This document shows, one piece after another, positions 1-64,000 of a DNA stretch of 64,000 bases. The position numbers were made by a program, and so were the translations under genes. The stretch lies in the IMG/VR virus record IMGVR_UViG_3300027759_000043. One strand, written 5' to 3'. Each line of letters begins with the position of its first letter. Position 1 is the first letter of the stretch. The stretch comes from a virus (Duplodnaviria > Caudoviricetes). Below the pieces are notes generated by a model that was given only the letters and a program-made list of their open reading frames with translations, was not told the DNA's origin and made no database searches.

Positions 1-7660: not shown

Positions 7661-9813
7661 TGGCTACACAAATCACCCCAGAAGAAATTGACGCGATTTT
7701 TAGACAGTTCAACAAAGAATTTAACACTCTTGGTTACGTGACTGAAGAAACGGCCGAAAAATTTAGAGAAGCCCAACTTGGTATCAAAAATTATACCACT
7801 GAACTGAACAAGAGTATAAAACTGCTGGGGCAAGCATCACTTAATCTAGTCACTGCTTTTGGTAAAGGTGAGCAAGGTGCATCGATTTATAACCAGAGTC
7901 TCACAGCAGGTGCAAACGCAATTGATTCTTTCGCTGCCAAATTTGGAATAATTGGCGCAGTTGTTGGTACATTGGCTACCTCTATTGCCAAATATGTAAC
8001 AGCAGTCAATGAACAGAGTGACAAGTTGTTTGGTACATATCAGCAACTTAGTAAAGTTGGTGCCGCAGGTGCTGGCGGTCTAAAAGAAGTATTTGATAAC
8101 CTACATCAATTTGGTTATACCTTAAAGGACCTGGATCAGTTTGCCAACAGCATCAAGGCCAATGCAGAAACTCTAGCCTTGTACAATGGCACGGTGAATC
8201 AAGGTACCAAGGCGTTTGCCCAAGTCACTCAAGGATTCAAAGACAGCGGACTACAAACACAGTTTCGCCTCATGGGTCTTTCAATTGCAGATATCAATCA
8301 AGGCATAGCAGGCTATCAACGTATACAAGTACTAAGTGGTTCAACACAACGCAAAACCACTGCAGAATTAGTGCAAGGATCTGCTGAATATATCAAGCAG
8401 TTGGACTTGATTGCCAAACTCACAGGCAAGAGTGCTGAATCAATTCAGGCCGAACAAGAAGCCAGACTACAAGAGTCTCGCTATGCTGTTACCAGGCTTG
8501 AACTACAAGACAAAGCAGATGCTGCCAAGGCGGTTGGAGATAAAGAAACAGCCAAACGTTTTACCGATACTATAGCGGCCATGGATCTCTTGCTGGCACA
8601 AGCACCTGATAAATTGAAATCTGGCATAACAGGCCTATTGACTGGATTTGTGGGATCCTCTAAAGAAAGCGAACAATTGTTTCGGGCTGCCAGTGGTGCC
8701 GCTACAGAATTACTGGGAGTAAAAAATAGAGGACTAACAATAGAGGAAGTTGGTCCTTTACTGGATCGATTCAAGAAAGAGGGAACATCTACAGTAAGAG
8801 GATTTACTGGCCAATATCAGTTCCAAGGCAGAGGCGATGAGATGTTTGGCCAAGCCGCTGGGTTACTGGGGATAGGTACAGAGAGAGCAAAGGCAGTCAA
8901 AGACGCCATTAACCAACAAAAAGATCAAACTACCAATATAGAAGACAGTGTGTTGGCACAAGTTCGCATGCGACAAGCACAAGAGTCAACAACTCGAAGC
9001 ATGGAAGCATTTAAAGATCTTGGCATCAAGCCAGTGACCAGTGCAATGGAAAATCTCAGCAGTGCTATTGACAAGGTTACTGAAGCAATTGTTCCTGGTA
9101 CCAGTGCGGCAGGCGGAAAGGCGTCCCCTAGCCGAGGTGGCAGTGGCGGCGGCTCTTCATCGTTGCTAGACATTATTGGACGAGGGGAAAGTGGTGGCAA
9201 CTACAATGCACTAGTAGGTGGTGGCGAGGCCAATCTTACTAACATGACCATTGCTGAAGTACAAAAGTTTCAAAGTACCATGCGAGCCCAAGGTCGTGCC
9301 AGTACAGCAGTTGGCAAGTATCAGATGATTGCTGCCACCCTGGCAGAGCAAGCAAAAAAAGCCGGACTAGATCCAAATACTACTAAATTTGATCAAAAAA
9401 CACAGGACTTGTTGGCATCACAATTGGTCAAGCAAGCAGGACTTGGCAGTAGAGATCCAGCAACTGTGATGAAAAATCTTGCTGGCACCTGGGCCAGTTT
9501 ACCGCAAAACATGTCAGGTCAAGGTCGTTACGATGGATACAATACTAATCGTGCCAATATTAATCCTAATGATTTAATGGCGGCTATACAAAGTGGCCCT
9601 AACGACCGTTATTCATCTGCATTGTCATCAATTGCGTCTCAGATTCCAAAATCTATGGCCCCGGGTACGGAGGCGACTTTTGCAGGTAACTTAGAACGTA
9701 GAAATTCTGATGACATGTTAAAAATAAGCATAGCAAAACAAGACGAAATGATTGCATTGTTAAAAGCCAACAATAGCCAAAATCAAAAGATGATTCAGGT
9801 CGCTCGCAACTAA
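7660..9813 (+). CDS. Tape-measure-like tail protein with C-terminal lysozyme/lytic transglycosylase domain
   Basis: Long Ala/Gln/Lys-rich helical region, GS linker, then LLDIIGRGESGGNYN...STAVGKYQMIAATL lysozyme-like motifs. Confidence 0.8.
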   Translation: MATQITPEEIDAIFRQFNKEFNTLGYVTEETAEKFREAQLGIKNYTTELNKSIKLLGQASLNLVTAFGKGEQGASIYNQSLTAGANAIDSFAAKFGIIGAVVGTLATSIAKYVTAVNEQSDKLFGTYQQLSKVGAAGAGGLKEVFDNLHQFGYTLKDLDQFANSIKANAETLALYNGTVNQGTKAFAQVTQGFKDSGLQTQFRLMGLSIADINQGIAGYQRIQVLSGSTQRKTTAELVQGSAEYIKQLDLIAKLTGKSAESIQAEQEARLQESRYAVTRLELQDKADAAKAVGDKETAKRFTDTIAAMDLLLAQAPDKLKSGITGLLTGFVGSSKESEQLFRAASGAATELLGVKNRGLTIEEVGPLLDRFKKEGTSTVRGFTGQYQFQGRGDEMFGQAAGLLGIGTERAKAVKDAINQQKDQTTNIEDSVLAQVRMRQAQESTTRSMEAFKDLGIKPVTSAMENLSSAIDKVTEAIVPGTSAAGGKASPSRGGSGGGSSSLLDIIGRGESGGNYNALVGGGEANLTNMTIAEVQKFQSTMRAQGRASTAVGKYQMIAATLAEQAKKAGLDPNTTKFDQKTQDLLASQLVKQAGLGSRDPATVMKNLAGTWASLPQNMSGQGRYDGYNTNRANINPNDLMAAIQSGPNDRYSSALSSIASQIPKSMAPGTEATFAGNLERRNSDDMLKISIAKQDEMIALLKANNSQNQKMIQVARN

Positions 9814-9829
9814 CGATAAATAATACACT

Positions 9830-11608
9830 ATGGCTTCTTGGAAAAAATATTTTAAAGTTGCTGATCTCTCAGGTCAGATGAGTCCTATTTCAGGCGGCAG
9901 AGATAGTGGCCTGCCTGGATATCCCAAAAATGATGGTCGCGGATCAAACCCGGCGCAGACAGATTTTGCGTTTCGTAACTATGCGTCGCGCTTGCCCGAA
10001 GTGTATTCTGGACACCCCAACCGAATTGAACGCTACAATCAATATGAGAACATGGATGCTGACTCTGAAGTCAACGCCTGTTTAGACATCATTGCTGAGT
10101 TTTCCACACAACTCAATGAAGACAACAACACCCCATTTGAAATCAAGTATTCAGATGAACCTACTGATCATGAAATTGAAATTATCCGTAAGCAAATGCA
10201 ACAGTGGGTCAAACTCAACAAACTAGATCAGCGTATCTTCAAACTGTTCCGCAACACCATCAAGTACGGAGATCAAATTTTTGTTCGTGACCCAGAAACA
10301 TTTGAAATGTACTGGGTAGACATGAGTAAACTCAGTAGAGTTATTGTAAACGAGTCAGAAGGCAAGAGACCTGAGCAGTACATTATTCGTGACATCAACC
10401 CCAACTTCCAGAATCTAACAGTGGCTGCAAAGACCACAACAGACTTCATGGTCAACCCGCCCACAGGTGGTGGCTACCAGCAAGGCGGCGGATATACTCA
10501 GCCAAATACTGCTATGACAGGAACCAGTAGATTCAGTCGTGCTGTAAACGAAACCTGTATTGATGCCAAGCACGTGGTGCATATGAGTCTAAACGAAGGT
10601 TTAGACACATTTTGGCCATTTGGCAAAAGCATTTTGGAAAACATTTTCAAAGTATTCAAACAAAAAGAATTACTAGAAGATGCGCTATTAATCTATCGTG
10701 TGCAACGTGCGCCTGAGCGCAGAGTATTTAAAATTGACGTGGGCAACATGCCAAGTCACTTGGCCATGCAGTTTGTAGAGCGTGTAAAAAACGAAATGCA
10801 TCAGCGTAGAATCCCCACATTTGGCGGTGGTGGCGGCAACATCATGGATTCAAGTTATAATCCACTATCAATCAACGAAGACTTCTTCTTTCCCACAGGC
10901 GCAGACGGACGTGGATCAAGTGTAGACGTGTTGCCCGGCGGTCAAAATCTGGGCGAAATTGACGATTTAAAGTATTTTAACAACAAAATGGCTCGTGGTT
11001 TACGTGTACCCAGCAGTTACCTGCCCACTGCCCCTGATGACTCGGAGCGCACAATGCAGGATGGTAAAGTGGGCACAGCACTGATTCAAGAGTATAGATT
11101 CAACCAGTATTGTGAGCGTTTGCAAGCACTTATTATGCAGAAACTGGATGATGAATTCAAGATGTTCCTGCGTTGGAGAGGCTTTAATATTGATGCTGGC
11201 CTGTTCCAACTCAAGTTTAATCCACCACAAAACTTTGCAAGTTATCGTCAAGCCGAGATGGATACGTCACGTATCAGTAGTTTTACTAGCCTAGAACAGT
11301 TGCCTTACATGAGCAAGCGTTTTATGTTAGAGCGTTTCTTGGGATTGAGCAAGGACGAAATTGAACAAAACGAAAAAATGTGGCGTGAAGAACGTGACAA
11401 ACCTGAACTACAAACCACACAAGGACAGGATCTACGCAGTATTGGTATTACTCCAGCAGGCATGGAAACTGATATTGCCACAGGCGAAGAAATGGCCAAT
11501 CTACAAGCACCCGGTGCAGAAGGTGGCTTACCGGCCGCCCCTGCTGGCGGCGTAGGTGGTACATTACCAGGTGCAGGGGCACCAGCGGCAGCGCCAGCAG
11601 GATTATAA
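9830..11608 (+). CDS. gp20: Portal protein (T4 gp20 family)
   Basis: LLEDALLIYRVQRAPERRVFKIDVGNMP, EDFFFP, LPGGQNLGEIDDLKYF. Confidence 0.97.
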   Translation: MASWKKYFKVADLSGQMSPISGGRDSGLPGYPKNDGRGSNPAQTDFAFRNYASRLPEVYSGHPNRIERYNQYENMDADSEVNACLDIIAEFSTQLNEDNNTPFEIKYSDEPTDHEIEIIRKQMQQWVKLNKLDQRIFKLFRNTIKYGDQIFVRDPETFEMYWVDMSKLSRVIVNESEGKRPEQYIIRDINPNFQNLTVAAKTTTDFMVNPPTGGGYQQGGGYTQPNTAMTGTSRFSRAVNETCIDAKHVVHMSLNEGLDTFWPFGKSILENIFKVFKQKELLEDALLIYRVQRAPERRVFKIDVGNMPSHLAMQFVERVKNEMHQRRIPTFGGGGGNIMDSSYNPLSINEDFFFPTGADGRGSSVDVLPGGQNLGEIDDLKYFNNKMARGLRVPSSYLPTAPDDSERTMQDGKVGTALIQEYRFNQYCERLQALIMQKLDDEFKMFLRWRGFNIDAGLFQLKFNPPQNFASYRQAEMDTSRISSFTSLEQLPYMSKRFMLERFLGLSKDEIEQNEKMWREERDKPELQTTQGQDLRSIGITPAGMETDIATGEEMANLQAPGAEGGLPAAPAGGVGGTLPGAGAPAAAPAGL

Positions 11609-11611
11609 ATA
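11604..11611 (+). promoter_or_regulatory. T4-type late promoter TATAAATA
   Basis: Perfect T4 late consensus containing the portal stop codon, 4 nt before ATG 11616. Confidence 0.8.
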
Positions 11612-11615
11612 CAGT

Positions 11616-11834
11616 ATGATCCTGAATGAAATTTACGACCGAGCACCAGCAGGCTACCAAGATGTTGCAGCCGACAACACCCAGCCTCATCTGGGACAAC
11701 TGCGTAAAACCAAACTCACTCTCAAGCAGTTGAACAAACTGCGCAGAATGCAAGATACTCGCACTTACGAATATGGTGAAAAACTCAAACTGATCCGCAA
11801 ACAGTATGCACCGCCAGCACAGCCTGCGATGTAA
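11616..11834 (+). CDS. Small head-region protein (72 aa)
   Basis: MILNEIY... start directly behind the late promoter; basic helical C-half. Confidence 0.75.
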   Translation: MILNEIYDRAPAGYQDVAADNTQPHLGQLRKTKLTLKQLNKLRRMQDTRTYEYGEKLKLIRKQYAPPAQPAM

Positions 11835-11955
11835 AAAAACTGTCATTTATTGCAAAAAATCCACCATAAACCGCTAAGTTTTTGCCTTTAAAGTAAATAT
11901 AGGTATAGATCTGCCATGCGGGCAGAACTACCCAACACACCTATAGGAGTTATAA

Positions 11956-12783
11956 ATGAGCAAAAACCGTTTTGAACAATTGATCGAATACGTGATCAAT
12001 GATGAAGAAGCCAAAGCAAAAGAACTTTTCCACCAAATCGTTGTGGAAAAAAGTCGTGCTATCTATGAAGACCTCATGGATGAAGACACAGTAGAAGAAG
12101 AACTCGAAGAAGACAATGCCATGGGCGAAGAGCCTACTGAAATTGACACAAACGTAAGTGAAACATTGGGCGGAAGCCAAGCCCAAGACATGATCGACGA
12201 CGTGGAAATGGAAGAACAAGGCATGAGCGAAGACGACAGCGATGTTGAGTTTGATGACGAGGCTGAAAAAGCCGGCAAAGACATGACACACGATATTGAA
12301 GACGAACATGATGATGGCGAACTCGAAAATCGCGTGGTTGATTTGGAAGACAAACTTGACGAACTCATGGCAGAATTTGAAGCCATGATGGACGGTGGTG
12401 ATGCTGGTGACATGGGCGACACACCTGACATGACTGACATCGAAGTTCAAGACGATGAGTTTGAAACTGAAGGTGCTTTGATGCCAATGGAAGAAGCCAT
12501 TAACCTCAAGCAAGTACACCCTAAAGTTACTACACAAGAAGCACCTGGTACAGACACCAAGTCGACTGTTGCTGCCAATTCAGGCGCACGTGGTGCAATG
12601 GCACAACCAGTCAAAATGACCGGCGATACTGCACAAGGTCGTCCTGCTCCAACTACCAAAGACTTGATCGGCAAAGTAGGTAACTCACCTGCTCAAGGCG
12701 TACAAAGTCCCAAGGCAGCACCCAAGCCAGTGACATCACAAGCCGCAGGCGTGAACACACGTACACCTTTTCCAAAGGCTTAA
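11956..12783 (+). CDS. Acidic prohead core/scaffold-associated protein
   Basis: Very Asp/Glu-rich N-terminal two thirds, P/A/K/T-rich tail; lies between portal and protease; GGAG SD. Confidence 0.75.
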   Translation: MSKNRFEQLIEYVINDEEAKAKELFHQIVVEKSRAIYEDLMDEDTVEEELEEDNAMGEEPTEIDTNVSETLGGSQAQDMIDDVEMEEQGMSEDDSDVEFDDEAEKAGKDMTHDIEDEHDDGELENRVVDLEDKLDELMAEFEAMMDGGDAGDMGDTPDMTDIEVQDDEFETEGALMPMEEAINLKQVHPKVTTQEAPGTDTKSTVAANSGARGAMAQPVKMTGDTAQGRPAPTTKDLIGKVGNSPAQGVQSPKAAPKPVTSQAAGVNTRTPFPKA

Positions 12784-12789
12784 TCGGTC

Positions 12790-13437
12790 ATGAGATACCT
12801 ACAAGAGCATTTGAACTTTAATCAGGCCAAGATTCGCGTCTTGGTCGAGGATGCTCCTGACGGCAAAGGCCCATTCAACGGCAAGAACTTGTACATGGAA
12901 GGTATTTGTATTGAAGGCGGAGTAAAAAACGCCAACGAACGTGTGTACCCTGTGAATGAAATTGCCAAGGCTGTGGACACCATTAACAAACAAGTTATGG
13001 AAGGCTACAGCGTGATGGGCGAAGTTGATCACCCAGAAGATCTCAAAATCAACTTGGATCGCGTGAGTCACACCATTGACAAAATGTGGATGGATGGCCC
13101 TTGCGGTTACGGCAAGTTGAGAATTATTCCAACGCCAATGGGACAACTGGTCAAGACCATGTTGGATTCTGGCGTCAAACTCGGAGTTTCGAGCCGTGGT
13201 TCCGGTAACGTGAACGACGGCAACGGACATGTCAGTGACTTTGAAATTGTCACTGTCGATGTTGTTGCTCAACCCAGCGCCCCACATGCTTATCCCAAAG
13301 CCATATATGAAGGACTTCTCAACATGAAGTACGGTCATAGAGTTTTGGAAGTGGCAAGAGACGCAGGCAAGGACAGCAAGGTACAGAGATATTTGCAGAA
13401 CGAGGTAACTCGTTTGATCAAAGATCTCAAAATATAA
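12790..13437 (+). CDS. gp21: Prohead maturation protease (T4 gp21 family)
   Basis: NANERVYP, GEVDHP, GVSSRGSG, DVVAQPSAP. Confidence 0.95.
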   Translation: MRYLQEHLNFNQAKIRVLVEDAPDGKGPFNGKNLYMEGICIEGGVKNANERVYPVNEIAKAVDTINKQVMEGYSVMGEVDHPEDLKINLDRVSHTIDKMWMDGPCGYGKLRIIPTPMGQLVKTMLDSGVKLGVSSRGSGNVNDGNGHVSDFEIVTVDVVAQPSAPHAYPKAIYEGLLNMKYGHRVLEVARDAGKDSKVQRYLQNEVTRLIKDLKI

Positions 13438-13447
13438 GGAGTAAAGC

Positions 13448-14548
13448 ATGCTAGATGCTATTAAACCATTGCTTGATAGTGAACTGATCAACGAGGAAAC
13501 TCGCAGTGCTATCAGTGAGGCTTGGGATGCCAAACTTACTGAAGCACGTGAACAAGTTCGCGCAGAACTCCGCGAGGAATTTGCGCAACGCTATGAACAT
13601 GACAAGTCAGTGATGGTAGAAGCCTTAGACAAAATGGTAACAGAAGGTCTTGCCGCAGAAGTTCAAGCCGTGGCTGCTGAAAAGCAGGCGTTGGCAGAAG
13701 ACCGCGTTAAGTTCCAAGTCAAGATCAAAGAAGATGCTACTAAATTTAACAACTTCATGGTCACAAAATTGGCAGAAGAAATTAGCGAATTGCGTAAAGA
13801 TCGTAAGATGCACACAGAAGGCCTAGGTAAACTAGAGTCATTTGTGGTACATGCATTGGCCCGTGAAATTCAAGAATTTGCAACAGACAAACGTGACGTG
13901 GTAGAAACCAAGGTTCGTTTGGTCCGTGAAGCACGTAGCCAACTGGAAGGTCTCAAGACACGTTTCGTTAAGGAAAGTGCCGAGAAGATGAGCCAGGCTG
14001 TTAGCCGTCACCTAAAGGCTGAACTCACACAATTACATGAAGACATCCAAGTTGCTCGCGAGAACAATTTTGGTCGTCGTATCTTTGAAGCATACGCAGC
14101 CGAATTTGGTGCTACTCATCTCAATGAGAAAGCCGAAGTTCGTAAACTGCACAACATGATTGCCAACAAAGATCATCAATTGAGTGAAGCCATCAAACTC
14201 ACACAGAGAGCAAAAACTCTAGTTGAGTCCAAAGAACGTGAAATACGTATTATCAAGGAATCCAATGTGCGTCAAAACACTCTGGAAGAATTGCTCGCAC
14301 CTCTAAATGAAGAGAAGCGTGAAACAATGCGTAATTTACTCGAAAGCGTACAAACAGCCCGTCTGAATGCCGCATTTGAAAAGTATCTACCAGCCGTATT
14401 GGCCGAAGGCAAATCAACAAGTAGCCGTAAAGTGATTGTTGAAAGTGTGTCGGAAGTAACTGGTGATAAAACTGCCCGTAGCCAAGTAGAAGATAACGCT
14501 GATGACAACAGCAACGTTATCGCTATCAAGCGCCTGGCAGGCCTCTAA
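13448..14548 (+). CDS. gp22: Prohead scaffold protein (T4 gp22-like)
   Basis: Coiled-coil Glu/Ala/Lys-rich protein between protease and capsid genes; GRRIFEAY motif. Confidence 0.88.
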   Translation: MLDAIKPLLDSELINEETRSAISEAWDAKLTEAREQVRAELREEFAQRYEHDKSVMVEALDKMVTEGLAAEVQAVAAEKQALAEDRVKFQVKIKEDATKFNNFMVTKLAEEISELRKDRKMHTEGLGKLESFVVHALAREIQEFATDKRDVVETKVRLVREARSQLEGLKTRFVKESAEKMSQAVSRHLKAELTQLHEDIQVARENNFGRRIFEAYAAEFGATHLNEKAEVRKLHNMIANKDHQLSEAIKLTQRAKTLVESKEREIRIIKESNVRQNTLEELLAPLNEEKRETMRNLLESVQTARLNAAFEKYLPAVLAEGKSTSSRKVIVESVSEVTGDKTARSQVEDNADDNSNVIAIKRLAGL

Positions 14549-14569
14549 ACAAAGAAAAAGGAGACAGAA

Positions 14570-15781
14570 ATGTCAGAACAATTATTAGAAAGCCGCTGGG
14601 GCGAAACCAAAGAAGCATTGCTTGAAGGTTTGAACGGTTCCAAGCGCAACAGCATGAGTGTTATCCTCGAAAACACTCGCAAGTACTTGAAGGAAAACGC
14701 AAGTTCTGGTTCAACAGGCTCTGGTAACATTGCCACATTGAACCGTGTGATTTTGCCAGTTATCCGTCGTGTAATGCCAACAGTTATTGCTAACGAGTTG
14801 GTCGGCGTTCAGCCAATGACAGGCCCAGTTGGTCAGATCCACACTTTGCGTGTGCGTTATGCCAACAGCATGACTGACAACTCAGCAGCCGCCACAAGCA
14901 CTGCCGCTGGTCAAGAAGCATTGAGCCCATTCTTGATTGCTCAAGCATATTCTTCAGCATCTAGCGTAACTGCTGGTACTGTTGACGCAACACAGAACAT
15001 CTACTCTGGTGCTAATACATCAGTTTTAGAAGGTTCTGGTGGTCGTCAAATTTCCGTGCAAATCTTGAAGCAGGCTGTTGAAGCCAAGACTCGCAAGTTG
15101 CAAGCACGTTGGACATTTGAAGCCGCTCAAGACGCACAAGCAATGCATGGTATCGACGTAGAAGCCGAAATCATGGCTGCTTTGGCTCAAGAGATTACTG
15201 CTGAAATTGACCAAGAGATTCTTTTGAGTCTCCGTAGTTTGGCCGCAACTGAGTACACATACAACCAAGCAACTGTTTCAGGTACTGCTACATTCGTTGG
15301 TGACGAACATGCCGCTTTGGCTGTTTTGATCAATCGTGTTGCTAACTTGATCGCCCAACGCACACGTCGTGGCGCAGGTAACTACGCTGTTGTTAGTTCT
15401 GCAAGTTTGACAGTGTTGCAATCTGCAACTACTTCTGCGTTTGCACGTACTACAGAAGGTACTTTCGAAGCACCCACAAACACCAAGTTTGTTGGTACAT
15501 TGAACGGCGCTATGCGTGTGTTCGTTGACTCTTATGCAAGTGACACTACACCAGTGTTAGTTGGTTACAAGGGTTCTAGCGAAGCAGACGCTCCAGCATT
15601 CTACTGCCCATACATTCCTTTGATGTCAAGTGGTGTTGTGTTGGATCCAACAACCTTTGAACCAGTCGTGTCTTTCATGACACGTTATGGCTTCATCGAG
15701 TTAACCAACACTGCCAGTTCATTCGGCAATGCTGGTGACTATGTTGGTGAGATCGCTGTATCTAACTTGTCATTCTCCTAA
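14570..15781 (+). CDS. gp23: Major capsid protein (T4 gp23 family)
   Basis: VGVQPMTGPVGQIHTLR, AKTRKLQARWTFEAAQD, EITAEIDQEI, FYCPYIPL, MTRYG. Confidence 0.97.
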   Translation: MSEQLLESRWGETKEALLEGLNGSKRNSMSVILENTRKYLKENASSGSTGSGNIATLNRVILPVIRRVMPTVIANELVGVQPMTGPVGQIHTLRVRYANSMTDNSAAATSTAAGQEALSPFLIAQAYSSASSVTAGTVDATQNIYSGANTSVLEGSGGRQISVQILKQAVEAKTRKLQARWTFEAAQDAQAMHGIDVEAEIMAALAQEITAEIDQEILLSLRSLAATEYTYNQATVSGTATFVGDEHAALAVLINRVANLIAQRTRRGAGNYAVVSSASLTVLQSATTSAFARTTEGTFEAPTNTKFVGTLNGAMRVFVDSYASDTTPVLVGYKGSSEADAPAFYCPYIPLMSSGVVLDPTTFEPVVSFMTRYGFIELTNTASSFGNAGDYVGEIAVSNLSFS

Positions 15782-15820
15782 TCAGAGAACTCAACTTTCT
15801 CAGGGATGGGAAGGAAAAAC

Positions 15821-15845
15821 AAAAAGGCTCTTCGGAGCCTTTTTT
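15821..15845 (+). terminator. Rho-independent terminator after the capsid gene
   Basis: AAAAGGCTC-TTCG-GAGCCTTTT, UUCG loop, T-tract. Confidence 0.92.
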
Positions 15846-15861
15846 GTTGGCTAAGTATTCA

Positions 15862-16962
15862 ATGATATTAGTTAATGACCCTTATGATTTGATTCCAGAA
15901 CTGTTTGAAAACTTTTCTGAGTTTACTAAATCGATCAGGTCTGATGTTGATGTGCTACCAACTTTGTGCCCAGAAAGTTTTCAACAGTCAGAAAAACTAA
16001 CTATTTTAATACAACCTGAACCTACTATACATTGTGTTGATCAGATCTATATTAAACAAATTGCAAGTAAAACTAATGCCGTGTGGGCAGTAAGTGGGCA
16101 CGGAAAAATAGATAATTGGAAATTATCCCAATGGTTTGAATATTTTTCAAATCTCACAAGTACTGTAAGAGTCAATTCTGAATTACCAGCATTGGATCTA
16201 GGACATAAACCTTGCCTGGCGACAGCATTATTAGGAGGGTGGATGTATAACCGAGGACTACTATTAAAAGGATTAAAACAACAAGGATTAATTGATCAGT
16301 GTTTAGTAAACTATTACGAACGATCTCAAGAATCAATGGATCGTAGAAATCAACTACGGCTCCAACATCCTGACCTATATTTTAATATGAGGACACCAAT
16401 ATTATATCAAATTGATAATCCTGAATTTCAAAGCATAGCGTTTGACGATGAAACTTCAGGAAAATCACAATCGACAACAATAAACACATGTCGACCAATC
16501 CCAAACATGCGACCTTACCAGCACGGTTGGGTTAGTCAATTGATTCCTAGAAATATTTACAATTCAGCCTATATCAGCATAGTTGCTGAAACTGAAACTG
16601 TGGTAGCACCGGATACTTTTTTTATCAGCGAAAAGATCACTAGGCCGTTGTTGGTAGGACATCCGTTTGTGGTATTTGGTTGTACAGGATACTTACAATG
16701 TTTGCGTGATTTGGGTTTTCAAACATTCTCACCTTGGTTGGACGAAACATACGATCTTGTGACAGATACTGACAAACGTATAGACGCTATTGTTGACAGC
16801 GTTAAACAATTTTCACAGTTAAATGATTCTCAACGTCAACAGGCCTGTTTAGAAATGCAACCAGTAATTGAACACAATCGTAAGTTGGTAAAAGATCAGC
16901 GTTGGGGGTTTGGTCCAATTGCCAATGCAATCAAACACCACTTAAATTTTAAACCAGCCTAA
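15862..16962 (+). CDS. Glycosyltransferase-like hypothetical protein
   Basis: ATG 4 nt after TAAGTA; C-terminal ISEKITRPLLVGHPFVVFG...LRDLGFQTF, shared with 44939-45931 and reminiscent of GT10/exostosin-like domains. Confidence 0.55.
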   Translation: MILVNDPYDLIPELFENFSEFTKSIRSDVDVLPTLCPESFQQSEKLTILIQPEPTIHCVDQIYIKQIASKTNAVWAVSGHGKIDNWKLSQWFEYFSNLTSTVRVNSELPALDLGHKPCLATALLGGWMYNRGLLLKGLKQQGLIDQCLVNYYERSQESMDRRNQLRLQHPDLYFNMRTPILYQIDNPEFQSIAFDDETSGKSQSTTINTCRPIPNMRPYQHGWVSQLIPRNIYNSAYISIVAETETVVAPDTFFISEKITRPLLVGHPFVVFGCTGYLQCLRDLGFQTFSPWLDETYDLVTDTDKRIDAIVDSVKQFSQLNDSQRQQACLEMQPVIEHNRKLVKDQRWGFGPIANAIKHHLNFKPA

Positions 16963-18099
16963 GAACTTTTCAATCTTGGTCATTGGTGCTAACCAATCGC
17001 CATATTTTTCCTGACGGAATAGTCGAGCGGTAGTATACCAAGGTGAGTCATCACGATTTTGCATCCAGCGCCAGCATGGACCATAAGCATTGAGTGGAAT
17101 CCAAAGTGGACGGCCCATAGCACCTGCTAGGTGTGCGGCCGCCGTGTCTACAGAGATCACAAGATCCAAATGGTGCATTAATGCGGCTGTGTCAGCAAAG
17201 TCATTGATAGTGCCAGGATAACACTCTACACCTGCGGCCTTGATCACTGCTTCATCTTCAGGCAATGCATCAACTTGCAAACTAACCCATTGGTGTTCAG
17301 GAAACTTCCGCACAAGAGCAGCCATGGTTTCTGCTGGCATGCTCTTGTGTTGATTGATCCAGGAATCTTTGCGACCTGACCAAGCAACACCGATTCTCAT
17401 GCGATTTTTAGGAATACCTAGTCTTTCGGCCCATACTTTAACACGTTCTGGTTCAGGTTGCACATACTGCAAATAGTGTTGAACATTTTCTAACTTCATG
17501 TTTAACAGTCTAGGCAGGCTCATCATGGCCACCCAGTAGTCAAATTCGCCGATTACATCTTCTGTGTTGCAGGTTATGCCCACAATTGCTGGAGGAGTAT
17601 TGATCAACAAAGGTTTAATGCCCGGACTCACGTGGAGTCTAATCTTTGCACCCATGTCTTGAAGATTACCACAGAATCTCAAGAACTGAATCTGATCACC
17701 AAGTCCTTGTTCGCCAATGACCAGGATAGTTTTTCCGCGTAGATCCTCGCCTGACCATTCAGGACTAGGTAGTCGGGGCTTGGTTCCATCTAGGTGCTCA
17801 TAACGCCAGCGACTTTCGTACAGTCGCCAACCCTGTTCATAGTTGCCTAGCATGAGATGCGCCACCGCTAGATTAAATTCTGCTGTGACACTAGTGGGAT
17901 CTAATAGGCGTGCTGTTTCTAAAAATGGAATAGCACGTTGTGCATGACCCATCTCTCTCAGTACATTGCCATAGTTGTTAAAGGCACCCGAACTGTTGGG
18001 ATCTTGCACAAATGCTTGTGCATAAAATGCAATGGCCTGTTCGGGGTTGTGTTTTTCTCTGGCCAGGTTACCGCTGGCAATCAAGTCTTCAGTGTTCAT
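16942..18099 (-). CDS. TPR-repeat glycosyltransferase (GT9-like C-terminal domain)
   Basis: N-terminal TPRs (AFNNYGNVLREMG, AEFNLAVAHL), EQGLGDQIQFLRF, LDLVISVDTAAAHLAGAMG; ATG 5 nt after TAAATA. Confidence 0.85.
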   Translation of the reverse strand: MNTEDLIASGNLAREKHNPEQAIAFYAQAFVQDPNSSGAFNNYGNVLREMGHAQRAIPFLETARLLDPTSVTAEFNLAVAHLMLGNYEQGWRLYESRWRYEHLDGTKPRLPSPEWSGEDLRGKTILVIGEQGLGDQIQFLRFCGNLQDMGAKIRLHVSPGIKPLLINTPPAIVGITCNTEDVIGEFDYWVAMMSLPRLLNMKLENVQHYLQYVQPEPERVKVWAERLGIPKNRMRIGVAWSGRKDSWINQHKSMPAETMAALVRKFPEHQWVSLQVDALPEDEAVIKAAGVECYPGTINDFADTAALMHHLDLVISVDTAAAHLAGAMGRPLWIPLNAYGPCWRWMQNRDDSPWYTTARLFRQEKYGDWLAPMTKIEKFLGWFKI

Positions 18100-18161
18100 A
18101 GTGATATTTAAGAAAACCGTCATGTTGGCTAAAATAAACCAATTGTCCATAAATACTAGTC

Positions 18162-18239
18162 AACGCAATTCTGCGTTTTATGCGGCGATTAATACCCACC
18201 GCGTAGCGGCTAGAACCCGCATGGGGCTTCTTTAAGGAG
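18162..18239 (+). promoter_or_regulatory. Structured 5' leader (candidate cis-regulatory RNA)
   Basis: Stems AACGCA/TGCGTT, ATGCGG/CCGCAT, CCGC-GTA-GCGG, and CTTCT-TTA-AGGAG covering the SD; follows TAAATA at 18150-18155. Confidence 0.55.
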
Positions 18240-18246
18240 AAATCAA

Positions 18247-19074
18247 ATGGGAAGAGCACTTAAAATTCAAAAAAACAACGTTGGTTCTGGATCTACTGTA
18301 ACCGGTACACCTCCAGTAACAACATACAACCAAACCATCTTAACTGATGCTGGTTTTCCAAACTTTGGTAGTTTGACCTCACCGGCAACTCCATATAACT
18401 CAGCCGACACACTCAATTCAGATCAGTTTGTGGGCGTGGTTGGTGGTTCACCCGCTACTAGTACTCCTAGTGCTACGTTTCCTGAAGTGTTGGCAGCAGT
18501 CAATATCAGTTTAGCAGATGGCACAAGCACCACTGCCGGCGCTGGACGTTTGATCCGCCAGAAAGGTGCGCACAAGTTCTTGGTTGCTTACACAGCCAGT
18601 ACCACTGCTGACGAAAGTTTAATTATTGGTCAAGCATATCAAATTGCTGTACTTGGCACAACTGACTGGCAGGCTTGCGGTGGTGGTGCTGATTCGGCAG
18701 TTGGTGATATATTTACGGCTGTAGCAGTTGGATCAGGAACAGGTACTGCGTACCCAGTTGGTCAATGTGTGTTGTCAAACACAGGCTCACCAACAGCCGG
18801 TAACATGAGTATTGAATATTCAGTAGGCGACTCGGCCGCTGTGTATGCCAGTTACATCACTAACAAGTGGATCCGTGACTGGAACGGCATGACTTATGGC
18901 AACTACAGCAACAGCAATGATGGCGAAAACATTTACTCAAGTGAAAACTTCTATGTAACCAACTTCTTCACAGACGAAGGCACAGTCACATGGTCCGGTG
19001 CAGAGATCATCAACGGTGTAGACGCAAACAACGGTTCATTACAGTTGGCTCAAGTGGTCAACGTTACAAGTTAA
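18247..19074 (+). CDS. Putative virion structural protein
   Basis: Strong AAGGAG SD, own late promoter and terminator, G/S/T/A-rich beta-type composition. Confidence 0.7.
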   Translation: MGRALKIQKNNVGSGSTVTGTPPVTTYNQTILTDAGFPNFGSLTSPATPYNSADTLNSDQFVGVVGGSPATSTPSATFPEVLAAVNISLADGTSTTAGAGRLIRQKGAHKFLVAYTASTTADESLIIGQAYQIAVLGTTDWQACGGGADSAVGDIFTAVAVGSGTGTAYPVGQCVLSNTGSPTAGNMSIEYSVGDSAAVYASYITNKWIRDWNGMTYGNYSNSNDGENIYSSENFYVTNFFTDEGTVTWSGAEIINGVDANNGSLQLAQVVNVTS

Positions 19075-19090
19075 TTTGTAACACCCTAAC

Positions 19091-19122
19091 ATCCCCCTTG
19101 CTAACTACAAGGGGGATTTTTT
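19091..19122 (+). terminator. Rho-independent terminator
   Basis: ATCCCCCTTG-CTAACTA-CAAGGGGGAT 10-bp stem followed by a T-tract. Confidence 0.88.
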
Positions 19123-19710
19123 ATGACTAGAGCATTTGTGTGTGGCAATGGCATTAGCCGGCAAGCAGTAGATTTAATTCAATTAAAAACATTAGGCAAG
19201 ATATACGGCTGTAACGGACTCTACAGAGATTTTGAGCCCGACTGTCTCGTGGCCACAGACAAACCCATTGCTGAAAGTATACAAAAGTCTGGGTACAGTG
19301 CCACACATAGATTTCATACCCGCAAACCCATACACAAATTAGGTGCCTTACCTGTGCCCAAAAAGTATCACAGCAACAGTTCAGGGCCTATTGCTGTTGC
19401 TCTTGCAGCCTTGGACCAGCATCAAACTGTGTATATGTTGGGCTTTGACATGGGGCCTACTGTGAATCAAAAGTTCAATAATGTGTATGCTGGCACAGAT
19501 TTTTACAAAAAACAAGATGCCGCGCCCACATACACCGGCAATTGGGTAAAACAATTGTGTACTATTGTACGGGATTTCCCTCATATAACATTCGTACGAG
19601 TGTGTGGAGCAACCACAGCAGACATCCGAGAACTAAAAGTCTTTAACAATCTCCTACACATACCCATGCAGATGTTTCAAGATCGTGTGTCAACGGGTCA
19701 AGATCTCTAG
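19123..19710 (+). CDS. Hypothetical protein (MptE/DUF115 or GT29-like Rossmann fold)
   Basis: AFVCGNGISR, YGCNGLYRDFEPDCLVATD, SSGPIAV, YMLGFD pattern. Confidence 0.55.
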   Translation: MTRAFVCGNGISRQAVDLIQLKTLGKIYGCNGLYRDFEPDCLVATDKPIAESIQKSGYSATHRFHTRKPIHKLGALPVPKKYHSNSSGPIAVALAALDQHQTVYMLGFDMGPTVNQKFNNVYAGTDFYKKQDAAPTYTGNWVKQLCTIVRDFPHITFVRVCGATTADIRELKVFNNLLHIPMQMFQDRVSTGQDL

Positions 19711-19769
19711 CACCTGCTCAATCTCGGAGTATATTTGATTGCGGTAAATACAATCAGAGACTCTAATTT

Positions 19770-22700
19770 ATGACACAGTATATCATTGACATTGGTGCTT
19801 ACCCAGATGATGGGCAGGGCAGTCCGTTACGTACAGCATTTGACTATACCAATGAAAACTTCAATCAGATTTTTGCCGCAGGGCCAGTGCTCAGCAACAT
19901 TCAAATTGGTAATAATACTATTACCACCACAGTTCTCAACAGCAATTTAATCTTAAGTCCATCAGGAATTGGACGTGTACAATTCAACAATACTTTATTT
20001 CCTAGGCTTGACAATGTTTACGACATTGGTACTCCTAGTTTGCGTTTTAACTCCATCTATTTGGGCACCGGTGGTATTAATACCACTGGAGGTATAACAA
20101 CCACAGGCAATATTACTGCTGGGTATTTTATTGGTAACGGCAGTCAACTCACTGGCATTGTGGCCACAACTGGTAGTCAAGTTACAAATGGTAACAGCAA
20201 TATTAATATACCTGCCGCTGGATCAAACATCTTTGTCACTGTTAACGGTACCAGCAATGTTGTAACATTTGCCAACACCGGAGCATATGTTGCCGGCACA
20301 GTTAGTGCCACCGGCAATATCGCTGGCAATTATATTTTAGGTAATGGTGCATTACTAACTGGTATCAACATTGGTTATGGTAACAGCAATGTAGCAGACT
20401 TTTTGCCTACATATACTGGTAACCTAGTTAGCCTAACCGGTCCGGTCACAACCACAGCCAATGTAACCGGTGGAAATTTAAGAACAGCAGGACAGATATC
20501 AGCCACTGGTAATATCACTGGCGGTAACATTAACACCGGTAGATTAAACGCAGGTTACATCACCACAGGTACTACCATAAGTGCTGTGGGCAATATTGCC
20601 ACCAGTAGTTACTTTATTGGTGATGGTAGTTTACTCACAGGTATAAATGCCAATTATGGCAACGCCAACGTGGCGGCTTTCTTGCCCACATACACTGGTA
20701 ATCTAGTCAGCCTGACAGGACCAGTAACAACCACTGCCAACGTAACAGGTGGTAATTTAAGAACATCGGGCACAATACTGGCCTCAGGTAATATCACTGC
20801 GGCCAACCTTGACACAGGTAGAGTCAATGCGGCCAACATCACTGCAAGTGGATTGATATCAGCAGTGGCCAACATCACTACCAGTGCATACTTTATTGGT
20901 GATGGTAGTCAACTTACAAACTTGCCAGCCGGTAATTACAGCAATGCCAACGTGGCGGCTTTCTTGCCCACATACACCGGTAACCTAGTCAGTCTGACAG
21001 GCCCAGTAACAACCACTTCTAACATCACCGGTGGTAATTTACGCACCGCAGGTCAAATATCAGCCACAGGTAACATTACAGGTGGCAATGTTGATACTGG
21101 CAGAGTCAATGCAAACACAGTCACAGTTGCATCAACTATTTCTGCAGCCGGTAATATAACAGGTAACAATTTAATTGGAACAACTGTCACGGCCACAACT
21201 GTCACAGCCATTGCCAATATAGTTGGGGGTAATATCACAACCAGTGGTCAAGTATCAGCAACAGGCAATATACAAGGTGGTAATGTCAATGCACCTGGTG
21301 GTACAATAACATCTAACATTGTCAGTGCTACTGGAAAGGTACAAGGCGGCAATTTTGTTACTACCGGATTTATTACGGCCACTGGTAATATTACTGGCGG
21401 TAACGTGGATACTGGCAATATACATGCGGCCAATATCAACGTTGACAGTATTATTTCTGCTGTAGGCAATGTCTATGGCAATAATCTTATTGGTTCTTCG
21501 ATATCAGTAACTGGCAATCTATCTGCAGGCAATGTTTCTATTTCGGGAACATTTGGCGCCGCGTCTCTCAGTGCTACGGGTAATATCACAGGTGGAAATC
21601 TACTCACAGCCGGTAATGTCTTAGGCAGTTATTTTATTGGTAACGGCTCGCAATTAACTGGTATTACAGTCAGTGCTGGTACTTCGATCTTAAACGGAAA
21701 CAGCAATGTTGTTGTGGCCGCTAACGGCAACGTTACAATAAGTTCAGCAGGCGTAAGCAACATTGCATCTTTTGCCAATACTGGCGCCTATATCATTGGC
21801 GAGGTAAGTGCAACAGGTAACGTTACCGGTAGTTATTTGTTGGGTAATGGTGCATTCATTACCGGACTGCCAGCAGGCTACAGCAATGCTGATGTGGCCA
21901 ATTACTTGCCAACTTATACTGGTAACTTGGTCAGCCTAACCGGACCTGTAATAACAACGGCTAACATATCCGGCAACTATTTTGTTGGTAACGGCTCATT
22001 ATTAACTGGAGTCTCTGCGTCAGATGTAAATGCTAATGCATTAACTGGTAACACACTAAGTTCAAATGTCTTGTACTCAAGCCTGACTCAGGTTGGTAAT
22101 TTAGCCAACTTGAGCGTAACCGGTAATGCCACCGGCGGCAATGTACTAACAGGTGGTGTAATCTCAGCAACCGGCAATGTAACTGGTAATTATATTCTTG
22201 GTAATGGTGCATTACTAACTGGTGTTATTACAAGTGTGGCTAATATCAACAATGGCACAAGTAATGTTACAGTAGTAAGTTCGGGCGGCAATGTCACAGT
22301 TGGTGTTGGTGGAACATCAAATGTAGCAGTGTTTGCTACCACAGGGGAATACATCACAGGGTTGTTAAGTGCAAGTGGTAATATCACAGGCAGTAACATC
22401 TTAACTAGTGGATTGATTAGTTCAACTGGTACAGTCACTGGTTCCAGTTTGTTAGGATCTGTAGCATCTTTAAGTGGCAATATCACAGGTGGTAATGTCT
22501 TAACTGGTGGAGTTGTTTCGGCAACCGGTAACATTTCTGGCAACTACTTTATTGGTAATGGCAGTCAGTTAACAGGTGTTACAGCATCTAGTGTAAACGC
22601 CAATGCATTAACTGGTAACACACTGAGTTCAAATGTTTTATATTCAAGTCTAACCCAAGTTGGAACACTGGCCAACTTAACAGTAACAGGAAATACAACT

Positions 22701-25700
22701 GGCGGCAATCTACTAACAGGTGGCTTAATTAGCGCCGCTGGTAATATTTCAGGCAACAATGTTTTTGCTACGGGATTTGCAAGCGTCACAGGTAATGTAA
22801 TTGCTGGAAACGTAAACACCAGTAATATTCGTCCCACAAGCGGCGAACTAACAATCACCACAGCCTCAGGTAATTTGAATTTACAACCTGCTGGCAACAT
22901 TGTGTTGGCCAACACGTTTATTAATAGTGTAGCATATCCAGCACAAGATACTGACGCCGCAACAAAATTGTATGTTGACAACATGGTGTCGTCAGCATTG
23001 TCATTCCATTCACCGGTGTATGCAGCCACCACAACCACACTAGCAGTGGCCACAAGTGGTACAATCAGTTACACACAACCCAATGGTGTTAGCAATGGTG
23101 TTGGCGCATATTTGAGTACTACTGGTTCATTTAATCTAATTGACACAGCCAATGTGCAAACAGCAGGCACACGTATTCTTGTCAAGAACGAAGGTAATGC
23201 GGTATACAATGGTGTGTATACTTGGAGCAATGCCACTGTTATAGTTCGTTCAACTGATGCAGACGAATATGGCCCAGATAGTGCTAATCAACTGAGTCTA
23301 AACGATTACTTCTTTACCACAAACGGTAACGTTAATGCTGGTTCAGCATTTGTAGTTAACGCACCTACAGGTACTATTACGTTTGGCACAAGCAATATTA
23401 CTTTTGCCTTGTTTAGTCAAACAACAGCCTACACGGCCAATGTGGATGCTGGTCTAAGCCTAATAGGTACACAGTTTAATGCCAAGGTAGACAACAACAC
23501 CACTGCATTTGATGTCACTGGTAACATCATTGTCAAAGCAGGCGCTAATCTAACCACACCCAACATTGGTGCCGCAACAGGTACAAGTTTAAGTTTAATA
23601 GGCAACATCAACAGTGGAAATGTCAACACAAGCGGCCTGGTAAGTGCCACTGGTAATGTCACTGGCGGAAACGTACTCACGTCAGGGTTACTCAGCGCAA
23701 CCGGCAATGCTACACTTGGTAATGTGCTAACTGCTGGTGTAGTCTCGGCAACTGGTAACATTTCTGGTAATTTCTTTATTGGTAACGGTAGTCAACTCAC
23801 TGGAGTTATTGCATCCGGCGGTCAAGGTAACACAATCACTTTGGGAACCCCCACAGATGGTAGCCTAACAGTCAACGTTGCATATCCTGGGTGGACCACA
23901 GCAACTTTTGTTACAGATGGCTTAGATGATCTAAATCAAGTGTCATTAAACATTGCCAACAGCACATACGTGGGCAATGCTTACATCACTGCCAATGTTT
24001 ATTCTGGACCCAGTCCATTAACGGTGGCATTCACCAGTTATTATATTGGTAATCCTAACAGTTTCTTGTGGCAATTTGGTGATGGTACAGCCAATGTTAC
24101 CACAGCCAATGCCACTCACACATTTAGTAATGCTTCGGGCGGAACTTACACAGTAACCTTCACTGCCTTCAATACCAATGGAACCTATAACGGCAATGCA
24201 GCCAATGGTGCCAAAGGTTCTACCAGTACCGCCAACATTTCGAACATTGTGTTGTACACTCCAAGTCCAATACCATCATTTACTCTGAGTAGCAACAGTT
24301 TCAATACTGGCAACACTATAACCATAACCAACACCAGTCAGTATGTGACTTGGTATGATTTGAGTTTTGGCGACGGTACTGCTAACTTTACTGCCGGACC
24401 TGGGTTAGGCAATACATCGTTTACCAATGTGACTCATCAGTACAATTCTGTTTCAGCCAACGCAGACAGTTTGTACAGCGTGATCCTGAGTGGTACTAGT
24501 AACACAGCCGGACCCAGCAACGTCACTGTTGTATCATCAGCCAGCAACGTCAAAGTTTACTCGCCACAAACAGGCAATGTGTTTGTCACTGCCAATCGAG
24601 CCAACGTGATCAATGGACTTGGTGGCATAAGTTTCCGTAATGATTCAAATGGTACTCCTGGAAACACAGCCAGTTTTGGCGCACAACAATTGTACAACTT
24701 CAATTATGGTGATGGTAATGTTGGTAACGTTAACGTGGGAACAGGTATTGCAGGTAACCCAAGTGCCGCCAACGTCACCAACACATTTGCACTGAGTGCT
24801 GCCAACCAGGCTGCTAATGCATATCAACAGTTCACGGCCAACTTGTTCTTGTACACTGGCTACAGTACCAGCCCGGCCAAGAGTGGTAACATCACCATCA
24901 CTGTTGAACCACAGACTCGTGCCAACTATATTGGAACCACAGCCAACGTCATAACAGATGCCACAGCCAACACAGGCAATGCCCGAGTTGGATATCTGTA
25001 TACCGACTATAACAATTCCAATCGTTCTACCTTTACATTCCAGAATACCAGCCAAAACAGCAATTTGGCCAACTGGTCCTGGGGTGACAGCACATTTAGC
25101 AATGGTGTGTCAAATGTGGCCAACACCCTTCATACCTACAACAGCACTGGTGCGTTTACTGTGGCGCTCACAGCCAATGGTACACCTAACGGTATAACTA
25201 GCACAGCACAAAGCAATACATTGACTACCACTGGATATATTTTTATTGCCAGCAACCCCACAGCACCCACAAACCTCAGTGGCTTCTCTAACTTGGCTAT
25301 TGCTAACACTAGTGAAGGAACCAGTCCTTTGTTGGCAGCCGGCGCAAGAGATGCATCAGGTGGCAACATTGTGGCCAACGGTGTAAGTGTCACACGCTTT
25401 GCAACCACAACAACTATTGCTACCGCAGCCAATATTATAAACGCCAATACAGGAATAAGTTCAAGTCAGTTGACGGCCAACTTGTTTGCCTATGTCAACA
25501 ATGCCAATGCCGGTAATGTGACATTCAGCAATGTGAGTAACACAGTTGGAACATCAGGAGCATTGGTTGTAACACAAGATCGAGATTTGCACGTGGCCAA
25601 TGCCGCGGTGCCCAGTTATTTCTACAAAGTATTCAATGCCAACATTGCTTGTGCTTTGAGTAGTTTGGGCACTGGTTACAACAACTACAAATTGGTAGAC

Positions 25701-26912
25701 TCAGTAACAGGCAACACTAACTATGTGGGATTTGTCAAAGACAATTTGAATTCGGCACCTAGTATTGTTACCGCCAATACCGCAATGGTCGAAGCCACTG
25801 CAGGAACCTACAGATACATTTCGGGTATTCCTTACTACAACACAGGATCGCCCACAATTACCATTGCCAATTTGGAAGTGGCAAACTTGTCTGGACAGAC
25901 ATTTAGAAGTGCTGATCCTTTTATTTTAGCCAGTGGAACAGTGTCAGAAGGATCAGGAGCATTGGTATCTGCAACACAAACCAAAGCACTCAGCACAATC
26001 AACAATGCCGCCAACAGTTTTTTAACAGGTTCAAACTTGAATGCCAATGTGGGCATTGGTTCAAATTACACACTTGGCAACATGACCGCCAACTTAACAG
26101 GTGCCAACAACGTAGTGGCTACGTTGCAGGCCAACATATTCAACGTGATAGGAACCAGTACCACAGTGCAATTGCCTGCTAACATACAGATGTATGCTGG
26201 TGCAAACTCTGGCATAAACGAACAGTCAATCACTTGCACACCCACTGCCAACACACAAGCAGCCATACGTATTGTGATGAGTACCGCAGGCAATACTCCT
26301 GTGTTTGCCAACAGCATAAACTACTATACATCTAATGCTTGGTCTGGAGCACAAACCATTGCTAACACGCCTGAAGCAGTTGTGCGGTATGGGGTACTCC
26401 AACGATATGCAGTTGATTTGTCAACAGGATATTTGCCAGTAGGACCAAACTTGTCAATTGGTGGAAATCGCACCACCACACAGTACTTTACTTTTGCGTT
26501 TGCAAGACCAAGTTTAGCAAACTTTGACATCAGACTGACCACAACCACAGGTGTTGCAGGTGTTTGGGTGGCAGCACCAGGAACCACAATTGATTCCGGC
26601 GGATTCTCATCGCCCACACCGGGATTCCCAGGCCCTACTAGTACCATTAACGGATGGCTGGAAGCATCTACACAGTATGCCGGAGCAGGGGTTCCTGGTG
26701 CTGCCAGCGGTACTGGTGGCAACGGTTCAAACGGATGTGCATTAACCGGTGCGGATGTGATACCGTTAAATACAGCAATAGCCAACGTAGGATACACAAT
26801 GACCTTGGGAGGACAAAACGCTGCCAATAGTACTGGGACTAACATTTTAATTAGAATTGCATTGGCTTCTGGACAGTCCATTACAGCCTTGTCGATAGGA
26901 GTAGCAACTTAA
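19770..26912 (+). CDS. Giant tail fibre / baseplate-attached adhesin (2380 aa) with PKD-like domains
   Basis: N-terminal IDIGAYPDDGQGSPLRTAF baseplate-attachment motif; SATGNITGGN repeats; WQFGDG, SFGDG, NYGDG, SWGDS PKD-like motifs at ~24000-25200. Confidence 0.85.
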   Translation: MTQYIIDIGAYPDDGQGSPLRTAFDYTNENFNQIFAAGPVLSNIQIGNNTITTTVLNSNLILSPSGIGRVQFNNTLFPRLDNVYDIGTPSLRFNSIYLGTGGINTTGGITTTGNITAGYFIGNGSQLTGIVATTGSQVTNGNSNINIPAAGSNIFVTVNGTSNVVTFANTGAYVAGTVSATGNIAGNYILGNGALLTGINIGYGNSNVADFLPTYTGNLVSLTGPVTTTANVTGGNLRTAGQISATGNITGGNINTGRLNAGYITTGTTISAVGNIATSSYFIGDGSLLTGINANYGNANVAAFLPTYTGNLVSLTGPVTTTANVTGGNLRTSGTILASGNITAANLDTGRVNAANITASGLISAVANITTSAYFIGDGSQLTNLPAGNYSNANVAAFLPTYTGNLVSLTGPVTTTSNITGGNLRTAGQISATGNITGGNVDTGRVNANTVTVASTISAAGNITGNNLIGTTVTATTVTAIANIVGGNITTSGQVSATGNIQGGNVNAPGGTITSNIVSATGKVQGGNFVTTGFITATGNITGGNVDTGNIHAANINVDSIISAVGNVYGNNLIGSSISVTGNLSAGNVSISGTFGAASLSATGNITGGNLLTAGNVLGSYFIGNGSQLTGITVSAGTSILNGNSNVVVAANGNVTISSAGVSNIASFANTGAYIIGEVSATGNVTGSYLLGNGAFITGLPAGYSNADVANYLPTYTGNLVSLTGPVITTANISGNYFVGNGSLLTGVSASDVNANALTGNTLSSNVLYSSLTQVGNLANLSVTGNATGGNVLTGGVISATGNVTGNYILGNGALLTGVITSVANINNGTSNVTVVSSGGNVTVGVGGTSNVAVFATTGEYITGLLSASGNITGSNILTSGLISSTGTVTGSSLLGSVASLSGNITGGNVLTGGVVSATGNISGNYFIGNGSQLTGVTASSVNANALTGNTLSSNVLYSSLTQVGTLANLTVTGNTTGGNLLTGGLISAAGNISGNNVFATGFASVTGNVIAGNVNTSNIRPTSGELTITTASGNLNLQPAGNIVLANTFINSVAYPAQDTDAATKLYVDNMVSSALSFHSPVYAATTTTLAVATSGTISYTQPNGVSNGVGAYLSTTGSFNLIDTANVQTAGTRILVKNEGNAVYNGVYTWSNATVIVRSTDADEYGPDSANQLSLNDYFFTTNGNVNAGSAFVVNAPTGTITFGTSNITFALFSQTTAYTANVDAGLSLIGTQFNAKVDNNTTAFDVTGNIIVKAGANLTTPNIGAATGTSLSLIGNINSGNVNTSGLVSATGNVTGGNVLTSGLLSATGNATLGNVLTAGVVSATGNISGNFFIGNGSQLTGVIASGGQGNTITLGTPTDGSLTVNVAYPGWTTATFVTDGLDDLNQVSLNIANSTYVGNAYITANVYSGPSPLTVAFTSYYIGNPNSFLWQFGDGTANVTTANATHTFSNASGGTYTVTFTAFNTNGTYNGNAANGAKGSTSTANISNIVLYTPSPIPSFTLSSNSFNTGNTITITNTSQYVTWYDLSFGDGTANFTAGPGLGNTSFTNVTHQYNSVSANADSLYSVILSGTSNTAGPSNVTVVSSASNVKVYSPQTGNVFVTANRANVINGLGGISFRNDSNGTPGNTASFGAQQLYNFNYGDGNVGNVNVGTGIAGNPSAANVTNTFALSAANQAANAYQQFTANLFLYTGYSTSPAKSGNITITVEPQTRANYIGTTANVITDATANTGNARVGYLYTDYNNSNRSTFTFQNTSQNSNLANWSWGDSTFSNGVSNVANTLHTYNSTGAFTVALTANGTPNGITSTAQSNTLTTTGYIFIASNPTAPTNLSGFSNLAIANTSEGTSPLLAAGARDASGGNIVANGVSVTRFATTTTIATAANIINANTGISSSQLTANLFAYVNNANAGNVTFSNVSNTVGTSGALVVTQDRDLHVANAAVPSYFYKVFNANIACALSSLGTGYNNYKLVDSVTGNTNYVGFVKDNLNSAPSIVTANTAMVEATAGTYRYISGIPYYNTGSPTITIANLEVANLSGQTFRSADPFILASGTVSEGSGALVSATQTKALSTINNAANSFLTGSNLNANVGIGSNYTLGNMTANLTGANNVVATLQANIFNVIGTSTTVQLPANIQMYAGANSGINEQSITCTPTANTQAAIRIVMSTAGNTPVFANSINYYTSNAWSGAQTIANTPEAVVRYGVLQRYAVDLSTGYLPVGPNLSIGGNRTTTQYFTFAFARPSLANFDIRLTTTTGVAGVWVAAPGTTIDSGGFSSPTPGFPGPTSTINGWLEASTQYAGAGVPGAASGTGGNGSNGCALTGADVIPLNTAIANVGYTMTLGGQNAANSTGTNILIRIALASGQSITALSIGVAT
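20380..21990 (+). repeat. Four copies of the NVAxFLPTYTGNLVSLTGPVxTT module in the 2380-aa fibre
   Basis: Copies near 20385, 20665, 20945, 21885; copies 2 and 3 nearly identical at DNA level (gtggcggctttcttgcccacatacac). Confidence 0.9.
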
Positions 26913-28390
26913 TGGCCGCCTCGTTTAACGAATCACAAAAGATTGATTATCTTTGGAAAAAGGTCGGCTATGGCGTGACCAAAACAGCCGAGCCTGAATC
27001 CAAGCAAGCCTTCAACGAAACCATACCCAGTCCACTGCTGTATCGTGGCGATCTCATTTGGACACAGAGTGGAAGCATACCTGCTTCGCCTCCGGCTAAT
27101 ACCACATCATTGGTACAGGTATACAAAGATGGTGGCGGCGCTGGATACAGTCCTGCTGTACAATGTACCGAAGACCTAACAGCACCTGACAATCAAACCT
27201 GGAAGACAAACTCAATCAACTGGATTCCTACACAGTTTGGCGACAACTACCTGGTACAAGTGTATGCTGGTGCCGCAAACATAAGCAATCCTCAGACAGC
27301 AGGTACCAAGTTATTTGGTGCCGGTTCTGGCAGCGATGACACCTGGTTCTTTGATTACCAGTCTGGTGTTCTAAACTTTAATGGCGCAACCATACCAACT
27401 GCTATTGGTACAGGAACAGCCAACGTAATTTATATTGTGGGTTACAGATACGTTGGTGAGTTTGGAGTAGACACCACATTCATCAGCAATGGCACAAGTA
27501 ATGTGAACATCGCCACCGCCAATGGCAATATTACCATGGGTGTGAACGGCACAGGCAATGTGATAGTTGTGGCCAACACAGGTGCATACATTACCGGGGC
27601 GATGAGTGCCAGTGGTAACATCACTGGTGGCAACATACTTTCAAACAATTACTATTACGCCAATGGCACACCAGTTCCTCCGGGCATTGTATACACAGCC
27701 AATACCGCACCTCCTGTGAGTCCAGCACCCAAAGTAACTGATCAGTGGTATGATACCGCCAATGATGTTCTATACGAATACCTTTATGATGGCACAAGTA
27801 ATTACTGGATCGATACTACCAGTCCTGCCTTTGCCGGCGGAGTGGTCGCCAATGTGGCAATTTCTGGTACATTGTTGCCAGTTGCCAATGTCAGTTATGA
27901 TGTGGGAAATAGCACTGCATATTTCCGCAACACCTACACACAAAATCTCTACACCAACAACAGACTGCCTGCATACAACATGCCTTTGGGCGCTGTGGTG
28001 CAAACGGTAATGAGTTCAAGTCTGGGTGGTAGTACAACTAACAGTACATCTTATGCTGATATCAGTTATGCCAACGTGATAATTACACCATCTAGTGCAA
28101 CCAGTAAAATTCTTGTTATAGCCACAGGCACAAGTGGTTTCACTTCGGTAGTAGGACAAGACATTAGTGCTGACACTCAGTTAGTTAGATCACCTAGCAC
28201 CAGTTTACAGATACAAACAGTTGGCGCAACAGGGGTTGGCGCAACAGGGGCGGTGAGTTACAGTTATATGGATTCACCAGGAACCACAAGTCCTGTGACC
28301 TACAAACTACAGCAAAAGGTATCTAACGCCAGCAGTACACTGACCAGCACAAATATTTGGTTGATAGTGCAGGAGATTGCCGCATCATGA
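26912..28390 (+). CDS. Fibre-associated structural protein (492 aa)
   Basis: TAATG-coupled to the upstream gene; shares the ANGTPVPPGI...DQWY...YLYDGTSNYW module with 29124-35423; C-terminal beta-sandwich-like domain. Confidence 0.8.
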   Translation: MAASFNESQKIDYLWKKVGYGVTKTAEPESKQAFNETIPSPLLYRGDLIWTQSGSIPASPPANTTSLVQVYKDGGGAGYSPAVQCTEDLTAPDNQTWKTNSINWIPTQFGDNYLVQVYAGAANISNPQTAGTKLFGAGSGSDDTWFFDYQSGVLNFNGATIPTAIGTGTANVIYIVGYRYVGEFGVDTTFISNGTSNVNIATANGNITMGVNGTGNVIVVANTGAYITGAMSASGNITGGNILSNNYYYANGTPVPPGIVYTANTAPPVSPAPKVTDQWYDTANDVLYEYLYDGTSNYWIDTTSPAFAGGVVANVAISGTLLPVANVSYDVGNSTAYFRNTYTQNLYTNNRLPAYNMPLGAVVQTVMSSSLGGSTTNSTSYADISYANVIITPSSATSKILVIATGTSGFTSVVGQDISADTQLVRSPSTSLQIQTVGATGVGATGAVSYSYMDSPGTTSPVTYKLQQKVSNASSTLTSTNIWLIVQEIAAS

Positions 28391-29055
28391 TAACTGTATT
28401 TCATGCTATCCAAAGTTTGGTGCCCGGCGCAGAAGTCAGCGTGGGCATATACAATCAAGAAATAGTTTGGCACAACCCTGAAGTCGCTCCGGTGACCATA
28501 GAGCAAATACAGGCAGAACAACAGCGTTTGCAACAGGCCTATGACTGGAATGAATATCAAAGAAATCGTGCTAGAGAATATCCTAGTATCCAGGAACAAT
28601 TGGATGCGCTATACCATGCTGGGGTATTTCCAGCAGAGATGGCCGCCAGAATACGGGCAGTAAAGCAAAAATACCCACGATATTCTCCGAACCATGCACA
28701 AACTGCAGAGCAGTCGGCGCCAACAATGTCAGTTGAGCAGTGGTTGGCAGAAGAAGCAACAACAAAGATGACTGCAGAACAGTGGTTAGCACAACAACAG
28801 TCAGTAACGCCAATGACACGAGAAGAATGGTTAGCATCGCAAGTTGAAGTCAAAACTGTGCCCATTGCAACACCAACAAATATGGTCACGGTCACTCGTA
28901 CCATGACCGCAGAAGAGTGGTTGAGAGAGCAAGCATCTTTGGAAAGTGTTCAAAAGATGACCAGAGAACAGTGGTTAGAACAGCAAAAAACCGCAGTACA
29001 ACCGCCGCAAATGACCCGAGAGCAGTGGTTAGCAGAGCAAACAAAAATAAAATAA
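28387..29055 (+). CDS. Tail fibre assembly chaperone-like protein with C-terminal M[TS]xE[QE]WL repeats
   Basis: ATGA overlap with the upstream stop; YQRNRAREYPSIQEQLDALYH motif; six repeats at 28726-29040. Confidence 0.75.
   Translation: MITVFHAIQSLVPGAEVSVGIYNQEIVWHNPEVAPVTIEQIQAEQQRLQQAYDWNEYQRNRAREYPSIQEQLDALYHAGVFPAEMAARIRAVKQKYPRYSPNHAQTAEQSAPTMSVEQWLAEEATTKMTAEQWLAQQQSVTPMTREEWLASQVEVKTVPIATPTNMVTVTRTMTAEEWLREQASLESVQKMTREQWLEQQKTAVQPPQMTREQWLAEQTKIK
28726..29040 (+). repeat. Six M[TS]xE[QE]WL peptide repeats
   Basis: ATG of units at 28726, 28768, 28813, 28903, 28957, 29011. Confidence 0.92.
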
Positions 29056-29123
29056 TTAACAAATGTGTCAAAGTAAAATTTTCAGTTTGACATAAGTAAC
29101 AGTATAGCAGGAGAAATTTTTAT

Positions 29124-32100
29124 ATGTCATTCCCAGTATCGCCCACAAATGGACAAGTAACCGTAGTAAACCAGGTATCATACCAGTATTCTAGTGCAAC
29201 CAATTCATGGACTAGAATCTTATCCACTGCCAACGTTATCACAGCCAACACCATTGCTGTAAATGGTGCGCTCACAGTTGGTACCACAATCAGTGCAACC
29301 GGGAACATAAGCACCACCGGGTACTACTTTGGTAATGGTTCACAGTTAACCGGTGTTGCGGCTGCCAGTGCTGGTTTTCCGATCTCGGCTGGAACTTCAA
29401 ATATTGCAGCCGCTGCCAATAGTAACATTGCTATTACAGTGGGTGGAACTGCCAACGTGGCTGTATTTGCCACCACAGGCGAATATATCACCGGCGTATT
29501 AAGTGCAAACGGTACTGTTACTGGTGGTAATTTAGCAACAGGTGGCACAGCAAGTGCAGGCGGTAACGTAACCGGTGCTAACTTGTTGACAGGTGGATTA
29601 GTAAGTGCAGGCGGTACAGTAACTGGTACAACCCTGATTGGTTCAGTTGTCACAGCAAGTGGCAATGTAACTGGCGGTAACATCAACACAGGTGGATTGA
29701 TCTCTGCCACAAGCACAATCACAAGTTCAGCCAATATAACAGGTGGTAACTTATTAACTGCTGGTCTAGTATCAGCGACCGGTAACGTAACCGGTAACTA
29801 TATTTTAGGTAATGGTGCTTTCTTAAGTGGAGTCATTACTAGCGTTGCTAACATCAACAATGGCACATCAAATGTCAGTATCTATGCAGCCAATGCCAAC
29901 GTGGCAGTCAGTGTTGATGGCACATCAAACGTGGCAGTGTTTGCCACCACAGGCGAATATATCACCGGCGTATTAAGTGTAAGTGGGAACACTACAGGTG
30001 GTAACCTATTGACAGGTGGCTTGATTTCAGCAACCGGTACTGTTACCGGTTCAACTTTGATCGGCTCTGTTGTCACAGCAAGTGGTAATGTAACTGGTGG
30101 TAACGTCTTGACTGGTGGTTTGATATCTGCTACTTCTAACATCACAGGTGGCAACTTGTTGACTGGTGGTTCAGTAAGTGCCACTGCCAACGTAACCGGT
30201 GGAAATGTATTAACAGGCGGATTAATATCAGCCACATCAACAATTACCAGTGCTGCCAACATCACGGGTGGCAACGTATTAACAGGTGGTTTGATATCTG
30301 CCACAGCCAACATAACTGGCGGTAATATCTTAACCGCTGGAGCAGTAAGTGCTACTGGCAACGGTACTTTTGGTAACATCAGCACCTCGGGTTCGGGTGG
30401 CAACATCTCTGGCGCCAATGTAATTTCTAGCACCACACTCAGTGCCACAGCCAACGTAATCAGTGGTAACGTGACCACTGGTGGATTGATCACTGCTACA
30501 GGTAATGTCACTGGTGGCAACATCTTGACTGCAGGTCAAATAAGTGCTCTTGGTAATATTACTGCCAACACAGGTTCGTTCTTTATTGGCAATGGTTCGC
30601 AACTAACAGGTGTTACTGCTACCAGTGCTGGATTCCCAATTACCAGCGGAACTTCAAACATTGCGGCCCCAGTAGCCAATGGTAACATTGCTATCACAGT
30701 GGGTGGTTCCGCCAACATAGGAGTCTTTACTCAATCGGGTCTAGACGTAATTGGAAACATCAGTGCTAACGGTAATGTAACTGGTGGAAATGTCTTAACA
30801 GGTGGATTAGTAAGTGCCACTGCTACTGTCACTGGTGGCAACTTGGCCACAGGTGGTTTTGCAAGTGCTACAGGTAATGTAACCGGTGGCAACTTGCTCA
30901 CAGCAGGACTAATATCTGCAACATCAACCATCACAAGTTCAGCCAATATTACTGGTGGTAATGTATTAACAGGTGGCTTGATATCGGCTACAAGTACTAT
31001 TACAAGTGGTGCCAATATCACTGGCGCTAACCTATTAACAGGTGGCTTGATATCTGCAACTGCCACGGTCACAGGTGGCAACTTGGCCACAGGCGGTTTT
31101 GCAAGTGCTACTGGTAATGTAACCGGTGGCAACGTTAACACTGGTGGATTAGTTTCGGCAACTGGTAACGTAACAGGTGGTAACATTGCAACCTCGGGCG
31201 TGGTAACTGCCGCAGGTAATGTGTTTGGTAACAACATCTTTGCCACAACATCTTTCAGCACAGCAGGCAATGTAATTGCCGCTAACGTTAATACCAGTGC
31301 TATTCGCCCAACAACCGGTGCGTTGACAGTTAGCACCGCAACAGGCGATATAAACTTAAATCCTGCTGGTAACATTGTGTTGGCAGTAGGCAATACCTAC
31401 ATCAACAACTTGGCCCAGCCGGTACAAAATCAAGATGCGGCAACCAAACTTTATGTTGATAACATTGCCACAACTGGTATCACTTTCCACGAACCAGTAT
31501 ATGCAGCCACAACAACCACATTGGCCACAACCACAGGTGGTACAATTACGTATGCTCAACCCAATGGTGCTGCCAATGGTATTGGTGCAACGCTGACAAC
31601 TACCACGTCGTTCAACTTGATTGACACAGCCAACGTTCAAACAGTAGGCACACGTATCCTGGTTAAGGACCAAGCCAACGCTGTGCAAAACGGTGTATAT
31701 GTTTGGTCAAATGCCACTGTAATTACTCGTTCCACAGACACTGACCAATATGGTGCAAACAGCGCAGAAGAAATCAGTATCAACGACTATTTCTTTACCA
31801 CAAATGGTAATGTTAATGCTGGTACTGCATTTATTGTTAATGCCCCTCCAGGAACCATTACATTTGGTACTAGTAACATTTCATTTGCTGTGTTCAGCCA
31901 GAGTCCAGTTTACTCAGCCAACACAGCAGCCGGTCTAAGTCTAACTGGCACAGTATTTTCAGCCAAGACAGATGGCATCACAACCGCATTTGATGGCGGT
32001 GGCAATATTATTGTCAAAGCAAGTGCTAATCTTACAACACCAAACATTGGTGCGGCAACCGGTACAAGTCTAAGCACAACCGGCAACGTTGATGCAGGTA

Positions 32101-35100
32101 ATTTTAACACTGGTGGCCTGGTAAGTTCTACCGGCAATGTAATAGGTGGCAACATCACAACAGGCGGTGTGATCACAGCAACTGGTAACATCACAAGTAG
32201 TGCTAATATTGCCGGTGGCAACTTGCTCACAGGTGGATTGATTAGTTCCACTGGTACTGTCACTGGTTCTACATTGATTGGTTCAGTTGTCACAGCAAGT
32301 GGTAACGTAACTGGTGGCAATTTGTTGACAGGTGGATTAATATCTGCAACGTCAACAATCACAAGTTCAGCCAACATCACTGGCGGTAACATCTTAACAG
32401 GTGGATTGATTAGTTCAACTGGTACAATCACTAGTGCGGCGAACGTCAACGGCAACAATGTAATTGCTACTACTATTGTCAACGCACCAAGTTTAACCGG
32501 TACTATTGCATCATTGAGTGGTAACGTAACTGGTGGCAATGTTTTAACTGGTGGTTTGATCTCTGCTACTTCTGATATTACCGGTGGAAACTTGTTGACA
32601 GGTGGCATAGTATCTGCAACAGCCAATATTCTTGGTGGCAACATTTTAACTGCTGGTCAAATAAGTGCAGTTGGTAATATTACCGCTAACACAGGCTCAT
32701 TCTTTATTGGTAACGGCTCGCAACTAACAGGTGTTACTGCTACCTCAGCAGGCTTCCCAATCACAGCAGGAACTTCAAACATTGCAGGTGCCACTAACGG
32801 TAATATTGGTATCACCATAGGTGGTGCAAGTAATGTGGGACTTTTCACTGGTGCAGGTCTACTGGTAACTGGTTTAATCAGTGCAAACGGCAACGTAACT
32901 GGTGGTAACGTAAACACAGGCGGTGCAGTCTCGGCAACTGCCAATATCACAGGCGGTAACGTACTGACTGGTGGATTAATTAGTGCTACTGCCAACGTTG
33001 TTGGTGGTAACTTGATAACTGGTGGGTTGATCTCTGCTACATCAACAATCACTAGTGCTGCCAACATCACTGGTGGTAATGTGCTAACTGCAGGACTAGT
33101 GTCAGCAACTGGTAATGTGACTGGTAACTACATCTTGGGTAATGGTGCATTCCTAAGTGGAGTTATTACATCAGTAGCCAATATCAACAATGGTACATCA
33201 AACGTTAGTATCTATGCGGCCAATGCCAACGTGGCAGTCAGTGTTGGTGGAACATCAAACGTAGCCGTATTTGCCACTACTGGTGAATACATTAATGGAC
33301 TGTTGAGTGTGAGTGGTAATGTAACAGGCGGCAATGTGTTGACAGGTGGCTTAATCAGTTCAACTGGAACTATTACCAGCGCAGCCAATATTGCCGGTGG
33401 CAACTTGTTGACAGGTGGATTGATCAGTTCAACTGGTACAGTCACTGGTTCAAGTTTCCTGGGCAGTGTGGTCAGTGTAAGCGGTAACGTAACTGGTGGT
33501 AACATTACCACAACTGGTTTGATCAGTACCTCAGGTAACATTGCTGGTGGTAACATACTCACCAACAACTATTTTTATGCCAACGGAACTCCAGTTCCTC
33601 CTGGCATAATATACACAGCCAATACAGCACCTCCTACAACTCCAAATCCTAAAGTGACCGACCAGTGGTATAACACTTCAACGGATGTGTTGTACGAGTA
33701 CCTTTATGATGGCACAAGTAATTACTGGGTCGATGTATCCAGCCCTGCATTTGCTGGCGGAGTGGTTGCCAACGTGGCAATTTCCGGTAGCCTGTTGGTC
33801 AATGCCAATGCCACATACGACATTGGTAGTTCAAGTCAATCATTTGCCAATGTGTATGCTGTGAACTACTATGGTAACGGTGCTTCACTTAGCGGCATTA
33901 TTACAAGTGTAAGCAACATCAACAACGGCACATCAAACGTTACAGTGAATGGGTCTGGTGGTAACGTCACAACCTCAGTGGGTGGCACATCAAATGTGAT
34001 GGTGGTCACACCAACTTTGGTCTCGATCACAGGTGACTTGAGTGTGTCAGGCAATGCCACACTGAGTGGTAACATCCTGGGCGATCGCATACAGAATGGC
34101 ACAACACAGATTGACATTCAGTCACCAAACGGCAATGCCAATATCACAATTGCTGGCACAAGTAACACTGCTGTGTTTAGTACAACTGCATTGACTTTGG
34201 CAACTAACTTCTTGCCAAGTGCCAACATCACTTATGATTTAGGTTCAACATCACAGCGTTGGAAAGACTTGTGGTTGAGCAACAGCACAATTTATTTGGG
34301 CAACGCTCAAATCAGTGCCAACGCCACAGCAATTGTGCTGACCAACCCAGCAGGTGGAACCACAGTATTAGCCGGTGCAACCGCAACATCCAGCGTGGCT
34401 GGTAACGTTACAGGTGGCAACATCTTGACAGGTGGATTGATATCAGCAACTGGCAATATTACTGGTGGTAATTTGTCAGGTACTAATATTGTTGGTACGC
34501 TAACTACTGCCGCACAAACTAATATTACAAGTGTTGGTACTTTGGGTTCATTGGCTGTGACAGCCAACGTAACTGGTGGCAATATCTTGACAGGTGGACT
34601 AATCAGTTCTACTGGTACAATCACTGGTACAAGTCATTTAGGTAGTGTAGTTTCTGTAACAGCCAACGTAACCGGTGGCAATTTGTTGACAGGTGGACTA
34701 ATATCAGCAACCGGTAACGTAAACGTAGGCAACTTGATCAATGCAGGTCTTACAAGTGTTACTGGTAATATCACCGGTGGCAACTTGTTGACAGGTGGAT
34801 TGATATCAGCAACTGGCGCAATACAGGTCGGTGGAGACATAAGCCTAGTAGGTAACATCGTTGATACTGGCGCATTGACTGTTAGTACTTCGAGCAATGG
34901 CAACATTACTTTAAGTCCAAATGGTACAGGTGTAATTATTGTTAACAAAGACATAGTTAACGGTCAAGGCAACGCCGTTGGTAACATCGGTAGTTCCAGC
35001 GTTTACTTCAACAGATTGTTTGCTCAAGCAACCACAGCACTCTACGCTGACTTGGCAGAGAACTACGTAGGCGATGCTGACTACGCTTCTGGTACTGTTT

Positions 35101-35423
35101 TAGATTTTGGTGGCACACAAGAAGTTACTATAAGTACTGTAGATTCCAGCAAGCGGGTTGCTGGTGTGGTTTCAACAAATCCGGCTCACTTGATGAACGC
35201 AGGAGTCGTTGGTGAACATGTGGTCACAGTGGCATTGATTGGTCGTGTACCAGTCAGTGTAACAGGCACAGTACGCAAAGGTGACTTGATGGTCAGTGCT
35301 GGAGACGGCACCGCCAGAGCAGTTACAATTACAAGTCCAAAAGTAGGTACTATAATTGGTAAATCACTAGAAGACTTCGACGGCGACAAAGGCACAATTG
35401 AAATCGTGATTGGCAAGCATTAA
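29124..35423 (+). CDS. Giant tail fibre (2099 aa) with C-terminal intramolecular-chaperone (peptidase G2-like) domain
   Basis: Dozens of GN[IV]TGGN[LIV]LTGGLISA repeats; C-terminal ALYADLAENY...VAGVVSTNPA...GRVPV...IGKSLE. Confidence 0.85.
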   Translation: MSFPVSPTNGQVTVVNQVSYQYSSATNSWTRILSTANVITANTIAVNGALTVGTTISATGNISTTGYYFGNGSQLTGVAAASAGFPISAGTSNIAAAANSNIAITVGGTANVAVFATTGEYITGVLSANGTVTGGNLATGGTASAGGNVTGANLLTGGLVSAGGTVTGTTLIGSVVTASGNVTGGNINTGGLISATSTITSSANITGGNLLTAGLVSATGNVTGNYILGNGAFLSGVITSVANINNGTSNVSIYAANANVAVSVDGTSNVAVFATTGEYITGVLSVSGNTTGGNLLTGGLISATGTVTGSTLIGSVVTASGNVTGGNVLTGGLISATSNITGGNLLTGGSVSATANVTGGNVLTGGLISATSTITSAANITGGNVLTGGLISATANITGGNILTAGAVSATGNGTFGNISTSGSGGNISGANVISSTTLSATANVISGNVTTGGLITATGNVTGGNILTAGQISALGNITANTGSFFIGNGSQLTGVTATSAGFPITSGTSNIAAPVANGNIAITVGGSANIGVFTQSGLDVIGNISANGNVTGGNVLTGGLVSATATVTGGNLATGGFASATGNVTGGNLLTAGLISATSTITSSANITGGNVLTGGLISATSTITSGANITGANLLTGGLISATATVTGGNLATGGFASATGNVTGGNVNTGGLVSATGNVTGGNIATSGVVTAAGNVFGNNIFATTSFSTAGNVIAANVNTSAIRPTTGALTVSTATGDINLNPAGNIVLAVGNTYINNLAQPVQNQDAATKLYVDNIATTGITFHEPVYAATTTTLATTTGGTITYAQPNGAANGIGATLTTTTSFNLIDTANVQTVGTRILVKDQANAVQNGVYVWSNATVITRSTDTDQYGANSAEEISINDYFFTTNGNVNAGTAFIVNAPPGTITFGTSNISFAVFSQSPVYSANTAAGLSLTGTVFSAKTDGITTAFDGGGNIIVKASANLTTPNIGAATGTSLSTTGNVDAGNFNTGGLVSSTGNVIGGNITTGGVITATGNITSSANIAGGNLLTGGLISSTGTVTGSTLIGSVVTASGNVTGGNLLTGGLISATSTITSSANITGGNILTGGLISSTGTITSAANVNGNNVIATTIVNAPSLTGTIASLSGNVTGGNVLTGGLISATSDITGGNLLTGGIVSATANILGGNILTAGQISAVGNITANTGSFFIGNGSQLTGVTATSAGFPITAGTSNIAGATNGNIGITIGGASNVGLFTGAGLLVTGLISANGNVTGGNVNTGGAVSATANITGGNVLTGGLISATANVVGGNLITGGLISATSTITSAANITGGNVLTAGLVSATGNVTGNYILGNGAFLSGVITSVANINNGTSNVSIYAANANVAVSVGGTSNVAVFATTGEYINGLLSVSGNVTGGNVLTGGLISSTGTITSAANIAGGNLLTGGLISSTGTVTGSSFLGSVVSVSGNVTGGNITTTGLISTSGNIAGGNILTNNYFYANGTPVPPGIIYTANTAPPTTPNPKVTDQWYNTSTDVLYEYLYDGTSNYWVDVSSPAFAGGVVANVAISGSLLVNANATYDIGSSSQSFANVYAVNYYGNGASLSGIITSVSNINNGTSNVTVNGSGGNVTTSVGGTSNVMVVTPTLVSITGDLSVSGNATLSGNILGDRIQNGTTQIDIQSPNGNANITIAGTSNTAVFSTTALTLATNFLPSANITYDLGSTSQRWKDLWLSNSTIYLGNAQISANATAIVLTNPAGGTTVLAGATATSSVAGNVTGGNILTGGLISATGNITGGNLSGTNIVGTLTTAAQTNITSVGTLGSLAVTANVTGGNILTGGLISSTGTITGTSHLGSVVSVTANVTGGNLLTGGLISATGNVNVGNLINAGLTSVTGNITGGNLLTGGLISATGAIQVGGDISLVGNIVDTGALTVSTSSNGNITLSPNGTGVIIVNKDIVNGQGNAVGNIGSSSVYFNRLFAQATTALYADLAENYVGDADYASGTVLDFGGTQEVTISTVDSSKRVAGVVSTNPAHLMNAGVVGEHVVTVALIGRVPVSVTGTVRKGDLMVSAGDGTARAVTITSPKVGTIIGKSLEDFDGDKGTIEIVIGKH

Positions 35424-35434
35424 AAGGATAGCGA

Positions 35435-37597
35435 ATGGCCTTTCCAACGTCGCCGACGAACGGGCAAACGGTAGTTGTTAACAACGTTTCGTATCAGTAC
35501 TCGAACGTTAGCAACTCCTGGACCCGCATCCTCTCAACGGCCAACATCATCACGGCCAATACTGTTGTTTCTAATGGCTATATCAGTGCGGCCGGCAACA
35601 TCCTAACAGGCAATTACTTTATTGGTAACGGTGCGTTACTCACAGGTATTTCTACAAATCCTGCGGCCATAACCAATGGTACAAGTAATGTAAGTGTAGT
35701 AAGTTCAGGCGGCAACGTTAGTGTTGGCATTGGTGGCACGGGCAATGTGGCTGTGTTTGCCACAACAGGTGAATATGTTACTGGTATCGTAAGTGCCAGC
35801 GGTAACATTATATCGGCAGGCAATGTCACTGGTGGGAATTTATTAACTGCTGGATTGGTTAGTGTTACTGGCACGCTCAGTGTAAGTGGAGCAACCACAC
35901 TTGCTAATCTCAGCGCAGGTAATATTTCAGCAGGTGGCATAAGTTCTGGCGGAGCAGTTAGTGCCGCTGGCAACATCACAGGTGGTAATTTATCAGGTAC
36001 TAATATTGCGGGTACACTGATCACAGCCGCTCAAACTAATATCACAAGCGTTGGCACATTAGGCTCATTGGCTGTTACTGCTAACGTTACAGGTGGCAAC
36101 TTGTTGACAGGTGGACTAATCAGTGCTACATCAACTATCACTGGATCACAATTTAATGGATCAGGTGCTGGATTAACCAGTATACCGGGCGCCAACGTCA
36201 CAGGCACATTGAGCATTCCAACAACAAGTTATGCTGCCACAGTATCAGGTAACGCACAAGCAAACATTACCTCGGTTGGCACACTAACATCATTGGCGGT
36301 GACTGCCAACGTTACAGGTGGTAATTTGTTGACTGGTGGGTTGATCACAGCAACCGGTAACGTAACCGGTGGTAACTTGTTGACAGGTGGATTGGTTAGT
36401 GCCACTGCTAACATTATAGCCAATAATGGTATGTTCACTAACATTGTTAACGTGGCAAGTCATACAGGTGCTGTGGTCAGTGTTAGTGGTAATGTAACTG
36501 CCGGTAACATATTAACAGGCGGATTGATATCCGCTACAGGTAATATCACAGGTGGAAATATAACTATTCCAGGGTCGGCCAACATATCTACCTTTATAGG
36601 TAATGTTTTCTTTGGCTCTATCCCGGCACAGCCAACATGGTATACTATTGCCCCATTAAATCTTAACAACAGTTTGGCAGCGGCAACAAAAGTTCAGTTA
36701 AATCTAATTAACACAGGTGGCGGCGCAGGCGCTGGGTCAGCAATTGATTTCTACACTTATCAAATTTCAGTTGCCGCGGCCAACGCAGAAGCCAGAATAG
36801 CCGGAATTGATGATGGTAACTATTCAGCCTATCTCAGTCTTCAAACAAAAACTCCCGGTAGTGTCGGCACTAATGGACTGGTTGAACGAGTAAAAATTGA
36901 TTCAACTGGTGCATCAGTAGTTGCCAACATAACCGGTGGCAACATCTTGACCGGTGGGCTAATAAGTGCCGCTAGTACCATAACTGGCACAAGTCACTTG
37001 GGTACAGTAGTATCTGTTACAGCAAATATAACTGGTGGCAACATACTGACAGCAGGATTGATATCTGCTACATCAACAATTACCTCAGCAGCCAACATTA
37101 CTGGTGGTAATTTGCTCACAGCAGGTATACTCACAGCCACTGGCAACGTAATTTCAGTTGCCAACATAATTGGTGGTAATATTACCACAGCAGGCCTAGT
37201 TACAGCAACGGGTAATATCACTGGTGGTAACTTACTCACAGTTGGACAAATTTCAGCAACCGGCAATATCACTGGTAATTATTACATTGGTAACGGTGCG
37301 TTTTTAACTGGGCTTAATGCAGGTGCTGCCAGCCAAATTGCCAACGGTGCCACAACTATCAGCATACCGCAGGCTTCGGGCAACATTGCCATGAACGTGG
37401 CAGGTGCGTCAAATACTGTGGTTATTAACCTGGGCAGTTTGACCATGTACGGTACATTTGCAGGGCCAAAAACACTGAGTGCTAATGTAGCAGTGGCAGA
37501 TTCTGTAAATGCCCTGTTGCTGGGCCCAGTCACATTAGGGAATGGGTTTAATATTTCAGTACCCGACTCATCAACGCTATATGTTTACGCACCATAA
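35435..37597 (+). CDS. Tail fibre-like protein (720 aa)
   Basis: N-terminal MAFPTSPTNGQ module paralogous to 29124; same repeats; C-terminal ALLLGPVTLGNGFNISVP cap. Confidence 0.8.
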   Translation: MAFPTSPTNGQTVVVNNVSYQYSNVSNSWTRILSTANIITANTVVSNGYISAAGNILTGNYFIGNGALLTGISTNPAAITNGTSNVSVVSSGGNVSVGIGGTGNVAVFATTGEYVTGIVSASGNIISAGNVTGGNLLTAGLVSVTGTLSVSGATTLANLSAGNISAGGISSGGAVSAAGNITGGNLSGTNIAGTLITAAQTNITSVGTLGSLAVTANVTGGNLLTGGLISATSTITGSQFNGSGAGLTSIPGANVTGTLSIPTTSYAATVSGNAQANITSVGTLTSLAVTANVTGGNLLTGGLITATGNVTGGNLLTGGLVSATANIIANNGMFTNIVNVASHTGAVVSVSGNVTAGNILTGGLISATGNITGGNITIPGSANISTFIGNVFFGSIPAQPTWYTIAPLNLNNSLAAATKVQLNLINTGGGAGAGSAIDFYTYQISVAAANAEARIAGIDDGNYSAYLSLQTKTPGSVGTNGLVERVKIDSTGASVVANITGGNILTGGLISAASTITGTSHLGTVVSVTANITGGNILTAGLISATSTITSAANITGGNLLTAGILTATGNVISVANIIGGNITTAGLVTATGNITGGNLLTVGQISATGNITGNYYIGNGAFLTGLNAGAASQIANGATTISIPQASGNIAMNVAGASNTVVINLGSLTMYGTFAGPKTLSANVAVADSVNALLLGPVTLGNGFNISVPDSSTLYVYAP

Positions 37598-37618
37598 ATA
37601 CAATCGAGGACAGGTTTC

Positions 37619-39178
37619 ATGGCATTATCACTAGACGGTACAACAGGAATATCAGCAACAGGCAATATCATATCCAGTGGGGGTATTATCTCTGCCACTG
37701 GCAATATCTATGGCGGAAACATTATTGGTACACTAGTTGTTTCTAGTGCTACATTTTCAGGCAACGTCTCAGCAGGTAATCTGCTAACTGGTGGGTTGAT
37801 TAGTTCCACAGGTACAATTACTGGCACAAGCCATTTGGGTTCAGTGGTATCTGTAACAGCCAACGTTACAGGTGGTAACATCTTGACTGGTGGATTGATA
37901 TCTGCAGCCGCCAACGTAACTGCCCCTTATTTTATCGGTAATGGTGCCGCATTAAGTGGACTCAGCGCCAGCAAAATATTTAACGGCACAAGTGAAGCCA
38001 ATATTGGCACAAGTGGCGGTAACGCCAACATCACAATTGGTGGTACATCAAATGTGTTTGTTGTAGCATCAACTGGAATCTATACAACTGGTTTATCCAG
38101 TGTAAGTGGCAACATAACTAGTGCTAACTTCTTAACAGGTGGATTGATCAGTGCAACTGGCAACGTTACAGGTGGTAATTTGTCAGGTACTAACATTGTT
38201 GGTACGCTAACCACAGTCGCACAAACCAACATTACATCAGTTGGTACTTTGGGTTCATTGGCTGTAACAGCCAACGTTACAGGTGGTAATTTGTTGACAG
38301 GTGGATTAATTAGTGCTACTAGTACAATCACTGGTACAAGTCATCTAGGCTCAGTGGTTTCTGTTACTGCCAACGTTACAGGTGGTAATTTGTTGACAGG
38401 TGGCCTGATTAGTGCCGCAGGCGCTCTCATAACAGGTGGCGACCATAGTTTAACCGGCAACATTGTTGACACCGGCACATTGTGGATTAACACCACTTCT
38501 AACGGTAACATCAACTTGAACCCTAACGGCTCAGGACAAACCAATATACCGGTTGGTATACTCAGTGTCACTGCCAACGTAATTGGTGGTAACATTCTAA
38601 CTGCTGGACTAATGAGTTCAACAGGCAATGCTGTTCATTCAAACGTGATCATTAATGGCACAGCCGCCTTAGGTAGCGGTGTGTTAATCGTTTCAGGCAA
38701 CATTCAAACCAGTACTGCCAACGCCACAGCCAACATTGGCAACGCCAGCAACTATTTCAACAGATTGTTTGCTCAAGCAACCACAGCACTCTATGCTGAC
38801 TTGGCCGAAGTTTATAAAGCCGATGCGCAATATCCTCCAGGTACTGTAGTAGTATTTGGTGGCACACAAGAAGTCACCATGAGCACGGTGACTCATGACA
38901 ACAAAATTGCCGGGGTAGTATCTACACACCCAGCACACGTGATGAATTCAGGACTGCAATCAGAATTTACAGTGGAAGTTGGCTTGATTGGCCGTGTGCC
39001 ATGTCGGGTGATTGGTCCAATCACAGCAGGTGATCGTGTGGTATCTAGCAACCGTGCTGGTGTTGCTGAACGCTTAGATATGAGCAAATATCAACCAGGT
39101 GTGATCATTGGCAAAGCACTAGAAAGTTACTCCAGTACCGATATTGGTACAATTGAAGTTGTGGTTGGCAGACTATAA
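37619..39178 (+). CDS. Tail fibre-like protein (519 aa) with C-terminal peptidase G2-like domain
   Basis: Same repeats; ALYADLAEVY...IAGVVSTHPA...GRVPC...IGKALE. Confidence 0.82.
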   Translation: MALSLDGTTGISATGNIISSGGIISATGNIYGGNIIGTLVVSSATFSGNVSAGNLLTGGLISSTGTITGTSHLGSVVSVTANVTGGNILTGGLISAAANVTAPYFIGNGAALSGLSASKIFNGTSEANIGTSGGNANITIGGTSNVFVVASTGIYTTGLSSVSGNITSANFLTGGLISATGNVTGGNLSGTNIVGTLTTVAQTNITSVGTLGSLAVTANVTGGNLLTGGLISATSTITGTSHLGSVVSVTANVTGGNLLTGGLISAAGALITGGDHSLTGNIVDTGTLWINTTSNGNINLNPNGSGQTNIPVGILSVTANVIGGNILTAGLMSSTGNAVHSNVIINGTAALGSGVLIVSGNIQTSTANATANIGNASNYFNRLFAQATTALYADLAEVYKADAQYPPGTVVVFGGTQEVTMSTVTHDNKIAGVVSTHPAHVMNSGLQSEFTVEVGLIGRVPCRVIGPITAGDRVVSSNRAGVAERLDMSKYQPGVIIGKALESYSSTDIGTIEVVVGRL

Positions 39179-39601
39179 CGTCTGTTCCACTTGCTGAATC
39201 TTTTGCTGAACAGCATCTAAATTTACAGTGTTCCACAAGCCAGGATGTAAAGGTCTTGGCCAACGTCCAGATTCAATCCAGGCATAGCCTGTGTGTTCGT
39301 GATTTAGATCAGGTACAAACTCATAGTCTACCCTGCACCAAAAAGTATGATACTCAAACGCACCATCTGGTGATGTGAATTTTTCTATGGGTATCAAGCG
39401 TTCGTAATCAGGCACACTGCCCAGTTCTTCACTGCATTCGCGTTCCACTGCCACAAGAAGATTTTCGCCCGACTCAACCTTGCCTCCGGCCAGGCCCCAG
39501 GTGTCAGGATACTTGACATCATTTCTTAAGAGATAGAGGTACCGTTGTGTTCTACCACAGTAGAACCACACCCCAACGGCCTTTACAATATCAGATTCCA
39601 C
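39173..39601 (-). CDS. NUDIX hydrolase
   Basis: Nudix box GGKVESGENLLVAVERECSEELG; probable GTG start overlapping the gp15-like stop. Confidence 0.88.
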   Translation of the reverse strand: MESDIVKAVGVWFYCGRTQRYLYLLRNDVKYPDTWGLAGGKVESGENLLVAVERECSEELGSVPDYERLIPIEKFTSPDGAFEYHTFWCRVDYEFVPDLNHEHTGYAWIESGRWPRPLHPGLWNTVNLDAVQQKIQQVEQTL

Positions 39602-40998
39602 GAGCCCCCAGCATACAAGCCATCGATGCTTTTGACCCAAGCACCACCAGTTGTGCCAGTAGTCCACTTGTATTGAATGGCGGTGGTAAGATTGGTTACA
39701 TACTGTACTTCAGTGTCAGTTAAACTGTTAAATGCTATTATCCATCTAACACCATCAAATTCAATAATGTCATTGGCATTGGCCAACAAAGGTTGTCCCC
39801 CGGCACCCAGCCAACCCATGGGGTTTTGTGCGTTATCAGTATTGCCAGTCGCTTCAGTAATCAAATAACGTTGACCTAGGACTGGTGCAGGTAATCCGTT
39901 GTTGGGGCCACTCAACAAAGGGTTGATCACTGAATTTACAGGAAGCAAAGTATTTTGCGGTGCAGTGTCTGGATCAATGTTGAAAATAAACAATCTATCA
40001 TCTGCAGGATTCAGTGTAATAGTTCCCACAATGCTGGAGTCAGGATTCCAAGGGTTATCCAAGGTAATATAACTAATACCGGGACGTAACACCCCATAGG
40101 CTTCAACCACAGCAGGCCAAGTGATTTGTGGATTTTCCACAATAGGGAATGTAAACGGTGACAAACTCAATCGGTTGGGTATAACCACCTCGGCAGGTTG
40201 TAGGATTTGCAACTGCCCGTCTAACAACACCACTTGATAATTCCAAGGAGTGACCTTGAGCCGTGTGCCCAACAACAAGTCGTTGTCCAGGATAGCGTTG
40301 GCAGCATCACCATTAGCGTCAAATATACTTGCAATCACACGTTCGACCACGCCCAGTTTCTTGACCTTGGCTGGCGAAGATATCCAGATAGGAATACCAA
40401 ACGTTAACGTCATAATATCAATAGGATTTTCTGTGCCCACCGGAATGGTTCTTGAACTCCAGTTTACTCGTTCTAGATTTACCACACTCAAACTGGTCCA
40501 GTCAATATAGTTTTCCGAACTTTGAATTTCCAGGCTAGGATTGAATAGTGTGGCAATTTGTTCAAAGATCTGCATTTTTTGGTTAGTGTTACTAGTCCAG
40601 ATGTCCATACTGATAGTCATGTTGTACGGTACAGGCATAAGTCGTTCAACAGTAAATGCATTGCCTTGTGTGGTATCGTATGTGTCTGTGGCAGGATCAT
40701 AAGTGCGTTGACGAACCTGCATTTTGTTCACATGATATGGCTCTTGCATTCTAGGACGATCATAGTCCATACCAGTGATGTAAAATGTTATCAGCGGAGT
40801 TGATGGCAGTGCATTGGCTGAGTTCTGTTGCATGATGACGGCGGCCTGACGACTAGCATCACCATAACGCACAGGTACACGTACTAGATCTTTTGTGCCT
40901 TGCTCATTGCGTCCATACTCTACTTGGAACAGACTGACCATGCGTGTGAACTGTAGCAGGTATCTGCGTATTTGCTCATCATAATAGAACATTTGCAT
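39583..40998 (-). CDS. gp15: Tail sheath stabiliser / tail terminator (T4 gp15-like)
   Basis: FYYDEQIRRYLLQF, VPVRYG, MPVPYNMTISMDIW, QIFEQIATLFNPS. Confidence 0.82.
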   Translation of the reverse strand: MQMFYYDEQIRRYLLQFTRMVSLFQVEYGRNEQGTKDLVRVPVRYGDASRQAAVIMQQNSANALPSTPLITFYITGMDYDRPRMQEPYHVNKMQVRQRTYDPATDTYDTTQGNAFTVERLMPVPYNMTISMDIWTSNTNQKMQIFEQIATLFNPSLEIQSSENYIDWTSLSVVNLERVNWSSRTIPVGTENPIDIMTLTFGIPIWISSPAKVKKLGVVERVIASIFDANGDAANAILDNDLLLGTRLKVTPWNYQVVLLDGQLQILQPAEVVIPNRLSLSPFTFPIVENPQITWPAVVEAYGVLRPGISYITLDNPWNPDSSIVGTITLNPADDRLFIFNIDPDTAPQNTLLPVNSVINPLLSGPNNGLPAPVLGQRYLITEATGNTDNAQNPMGWLGAGGQPLLANANDIIEFDGVRWIIAFNSLTDTEVQYVTNLTTAIQYKWTTGTTGGAWVKSIDGLYAGGSWNLIL

Positions 40999-41001
40999 AA
41001 A

Positions 41002-42378
41002 TTAACTCGATGGTTGATAAGGTTGCGTTGGCGGATACGGATTAGGCGGCTCAACGTTGCCACCATTGTCGCCATTGGCCGCATTGGGTTGTAACGCCTG
41101 GCTCAAACTTTGACGACTTGGAATGTTGCCCATGTCTGAAGTTGGCGTAGTGTATGTATTGTTAACGAAACTACTGCGTAAAGTATTGTTGGTGGCTCCA
41201 GGCGTGAGTTGAGTACGTACATCGCTTTCGATCTTGACCCATGATCTGCCGTTAAAGCGGAACAGTCGATTGGGGAAGTAGTCCAATCGCAAAGCGTATT
41301 GTCCAGCGAGAGGATTTACCGGGAAGTTTACGCCGGCTGTGACTGGCAAGCCATTGGGTGCCTTGCCATCGCCTGTGAGATAGCCTGCAGTATACCCATC
41401 ACCTCGAGGTGAGTTACCATCATTGGCCACGGTTCTTGATGCGTCAGTTATGGTGTAGTCTGCGGTGTAAGTTGCATTGGTAGGATTAGCAGGTGTGCCA
41501 TCTAAATTGGTGGCCACAATGTAAAACTTCACAACATCAAATCCTGACTTGGGTATTTCTGCTTCGGCTTGAATTAGAATAGCATCATTGATTTGCAAGT
41601 CTTTGGGTCTAGTACTCATCTTGTCTGCTAGAGTAGCAGGATTAGATTTTTCTTGCCAATATTGAGTATTGGTGATATCTGTACCTGGCGGCACATTTTT
41701 AGTACTGATATAATATTTGTCGCCGTAGAGCACAGTGGTACCACCTGGATAAAAGTTTCCATCATCCCAAATGTTAATGGGTTCAAAAGGTTCTTTGGTA
41801 ATCTCATTGAATTCTTGAGCATTGACCATGGGGGTACATTTTACTCGCCACAAGTGAGGCAACCAAGTCTGTGAAAAACCTTCTGACGCAAACGCCGCGT
41901 CCTGAATCACATAGAATCTGGGCAATGCTCGTGGTATAGTTTCATTTAACGGATTGTAATCTCGCAAGTTGGGTAATTCTAGCACATCACCACTCATGAG
42001 TTTGCGACCCATGGTGTCAATCATGTTGTTGTAGTGAAATGTAATGAACAAGGTATCGTTGTTTAAGAACAATCCAAATTGCGTTAGATCAAAATCAATG
42101 TCTTGTGTTTGATAAACACCACGCATGACATACACATCAGGATCATACTTGCGATCTCGATTCTCCAGCAACAACAAATCTTCAATAAACAACGGATTGG
42201 ATTCTGTGTACTTGGGCAAAGTAGCATCATTATCGCCCTCGTTGTCGTTGGTGAGTGGGCCCATGTACTTGTGTAGATACATATCTACCCCACCCACCTG
42301 ATACATTTCGGATATGGTTCGGTCAAAGAACTGGTAATCGTTGGTTCGGTTAGGACGGTATAAACTTAGGCGTGGCAT
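41002..42378 (-). CDS. gp14: Neck protein (T4 gp14-like)
   Basis: GGVDMYLHKY, DFDLTQFGLFL, GDVLELP; co-transcribed with the gp15-like gene from TAAATA 42385-42390. Confidence 0.72.
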   Translation of the reverse strand: MPRLSLYRPNRTNDYQFFDRTISEMYQVGGVDMYLHKYMGPLTNDNEGDNDATLPKYTESNPLFIEDLLLLENRDRKYDPDVYVMRGVYQTQDIDFDLTQFGLFLNNDTLFITFHYNNMIDTMGRKLMSGDVLELPNLRDYNPLNETIPRALPRFYVIQDAAFASEGFSQTWLPHLWRVKCTPMVNAQEFNEITKEPFEPINIWDDGNFYPGGTTVLYGDKYYISTKNVPPGTDITNTQYWQEKSNPATLADKMSTRPKDLQINDAILIQAEAEIPKSGFDVVKFYIVATNLDGTPANPTNATYTADYTITDASRTVANDGNSPRGDGYTAGYLTGDGKAPNGLPVTAGVNFPVNPLAGQYALRLDYFPNRLFRFNGRSWVKIESDVRTQLTPGATNNTLRSSFVNNTYTTPTSDMGNIPSRQSLSQALQPNAANGDNGGNVEPPNPYPPTQPYQPSS

Positions 42379-42398
42379 AACTTGTATTTATGGGCAGG

Positions 42399-42427
42399 TT
42401 GACCAATAAATCCAAAACTGCTATAAT
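42399..42427 (+). promoter_or_regulatory. Sigma70-type (early) promoter
   Basis: TTGACC-N17-TATAAT with extended -10 TGn. Confidence 0.85.
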
Positions 42428-42452
42428 TACACATAATCTTTAAGGAGTCCTT

Positions 42453-43580
42453 GTGAAACCGGTTAAACTCTTAAATCCTCGCAGTTCAGATACCAATGTC
42501 ATGGGCGGCGAACCCGCTTGGCGTGCTCAACCCACAGAAAATCGCATCAGTGCCCTAAGCAAAGCATTTTCGTGGTACAATTACTTTTACGGCAAGAAAG
42601 ATGCCCGAGACATGATTGTGAACTATTTGGAATCACATGATCGCAAGGCAGATGTGCGTTTGCTCAAGGGCGTACCTGACAGTGCAATTCGGTTAACTAC
42701 CGGTTGGTTGTGCCGCATGAAAATGGTGGGGTTGCAACTGGACGAGCATGAAGAAATCAAACTGGACAATTTACTAAAAGAAGTACTGGCCAGTAAACAA
42801 CAAGTGGTAGTAGAAGCACAGCCCACAGATGATGAGCCAGCAAAGCCAAACATTCAAGATAGACTTCGCGAAAAAGTGTCAGAGTGCGGTGCTGAACTAG
42901 AAGGTATGTTTGATGAGTTCATGTCTGCAGGTGCAAAAATGTCAGCAGACTACAAGCCCATCATGATGATCCGGGGCATGAACGTGGCACCACAAATGAT
43001 CAGTGTCATAAGTCATCACTGGAAGGCTCGACTAGAAGAGTTTGAACAGGCCATTGAGGGCAAGGATTCTCAATTGGTAGAAGCCTACAGTTTCCTGACA
43101 AAAATTCAATTGCGTAATTGCGTAAAGTTTTGCGAAGCAGTGATCAATGACTGCGGTGCTTATGTACAAATCAAGAAAGTGGAACGCAAGCCACGCAAGG
43201 TCCGAGCAGTTCCCCCAGAAAAACGTGCGGCAAAGTTCAAGATCCAGGCAGAGTTTGCAGAACTCAAACTCAAGAGCCTACCAGCCGCAAGTTTAGTGGA
43301 CCGAGCCGAAGCCTGGCTGTATGATACCAAGAAACGCAAACTGATTCACCTTGTGGCAGACAGTCACACACAGGCGTTTACTGTTAAAAACAATAGTATC
43401 ATTGGTTTTAGCACAGTAGAGACACAACAAAAAACCGTGCGCAAGCCAGCAGATGTTGTAAAGGCTGTGCAAGCCGCGGGCAAGCCAGCCGCACGTAAGA
43501 TCTACAAAGATCTAACAACTACAGAAACACCCTGGAATGCCCGGGGCACTGAGAACTTGATCATTCTCAAGTCCTGGTAA
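42453..43580 (+). CDS. Hypothetical protein (early-expressed)
   Basis: 375-aa ORF, GTG start after AAGGAG, behind a sigma70 promoter; no motif recognised. Confidence 0.8.
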   Translation: MKPVKLLNPRSSDTNVMGGEPAWRAQPTENRISALSKAFSWYNYFYGKKDARDMIVNYLESHDRKADVRLLKGVPDSAIRLTTGWLCRMKMVGLQLDEHEEIKLDNLLKEVLASKQQVVVEAQPTDDEPAKPNIQDRLREKVSECGAELEGMFDEFMSAGAKMSADYKPIMMIRGMNVAPQMISVISHHWKARLEEFEQAIEGKDSQLVEAYSFLTKIQLRNCVKFCEAVINDCGAYVQIKKVERKPRKVRAVPPEKRAAKFKIQAEFAELKLKSLPAASLVDRAEAWLYDTKKRKLIHLVADSHTQAFTVKNNSIIGFSTVETQQKTVRKPADVVKAVQAAGKPAARKIYKDLTTTETPWNARGTENLIILKSW

Positions 43581-43610
43581 CGGGCTAAATATTGGGGACG
43601 GAGTTCCCTA

Positions 43611-44378
43611 ATGGCCGAAACTGAAAATTCCCTAGTTACACTTAAATCTGCATTATACGATTATGTACGCCTGACTCTAGGCGATCAAATTGTGGATCTT
43701 GAACTAGACCCTGCACACTATGAAGCCGCTTATCAGCGCACCATTGGTACCTACAGACAACGTGCCAACAATGCGTATGAAGAAAGTTACAGTTTCATGC
43801 AGTTGGTCAACCAAGTAAATATCTACACCTTACCGCAAGAAGTGCAAAGTGTACGTCAAATCTTTAGACGCACATTTGGTATTGCTACAGGACCTTTTGG
43901 AAGTAACTTTGATCCATTCAGTCAAGCACAAATGAACGTGTACTTGATCAACTTTAACCAAGCAGGTGGCTTGGCCACATACGACTTCTACTCACAGTAT
44001 GTTGAGTTGGCCGCACGTATGTTTGGTGGTTATTTGAACTACACCTGGAACCCGGTTACCAAGAAACTGCAACTGATCCGTAGCCCTCCTGGCGGCGGCG
44101 AGGTAGTGTTGCTTTGGACTTACAATCTCAAACCTGAAATACAATTGCTGAGTGATTACCAAATCCAACAGTGGATCCGTGACTACATGGTTGCGGCCTG
44201 CAAGATGATCATTGGTGAAGCACGTGAGAAGTTCTCACAAATTGCTGGTCCACAAAGTGGTAGTACTCTAAACGGTACAGCCATGAAAGCCGAAGCACAG
44301 GCCCAAATGGATGCCAAAATCCAAGAACTGGTGATGTATGTGGATGGTTCACAACCGCTTACCTTTGTAATTGGCTAA
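43611..44378 (+). CDS. gp13: Neck protein (T4 gp13-like)
   Basis: LGDQIVDLELD, YTWNPVTKKL, WIRDYMVAACKMIIGEAREKF, GSTLNG. Confidence 0.8.
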   Translation: MAETENSLVTLKSALYDYVRLTLGDQIVDLELDPAHYEAAYQRTIGTYRQRANNAYEESYSFMQLVNQVNIYTLPQEVQSVRQIFRRTFGIATGPFGSNFDPFSQAQMNVYLINFNQAGGLATYDFYSQYVELAARMFGGYLNYTWNPVTKKLQLIRSPPGGGEVVLLWTYNLKPEIQLLSDYQIQQWIRDYMVAACKMIIGEAREKFSQIAGPQSGSTLNGTAMKAEAQAQMDAKIQELVMYVDGSQPLTFVIG

Positions 44379-44385
44379 AACGCAA

Positions 44386-44414
44386 TAGACAATCTGTTGC
44401 AGTTGTGTTACAAT
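44386..44414 (+). promoter_or_regulatory. Sigma70-type promoter, leaderless arrangement
   Basis: TAGACA-N17-TACAAT with TGn; ATG 44421 lies 6 nt downstream. Confidence 0.72.
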
Positions 44415-44420
44415 CATCAC

Positions 44421-44942
44421 ATGGACCTGATGATTGATTTAGAGGGCTTGGCAACAGGCCCCGACACTACTATTCTTACCATAGCCGCACAGGCTTTTGA
44501 TCCTCTAGGTGACGGTTGGTACGACCAAGAATACTATGCTCGAATCACTCTAGAAAGTCAAGAAAATCGACGCATCGAACAAGGCACACTGGAATGGTGG
44601 GCAACTCAACCTGCACCTGCTAGAGACGAAGCCTTTGCCGAAGAAGGGCGTATTCCACTAGATCAAGCATTAGATGAGTTAGGCCGGTTGATTTGGCACT
44701 CCAAGATGATCTGGGCCCAAGGTCCTACATATGACTGTAACATACTTGAACACGCCTACAAGAGTTATGGCAAAGCCTTGCCTTGGAAATACTATCAGGT
44801 ACGAGATTCGAGAACTGTGTTTAGTCTGTGGCCAGAACTGCCCAAGCCTCCTACTAGTCATCATGCACTGGAAGACTGCCGCAGACAAATTGGTATGCTT
44901 CAAGACACGCTGAAATATCTCAACGTAAAGGAACTGATTTGA
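44421..44942 (+). CDS. DEDDh 3'-5' exonuclease (Rv2179c-like)
   Basis: MIDLEGLAT, WAQGPTYD, RDSRT, HHALEDC. Confidence 0.9.
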   Translation: MDLMIDLEGLATGPDTTILTIAAQAFDPLGDGWYDQEYYARITLESQENRRIEQGTLEWWATQPAPARDEAFAEEGRIPLDQALDELGRLIWHSKMIWAQGPTYDCNILEHAYKSYGKALPWKYYQVRDSRTVFSLWPELPKPPTSHHALEDCRRQIGMLQDTLKYLNVKELI

Positions 44943-45931
44943 AAATTATAAGAATAGATGATATATCTTTCAAAGATGATAATTTAGTTAACACACTCGT
45001 TGATCTGTCCAATGCACAGCCATGTGCATTTGGTATATTTTCTGAAGTATTTCTCACTAGTAAGAGGTTAGTTCCTATACTTGAACAATTGCCACCAGGA
45101 TACAAAATAGTATTAGATCGATCACACCAATCACAAGCAGTTGCTTGGCCGATTCCAGCGTTATATATAGATTGGCATTTGTTACGAGTTAACAATGCAG
45201 TAAACACAAATAAATCACAAAATAATAGTTGCTATAATCCAACCACTGGTAAATTTTTGTTTTTAACTGGTAAATCATACAAGTTACAAAGAATTAAATT
45301 GTTATGGATGTATGCTCAGGCGAATCTATTAGACCGTGCAATATGGAGTTTATTCTTAGACAACAACACTGTGGAAAAGTGTCGCAAATTTTTGCCCGAA
45401 CTTGACGAGTTAGAGTTAACAGAGTTTTTAACACAATACCAATGTAACCCAGACAACATTGAATTAGAAAGACATGAAGCACAAGTACTCTCTAGTGTCC
45501 AGTGGCAAAAAAATCTCTATGAGCAAACCAGTTTGAATGTGGTTAGCGCAACAGAATTTGTTGATAATTCTTATGACATGGTCTTATGTGAAAAAATATG
45601 GAAGCCCATTATAAACTGCCAACCTTTTATCGTTGCTGGACAACAAAATACATTAAATCGCTTGAAGGATTTAGGTTTTTTAACTTTTGAAAAGTATATG
45701 GTATACCCAGATTACAGCAACGAATCAAATACACAAGAAAAATTAAAGAAAATTGTGGCCAACACTGCTGGGTTTTTGGATAATATAAATATCTATCAAA
45801 CACAAGTGACCCAAGATGTTGAGCATAATTATAATCACTTCTTCCAAGTGGTTGATAATAATATGACACAGTTGCGAGAGTTTGTTGAAGACAATCAATT
45901 AATTTTAGACTTTACAGGAAGACATTTATGA
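44939..45931 (+). CDS. Glycosyltransferase-like hypothetical protein
   Basis: LCEKIWKPIINCQPFIVAG...LKDLGFLTF, paralogous to 15862-16962; AT-rich; overlaps both neighbours by 4 nt. Confidence 0.55.
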   Translation: MKIIRIDDISFKDDNLVNTLVDLSNAQPCAFGIFSEVFLTSKRLVPILEQLPPGYKIVLDRSHQSQAVAWPIPALYIDWHLLRVNNAVNTNKSQNNSCYNPTTGKFLFLTGKSYKLQRIKLLWMYAQANLLDRAIWSLFLDNNTVEKCRKFLPELDELELTEFLTQYQCNPDNIELERHEAQVLSSVQWQKNLYEQTSLNVVSATEFVDNSYDMVLCEKIWKPIINCQPFIVAGQQNTLNRLKDLGFLTFEKYMVYPDYSNESNTQEKLKKIVANTAGFLDNINIYQTQVTQDVEHNYNHFFQVVDNNMTQLREFVEDNQLILDFTGRHL

Positions 45932-46593
45932 TCATTGGAGTATGTGGATTTATTGGCTCGGGCAAAGATACTATTGCTGATTATCTCACTAACTTTCATG
46001 GATTCCGTAGAGAATCATTTGCATCGACCTTAAAAGATGCTGTGGCACAGGTGTTTGGTTGGGATCGTACTCTATTAGAAGGGCGCACAAAACAAGCCCG
46101 TGAATGGCGTGAACAAGTGGATCCTTGGTGGGCAGAACGTTTACACATGCCCACACTAACTCCACGTTGGATCTTGCAATACTGGGGTACAGAAGTGTGC
46201 AGGGCCGGATTCCATGATGACATCTGGATTGCCAGTTTGGAAAACAAACTGCGCCACAGTCAAGATGATGTTGTGATATCAGACTGCCGTTTTCCTAACG
46301 AAATTCGTGCTATTAAAAATGCCGGCGGCCGAGTTATTCGAGTAACCCGTGGTGCAGAACCCGCTTGGTATGATGCCGCTTTGAGTGTAAATCGTGGCGC
46401 TAATGGTAATAGTACCTGGGCGCTAAGCCACAAGAAACTAGAAAAACTTGGCATCCACGCCTCAGAAACTGCTTGGGTAGGTACACAGTTTGACGCGGTA
46501 CTAGACAATAATGCTACAGTAGACGACTTATTTGCACAGATCAATGATCTGCTTGCAAGTCTCCAGGTCGCCAAGGTACCGCCAAGCGTCTAA
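45928..46593 (+). CDS. Deoxynucleoside monophosphate kinase (T4 gp1-like)
   Basis: MIIGVCGFIGSGKDT P-loop, FASTLKD, LQYWGTEVCR, ISDCRFPNE, HASE. Confidence 0.92.
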   Translation: MIIGVCGFIGSGKDTIADYLTNFHGFRRESFASTLKDAVAQVFGWDRTLLEGRTKQAREWREQVDPWWAERLHMPTLTPRWILQYWGTEVCRAGFHDDIWIASLENKLRHSQDDVVISDCRFPNEIRAIKNAGGRVIRVTRGAEPAWYDAALSVNRGANGNSTWALSHKKLEKLGIHASETAWVGTQFDAVLDNNATVDDLFAQINDLLASLQVAKVPPSV

Positions 46594-46885
46594 CTTCTTC
46601 TACGCAGTTCAGGCAGACTGTGCGTAGGTTAGATAGTTCTGTGTTGGTTAGTCGGCCATCCATATGATACACTAGTAGTTGGCTAGCATATCTTGATCTA
46701 AATCCACAACGATCACACACAGTTTTTTTCTTGTACCCTGCTGATTGCCATCTTGCTATAGGTGCTTTTTCCTTGCGCCCACGACGTATACAGTTGTCGC
46801 AGGTCTTGCGATAGTAAACAGTTTCTTCACGACGATAATTTACAGCCACTGGGCGTTGGTTACAGGCTTTGCAAGTTGGTCTCAT
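46541..46885 (-). CDS. Zn-finger / HNH-like protein
   Basis: CKAC, CDNC, CDRC, YHMDG..N..LSNLRTVCLNC; ATG 4 nt after TAAATA. Confidence 0.75.
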   Translation of the reverse strand: MRPTCKACNQRPVAVNYRREETVYYRKTCDNCIRRGRKEKAPIARWQSAGYKKKTVCDRCGFRSRYASQLLVYHMDGRLTNTELSNLRTVCLNCVEEVRRLAVPWRPGDLQADH

Positions 46886-46982
46886 TGAGTATTTATGGGC
46901 ACGAACCTTTATAAAGGGCATCGTAACTGGCATGGTTTTAGTCTGTTACGATAAATATCTTTAAGTTTTATAAGGAGCCAAC

Positions 46983-49900
46983 ATGGCACTAGTTTCCCCA
47001 GGTGTACAAGTCACCATCATAGATGAAAGCAATTATCTTTCAGCCGCTACAAATTCAGTACCTTACTTTTTAATTGCCACTGCGCAAGACAAAGTATCAG
47101 GATCTGGAGTAGGAGTGGCTGCCGGTACATTGGCTGCAAATGCCAATAGAGCCTATTTGATCACTAGTCAACGAGATTTGACTGCTACATTTGGCAATCC
47201 CTTCTTTTACAAGACCACTATTGGTACTCCAATCAATGGTTATGAACTCAATGAATATGGTTTACTTGCGGCTTACTCTGCATTAGGAGTGACCAACCGT
47301 GCTTATGTACAGCGTTGCGACATTGACTTAACACAACTCACAGCCAGTCTTGTACGTCCTACAGGCGAACCCGACAATGGTGCCTACTGGTTAGATACTG
47401 CCAATACATTATGGGGTATTTTTGAGTGGAATTTGACCACAGGTACCTTTAGCAATATGGTGCCAACAGTGATCACAGACACTGTGTACCTTACTGGTGG
47501 TGTTCCTTCAGACAGTTATGGTAGCATTGGCGACTATACAGTGGTAGCAACCAACACAGCCAATCCAATCTATTACAAAAATGGAGCAGCCGACAGTGAT
47601 CAAACCAGTTCCACTACATTGCAAGATTTATACAACACCTGGGTGTTAGTAGGCAGTAATGACTGGAAACTGAGTTATCCCACAGTCACAGGCGCAAATG
47701 CAGTGACCGCTGATTTGACTGCTGGAAATACATTAGTAATCAATGGTACCTCGGTTGCTGTGCCTGTAAGCCCCAACAACGATGTTGCTGGACTCAGTGC
47801 CGCAATCAACACAGCCGCTATTACTGGTGTGTACAGTGCAGTAATTGACAACAAGTTGTGTTTGTTTGCCGATGCAACTGCTCAAGCAGATGGCTCAACT
47901 GCCGACGATGGTGTTATTGTGATCAACAGTGTGGGAAGTACTGCCGGATTGATCACAACATTAGGTCTAACTACCAATGACGTTTATTATGCTCCAACAT
48001 TGCAACAAAGCCCCAGTTATCAAAACCCACGTTGGAATTCTACTGGATCAACTCCACGACCCACTGGATCAGTTTGGAACAAAATCAACAGTGTAAATCT
48101 TGGAACCACAATGGTTGTCAAGCAATACTCTACTGCACTGGCAGCATTTGTTCAACAATCAGCCACCGTATATGCCAATGACTGGACAGCCAATGCAACT
48201 CTTGACACCACTGGTGGCAAACTTATTTCAGCCGGCGCTACATATACCCAGTACAACGTAGATCCTGAGGTAAATGGCGGTCCTACCAGTAATTACCCTT
48301 TCAATCCCACTTATACACTTCAAGTATTTGAAAGATCAGTTGCGGGGCCCACAGTAATCACAGGAGACGATGACACAGCCACATTCATCAATGGTAATGC
48401 GTTCTACATCATGACTTCCGTGGCCAACAGTACAACATTGACCACTCCGGTGTTGGCCACCGTAAACGGTACAACACCCGCCGCGTTTGTAACAGCAGTG
48501 AGTGCGGCTTCAGTACCTAATGTCAGCGCCAGCATTGACAGTAATGGTTATATTGTACTCACACAAACACAAGGTGGAGTAATTCTACTGCAAAATGCCA
48601 CTGGTACTCCTGTAACTGCCGCAGGATTTAACACCACGGTCACAGGATGTCGTACAGTGTATCTTGACACAGACACCACAGTACCAATCACTGCGGCAAG
48701 TGACACATGGTTGAATTTGAGCAACTGGGTTGCCGCAACTTACACAGCCAGTGCTACAGCACCTGATCAGGATCCTGCAGATGGTCGCTACTGGTACTAC
48801 TCAGCAACCAACCAGGTTGATATCATGATTCAAAGTGGTACAGGCTGGGTTGGTTATCAAAATGAAACCAATGATGTTCGTGGAAACAATCTGAGCCTGA
48901 CAAATCCAACGGGACCAATTATTAGTGCTACTGCACCTACTACGCAAACAGATAACACAGCGTTGGTATATGGTGATATTTGGATCGACACCAGCAACTT
49001 AGAATTGTATCCAGTGATCAATCGTTGGTCAGTAGTTGAAGGAGTTGATCAATGGGTCACTCTTGACAACACAGATCAAACCACACAAAACGGTGTGTTG
49101 TTTGCAGATGCTCGCTGGAGTTCAACAGGCACAGTAAATCCTATCACTGGCGCATTACCTACTATCACAAGTTTGCTGACCAGCAACTACTTGGATGTTG
49201 ACGCACCGGACTACACACTATATCCAACAGGCATGTTGTTGTTTAACACACGCCGTTCTGGATTCAATGTCAAGAGTTTTCAAACAGATTATTTTAATGC
49301 TACAAGTTTCTCATATTCAACATGGAGTAACACAACTCAATACGCAATAGGTGATCAAGTGTTGTATAACACTACCTTGTATGTGGCAATTGCAACACCT
49401 CCTGTTGCTACAGTTCCTACAAATACTAGTTACTGGAGTGAACTAGAAGTCAACAGTTGGGTAACAGCAAGTGGCAACCGGAATGACGGTGCTCCTTACA
49501 TGGGACGCTTTGCTCAACGCGAATTGATTGTGGCTGCACTCAAGTCAGGAATTGATACCAGTGTGACCATAAGAGAAGAACAAAATCAATTCAACCTGAC
49601 AGCATGTACCGCTTATCCTGAATTGATTCCTAACATGGTAGCACTCAGCAACGAGCGCAACAACACTGTGTTTGTGGTAGGTGATACTCCAATGCGTTTG
49701 CCAGCAACAGGTGCTGATATTGTGAGTTGGGCAACCAACAACGCAGGAGCAGGCTACTTAACAGGTGATGGTTTGACCACAAGTACTCCTTACCTGGGTG
49801 TGTTCTATCCAAGTTGTCAGACAGTTGACCTGTCAGGATCTGCTGTGGTTACAGCACCAAGTCACATGATGGTTCGTACTATCATCCGCAATGACGAAGT

Positions 49901-50468
49901 GGCTTATCCATGGTTGGCACCCGCAGGTACACGTCGTGGTGTAATTGACAACGCTGATCAAATTGGTTATATCAATGGCCAAACAGGTGAGTTTGTTACA
50001 CTGGGTGTAAATCAAGCCCTGCGTGATGTGTTATATCAAAACAATATCAACCCAATTACATTTGTGCCTGGTGTGGGTATTACCAACTTTGGTAACAAAA
50101 CAACTTATGCCAATGCCACAAGTTTGGATCGCATCAACGTGGCACGTTTAGTTGTGTTTATTCGCAACAGACTCGAATCAATTGGCAAGCAGTTCTTGTT
50201 TGAGCCAAATGATCAAATCACACGTGACGAGATCAAGAATGCTGTTAACAGTCTAATGATTGACTTGGTGGCCAAGCGTGGTATCTATGACTACTTGGTT
50301 GTTTGTGATGATACCAACAACACACCAGCCAGAATTGACGCCAACGAACTATGGGTTGACATTGCAATTGAACCTGTCAAGGCAGTGGAATTTATCTATA
50401 TTCCAATTCGTCTCAAGAACACAGGCGAGATCGCAGCCGGCTCAGTGGCAGTGGCACAAGCAGTCTAA
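46983..50468 (+). CDS. gp18: Tail sheath protein (T4 gp18 family) with large insertions
   Basis: LVSPGVQVTIIDES, WLAPAGTRRG, LYQNNINPI, LDRINVARL, FEPND, VEFIYIP. Confidence 0.95.
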   Translation: MALVSPGVQVTIIDESNYLSAATNSVPYFLIATAQDKVSGSGVGVAAGTLAANANRAYLITSQRDLTATFGNPFFYKTTIGTPINGYELNEYGLLAAYSALGVTNRAYVQRCDIDLTQLTASLVRPTGEPDNGAYWLDTANTLWGIFEWNLTTGTFSNMVPTVITDTVYLTGGVPSDSYGSIGDYTVVATNTANPIYYKNGAADSDQTSSTTLQDLYNTWVLVGSNDWKLSYPTVTGANAVTADLTAGNTLVINGTSVAVPVSPNNDVAGLSAAINTAAITGVYSAVIDNKLCLFADATAQADGSTADDGVIVINSVGSTAGLITTLGLTTNDVYYAPTLQQSPSYQNPRWNSTGSTPRPTGSVWNKINSVNLGTTMVVKQYSTALAAFVQQSATVYANDWTANATLDTTGGKLISAGATYTQYNVDPEVNGGPTSNYPFNPTYTLQVFERSVAGPTVITGDDDTATFINGNAFYIMTSVANSTTLTTPVLATVNGTTPAAFVTAVSAASVPNVSASIDSNGYIVLTQTQGGVILLQNATGTPVTAAGFNTTVTGCRTVYLDTDTTVPITAASDTWLNLSNWVAATYTASATAPDQDPADGRYWYYSATNQVDIMIQSGTGWVGYQNETNDVRGNNLSLTNPTGPIISATAPTTQTDNTALVYGDIWIDTSNLELYPVINRWSVVEGVDQWVTLDNTDQTTQNGVLFADARWSSTGTVNPITGALPTITSLLTSNYLDVDAPDYTLYPTGMLLFNTRRSGFNVKSFQTDYFNATSFSYSTWSNTTQYAIGDQVLYNTTLYVAIATPPVATVPTNTSYWSELEVNSWVTASGNRNDGAPYMGRFAQRELIVAALKSGIDTSVTIREEQNQFNLTACTAYPELIPNMVALSNERNNTVFVVGDTPMRLPATGADIVSWATNNAGAGYLTGDGLTTSTPYLGVFYPSCQTVDLSGSAVVTAPSHMMVRTIIRNDEVAYPWLAPAGTRRGVIDNADQIGYINGQTGEFVTLGVNQALRDVLYQNNINPITFVPGVGITNFGNKTTYANATSLDRINVARLVVFIRNRLESIGKQFLFEPNDQITRDEIKNAVNSLMIDLVAKRGIYDYLVVCDDTNNTPARIDANELWVDIAIEPVKAVEFIYIPIRLKNTGEIAAGSVAVAQAV

Positions 50469-50485
50469 CAGGACCGCTAGACACG

Positions 50486-50515
50486 AAAATGGGGTGGCAA
50501 CACCCCATTTTTTTT
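50486..50515 (+). terminator. Rho-independent terminator
   Basis: AAAATGGGGTG-GCAA-CACCCCATTTT plus T-tract. Confidence 0.92.
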
Positions 50516-50527
50516 GATCTCAAATGA

Positions 50528-50535
50528 TATAAATA
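50528..50535 (+). promoter_or_regulatory. T4-type late promoter TATAAATA
   Basis: Perfect consensus upstream of AGGAG and ATG 50556. Confidence 0.8.
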
Positions 50536-50555
50536 ACACTATAGGAGATACTAAT

Positions 50556-51197
50556 ATGGCCGTTGCATCATTATCAAGAATGACAGTGCCCCTGGCAAGC
50601 GATCAAAGCGCAAGCAATCAGGGCTTGCTCATGCCCAAACTCAAATATCGCTTTCGAGTGGTATTTGAAAACTTTGGCGTGAGTACACCTAGAACAGAAT
50701 TGACCAAACAGGTCATGGACTTCAAACGTCCCACAGTGACCTTTGACCCCATTGTTATTCCAATCTACAACAGTGAACTAAAACTGTCGGGCAAACCGCA
50801 CTGGACAGATGTCACATGCACATTACGTGATGATGCATCGGGCGCCACCACTCGCCTGGTCGGCGAACAGGTTCAGAAACAAATGGACTTCTTGGAAATG
50901 GCTTCGGCTGCTTCGGGCATTGACTACAAGTTTACCACACGTTTTGAAGTATTGGATGGTGGCAATGGTGCCGCTACACCCAACATCCTTGAAACCTGGG
51001 AATTGTATGGTTGCTATCTAAGCAATGTTGACTATGGTGATGCCAGTTATGGCACTAATGATCCAATGACTATTGCAATGACCATTGTATACGACAATGC
51101 TAACCAGACACCTAACGGTACTGGCATTGGTACTGCAATTGCTAGAACAGTGAATGACGTTGTAACCGGCGCTGGTACTGCTCAGGCAGTCCAGTAA
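50556..51197 (+). CDS. gp19: Tail tube protein (T4 gp19 family)
   Basis: PKLKYRFRV, GKPHWTDVTCTLRDD, WELYGCY; follows the sheath gene. Confidence 0.88.
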   Translation: MAVASLSRMTVPLASDQSASNQGLLMPKLKYRFRVVFENFGVSTPRTELTKQVMDFKRPTVTFDPIVIPIYNSELKLSGKPHWTDVTCTLRDDASGATTRLVGEQVQKQMDFLEMASAASGIDYKFTTRFEVLDGGNGAATPNILETWELYGCYLSNVDYGDASYGTNDPMTIAMTIVYDNANQTPNGTGIGTAIARTVNDVVTGAGTAQAVQ

Positions 51198-51209
51198 GGA
51201 TAAAACAAT

Positions 51210-52352
51210 ATGCAATGGGGTCAGGATTTCCTGACAGGTTTTTTTGGCGCACAAGGTCTCAAAGACTACGCACACGCCAGCAAAACCTTTAGAACCAACG
51301 GATACGAACTTGCTCCCAGGAACAAGTTCTTATTTCATGTTTACTTCAATCTCAACACAAGTGAAATCCCCACACTGCGAAATGTTTTCAGTGCTAGTGA
51401 ACAGGCTGAATTGGGACTGTTGGTCAAGACCATACAACTGCCGACCTACACACTCGATACTGAAACACTAAATCAATACAACCGCAAACGAATAATACAA
51501 AAGAAAATCAACTACATGCCAGTGTCAATGACATTTCATGATGATGGTGGTGACCTAAGTCGTAACCTTTGGTACAATTATTATTCATACTACTACAAAG
51601 ATCCTAATCAACAGTACGGATCAGCCAGCAGTCAAAACGGCACCAATGGCCAGGTGGCTAATGAACCGGGATTTTCCTACAACTCCAGAGATATCTATGC
51701 CAACAATCGTTCAGTCAACGACTGGGGCTACATCGGTGAAGGGTACAGTCAGGGCAATGCTGGAGGGTCAGGTGGAGGGTCAGGTGGAGATCAGACTTCG
51801 GGCAAGCCGCCCTTCTTTAGAGATATCACTATCTATGGAATGGATCAACACAAGTGGGCTAGTTATGTGTTGATTAATCCTCTTGTGAAAGAATGGAAAC
51901 ATGATCAATACAACTACAGCGAAGGTGGCGGCATTATGGAAAATGCTATGACTGTGGAATATGAAACTGTAAAATACTATACTGGTGCTATCGGAGGATC
52001 AAGATCTGACACCAACGTCAAAGGCTTTGCTGATCCAGCGCACTACGACAACGTTAGATCAAGTCTGGCAAGACCTGGCAGCACAAGAACTGTATTGGGG
52101 CAAGGCGGCTTGTTGGATGCTGGCATTGGTATTGTGCGAGATTTACAAACTGACAGTTTTGATCCGATTGGCGCAGTACAAAAAGCAGGCACAGTTTACA
52201 ATACATTTAAAGGTGCCAACATCAAGAGTGTGGTCAATGAAGAAGCCAATGCGGCGGTCAAGGCCGTGGTGCGCAACAGCATTCCGGGTGCAGTAAGACA
52301 ACAACAAGGTGGATCAGGAGGCTTTGTGTTTCCTAGATCGCCAGGAGCATAA
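51210..52352 (+). CDS. Tail-tube paralogue / baseplate tube initiator (gp48/gp54-like)
   Basis: LVKTIQLP, NQYNRKR, PVSMTFHDD, MTVEYE tube-fold pattern plus C-terminal extension. Confidence 0.7.
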   Translation: MQWGQDFLTGFFGAQGLKDYAHASKTFRTNGYELAPRNKFLFHVYFNLNTSEIPTLRNVFSASEQAELGLLVKTIQLPTYTLDTETLNQYNRKRIIQKKINYMPVSMTFHDDGGDLSRNLWYNYYSYYYKDPNQQYGSASSQNGTNGQVANEPGFSYNSRDIYANNRSVNDWGYIGEGYSQGNAGGSGGGSGGDQTSGKPPFFRDITIYGMDQHKWASYVLINPLVKEWKHDQYNYSEGGGIMENAMTVEYETVKYYTGAIGGSRSDTNVKGFADPAHYDNVRSSLARPGSTRTVLGQGGLLDAGIGIVRDLQTDSFDPIGAVQKAGTVYNTFKGANIKSVVNEEANAAVKAVVRNSIPGAVRQQQGGSGGFVFPRSPGA

Positions 52353-52354
52353 TC

Positions 52355-52717
52355 ATGGGCGGCTCAGTTAACAATCCCAACTCAAACAATGACTTGACTG
52401 TTAGAATCTTTGACGGTTTCTACAGTTACGAACAATTTGTGAGTGCAGAAGAATATGATGTTGTGTACAGTTATCTCAAGAGCGTGTTTACAACAGATGC
52501 GGCTGCTGGCAACTTCACTGTGGCTTTGTTTAGAATTGCCGATGAAACACGCACTCCAGTATTGACAGTTTTACAAAGTATCCAAGGACAAGACTCAATC
52601 ACACTCACACAAACCTTGTGCTACTATCTCAACAGCATGCGAAGCGGTAGCACCCTGTTGGGCTTTGGTGCCACAGTCACACCCAACTACTATACCGCAA
52701 GGAATGTGTTGGCATGA
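52355..52717 (+). CDS. Hypothetical protein
   Basis: 120-aa ORF coupled to the next gene by ATGA. Confidence 0.75.
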   Translation: MGGSVNNPNSNNDLTVRIFDGFYSYEQFVSAEEYDVVYSYLKSVFTTDAAAGNFTVALFRIADETRTPVLTVLQSIQGQDSITLTQTLCYYLNSMRSGSTLLGFGATVTPNYYTARNVLA

Positions 52718-53145
52718 GTCGCTGGGCCAATGGCACTTACACACTTACTAATCCAGCCAAGTATGTGGGCAAGGGTGTGCCTAGATACAGATCCGGATGG
52801 GAGCATGCTTTTTTTAAATTCTGCGACTCAAATGATGCTGTGCTACAGTGGGCCAGTGAAAGCATAGCCATACCCTATCGTAATCCCATCACAGGCAAAC
52901 AGAGCCAATACATACCCGACATCTTGATGACCTATCGCACTAGAGGTAATCAAGTGCGAGCAGAGTTGATAGAAATCAAACCCAAAAAGCAAAGCGTGAT
53001 TGAATCCAAAATGTCAGCCCGTGACCGTGCGGTAGTAGCAATCAACTACGCCAAATGGGACGCCGCAACCAAATGGGCAAAACGAAACGGGCTCTTGTTC
53101 CGGGTGATCACTGAAGATCAAATGTTCAAGAACGGTAGCAAATAG
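52714..53145 (+). CDS. gp4: Head completion nuclease (T4 gp4 / TnsA N-terminal-like)
   Basis: YRSGWE, WASESIAIPY, YIPD, LIEIKP PD-(D/E)xK motif. Confidence 0.9.
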   Translation: MSRWANGTYTLTNPAKYVGKGVPRYRSGWEHAFFKFCDSNDAVLQWASESIAIPYRNPITGKQSQYIPDILMTYRTRGNQVRAELIEIKPKKQSVIESKMSARDRAVVAINYAKWDAATKWAKRNGLLFRVITEDQMFKNGSK

Positions 53146-53176
53146 CCTACACCGTTGAGTTTGCGGTAAATATGGC

Positions 53177-53662
53177 ATGACCCGCAAACTAGAAGAACTT
53201 TTTGATTTACCCCCAAACGACAGCCCTGAGCCAGAGTCTGTTTCTTCTATTGAAGAAACACGCACCTACATTGCTGAAATAGACCATGCACTTGACAAGA
53301 TAGATGCGGCCCTACCGGGTGTGCGTGATCTCAGTGCCAGCGACGTTGAGATGGATGATTTGGCAGCCAAAGCAACCAAGAGTTTTGATGACCTAATGGA
53401 TTTAGGTTTTAACGTAGATTCAAGATTTGCCGCAGAAATCTTTGGCGTAGCCGGCACAATGTTGGGCCATGCACTCACAGCCAAGACAGCCAAACTGAAC
53501 AAAAAACTAAAAGTGATTGATCTACAGTTGAAAAAAGCACGACTGGATCAACAAAACCCTGACGATGCACCCACACAGACAGGCCAAGGCCATGTGCTGG
53601 ACCGCAACGAAATCTTGGAACGCTTGATTGGTGATAGAAGAACAATCGTGAAAAAAGAATAA
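53177..53662 (+). CDS. Possible small terminase subunit (gp16-like)
   Basis: 161 aa, helical core and short C-terminal beta/helix tail as in gp16; late promoter; positional and pattern inference only. Confidence 0.45.
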   Translation: MTRKLEELFDLPPNDSPEPESVSSIEETRTYIAEIDHALDKIDAALPGVRDLSASDVEMDDLAAKATKSFDDLMDLGFNVDSRFAAEIFGVAGTMLGHALTAKTAKLNKKLKVIDLQLKKARLDQQNPDDAPTQTGQGHVLDRNEILERLIGDRRTIVKKE

Positions 53663-53682
53663 ATATCATATAGGACCTTAAC

Positions 53683-54291
53683 ATGAAGACATTTCATCAA
53701 TATCTCGCAGAATCTGAGCGCACATACGACTACCGGATCAAAATCCTAGGTGACGTACCGCAGGAATTCATCAAAAATCTCGAAGAAAAAATGGCGCAGT
53801 TTGACATTGTCAAACTTAGTCGTCCTAAAACTACACCTGTGCAAAAGTTGCAAAAAGACTTTCCAGGCGCAGAAAATCAAAGCGTGACTTTTATGGACGT
53901 GAGTTTTAGATACCCTGCTATCGAACCACAGATCAAGCAGTTGGCACAGTTGTTGGGACTCAATCCCAACTTCATCACTTTGCAAACACAGTCGTATGAT
54001 GACAGCATTGCCAAAGAGATTGCTGACATCACAGCACAAAACACGGACCTGATTGCTGACACTGATTATCCCACACCTGATGCAGAACAGCGAGCATTGA
54101 GCCAAGACTACTCGGCCAATCCCTATCAACATGCAGTATTAAAGAACGAATATCGTTCAGACTTTACTGTGGCCGGCGGCAAGACACCTCCAGCAAAAAC
54201 CACAAATGATATTCCAACACAGGACAAGAGCCCGTTCAATAATATCAAGCGTCAACCCCGCCCAGCAACTGGTGCCAACCCAAGAGGATAA
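53683..54291 (+). CDS. Putative internal head protein
   Basis: N-terminus MKTFHQYLAES resembles the T4 capsid-targeting sequence MKTYQEFIAE. Confidence 0.65.
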   Translation: MKTFHQYLAESERTYDYRIKILGDVPQEFIKNLEEKMAQFDIVKLSRPKTTPVQKLQKDFPGAENQSVTFMDVSFRYPAIEPQIKQLAQLLGLNPNFITLQTQSYDDSIAKEIADITAQNTDLIADTDYPTPDAEQRALSQDYSANPYQHAVLKNEYRSDFTVAGGKTPPAKTTNDIPTQDKSPFNNIKRQPRPATGANPRG

Positions 54292-54295
54292 TAAC

Positions 54296-56500
54296 ATGAC
54301 ATTTTTTTACGACTTAAACAAACGCATGGCTGAACTGAGCCAAAAACAAACTCTTGCAGAGCATGCAGTATCTGATCCTCAGCCTACTAAGAAGAGTCCA
54401 ATGACACAAGCACTCAATGAAAGCGCAGTTGCTGAAGCCAGTTATAGTGCCAAGGCTGCTCGTGCTGGTAAAGACATTGGTAAGCCAGGCAAGAACTTCA
54501 GTAAGATTGCTGCCGATGCAGGCAAGCGTTATGGTTCAAAAGCCGCAGGCGAGCGTGTGGCAGGTGCAGTATTAAACAAACTGCGTCATCCTAAAGAAGA
54601 TGTTGAAGAAAGTGCATTACAGGCTTACCTTGGCGACAAAAAGTACGGTAAAGAAGGCATGAAGGCATTGCAACAAGCAGGCCGTGAGCATGCTGGCAAA
54701 GAAAAAATGAACCAGATTCGTAATCGCTATGACAAGATGGACGAGGCCGACATGGAAGAAGGTGGCATTCCAATGACAGCCAAGCAAAAATCATTTGCTG
54801 CCTTGGCACCTCCCAAAGACAAGATTACATTTGCCGACAAGATTGCCGGCGCCAAACAAGAAGTTGAAGAAATGTTGGGTGACGTGGCAGCCGAAGCCAT
54901 CAAGAGCGCACTGAGTCCCAAGCAAAAGAAACTTGACCGTAACAACAACGGCAAATTAGATGCACAAGACTTTGAGATGCTACGTCGAGGTGCCAAACAA
55001 GAAACTGACGAAGGCTTTCCAACAGTAGCAGGTGCTCGTGCTGAATTGAACAAACGTAAAGTTGGCGATGTCACACATGGTGACAAGCATGACACACAAG
55101 AGATTCCAGGTGGCCGCAGAGTAACACGCCGTGTTGATCCCAACACAGGGTATTCAGTAGGTGCCGACAGTGACGCACCGGCCGGTGGTGAAAAGCGTGG
55201 ACGTGGCCGTCCCAAGTCCTCAGAAGGTCCACGTCAAGAACGTACCACAGCAAAATCACGCAAGACTGATCGTACTGCATACAGCAAAAAGAAAACCAAC
55301 GAAGATGATCTTGAGATCACTGATCGTGGCGAGTATGATCAAGAAGGCGAAATGGCCAAAGACAGCATCAAGACTGTGGTGCGTCATGCACAAGCCTTGG
55401 AAAAAATCCTGGGCGACAATGACAACTTGCCAGAATGGGTACAATCCAAGTTGGCCAAGATTGAAAGCATGATGACTGCTGTGGATGACTACATGCAGAA
55501 TCAAGAAGGCGACGATGAAATGGCCATGGACGAAGAAAAAACTTCTACTCGTGACAGTCGTGCTGAACGAGCCGGTCGCAAGGTAGCCAAAGACATCGAG
55601 TATGATGAAAAGAAGAAAGACGGTATCCATGGTAAAAAGCGTGGCTCTGAAGATGACCGGGCTGAACGAGCCGGCAAGAAAGTCACTAAAGACATCGAGT
55701 ATGATGAGAAAAAGAAAGAAAAGAAAGTAGATGAAACTACTACCAGTGGATCAGTTGCCACAGGTGGTGACGCTCCCAAGGCCAGCAAAGGTGGCATGCA
55801 AGTTGGCAAGGGCATTTACGACAGTTTAAATCGCCGAGTCGAAGGCATGATTGCGGAATCAATGAGTATCAACGTGAGCATGACCAAAGATGACAACGGT
55901 TCACACAAGAACATCACTGTCACAGCAGCCGATGAAGATGCAGAGGCTTTGGCACAAATGTTGCGCAGTGCTGGTCTAGGCGGTGATATGTCACACGGTC
56001 ATGAAGAGCCTTGCCCAGATTGCGGATCAACTGATTGTGGTTGCGATGAAGCAGTAGAAGAAGCCTATGGCGATACTAATGCTACACAAAATCAACCTGA
56101 TTGGCCTACTGACACTGAATACAGTGACGATGCCCTGCAATACTCAGGTGGCTTGAACAAGCCCAAGACTGACATTGCCGGTGACGGACAAACTACGATT
56201 CCTAATACTGCTGTTCACACTCAAAACGAAGATGAACTGCGCAGATTGCGTGAAATGGCTGGCATCAAGCAACAAGAACTCAAGCCATGGGAACGCACCA
56301 TGAAAGAAGCGGCAGTTGAAGAAGGTGTTGTAGACACAGTCAAAGACGTTGTGAAAAAAGGCATTGATGCGCTTAAAGGTCCTGACGATGACAAGTTGTT
56401 GTCAAAGTTAGAAAAAGAAACTGGTGGCAAGCGTCCTGAAAAGAAGGACGAGAAAATGCAAGAAAGCCTCATGCGAGAGTTTGCTAACTTCCGGATCTAA
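54296..56500 (+). CDS. Large charged modular protein, putative capsid-packaged polyprotein (734 aa)
   Basis: Start after AGAGGA SD; many hydrophobic-x-Glu sites, AT-hook KRGRGRPK, EF-hand-like DRNNNGKLDAQD, internal duplication. Confidence 0.75.
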   Translation: MTFFYDLNKRMAELSQKQTLAEHAVSDPQPTKKSPMTQALNESAVAEASYSAKAARAGKDIGKPGKNFSKIAADAGKRYGSKAAGERVAGAVLNKLRHPKEDVEESALQAYLGDKKYGKEGMKALQQAGREHAGKEKMNQIRNRYDKMDEADMEEGGIPMTAKQKSFAALAPPKDKITFADKIAGAKQEVEEMLGDVAAEAIKSALSPKQKKLDRNNNGKLDAQDFEMLRRGAKQETDEGFPTVAGARAELNKRKVGDVTHGDKHDTQEIPGGRRVTRRVDPNTGYSVGADSDAPAGGEKRGRGRPKSSEGPRQERTTAKSRKTDRTAYSKKKTNEDDLEITDRGEYDQEGEMAKDSIKTVVRHAQALEKILGDNDNLPEWVQSKLAKIESMMTAVDDYMQNQEGDDEMAMDEEKTSTRDSRAERAGRKVAKDIEYDEKKKDGIHGKKRGSEDDRAERAGKKVTKDIEYDEKKKEKKVDETTTSGSVATGGDAPKASKGGMQVGKGIYDSLNRRVEGMIAESMSINVSMTKDDNGSHKNITVTAADEDAEALAQMLRSAGLGGDMSHGHEEPCPDCGSTDCGCDEAVEEAYGDTNATQNQPDWPTDTEYSDDALQYSGGLNKPKTDIAGDGQTTIPNTAVHTQNEDELRRLREMAGIKQQELKPWERTMKEAAVEEGVVDTVKDVVKKGIDALKGPDDDKLLSKLEKETGGKRPEKKDEKMQESLMREFANFRI

Positions 56501-56501
56501 T

Positions 56502-56681
56502 ATGACACAACAGTATCAGACCTATGCAGAAACAATGTCCAGACTGGCGGAGAGACACCCGCCAGCACCAACACCTGCAGAGGTACGCAATCAACCTGCA
56601 ATGATACCCGGCGTGTTAAGTCAGACCACAAATCTGTTCCGCCCAGTGGCAGTGGCAGATCTCAATAAGGAATCGAAATAA
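56502..56681 (+). CDS. Small hypothetical protein (59 aa)
   Basis: ATG 1 nt after the upstream stop; TAATG coupling to the next gene. Confidence 0.65.
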   Translation: MTQQYQTYAETMSRLAERHPPAPTPAEVRNQPAMIPGVLSQTTNLFRPVAVADLNKESK

Positions 56682-57004
56682 TGGCTATTCAAGTTATCAA
56701 TGCAGTATCAAACGTGGCATGGACTACAGACAAGGTAGAAATTGCTACCACAACTGCCAACGTGACTTTTCAAGTTTCGGTTGTACAGTTGACCTATGTA
56801 CAAGCAAACGGTGTTCCGGCTAATGCCACAATGACCACACCCACCGGAAATCTATATGCCAACGTTATAGTGGTCCCTGGCAACACAGTGCAACAATACT
56901 ATGTTGGTGCAGGAAACTATTTGAACATAGTCACAGGCACTGGCTTCTCGGCCACAGCACTAGGCGCAGCCTCATCAGCCACGGCAGGTTCAAACGGCAT
57001 CTAA
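56681..57004 (+). CDS. Small beta-rich putative structural protein
   Basis: 107 aa, T/V/A/N-rich; AAGGA SD. Confidence 0.7.
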   Translation: MAIQVINAVSNVAWTTDKVEIATTTANVTFQVSVVQLTYVQANGVPANATMTTPTGNLYANVIVVPGNTVQQYYVGAGNYLNIVTGTGFSATALGAASSATAGSNGI

Positions 57005-57005
57005 A

Positions 57006-57392
57006 ATGAGAGCCCGTGAGTTCATAACAGAAGGCGCTGGCAAGCGTGGCGGAACAAGAGCCGCTGCCGCGCATGAATTTGAAACTGCACATCCTGGCAT
57101 AGTAGGCCCTGGCGGCAAGGGAGACGTATACTGGGGCCGGTATTATGATCATTATCGTGTGGCAACATTGGCCGGCATGGACCTTGAACAATTGGAAAAC
57201 TCAGGCGATATAAATTTCTTTGGAAACTTGCCTATCTTTAGTGCCTACACTGAACACGATCGCAAGAAACTCACTGCAATTATGAAAAAACTGGGCATGA
57301 AGCCCCGAGATTCTATCAGCAATGGCAGTCATGAACCTGACTACGTAAATCACACAAGCCCAGTTACAGCATTTAAAGGTTATGCGAGATAG
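57006..57392 (+). CDS. MRAREF-family paralogue 1
   Basis: MRAREFITE...SPVTAFKGYAR. Confidence 0.85.
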   Translation: MRAREFITEGAGKRGGTRAAAAHEFETAHPGIVGPGGKGDVYWGRYYDHYRVATLAGMDLEQLENSGDINFFGNLPIFSAYTEHDRKKLTAIMKKLGMKPRDSISNGSHEPDYVNHTSPVTAFKGYAR

Positions 57393-57394
57393 CC

Positions 57395-58273
57395 ATGTGT
57401 GTAATACTTGCCAAGTACTTTGATGGTATTGGATGGGCCGGCGCTAAAAATCGCGATCGCAACTACACCCCTGTGCTAGACTTCATTGAAGACAACAGTC
57501 ACGACGTGCAACGTATGATGATGCATGACCAAGTCACAGGCTACAAAGAAGGCATCAATAATCATGGCATTAGCATACTAAACACCAGTTTGGATGTGTA
57601 TGATGATGAACGTGAAGTTGAAGCCGGCACAGCAGAAATCAGTCCTGACGGGCAAGTGATTGCCAAGGCCCTGTTACAACACACAGTACCCGATGCTGTT
57701 CAAGTGTTATTAGACGGAAAACTAGGCGGTTGTACCATTGTGTTTGACCGGGAACAACTGTATCTAATAGAAGCCAGCGACTGGGATAGCACACGTGAAT
57801 TCAAATCGATTGTGAAAAAGATCCCGAACACAGACACAGTGGCCAGAACCAATCATGGCATCTGGATGCAGGACACAGGATATCAACGCAGGCCCAACAA
57901 CCGGAGTGAAACACTCAGTAGAATTTCAAGTGAATCAAGACTTGCACTGGCCGAAGCAGTGGTGGCCACAGCCGAAGAACCTGAGGATTTGGTAGATGGC
58001 ATGTGTCAAGTGTACTTGAAGAATCCGCAACTAAATATAATGCGGACCAGCACAGAGCAAAAGAAAATGCGCACCACTAGTCAGCAGTTATGTGTTCCAG
58101 AAGAAAAGACACTGTATTGCCGTCCTGTTAGCAGTCATTTGCAATTTGATTTCTGGGGATTGAATCAACCCAACACTGATGTATGGGTAGAGATACTGAG
58201 CAACCGCGCACTGTGGCAGAATACACAAGGTGATCCTCCTTTTGGACACATGAAATTGAAAGACGTCAAATGA
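57395..58273 (+). CDS. Ntn-hydrolase (N-terminal Cys; NRDE/TANGO2 or C45-like)
   Basis: M-C start, AKNRD, EGINNHG, ARTNHG. Confidence 0.75.
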   Translation: MCVILAKYFDGIGWAGAKNRDRNYTPVLDFIEDNSHDVQRMMMHDQVTGYKEGINNHGISILNTSLDVYDDEREVEAGTAEISPDGQVIAKALLQHTVPDAVQVLLDGKLGGCTIVFDREQLYLIEASDWDSTREFKSIVKKIPNTDTVARTNHGIWMQDTGYQRRPNNRSETLSRISSESRLALAEAVVATAEEPEDLVDGMCQVYLKNPQLNIMRTSTEQKKMRTTSQQLCVPEEKTLYCRPVSSHLQFDFWGLNQPNTDVWVEILSNRALWQNTQGDPPFGHMKLKDVK

Positions 58274-58668
58274 GAGCACGAGAGTTTGTAGCAGAAGCAA
58301 GATTTGGATCAGCCCAAGACGTTCCTGCTGACGCAAAGAAATTACCCAAAAGCCACGCTAGTGCCATCAAGGGTGCAGTCAGCATGCCTGATATATCAAT
58401 GACCAAACAAGGTGGTAGTCCCTACACACAATGGCGTTTTAGTCTGGCCATGGCAGGAGCACCAGATTTCCCCACACCAGCCGCTGGCGCATTTGCTGGC
58501 GACCCGCTGTTGGCAACTTACACAGACGTTGAAATGGACATCATTAATGCCGCTGCCAAGAGTGTTGGTGCCGGAAGAGTTAACAAACTAACTGACAATC
58601 GTAGTACAGAAGCAGACTATGTGCAAAAAACAAGTCCAGTAAAAGGATTCCGAGGATATCCCCGATGA
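58270..58668 (+). CDS. MRAREF-family paralogue 2
   Basis: MRAREFVAE...SPVKGFRGYPR. Confidence 0.85.
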   Translation: MRAREFVAEARFGSAQDVPADAKKLPKSHASAIKGAVSMPDISMTKQGGSPYTQWRFSLAMAGAPDFPTPAAGAFAGDPLLATYTDVEMDIINAAAKSVGAGRVNKLTDNRSTEADYVQKTSPVKGFRGYPR

Positions 58669-59036
58669 GAGCCAGAGAATTTCTTAAAGAACACGATGGA
58701 ACCATCAGCGACAATTTCCGTTATGCCACAGTGGGACTGAACACCTTTGGTGATGGCGAGCACATCAGTGGGGATTATACATCATACAGGCTCATGATGG
58801 CCACTGCCATGGCTGACGGCACCAACAAGCCACTGGATCTTGATGCCAAGAGTTGGCACGGCAAAAGAAAAACAGCGCACCCTTACACTCAAGCGGAACA
58901 AAACATGTTGAAACAGGCCTACAAGGCAGTGGGCGCAGAGTGGCAAGATCTAAATCATGGCGACTTGGAGAGCCAAGAACCACCAGGCGGCAATGCCAAA
59001 AGCCCTATCGAACCATTTAAAGGGTATCCCAGATGA
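58665..59036 (+). CDS. MRAREF-family paralogue 3
   Basis: MRAREFLKE...SPIEPFKGYPR. Confidence 0.85.
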   Translation: MRAREFLKEHDGTISDNFRYATVGLNTFGDGEHISGDYTSYRLMMATAMADGTNKPLDLDAKSWHGKRKTAHPYTQAEQNMLKQAYKAVGAEWQDLNHGDLESQEPPGGNAKSPIEPFKGYPR

Positions 59037-59419
59037 GAGCACGAGAGTTTATTACAGAAGATCAAAATTTACCTCCTGAGCAAGCAGATCCCATGAGTCA
59101 TGTGTTTGTGTTGCCCGGAGTTAGATCTTCAGATCCTTACCAAATATACCGACTGGGTGTGGCCATGGCCCGAGCCCGTAGCGATGCTGGCACACAAGAT
59201 CCAATACCCTACATGCCTACCTGGAGTGCGCAAGCGGCATTTGGTGAAGAAGCAGTGATTGCTGGATTCAATGGTAATGTAGCGCCGGTGATTGATCAGG
59301 CATTGAAAATGGCTGGACTGCCAGGTGGCAAAGTACAAGTCAGTACACCAAACAGCATTGAGCCTGCCTCTGTAGACACACAAAGTCCTGTAAAAGGATT
59401 CAAAGGCTACCCAAGGTAA
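59033..59419 (+). CDS. MRAREF-family paralogue 4
   Basis: MRAREFITE...SPVKGFKGYPR. Confidence 0.85.
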   Translation: MRAREFITEDQNLPPEQADPMSHVFVLPGVRSSDPYQIYRLGVAMARARSDAGTQDPIPYMPTWSAQAAFGEEAVIAGFNGNVAPVIDQALKMAGLPGGKVQVSTPNSIEPASVDTQSPVKGFKGYPR

Positions 59420-59451
59420 CATAAATATTAGCCTATTTAAAAGGTATCTTT

Positions 59452-60267
59452 ATGAAACAACTCATTGCCTTGTTGGCATTGGCGGTATCCTTATCGGCTC
59501 ATGCCTGGGACCAACGAGCCCCTAATCCTGTACAAGCCTGTCAAGCGCACTCACCTTATGGATTTGCTACAGTCAAACGTGCTGTGCAACCCATCTGCCG
59601 TGAAGCATATCTAGTGGCATATGATGCTCCTGTAAAGATTCCTGCTTATGTGGCCTACACATTGCTACCGCAAAACGCATTGGGTTGCTTTCCCCGCACC
59701 AATGCTTTTGTTGCTGATCAAAGCGTCCAGGGCGGTGCTAGACCAGATGATTATGCTGGCACAGGCTATGACAAAGGACATGCCGCTCCTGATGGCGATT
59801 TATCTTGGTCAGCACAAGTGGAATACGAATCATTCCTTATGACCAATATGTATCCACAACACGGTAGTTTAAATCGTGGCATTTGGAAACTGTTGGAAAC
59901 AAGTGTGCGTGGTTGGGCAGTACAACTCAATCAACCCTACACAATTTATGTGGGTGCGTTCTACGGACCCGGTGATGAGTCAATTGGCAACGGCGTCGTT
60001 GTGCCACACGGCTTTTACAAAATTGTAATCAACAATCAAACCAAACAAATTGCTGGTTGGGCATTCCCACATACCAAACCCTATGTTAATTTAGGCAATG
60101 ACTTGACCAAGTTCCGACTGCCAGTCAGCCAAATTGAAATCACAGCAGGTGTTAAATTTGCTTACCCAGCAGGTGCTCGAGAACTACAGCCCGGACAAGA
60201 ATGGCCTGTGGACTACGGGTCTCTCACCAACGCTAAACGTGCTCGGTGTGGTCGGAATGCAGAATAA
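59452..60267 (+). CDS. DNA/RNA non-specific endonuclease (NucA/EndoG family) with signal peptide
   Basis: GYDKGH, SFLMTNMYPQ, LNRGIWKLLE; N-terminal MKQLIALLALAVSLSAHA. Confidence 0.92.
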   Translation: MKQLIALLALAVSLSAHAWDQRAPNPVQACQAHSPYGFATVKRAVQPICREAYLVAYDAPVKIPAYVAYTLLPQNALGCFPRTNAFVADQSVQGGARPDDYAGTGYDKGHAAPDGDLSWSAQVEYESFLMTNMYPQHGSLNRGIWKLLETSVRGWAVQLNQPYTIYVGAFYGPGDESIGNGVVVPHGFYKIVINNQTKQIAGWAFPHTKPYVNLGNDLTKFRLPVSQIEITAGVKFAYPAGARELQPGQEWPVDYGSLTNAKRARCGRNAE

Positions 60268-60334
60268 CCCATATCCTGTATACCCAGAGGACGATGGTCG
60301 CGATCGATTTCGTAACCCCTACAGTCCTGTATAA
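60257..60334 (+). CDS. Candidate 25-aa micro-protein
   Basis: MQNNPYPVYPEDDGRDRFRNPYSPV fills the gap exactly, overlaps the nuclease stop, and its TAA begins the next promoter TAACTA. Confidence 0.45.
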   Translation: MQNNPYPVYPEDDGRDRFRNPYSPV

Positions 60335-60342
60335 CTAATTGA

Positions 60343-61077
60343 ATGCAACATTGCTATCATAACTATTCTGCTTATGCCAATCTATTATTGAATTGGGTAG
60401 GAACTGACCAACAACATAATCTTAGAGCAAAACTAGACCCGTCGTTTAGACCTACCTGGCTAGAATCTGGTTGGGCAGACGATAATGTGATCGAATATCA
60501 ATTCAACAGTGGTGGTTTTAGAACAGACGAGTTTGATCAATCCAAAAGAATCTTGATCTTAGGCTCAAGCCCCACAGTTGGTGTAGGGCTACATCGATCA
60601 CAAACATGGTCTGAATTGTTGAGTAAAAAAATCAATCAACCTGTTTGGAATTTGGCCACTGGTACAGGCTGTTCTGATACTATGTATAGGGTATGTAAAA
60701 ATTATATTTCGCAACTGAACATAAGCATGGTCATTGAACTTGGCGGAGAGAAAGATGCTTTTGAGATATACTTTCAAAATCATTGGCAAATAATCAACAG
60801 TCCTGAATATGATGCTATCTCGTCATTGAAAAGTTTGGTACATTCATGGTATTCAGACACGGAAAATTTAAAAATAAATCAAGAAAAAAATACCGCCGCT
60901 ATGAAATGGATTTGTCATGAAAATCAAGTGCCTTATTATAAATTTTCTTTAAGTGAAATACAAATGAAGTACTATGACATGATAGGTCAATCTGACTGCT
61001 CTCGATGTGGTCATCATGCAGGCCCAAAATTTCACACGGCGGCTGCAGATTATATTGCCGATCATATAATTTTGTAA
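60343..61077 (+). CDS. SGNH-hydrolase-like hypothetical protein
   Basis: ILILGSSPTVGVG, WNLATGTG, C-terminal HHAGP; AT-rich. Confidence 0.55.
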   Translation: MQHCYHNYSAYANLLLNWVGTDQQHNLRAKLDPSFRPTWLESGWADDNVIEYQFNSGGFRTDEFDQSKRILILGSSPTVGVGLHRSQTWSELLSKKINQPVWNLATGTGCSDTMYRVCKNYISQLNISMVIELGGEKDAFEIYFQNHWQIINSPEYDAISSLKSLVHSWYSDTENLKINQEKNTAAMKWICHENQVPYYKFSLSEIQMKYYDMIGQSDCSRCGHHAGPKFHTAAADYIADHIIL

Positions 61078-61084
61078 ATACTAG

Positions 61085-62656
61085 ATGACCAAAACACTAG
61101 AAGGCGTACTGGTCAAAGCACCATACCGACGCCAAACGTTCTCTGATGATCAACTGCAGGAGTTTCTTGCCTGTGCCGATCCTCAAGACGGTCCTCACTA
61201 CTTTTTAGATCACTTCTTTTACATACAGCACCCCACACAGGGCAAGATGTTGTATCATCCGTTTTCTTATCAAAAGCGACTGATCGACACTTACCACAAC
61301 AACCGCTATAGCATAAGCATGATGCCGCGACAAACCGGCAAGTCCACATCAGCGGCTGGCTACATTCTCTGGTACGCCATGTTTGTGCCTGATTCCACTA
61401 TCCTTATTGCCGCACACAAGTACACAGGTGCCCAAGAGATCATGCAACGTATTCGCTTTGCTTATGAACTGTGCCCAGATCATATTCGAGCAGGTGTCAC
61501 CAGTTACAACAAAGGCTCCATAGACTTTGAAAACGGATCAAGAATTGTGTCAGCCACAACAACCGAAACAACTGGTCGTGGTATGAGTATTACTTTGCTG
61601 TACGCTGACGAGTTTGCGTTTGTGCGGCCCACTATTGCTACTGAGTTTTGGACCAGTATCTCCCCTACACTGGCCACAGGTGGTAAGGCCATTATCACAA
61701 GTACCCCCAACTCAGACGAAGATCAGTTTGCACTAATCTGGAAAGGTGCCAACAAGTGCATAGACGAGTTTGGCAACCCAACTGAACTGGGCATGAATGG
61801 ATTCCGAGCATTTAGAAGTTACTGGCAAGAGCACCCGGACCGTGACGAAGCCTGGGGTGAGAACATGCGGGCACAACTGGGTGATGATCGTTTCCGTCGA
61901 GAGATTGGTTGTGAGTTCATTATCAATGATGAAACACTTATTGCCCCGGCCAAGTTACTAGATTTAGAAAGTCGTGATCCTTGGAAACGTACAGGACATG
62001 TGCGTTGGTACGAAGCAATCAAACCCGACAGCATTTATGTTGTGGCACTAGACCCGTCATTAGGCACCGGAGGTGACCCTGCGGCCATACAGATATTTGA
62101 AGCCAACACCACACGTCAAGTGGGCGAGTGGACACACAACCGCACACCCATTCCAGAACAGATACGCATACTGTCGGACATCTGTAAGTACATCAACGAA
62201 ACTGTGCAAAACGACAAGAACATCTACTACAGCATCGAAAACAACACCATTGGCGAAGCAGGCTTGATCTCTATTGCAGAATTTGGTGAAGAAAACATAC
62301 AGGGTTACTTTTTGTCAGATCCACACATGAGCGGTAGTAACAGACGTATGCGCAAGGGCTTTAATACCACGCACAAAAGCAAACTGAGTGCCTGTGCCAA
62401 AGTTAAAAATCTAATAGAAACCAATAGAATGACTGTACACAGTGCGGCCTTGATAAGTGAACTCAAGACCTTTGTGGCTTCGGGCTTGAGTTTTGCCGCA
62501 AAAATAGGCGAAACAGATGACCTTGTGATGAGCATGCTATTAGCGGTGCGTATGATGCAGGTTTTACAGAGTTTTTATACAGAACTAGACAGTCAAATGA
62601 AGGATCACATGGACAACATAATTGAACCCATGCCTTTTATCTCTGTGATGCACTAA
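61085..62656 (+). CDS. gp17: Terminase large subunit (T4 gp17 family)
   Basis: PRQTGKS Walker A, LLYADEFAF Walker B, ITSTPN, ALDPSLG, DDLVMS. Confidence 0.97.
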   Translation: MTKTLEGVLVKAPYRRQTFSDDQLQEFLACADPQDGPHYFLDHFFYIQHPTQGKMLYHPFSYQKRLIDTYHNNRYSISMMPRQTGKSTSAAGYILWYAMFVPDSTILIAAHKYTGAQEIMQRIRFAYELCPDHIRAGVTSYNKGSIDFENGSRIVSATTTETTGRGMSITLLYADEFAFVRPTIATEFWTSISPTLATGGKAIITSTPNSDEDQFALIWKGANKCIDEFGNPTELGMNGFRAFRSYWQEHPDRDEAWGENMRAQLGDDRFRREIGCEFIINDETLIAPAKLLDLESRDPWKRTGHVRWYEAIKPDSIYVVALDPSLGTGGDPAAIQIFEANTTRQVGEWTHNRTPIPEQIRILSDICKYINETVQNDKNIYYSIENNTIGEAGLISIAEFGEENIQGYFLSDPHMSGSNRRMRKGFNTTHKSKLSACAKVKNLIETNRMTVHSAALISELKTFVASGLSFAAKIGETDDLVMSMLLAVRMMQVLQSFYTELDSQMKDHMDNIIEPMPFISVMH

Positions 62657-62666
62657 ATATAAAACT

Positions 62667-64000
62667 ATGGCAGCGAATACCCCCGGACAACAACTAAACG
62701 ATTTATTGGTCACTAGAAATTTTGACCCTGAAGCATTGGATGCACGAACTGGCAAGCCACCCTTGGACGATCAAGGTGCTCCTGATCCAGAAGCGGCTGA
62801 CATGTTCACATTTGACTGGGTAGCAGACTCGGGCAAAAACTACGGCACAGTTGTGTGCTTGATAGGTGCTGACAACAACTTTGAGGTTTACTTTGGCGAC
62901 AATCTGGGCCGCGGCATGGAGTTTGACGACAAGGCCGATTGGTACGAATTTCTGGATCAGTTGCGTAACTTTGCCAAGCGCAATTTATTACGCTATGACC
63001 TGCAGAATCTGCGTAGATTGAAATACACCATGGCCGGAATGGCCGCCATTAAAGAGGGCCTGTTTGAAGGCTACTATGGCAACCGAAAGGTAAGTTATGC
63101 TGGCGAGCCCACACAAGCCCGACTCCGGATCAAGCACAATCGCACACTAGGTGAAAACGATGCACGTTTCCGTTATGTGGAAAGTTTGTTTATTGAAACT
63201 GCCGAAGGCGAAGTGTTCAAAATGCCGTTCAAGAAATTAGCAGGCGGCAGAGCCATGCTGGAACATGTGCGTCACGGTGGCACACCTTATGATGCCCGTG
63301 GACAACACATTGTGGAAATAGTTGAACAGATCAATGTGCTATCACAGTTCCGCAGAGCACATCAAGGTCGAGTGTTTGAAGGTGCTGCCGGTGAACTGGT
63401 GGCAGAAACAACTGAATACCTGAATCGACTGCGTCACAACTTAAAAGCCGTGAGCAACGATCGCGGTTACACCCAATACTTTGAATCATGGAGCCCGGCC
63501 ACAGTGTCGGAATCAGATCTCATAGTGGAAGATTTAAAAAGCCTCTTTGTGGAAACACGTATCGATCCACGCATAGAGCAAGCATTGCCCATGTTGGCAA
63601 GAATACAAAAGGAAGCACTAGCCATGAAAGAAGCAGAAATATTTGAATCCTGGGCCAATCGTATCGTAGAAGGTACTTGGGCACTGCCAGAAACTCCTGA
63701 GCAACAAGATGAACTCAAAATGCTGATGAGTCAACCACTTGTGGCAGGTGCTGATGGCATGAATGCCACAGAACAACTGTATGGCTTGGTTGGCGATGAC
63801 GAGTTGTTTGACATCATTGGCGACATTGCTGTAGATCCTGATGCCAACATCTGGGACGATGAACGTGTGCAAAACCGCTTGGAAGAACTAGGCGTGTACA
63901 TGGTCACACCAGCAGAACCTGCTGTGGCCGCACCAGCCGCCGAAGCACCTCCTGTGGCCGAAAACGGTCCATACGACTTGCCAGGCAAGGATTATGATCG
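62667..64000 (+). CDS. Large hypothetical protein, runs off the window end (absent from the ORF track)
   Basis: ATG 7 nt after TAAATA; translated by hand MAANTPGQQLNDLLVTRNFDPE...GKDYDR with no stop seen; several hydrophobic-x-Glu sites. Confidence 0.85.
   Translation, partial: MAANTPGQQLNDLLVTRNFDPEALDARTGKPPLDDQGAPDPEAADMFTFDWVADSGKNYGTVVCLIGADNNFEVYFGDNLGRGMEFDDKADWYEFLDQLRNFAKRNLLRYDLQNLRRLKYTMAGMAAIKEGLFEGYYGNRKVSYAGEPTQARLRIKHNRTLGENDARFRYVESLFIETAEGEVFKMPFKKLAGGRAMLEHVRHGGTPYDARGQHIVEIVEQINVLSQFRRAHQGRVFEGAAGELVAETTEYLNRLRHNLKAVSNDRGYTQYFESWSPATVSESDLIVEDLKSLFVETRIDPRIEQALPMLARIQKEALAMKEAEIFESWANRIVEGTWALPETPEQQDELKMLMSQPLVAGADGMNATEQLYGLVGDDELFDIIGDIAVDPDANIWDDERVQNRLEELGVYMVTPAEPAVAAPAAEAPPVAENGPYDLPGKDYD

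Follow-up and report, generated by a model that had tools for sequence, protein, structure and literature searches.

The leader at 18161-18249 of the 64,000-nt window (by which we mean the whole stretch of DNA that was analysed) is a copy of an already catalogued RNA motif, freshwater-2, and not a new class of RNA. Its carrier is an uncultured freshwater T4-like giant phage. Comparison with related leaders supports an RNA that is conserved, structured and placed in cis in front of one gene family, and, judged from the alignments, this RNA has a single conserved fold, not two. On the same comparative grounds, the mechanism proposed in the initial annotation, a bistable switch coupled to a hairpin that hides the Shine-Dalgarno sequence (SD), is refuted. 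The sequence evidence makes it most likely that the freshwater-2 leader is a protein-bound translational operator acting in cis. Taken as a whole, the best explanation is a late-mRNA freshwater-2 leader with one fold, serving as a candidate protein operator on initiation, and to this we give a probability of about one half. The features of the locus are collected in Table 1.

Table 1. Coordinates of the freshwater-2 leader, its parts and the neighbouring genes in the window
Feature	Position	Strand	Remarks
TPR + GT9-like glycosyltransferase gene	16942..18150	-	Pfam TPR families and PF01075; divergent, start codon overlaps the late box
T4-type late-promoter-like box, CATAAATA	18148..18155	+	predicted transcription start ~18161
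Freshwater-2 RNA, RF02980	18161..18249	+	full model, 1-84 of 84; score 69.4 bits, gathering cut-off 49.9; E 1.6e-8 (whole-window scan)
P1 hairpin	18162..18177	+	6 bp, 4-nt loop; 18162-67 pairs with 18172-77; one base past the predicted 5' end
P2 hairpin	18179..18205	+	18179-85 pairs with 18199-205, including a conserved U.G; loop 18186-98
3' end of P2 loop, CCCA, candidate pseudoknot strand	18195..18198	+	complementary to UGGG 18248-51
P3 hairpin	18206..18220	+	18206-09 pairs with 18217-20; 4-bp stem; 7-nt loop CUAGAAC, six positions conserved
Linker with pyrimidine tract CUUCU (18227-31)	18221..18233	+	tract kept in part of the family only
Shine-Dalgarno AAGGAG	18234..18239	+	AAGGAG or AGGAG in 118/136 listed relatives, followed by an A-rich spacer
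Late gene, 275 aa, starts MGRALK	18247..19074	+	ORF behind the leader
Intrinsic-terminator-like hairpin and T run	19091..19122	+	10-bp stem, 6 of its pairs GC; five T follow
Sialyltransferase/Maf-like gene, 195 aa	19123..19710	+	phrog_30607 3e-34, phrog_4603 8e-5

Identity and transcription unit of the leader

RF02980 (freshwater-2, type Cis-reg) is the only Rfam family matched anywhere in the window, and the match is full-length and above the curated cut-off. The initial annotation had recognised no known riboswitch class in this leader; the Rfam search places it in a catalogued RNA family. Family membership is apparent also from the three consecutive hairpins, which carry compensatory changes among relatives, and from the placement in cis, directly upstream of the SD and start codon, where the distance from the end of P3 to the AUG is 26 nt here and 14-29 nt in nearly all listed relatives. 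Set beside the Rfam entry, the leader has the same three hairpins, the same conserved words and the same place before SD and AUG, with no structural difference; what is added here to freshwater-2 is its T4-like carriers of up to ~330 kb, the late-promoter box and the one downstream protein family. The folding energy of the leader, taken alone, is within chance (z = -1.56, with 17 of 200 shuffles folding equally well), so that its reality rests on the Rfam match and on covariation and not on folding energy. We take the motif to stem from a comparative screen published by Weinberg et al. in 2017. The main text of that screen (PMC5737381) does not name freshwater-2.

The TAAATA at 18150-55, after which the initial annotation had placed its leader, is part of the octamer CATAAATA and not a gene end. 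TAAATA stands upstream in 131 of the 132 listed relatives, and P1 usually starts 5-9 nt past it. In T4, transcription begins about six bases past the late-promoter box. Six bases past the box found here is 18161, and the predicted 5' end of the RNA thus coincides with the start of the RF02980 match; we infer that transcription starts at about 18161, one base before P1. The T4 late promoter itself is TATAAATA (PMC3014915). The leader is unusually long, as had been remarked in the initial annotation: it has ~86 nt, against the 4-25 nt that lie between the late-type box and the start codon for most other ORFs in the window that carry NNTAAATA. Among these, NNTAAATA boxes stand 4-7 nt before the ATG of long ORFs at 7647-7662, 9815-9832, 11604-11618, 53165-53179 and 61073-61087 on the plus strand, and likewise at 42392-42376 on the minus strand; if transcription starts about 6 nt past the box as in T4, the late mRNAs concerned would have little or no leader and could not accommodate an SD. 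A second longish late leader (11900-11955, plus strand) extends for 56 nt after AGTAAATA and precedes a 275-aa ORF without a PHROG match; it holds a 6-bp GC hairpin, and its folding energy is within that of shuffles (z -1.3).

The gene behind the freshwater-2 leader does stand alone, as had been claimed for it, with the upstream gene on the minus strand and a terminator-like hairpin downstream, starting 17 nt past the end of the 18247-19074 ORF. With a promoter box and a terminator to itself, the leader gene is a self-contained unit. The terminator hairpin abuts the ATG at 19123 of the Maf/sialyltransferase-like gene (window 19091-19125). This gene has no late box before it, and the only SD-like sequence available to it is the G-rich 3' arm of the terminator hairpin; it may be made only by terminator read-through, in a low ratio to the upstream protein.

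Relatives of the leader and their common fold

An exact 22-mer from P2-P3 was found in 43 IMG/VR contigs, and a degenerate pattern in which one P2 pair and all of the P3 stem could vary was found in at least 120; together the two gave at least 137 distinct leaders. A further pattern added members whose second codon is GCN, after which the set held at least 180 distinct members. The pattern also gave 53 matches in bacterial and archaeal genomes (596 Gb, 185,579 species genomes), of which 50 are chance matches, with no P3 pairing, no late box and no start codon, and 3 are real. The three genuine copies are on MAG contigs (54-183 kb), in a Haliscomenobacter bin (L190, L207) and in the 'Rickettsiales' bin MED657 (L205); these copies are probably mis-binned phage DNA, and give a weak host hint at best. 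For cultured phages, neither the leader (blastn) nor two proteins of the family (tblastn) had a match in 50,697 phage records, and RF02980 was not found in Sinorhizobium phage Phosso or Agrobacterium phage Atu_ph07. One relative has a tRNA gene (L329:5682-5751, minus strand; Rfam 32.5 bits) ~60 nt upstream of its freshwater-2 leader and on the opposite strand.

All three hairpins are well represented among these relatives. P1 is predicted to fold at -6.0 kcal/mol with a pairing probability of 0.98; 127 of 132 listed relatives have a predicted P1 hairpin with 4 bp or more, in 116 different sequences, many of them fully compensated, and P1 is absent from a few listed members. P2, with a predicted pairing probability of 0.987 in the window sequence, abuts P3 directly. 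The P2 stem is almost invariant, which is partly by construction, as is the invariance of the words GCGUA and UAGAAC, because the search patterns fixed 6 of the 7 P2 pairs together with those words; the P3 stem is variable and has a conserved loop. The P2 pair that was left free covaries (G:C 69, U:A 27, A:U 22, zero mismatches in the alignment of 129 leaders), and in P3 all four pairs covary; 34 different P3 stems occur, and pairing is complete in 127 of 137 listed members. In the alignment of 129 leaders (118 distinct) from which the statistics for P2+P3, for Fold A and for the SD hairpin were taken, 98.8% of the P2+P3 cells are paired, and the covariation score is 0.470 compared with 0.087 for shuffled alignments (none of 500 scored as high) and with no more than 0.056 for slid partners. 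P2+P3 is the Rfam fold, and it is also one of the two structures, Fold B, drawn in the initial annotation, which had named covariation among homologous leaders as a check; the Fold B stems are indeed conserved and covarying.

Members recovered via the capsid gene show small departures only (a CUGAAAC loop; P3 stems of 3 or 5 bp), and in two members from a looser pattern the U.G of P2 is replaced by C-G. The GCGUA and UAGAAC loop and junction bases are near-constant in all members that were detected without fixing those words. The flanks and coding sequences of the relatives diverge, down to <40% protein identity, and constancy of the loop and junction bases amid such divergence argues for a specific ligand. 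The RNA is assigned to the plus strand because the P2 U.G would become an A-C mismatch on the other strand.

Every string on which the initial annotation relied is present where it was placed, including AACGCA at 18162-67 and TGCGTT at 18173-78, but the predicted P1 pairs run from 18162-67 to 18172-77. From such strings it had derived a cis-regulatory switch, with two mutually exclusive folds (A, in which 18180-85 pairs with 18217-22 around the CCGC-GTA-GCGG of 18199-209, and B), an SD-occluding hairpin formed by CUUCU and AGGAG (18227-39), and an AGAA in the P3 loop (18212-15) that could compete for UUCU. What survives of this is the conserved, structured leader in cis, which Rfam types as Cis-reg; the bistability does not survive. 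In a bistable switch or attenuator, two exclusive helices should both be conserved, and here the alternative helices are unformable in most members. Fold A has 65.5% of its cells paired, compared with 65.0% after shuffling, and a covariation score of 0.079, compared with 0.070; of 137 listed members, 34 are able to form it, and only 7 of these are among the 94 in which P3 differs from GCGG/CCGC. Even in the window sequence, Fold A is predicted at -16.0 kcal/mol against -19.3 for the Rfam fold, 3.3 weaker, and its pairs have <1% predicted probability against 98.7% for P2. Similarly, an SD-sequestering hairpin should show an anti-SD strand that is conserved and covaries with the SD. The CUNCU tract is present in 72 of 136 scorable listed members; 88.7% of lettered cells in the CUNCU/AGGAG hairpin are paired, and its covariation score of 0.053 matches the 0.051 of shuffled alignments, which speaks against this hairpin as a feature of the family. 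Its predicted probability in the window sequence is 0.33. Competition by AGAA fares no better, as the linker tract is missing or reads CUACU in more than half of the family and the P3 loop is invariant.

Two other candidates were tried and rejected. The 7-nt loop of P3 is without the T-loop signature that tRNA-like mimicry would call for, and the GGG of the linker, which could pair with the CCC of the P2 loop, is clade-specific (elsewhere there is CGGA, AGGA or no such linker).

The linked gene and its neighbourhood

All 180 listed leader members precede a single protein family, whose members start MG or MA and then R. The ORFs are of 116-512 aa, with a common N-terminal module that includes an I-x-x-Q-K/R-G-x-x-x-F core, and with variable C-terminal parts. 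For the product of 18247-19074 no Pfam or PHROG family was found, and its 1170 homologues are all unnamed. AF2 models reached a pLDDT of 79.5 for the window protein and 82.5 for another; comparison with PDB folds gave no clear relative, none being above Z 5.5, and the BFVD matches of a leader-linked protein are uncharacterised phage proteins only. The N-terminal SH3-like barrel is a generic resemblance to small barrels (Z 4.0 for the FeoA/DtxR-type SH3, Z 5.5 for Tudor/KOW-type barrels), and the downstream protein has no recognisable RNA-binding family. One leader-linked protein (L127:990-2111, minus strand) has a C-terminal GLEYA/PA14 carbohydrate-binding domain (5e-13), in keeping with a conserved module that would anchor the protein and with variable ends that would face outwards. 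In the MGRP clade (e.g. L005, L012 and L045), the nucleotides of codons 2-4 are themselves conserved and form a palindromic 8-mer, GGACGUCC, at the positions where the window clade reads GGAAGAGC; selection on the RNA may extend into the first codons of the leader-linked ORF.

In the window, the capsid gene belongs to the gp23 type (PF07068, 1e-97), and among named relatives the closest by DNA are jumbo myoviruses. In the family at large, the leader-linked gene usually comes directly after such a capsid gene, with a glycosyltransferase-like gene on either side: among 162 listed motif loci, a gp23-type capsid gene is found within the short locus at 110, the TPR-GT9 gene at 56 and the sialyltransferase/Maf-like gene at 85. 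A comparison unbiased to the motif is provided by 28 loci that were fetched via the capsid gene and have enough downstream DNA, 7 of which have the strict motif. Of the 21 that do not, 17 lack any homologue of the leader-linked protein, and these 17 have neither glycosyltransferase-like gene, with one partial exception; an Rfam scan of 10 of them found no freshwater-2. The other 4 have a homologue of the protein, 3 of them with a variant motif, and Rfam detects the RNA in both of the two that were scanned. At capsid-anchored loci, the leader RNA and its gene are thus nearly always present or absent together. Judged by this pattern of occurrence, RNA and gene are an accessory cassette, usually accompanied by two glycosyltransferase-like genes, and the most economical reading is that the product would be a dispensable, surface-exposed, possibly glycosylated virion protein.

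In close relatives, with capsid proteins 82-99% identical, the TPR-GT9 gene, the leader with its MGR-protein gene and the Maf-like gene (16942-19710 in the window) occur or are missing as a set downstream of the capsid gene, as a comparison of loci L332, L340, L344, L350 and L353 with L321, L346, L354-L356 and L360-L385 shows.

A candidate operator on translation initiation

The 3' end of the P2 loop is complementary to the start-codon region, and the two vary together to some extent. Among listed members, those with AUGGG have a CCC loop in 109 of 133 cases and GCC in none, and those with AUGGC have GCC in 16 of 46 and CCC in 8 of 46. In an alignment of 147 leaders, 81 distinct sequences have C:G at the covarying pair and 16 have G:C, and 0 of 500 shuffles match the double changes. 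The four-pair helix of loop and start region is 81% paired, with about a fifth of cells unpaired, and only one of its pairs covaries. The +4 base is G in every member, and the viral and metagenome collections held no member with A or U at +5 and none with a base other than G at +4. The capsid-protein tree gives only 7 supported independent contrasts and that of the downstream protein only 5; the loop changes in the predicted direction in ~2-5 of them and almost never in the opposite one (median p 0.125-0.5, not significant). A 4-bp match also arises with about half of the shuffled loops. The structure line of RF02980 does not show this pairing. We consider it suggestive and not proven, at about even odds, that the P2 loop pairs with the start-codon region.

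In the explanation that we prefer, the late-promoter box would start the transcript one base before P1, and P1, P2, P3, a short linker, a strong SD and the AUG would follow in succession. A protein, either the product of the gene itself, for which the strict co-occurrence of RNA and gene is indirect evidence, or another phage protein, would bind the leader. Once bound or folded, the leader would have the 3' end of its P2 loop seated on the U and G of the start codon and on the next two bases, and control would then run towards a start codon held closed while the SD stays free. P1 would probably also shield the 5' end of the mRNA. The near-constant bases of P2-P3, their closeness to the AUG and the one linked protein family together point to a specific binding site for the control of initiation, and a P3-AUG distance of 14-29 nt is within reach of a bound 30S subunit.

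A competing notion, which we hold to be unlikely, is a passive expression element, in which P1 and P2-P3 would stabilise the mRNA and keep the SD and spacer unstructured, with no ligand and no switching. Bacterial mRNAs can be stabilised by 5'-terminal stem-loops, as in the ompA leader, and P1 lies one base past the predicted 5' end; the strong SD, the conserved A-rich spacer and the position of a self-contained late unit beside the capsid gene, which would suit a virion protein made in abundance, are of a piece with this. A stabiliser needs pairing only, yet it is the loop and junction bases and the P2 stem that are near-constant, while the stems of P1 and P3 drift. Moreover, P1 is absent from a few members, and the co-variation of loop and start codon is left unexplained. 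A small-molecule riboswitch, in which the P2/P3 core would be a ligand pocket and the ligand would set the loop/start-codon pseudoknot, is improbable. The compactness of the RNA, its highly conserved bases and the possible pseudoknot at the initiation site recall the SAM-II and preQ1 classes, which are small translational riboswitches of similar architecture. However, the sole associated gene encodes a non-enzymatic, probably structural phage protein, and not a transporter or biosynthetic enzyme; each of the five contigs checked (175-328 kb) carries exactly one copy; and the Rfam type is only Cis-reg, with no ligand suggesting itself.

Far less probable is that the RNA is not a cis element of the downstream gene at all, and instead is a trans-acting small RNA, a protein site at the DNA level or the leader of the minus-strand gene. 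The region is a divergent intergenic one, and the start codon of the minus-strand gene overlaps the late box. Against this, the G.U pairs and the covariation fit the plus strand only, no terminator separates P3 from the SD, only a short stretch of constrained length leads to the AUG, and in many relatives it is the capsid gene, and not the divergent gene, that lies upstream. Finally, a bistable leader alternating between Fold A and Fold B and coupled to an SD-hiding hairpin is hardly credible: the window sequence and its close clade do allow both folds to be drawn, as well as a pairing of CUUCU with AGGAG, but Fold A stays at the shuffled level and is <1% occupied here, and the SD hairpin is absent from nearly half of the family.

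The rpsO operator of E. coli acts by ribosome entrapment. There, a leader pseudoknot at the translation initiation region mediates autogenous control by S15 (cited in PMC3014915). The likeness of freshwater-2 to rpsO is one of logic only and not of membership, as the two have no common sequence or fold and the downstream protein is not ribosomal. In T4 itself, the gene 32 leader pseudoknot and the gene 43 hairpin operator are structured leaders bound near the ribosome-binding site by the product of their own gene (PMC3014915). Those are early or middle replication genes, whereas here a late gene beside the capsid gene is concerned, and the fold is unrelated; the gene 32 pseudoknot, moreover, lies 67 nt upstream, where it nucleates cooperative binding, and does not touch the AUG. 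T4 late genes of the gene e and gene 25 type have local hairpins at their initiation regions (PMC3014915, section 29), and these are the idea behind the SD-occluding hairpin of the initial annotation, but the SD-pairing tract is unconserved in the freshwater-2 family.

Freshwater-2 has so far been an orphan, a name from metagenomes for which we found no paper in the searchable literature, under either freshwater-2 or RF02980. It can now be approached as a testable system, with T4-like giant-phage carriers, a late promoter, one protein family beside the capsid gene and a single fold, which perhaps includes the start-codon pairing should the pseudoknot prove to exist. A still more specific version of the operator reading, doubtful as it stands, is that freshwater-2 is the autogenous operator of virion-surface proteins of giant phages, working by trapping at the start codon in the manner of S15 and rpsO: unassembled protein would bind the P2-P3 core and lock the P2 loop onto the start codon. 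If this were true, synthesis of a probably glycosylated capsid-decoration protein would be matched to capsid assembly, and freshwater-2 would be the first late-gene operator in T4-like phages to act by clamping the start codon.

Follow-up and report, generated by a model that had tools for sequence, protein, structure and literature searches.

A large family of small proteins with a T4-like N-terminal leader in uncultured freshwater jumbo phages, and a putative Ntn hydrolase embedded in one of its arrays

Four paralogous genes of an uncultured phage encode members of a large, unnamed family of ~125-aa proteins found in uncultured freshwater jumbo phages of the T4 superfamily. The N-terminal leader of these proteins is portable, since it also heads proteins with unrelated bodies, and it is similar to the capsid-targeting signal (CTS) of T4. 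On our best reading, to which we give about an even chance, the paralogs would be capsid cargo like the T4 internal proteins (IPs), their leader being removed by the prohead protease. We infer packaging, cleavage, ejection and any host role of the paralogs from the evidence set out below.

Results

Four paralogs in the late structural block of a T4-superfamily phage

The window, by which we mean the whole 64-kb stretch of DNA that was analysed, is part of a ~350-kb T4-superfamily myovirus, an uncultured freshwater jumbo phage from lake metagenomes. Its closest cultured relative is PA5oct, whose TerL is 52% identical to the TerL encoded here. The preliminary description of this DNA had proposed four paralogs of 123–132 aa with shared start and end motifs, and a chain of ATGA overlaps joining a hydrolase gene to copies 2–4 (Table 1). 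Open reading frame coordinates and a MAFFT alignment bear out the first proposal: all four proteins start with MRAREF..E and end with SP..F.GY.R, and copies 2–4 are 32–34% identical to copy 1. Residues invariant in all four are M1, R2, A3, R4, E5, F6, E9, Y47, R51 and A56 in the N-terminal half, and K94, G97, S108, E110, S118, P119, F123, G125, Y126 and R128 in the C-terminal half. The coordinates likewise agree with the chaining, giving 4-nt ATGA overlaps at the hydrolase/copy 2, copy 2/copy 3 and copy 3/copy 4 junctions; copy 1 and the hydrolase gene are separated by 2 nt.

The gene order is repeated in independent assemblies (L011, L014 and others), and the place of the array, in the late structural block 5' of TerL, is conserved between loci. 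A TerL-like neighbour was present near the family in 22 of 54 sampled family loci, and a homologue of the 107-aa protein encoded upstream of the array was found in 19 of the 54, adjoining the family in L001, L002 and L009. The array region had no blastn match in cultured phages, and the similarity between a 764-aa protein encoded upstream and its positional counterpart in PA5oct, gp281, was not significant. The T4 late-promoter motif TATAAATA was not enriched in the window and did not occur near the array.

The same stretch encodes a T4-type head module. In addition to the genes listed in Table 1, the gp20–gp23 module holds a scaffold-like ORF and a separate acidic core-like ORF. The N-terminal propeptide of the major capsid protein carries L-K-E at residues 40–42, immediately ahead of the Gp23 domain. 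An S77 protease is also encoded by the complete relatives G001 and G002 and by PA5oct; the one encoded in the window is the presumed leader-removing enzyme.

Table 1. Features of the 64-kb window discussed in the text
Feature	Coordinates	Strand	Remarks
Portal, T4-type (gp20)	9830..11608	+	PF07230, E 1.1e-102
Prohead core serine protease, T4 gp21-type (S77)	12790..13437	+	PF03420, E 1.8e-24, 86.8 bits
Major capsid protein, gp23-type	14570..15781	+	PF07068, E 1.1e-97
Protein of unknown function, 107 aa	56681..57004	+	Conserved neighbour upstream of the array
Leader codons M-R-A-R-E-F-I-T-E, copy 1	57006..57032	+	Nonapeptides of this class also begin at 58270, 58665 and 59033
Paralog copy 1, 128 aa	57006..57392	+	Copy-1 type, always directly upstream of the hydrolase; clade support 100/99
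Cys-nucleophile Ntn-fold hydrolase (predicted), 292 aa	57395..58273	+	Starts M-C; between copies 1 and 2
Paralog copy 2, 132 aa	58270..58668	+	Copy-2 type, always directly downstream of the hydrolase, ATGA overlap; clade support 100/98
Paralog copy 3, 123 aa	58665..59036	+	Core type; occurs in relatives without the hydrolase
Paralog copy 4, 128 aa	59033..59419	+	Core type; occurs in relatives without the hydrolase
Large terminase (TerL)	61085..62656	+	phrog_36964, E 3.8e-115; array lies upstream, in the late structural block

A large family under purifying selection

The family comprises 4,870 clusters at 90% identity and 497 representatives at 50% identity, and some of its members sit on contigs of 340–350 kb. 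The four paralogs had no match in Pfam or PHROGs at E up to 0.1, the family profile gave only chance-level matches to PDB sequences, and a feature search of the ESM Atlas returned nothing. No real match to copies 3 and 4 was found by tblastn in 50,697 cultured phage records, and profile searches of PA5oct, MA9V-1, HTVC008M and S-8S53 detected no family member. A structural check called for at the outset was made with copy 4, whose AlphaFold2 (AF2) model is compact, with two helices and a pLDDT of 89; Foldseek searches of the PDB, AFDB clusters and the Atlas had no hit at E < 1 or TM > 0.35, so that no known fold was matched. With thousands of members, a confidently predicted fold without a match and no Pfam or PHROG annotation, the family would merit a definition of its own.

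The C-terminal tail, S-P-x-x-F-K-G-Y-P-R, is conserved family-wide, in hundreds of lineages without the hydrolase as well, and a Ser-x-Glu at residues 108–110 is invariant. Elsewhere, a copy-3-type body occurs as the C-terminal fusion partner of cytidylyltransferase-like and kinase domains. These fusion proteins run from a leader-like N-terminus through the enzyme to a family body without a leader of its own.

In a phylogenetic tree the four copies form old, well-separated orthologous clades. Orthologue dN/dS is 0.07–0.14 (0.07–0.13 for copy 1 and 0.09–0.14 for copy 2), the same as for the hydrolase. The paralogs are therefore under strong purifying selection, and the diversifying selection that had been suggested for them was not borne out by these values or by the four stable clades. 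The pI values of the predicted mature paralogs are 5.2, 5.9, 8.9 and 9.5, so they are not uniformly basic.

A portable leader similar to the T4 CTS

A DNA pattern for M-R-A-x-E-F-[LIV]-x-E has four matches in the window, exactly the four paralog starts, where shuffled sequences lead one to expect 0. In IMG/VR, 158 ORFs start with the leader, 88 of them belonging to the family and 70 unrelated to it. Those of the unrelated ORFs that reach at least 60 aa (68) fall into 23 clusters, so that the leader is carried by at least 23 unrelated clusters on related contigs, among them proteins with Phage_lysozyme2 plus LysM, GH19, ParB_N, DUF6267 and Kinase-PolyVal domains. GNAT-like and zincin-like (HExxH) motifs, read by eye, were also seen among the leader-bearing non-family proteins. 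In the complete genome G002 the leader starts seven ORFs, five of them non-family, compared with two internal matches in 177,000 residues. Two leader-bearing GH19 proteins have a Tat-like RRGFL signal directly after the leader. At L127 and L035, long runs of leader-bearing genes lie beside a long ORF that was read by eye as a polymerase.

The CTS of T4, MKTYQEFIAE, is experimentally defined in T-even phages (PMC8442874, PMC3012670). When the family was compared by hhalign with the T4 internal proteins (IPII and IPIII sequences taken from NC_000866), the only region aligned was REFITE of the family opposite QEFIAE of IPII and IPIII, at the same distance from Met1. The hhalign probabilities were 0.9% and 15.5%, and no columns outside the leader region were aligned. 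Homology of the bodies to IPI, IPII or IPIII was considered and rejected on the same grounds. Synonymous variation in the leader codons occurs at background frequencies except at codon 2, which indicates that the constraint acts on the peptide. At codon 2, AGA is used in 78% of cases compared with 15% in other genes, an RNA-level bias of which the ATGA overlaps account for only part.

The genomes that are both complete and leader-bearing encode S77. The DNA pattern of the leader has no match in PA5oct, MA9V-1 or HTVC008M; the last, a cultured T4-like phage, has the same trio of cytidylyltransferase, kinase and DUF6267 enzymes, with N-termini that are only loosely leader-like. The earlier proposal of a T4-type capsid-targeting leader thus receives indirect support from the [ILV]-x-E end, the hhalign comparison, the S77, gp20 and gp23 genes in cis and the portability of the leader. 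The close resemblance of the tag at the start of each paralog to the head-loading tag of T4 suggests that these are probably head-packaged proteins.

A putative Ntn hydrolase in an accessory cassette

The 292-aa ORF between copies 1 and 2 is predicted to have the four-layer alpha-beta-beta-alpha Ntn fold, with Cys2 as the N-terminal nucleophile, and is a putative enzyme. The AF2 model has a pLDDT of 69, the last ~80 residues being modelled poorly. At a Foldseek probability of 1.0 it matched NAAA, isopenicillin-N acyltransferase (IAT), penicillin V acylase/bile salt hydrolase (PVA/BSH), secernin and TANGO2, with structural matches (6dy3, 2x1e, 6ufy, 5j9r and secernins) at TM 0.35–0.5. The structural alignments begin at Cys2, which pairs with Cys103 of IAT and Cys126 of NAAA, and the M-C start is nearly invariant among 16 homologues. 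Against PF03417 (AAT) the protein scored below the gathering cut-off (16.2 versus 23.2 bits, E 0.0085), and a precomputed PF03417 match exists on a few close homologues. About 1000 homologues occur in metagenomes. The model, the Foldseek matches and the M-C start uphold the initial identification of a Cys-nucleophile Ntn hydrolase at this position.

The hydrolase is present in three of the 54 sampled family loci and absent from the complete relatives G001 and G002. Every hydrolase-bearing locus sampled has the order copy-1 type, hydrolase, copy-2 type, and the copy-1 and copy-2 types are missing from complete genomes without the hydrolase. Copies 3 and 4 make up a pair conserved in every relative examined, and both keep the C-terminal tail where the enzyme is missing. 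Copy 1, the hydrolase and copy 2 are an accessory cassette whose three genes are either all present or all missing, and the hydrolase is a lineage-specific add-on of a single sub-lineage. Because all hydrolase loci come from one lineage, the linkage may reflect a single insertion. A predicted complex of the hydrolase with copy 2 scored 0.01, with the partner folded poorly, and is counted neither for nor against an interaction.

A distant homologue of the hydrolase in a cultured phage, MA9V1_182 of Chryseobacterium phage MA9V-1, has a leader-like propeptide with L-N-E directly before the nucleophile Cys. MA9V-1 encodes S77, and about nine of its other ORFs begin with an M-K-x-F-F-[IV]-N-E leader. 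Together, the L-N-E propeptide, the S77 protease and this separate leader set suggest that the enzyme of MA9V-1 is capsid cargo; the paper on MA9V-1 reports SDS-PAGE and no mass spectrometry. Since Ntn hydrolases normally mature by autoproteolysis, the propeptide need not involve the prohead protease.

Alternative explanations

The leader could instead be a signal unrelated to the capsid, such as a translation-initiation context, a turnover tag or a docking peptide for a chaperone or hub, in which case the family would be cytoplasmic and perhaps act with the cytidylyltransferase, kinase and DUF6267 enzyme set. The AGA bias at codon 2, the Tat signals of the leader-bearing GH19 proteins, the runs of leader genes near the polymerase-like ORF and the enzyme trio of HTVC008M, with its loosely similar N-termini, would all be accommodated. 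However, the remaining leader codons vary freely at synonymous sites, the last residues of the leader match the [ILV]-x-E motif of T4-type proteases, the leader as a whole is very similar to the T4 CTS established by experiment (PMC8442874), complete leader-bearing genomes encode S77, and the types of cargo overlap the domains of injected polyvalent proteins (PMC5512222). We regard a non-capsid signal as unlikely, though it is the foremost of the alternatives.

Next in order, and likewise unlikely, is that the paralogs are accessories of the prohead core or scaffold comparable to T4 gp67 and gp68, which would be loaded by means of the leader and then degraded or expelled at maturation, and so never delivered. 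Their constant position among structural genes, their occurrence as a conserved pair throughout the relatives and the strong purifying selection suit assembly factors better than arms-race effectors, and the invariant Ser-x-Glu is also in keeping with such a role. Against it, acidic core-like and scaffold-like ORFs are already present in the gp20–gp23 module, the compact, high-confidence model is unlike typical extended scaffolds, and it would be odd for a scaffold protein to be fused, as the family body is in other phages, to cytidylyltransferase-like and kinase enzymes.

For the hydrolase, which starts with M-C and has no leader, entry into the head by binding to copy 1 and/or copy 2 seems improbable. 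The strict family–hydrolase–family order, the behaviour of the cassette as a block and the arrangement in MA9V-1 would fit such an adaptor role, but the linkage may stem from a single evolutionary event, and the MA9V-1 propeptide could be removed by the autoproteolysis usual for Ntn hydrolases, with no part for the prohead protease. Least probable of all is the enzyme-plus-substrate array put forward in the preliminary description, in which the hydrolase would trim, amidate or acylate the C-terminal tail of the four paralogs: the flanking of the enzyme by copy-1-type and copy-2-type members, to which it is translationally coupled in every hydrolase locus sampled, and the absence of both types from complete genomes without it did stand, but the family-wide tail is kept by core copies 3 and 4 where the enzyme is lacking, the substrates of the nearest structural relatives are small acyl-amides or dipeptides and not protein tails, and the co-occurrence comes from one phage lineage.

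Discussion

If the paralogs are capsid cargo, their first nine residues, M-R-A-x-E-F-[ILV]-x-E, would serve as a portable address label equivalent to the T4 CTS, carrying the protein into the prohead scaffolding core. The phage's gp21-type S77 protease would then cut the label off after the Glu of [ILV]-x-E, and the mature protein would remain in the head with the DNA and probably enter the cell with it. Several observations weigh against cargo. Neither the family nor the exact leader was found in the cultured phages searched, and the pI range of 5.2–9.5 departs from the basic T4 IPs and the strong purifying selection from the hypervariable IP loci of T-even phages. The Tat-like signal of the GH19 proteins would be explained no less well by export out of the producing cell, the runs of leader genes at L127 and L035 would imply an unusually large cargo set, and the bias towards AGA at codon 2 lies at the RNA level.

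A wider version of the capsid-cargo reading combines a leader code, the family as universal cargo and a protease that switches cargo on; taken jointly, these we hold to be doubtful. M-[KR]-A-x-E-F-[ILV]-x-E may mark every head-loaded, injected protein in an abundant, uncultured clade of freshwater jumbo phages, a code that may cover ParB-like nucleases, GNATs, kinases, lysozymes, ligase-like enzymes and others. The ~125-aa family may then be the universal and most abundant cargo, with a new fold, and its conserved C-terminal tail may provide another signal, for docking to DNA or to the inside of the capsid. The switching-on of cargo may occur in some phages: in MA9V-1, a cut by the head protease after L-N-E may expose the nucleophile Cys as the N-terminus only once the protein is within the capsid.

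Should the leader prove to be a capsid-targeting signal, the injected proteins of uncultured jumbo phages could be listed from sequence alone, and it is among these that functions in anti-defence and host takeover would first be sought. A mechanism defined in T-even phages would also extend to a distant, environmentally widespread branch of the T4 superfamily. The MA9V-1 observation offers a simple idea that could be tested in a cultured phage, namely that a head protease both loads and activates an Ntn hydrolase.

Comparison with known systems

The predicted fold of the hydrolase matches those of Cys-Ntn enzymes (NAAA/acid ceramidase, IAT of Pfam AAT and MEROPS C45, PVA/BSH, secernin/C69 and TANGO2), and the Cys that follows the initiator Met aligns with their catalytic N-terminal Cys. 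It differs from these enzymes in its low identity to them (8–16%) and in being encoded by a phage gene embedded in a structural operon.

Like T4 Alt, polyvalent proteins are enzymes delivered with phage DNA (Iyer, Burroughs and Aravind 2017; PMC5512222). The domains described for such effectors recur on the leader-headed non-family proteins: ParB-like, kinase-PolyVal and lysozyme domains, together with the GNAT-like and zincin-like motifs read by eye. Here, however, the domains mostly sit on small individual proteins that each bear a leader, instead of being parts of one giant polypeptide, and their delivery is a prediction.

The inner-body and ejection proteins of phiKZ-like and SPN3US-like phages are cleaved at S/A/G-x-E. 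They too are paralogous head-internal sets of jumbo phages processed after Glu by a gp21-related protease, both points being predicted for the present proteins. The present phage belongs to a T4-like lineage, the residue two before the Glu is hydrophobic, and there is no similarity in sequence or fold.

T4 IPs are uniformly basic, and the IP loci of T-even phages are hypervariable. Compared with the CTS-bearing proteins of T4, the bodies described here are non-homologous, not uniformly basic and under purifying selection instead of hypervariable; they have an additional conserved C-terminal tail and enzyme fusions, and their packaging is predicted from the genes. Common to both systems are a leader of about 10 residues that ends in [IL]-x-E, with an E-F-I-x-E core equally far from Met1, the sharing of that leader by unrelated proteins, a gp20/gp21/gp23 module, and small proteins encoded in tandem.

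Genomic context of the array

The window covers structural genes of a large myovirus of the T4 superfamily. The array is flanked by sheath, tube, head-closure and large-terminase (TerL) genes, and a portal, a capsid protein, a prohead protease (S77) and a scaffold-like protein are encoded upstream of it in the same window. TerL shares 52% identity with that of the Pseudomonas jumbo phage PA5oct. Contigs homologous to the window measure 340–353 kb, two of them being 99–100% complete by CheckV, and metagenomes of fresh waters and lakes, produced by several studies, contain the locus.

Features of the array and its surroundings (ORF listing and Pfam; codon 2 is given for the paralogs)
Feature	Position	Strand	Product	Codon 2
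T4-type portal	further upstream		PF07230	
gp23-type capsid protein	further upstream		PF07068	
S77 gp21-type prohead protease	12790-13437		PF03420	
Charged protein	54296-56500	+	~734 aa	
Small ORF	56503-56682		59 aa	
107-aa protein	56681-57004	+	107 aa	
Copy 1	57006-57392	+	128 aa	57009-57011
Hydrolase	57395-58273	+	292 aa	
Copy 2	58270-58668	+	132 aa	58273-58275
Copy 3	58665-59036	+	123 aa	58668-58670
Copy 4	59033-59419	+	128 aa	59036-59038
Endonuclease_NS	59452-60267	+	PF01223, E 2e-37	
244-aa protein	60343-61077	+	244 aa	

From the ORF coordinates, the hydrolase and copy 2, copies 2 and 3, and copies 3 and 4 overlap by 4 nt. In MAFFT alignments the paralogs are 32–34% identical to copy 1, and M1-R-A-R-E-F, E9, Y47, R51, A56, K94, G97, S108, E110, S118-P119, F123, G125-Y126 and R128 are invariant. 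Searched as a degenerate DNA pattern, the leader matched the four paralog starts alone in 64 kb, with none expected. The four-paralog array with an embedded hydrolase therefore stands as first described.

The highly charged protein is of low complexity, with a duplicated basic unit and a cluster of cysteines (C-P-D-C..C-G-C); by its orthologues, the true start is probably M-T-F-F-Y at ORF residue 31. It recurs 5' of the array, as a conserved neighbour, in 20 of 54 family loci, and its similarity to the positional counterpart in PA5oct, the virion protein gp281, is not significant. The 107-aa protein, which starts M-A-I-Q-V-I-N-A, has no family match and in relatives always lies directly 5' of the first paralog; it occurs in 19 of the 54 sampled family loci. 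The 59-aa ORF abuts its gene. Downstream, the non-specific nuclease has a signal-peptide-like N-terminus, and its position between array and terminase is kept in relatives. In one of these loci, L002, a staphylococcal-nuclease-type gene occupies that position. The 244-aa protein just 5' of TerL has no assigned function; in L002 there are two such genes in tandem, for paralogs of 257 and 247 aa (L002:12266-13798), beside a radical-SAM/SPASM gene.

Age of the copies and status of the hydrolase

When 51 members from 18 loci were placed in a maximum-likelihood tree, they resolved into four well-supported orthologous clades corresponding to copies 1–4. Comparing the window pairwise with its orthologues, over pairs that include unsaturated dS of 0.5–0.7, gave dN/dS of 0.07–0.14 for each copy and 0.07–0.09 for the hydrolase. 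The four copies are old and each is individually conserved; these stable clades and low ratios do not bear out the diversifying selection proposed in the preliminary description.

The hydrolase matches Pfam AAT below threshold. Its AlphaFold2 model (pLDDT 69, good over residues 1–200) matches NAAA, isopenicillin-N acyltransferase and penicillin V acylase/bile salt hydrolase, as well as C69 dipeptidase, secernins and TANGO2, all at probability 1.0, with the structural alignments beginning at Cys2, opposite the nucleophile.

Hydrolase homologues (63–99% identity) led to 14 loci; in every one, a copy-1-type gene lies directly 5' of the hydrolase and, wherever the flank is present, a copy-2-type gene directly 3'; three further cases of this arrangement occur among the pattern-derived loci. 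The proposed linkage holds from the side of the enzyme but not from that of the family, since the hydrolase accompanies the family in just 3 of 54 loci. The commonest array has two copies, L001 and L002 carry only copy-3 and copy-4 types, and two complete relative genomes (G001 and G002) encode two family copies each and the hydrolase nowhere. Copy 1, hydrolase and copy 2 therefore form an accessory cassette. The conserved tail, once suggested as a possible substrate of the enzyme, is kept across hundreds of lineages that lack the hydrolase and so cannot exist to serve it.

The protein family

Searches of Pfam and PHROGs gave no match for any of the four paralogs. A profile built from them retrieved 4,870 clusters formed at 90% identity; at 50%, there are 497 representatives. 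Among 94 diverse members, there is no variation at E110 and S118 and next to none at M1, E5, E9, Y36, R40, S108 and P119; the C-terminus is either S-P-V-x-x-F-K-G-Y-[PKG]-[RK] or S-P-V-A-K-x-K-K-N-K-Y-G-V. AlphaFold2 with the family alignment predicted only two helices (pLDDT 89, pTM 0.61), a model without match in PDB, AFDB clusters or ESM Atlas, and PDB chain sequences gave no real match to the profile. The family is absent from the 50,697 cultured-phage records searched; PA5oct, MA9V-1, HTVC008M and S-8S53 likewise lack a member.

Of the 150 best among the 497 representatives, roughly one in five is a long protein with a C-terminal family body; most of these begin with a leader-like M-K-L-R-E-L-F-E. 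Among 20 scanned, nine have a cytidylyltransferase-like N-domain, two DUF3008 and one a zeta-toxin/AAA_33 kinase. These fusions to enzymes hint that the body may serve targeting or partner binding rather than being itself an enzyme.

A trio of DUF6267 (with a ligase-like K-x-D-G motif), P-loop kinase and cytidylyltransferase-like enzyme recurs in L149 (Pelagibacter phage HTVC008M gp127-gp130), L005 and L006. It is found in cultured marine T4-like phages, its leader-bearing version occurs in metagenomic contigs, and fusions of the family body to its cytidylyltransferase or kinase are seen repeatedly.

Portability of the leader

On short contigs encoding family fusions, unrelated neighbouring genes begin with the same kind of peptide. 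Scanning IMG/VR with the leader DNA pattern returned at least 120 loci; the matches listed contain at least 158 ORFs starting with the leader, 88 family and 70 non-family. Among these matches, 68 non-family ORFs of at least 60 aa fall into 23 clusters after leader removal, including Phage_lysozyme2+LysM, GH19, ParB_N+DUF6886 and DUF6267. One cluster has a kinase-PolyVal match below threshold, and GNAT-like and HExxH motifs were seen by eye. L127 (IMGVR_UViG_3300045918_000131, 94 kb, 27% complete) carries at least eight consecutive leader-bearing genes over 7.4 kb; this run uses the leader or close variants (MRA.EF.., MKISEIINE, MLLNEMF..) on mostly unrelated, unannotated bodies. In G002 (352,754 bp), seven ORFs, two family and five others, begin M-[KR]-[AS]-x-E-F-[ILV]-x-E, and a looser form is internal only twice in 177,000 residues of six-frame ORFs.

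Leader codons 3, 5, 6 and 9 vary synonymously at background frequencies, so the constraint is on the peptide. Codon 2 alone is biased: 38 of 49 family genes (78%) encode Arg2 by AGA, against 15% of Arg codons in this phage's other genes, partly because ATGA stop-start overlaps force A at that base. Copy 1 also uses AGA, though it has no such overlap. Two lysozyme-like proteins of GH19 type, by Pfam in L033 only (L033:2992-3609, plus strand; a 211-aa ORF on the minus strand of L081), have an MRA.EF..E leader followed directly by a Tat-like signal (RRGFL, hydrophobic stretch, A-x-A).

Comparison with known head-cargo systems

The best-supported reading, which we hold with moderate confidence, is that the four proteins would be packaged as cargo in the head of a T4-like jumbo phage, bearing a leader of the capsid-targeting sequence (CTS) type that S77, encoded 44 kb upstream, would remove. 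Against this head-cargo reading stand the mixed pI of the four proteins, the purifying selection on them and the Tat-like signals of the two GH19 proteins, which are not easily explained by capsid loading. Complete leader-bearing jumbo genomes encode S77; the leader-rich 90-kb contigs may be fragments of similar genomes, being only 25–27% complete.

The only cultured hydrolase homologues are those of Chryseobacterium jumbo phages MA9V-1 and MA9V-2 (34% identity). The MA9V-1 homologue (MA9V1_182) has a 12-residue propeptide ending E-F-L-N-E directly ahead of the catalytic Cys. MA9V-1 (OR050627.1; L021, L172-L182) encodes S77, as a domain inside a 1,349-aa frame, and about nine of its ORFs begin M-[KR]-x-F-F-[IV]-N-E or a close variant, then Ala (12 N-terminal matches vs 4 expected). 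This suggests that in MA9V-1 the hydrolase homologue may be capsid cargo whose nucleophile the head protease could expose.

In T4, the CTS (MKTYQEFIAE) is removed by a single cut of the head protease and suffices to load foreign proteins (PMC8442874; PMC3012670). We found it on IPII and IPIII in NC_000866. When the family profile was compared with these two proteins, REFITE aligned to QEFIAE and nothing else did; the leader is therefore T4-like and the bodies are unrelated to IPII and IPIII. In the capsid protein of the window, residues 40–42 read L-K-E just ahead of the Gp23 domain, at the site matching that where T4 gp23 is cut after L-T-E, and this fits a conserved [LIV]-x-E specificity.
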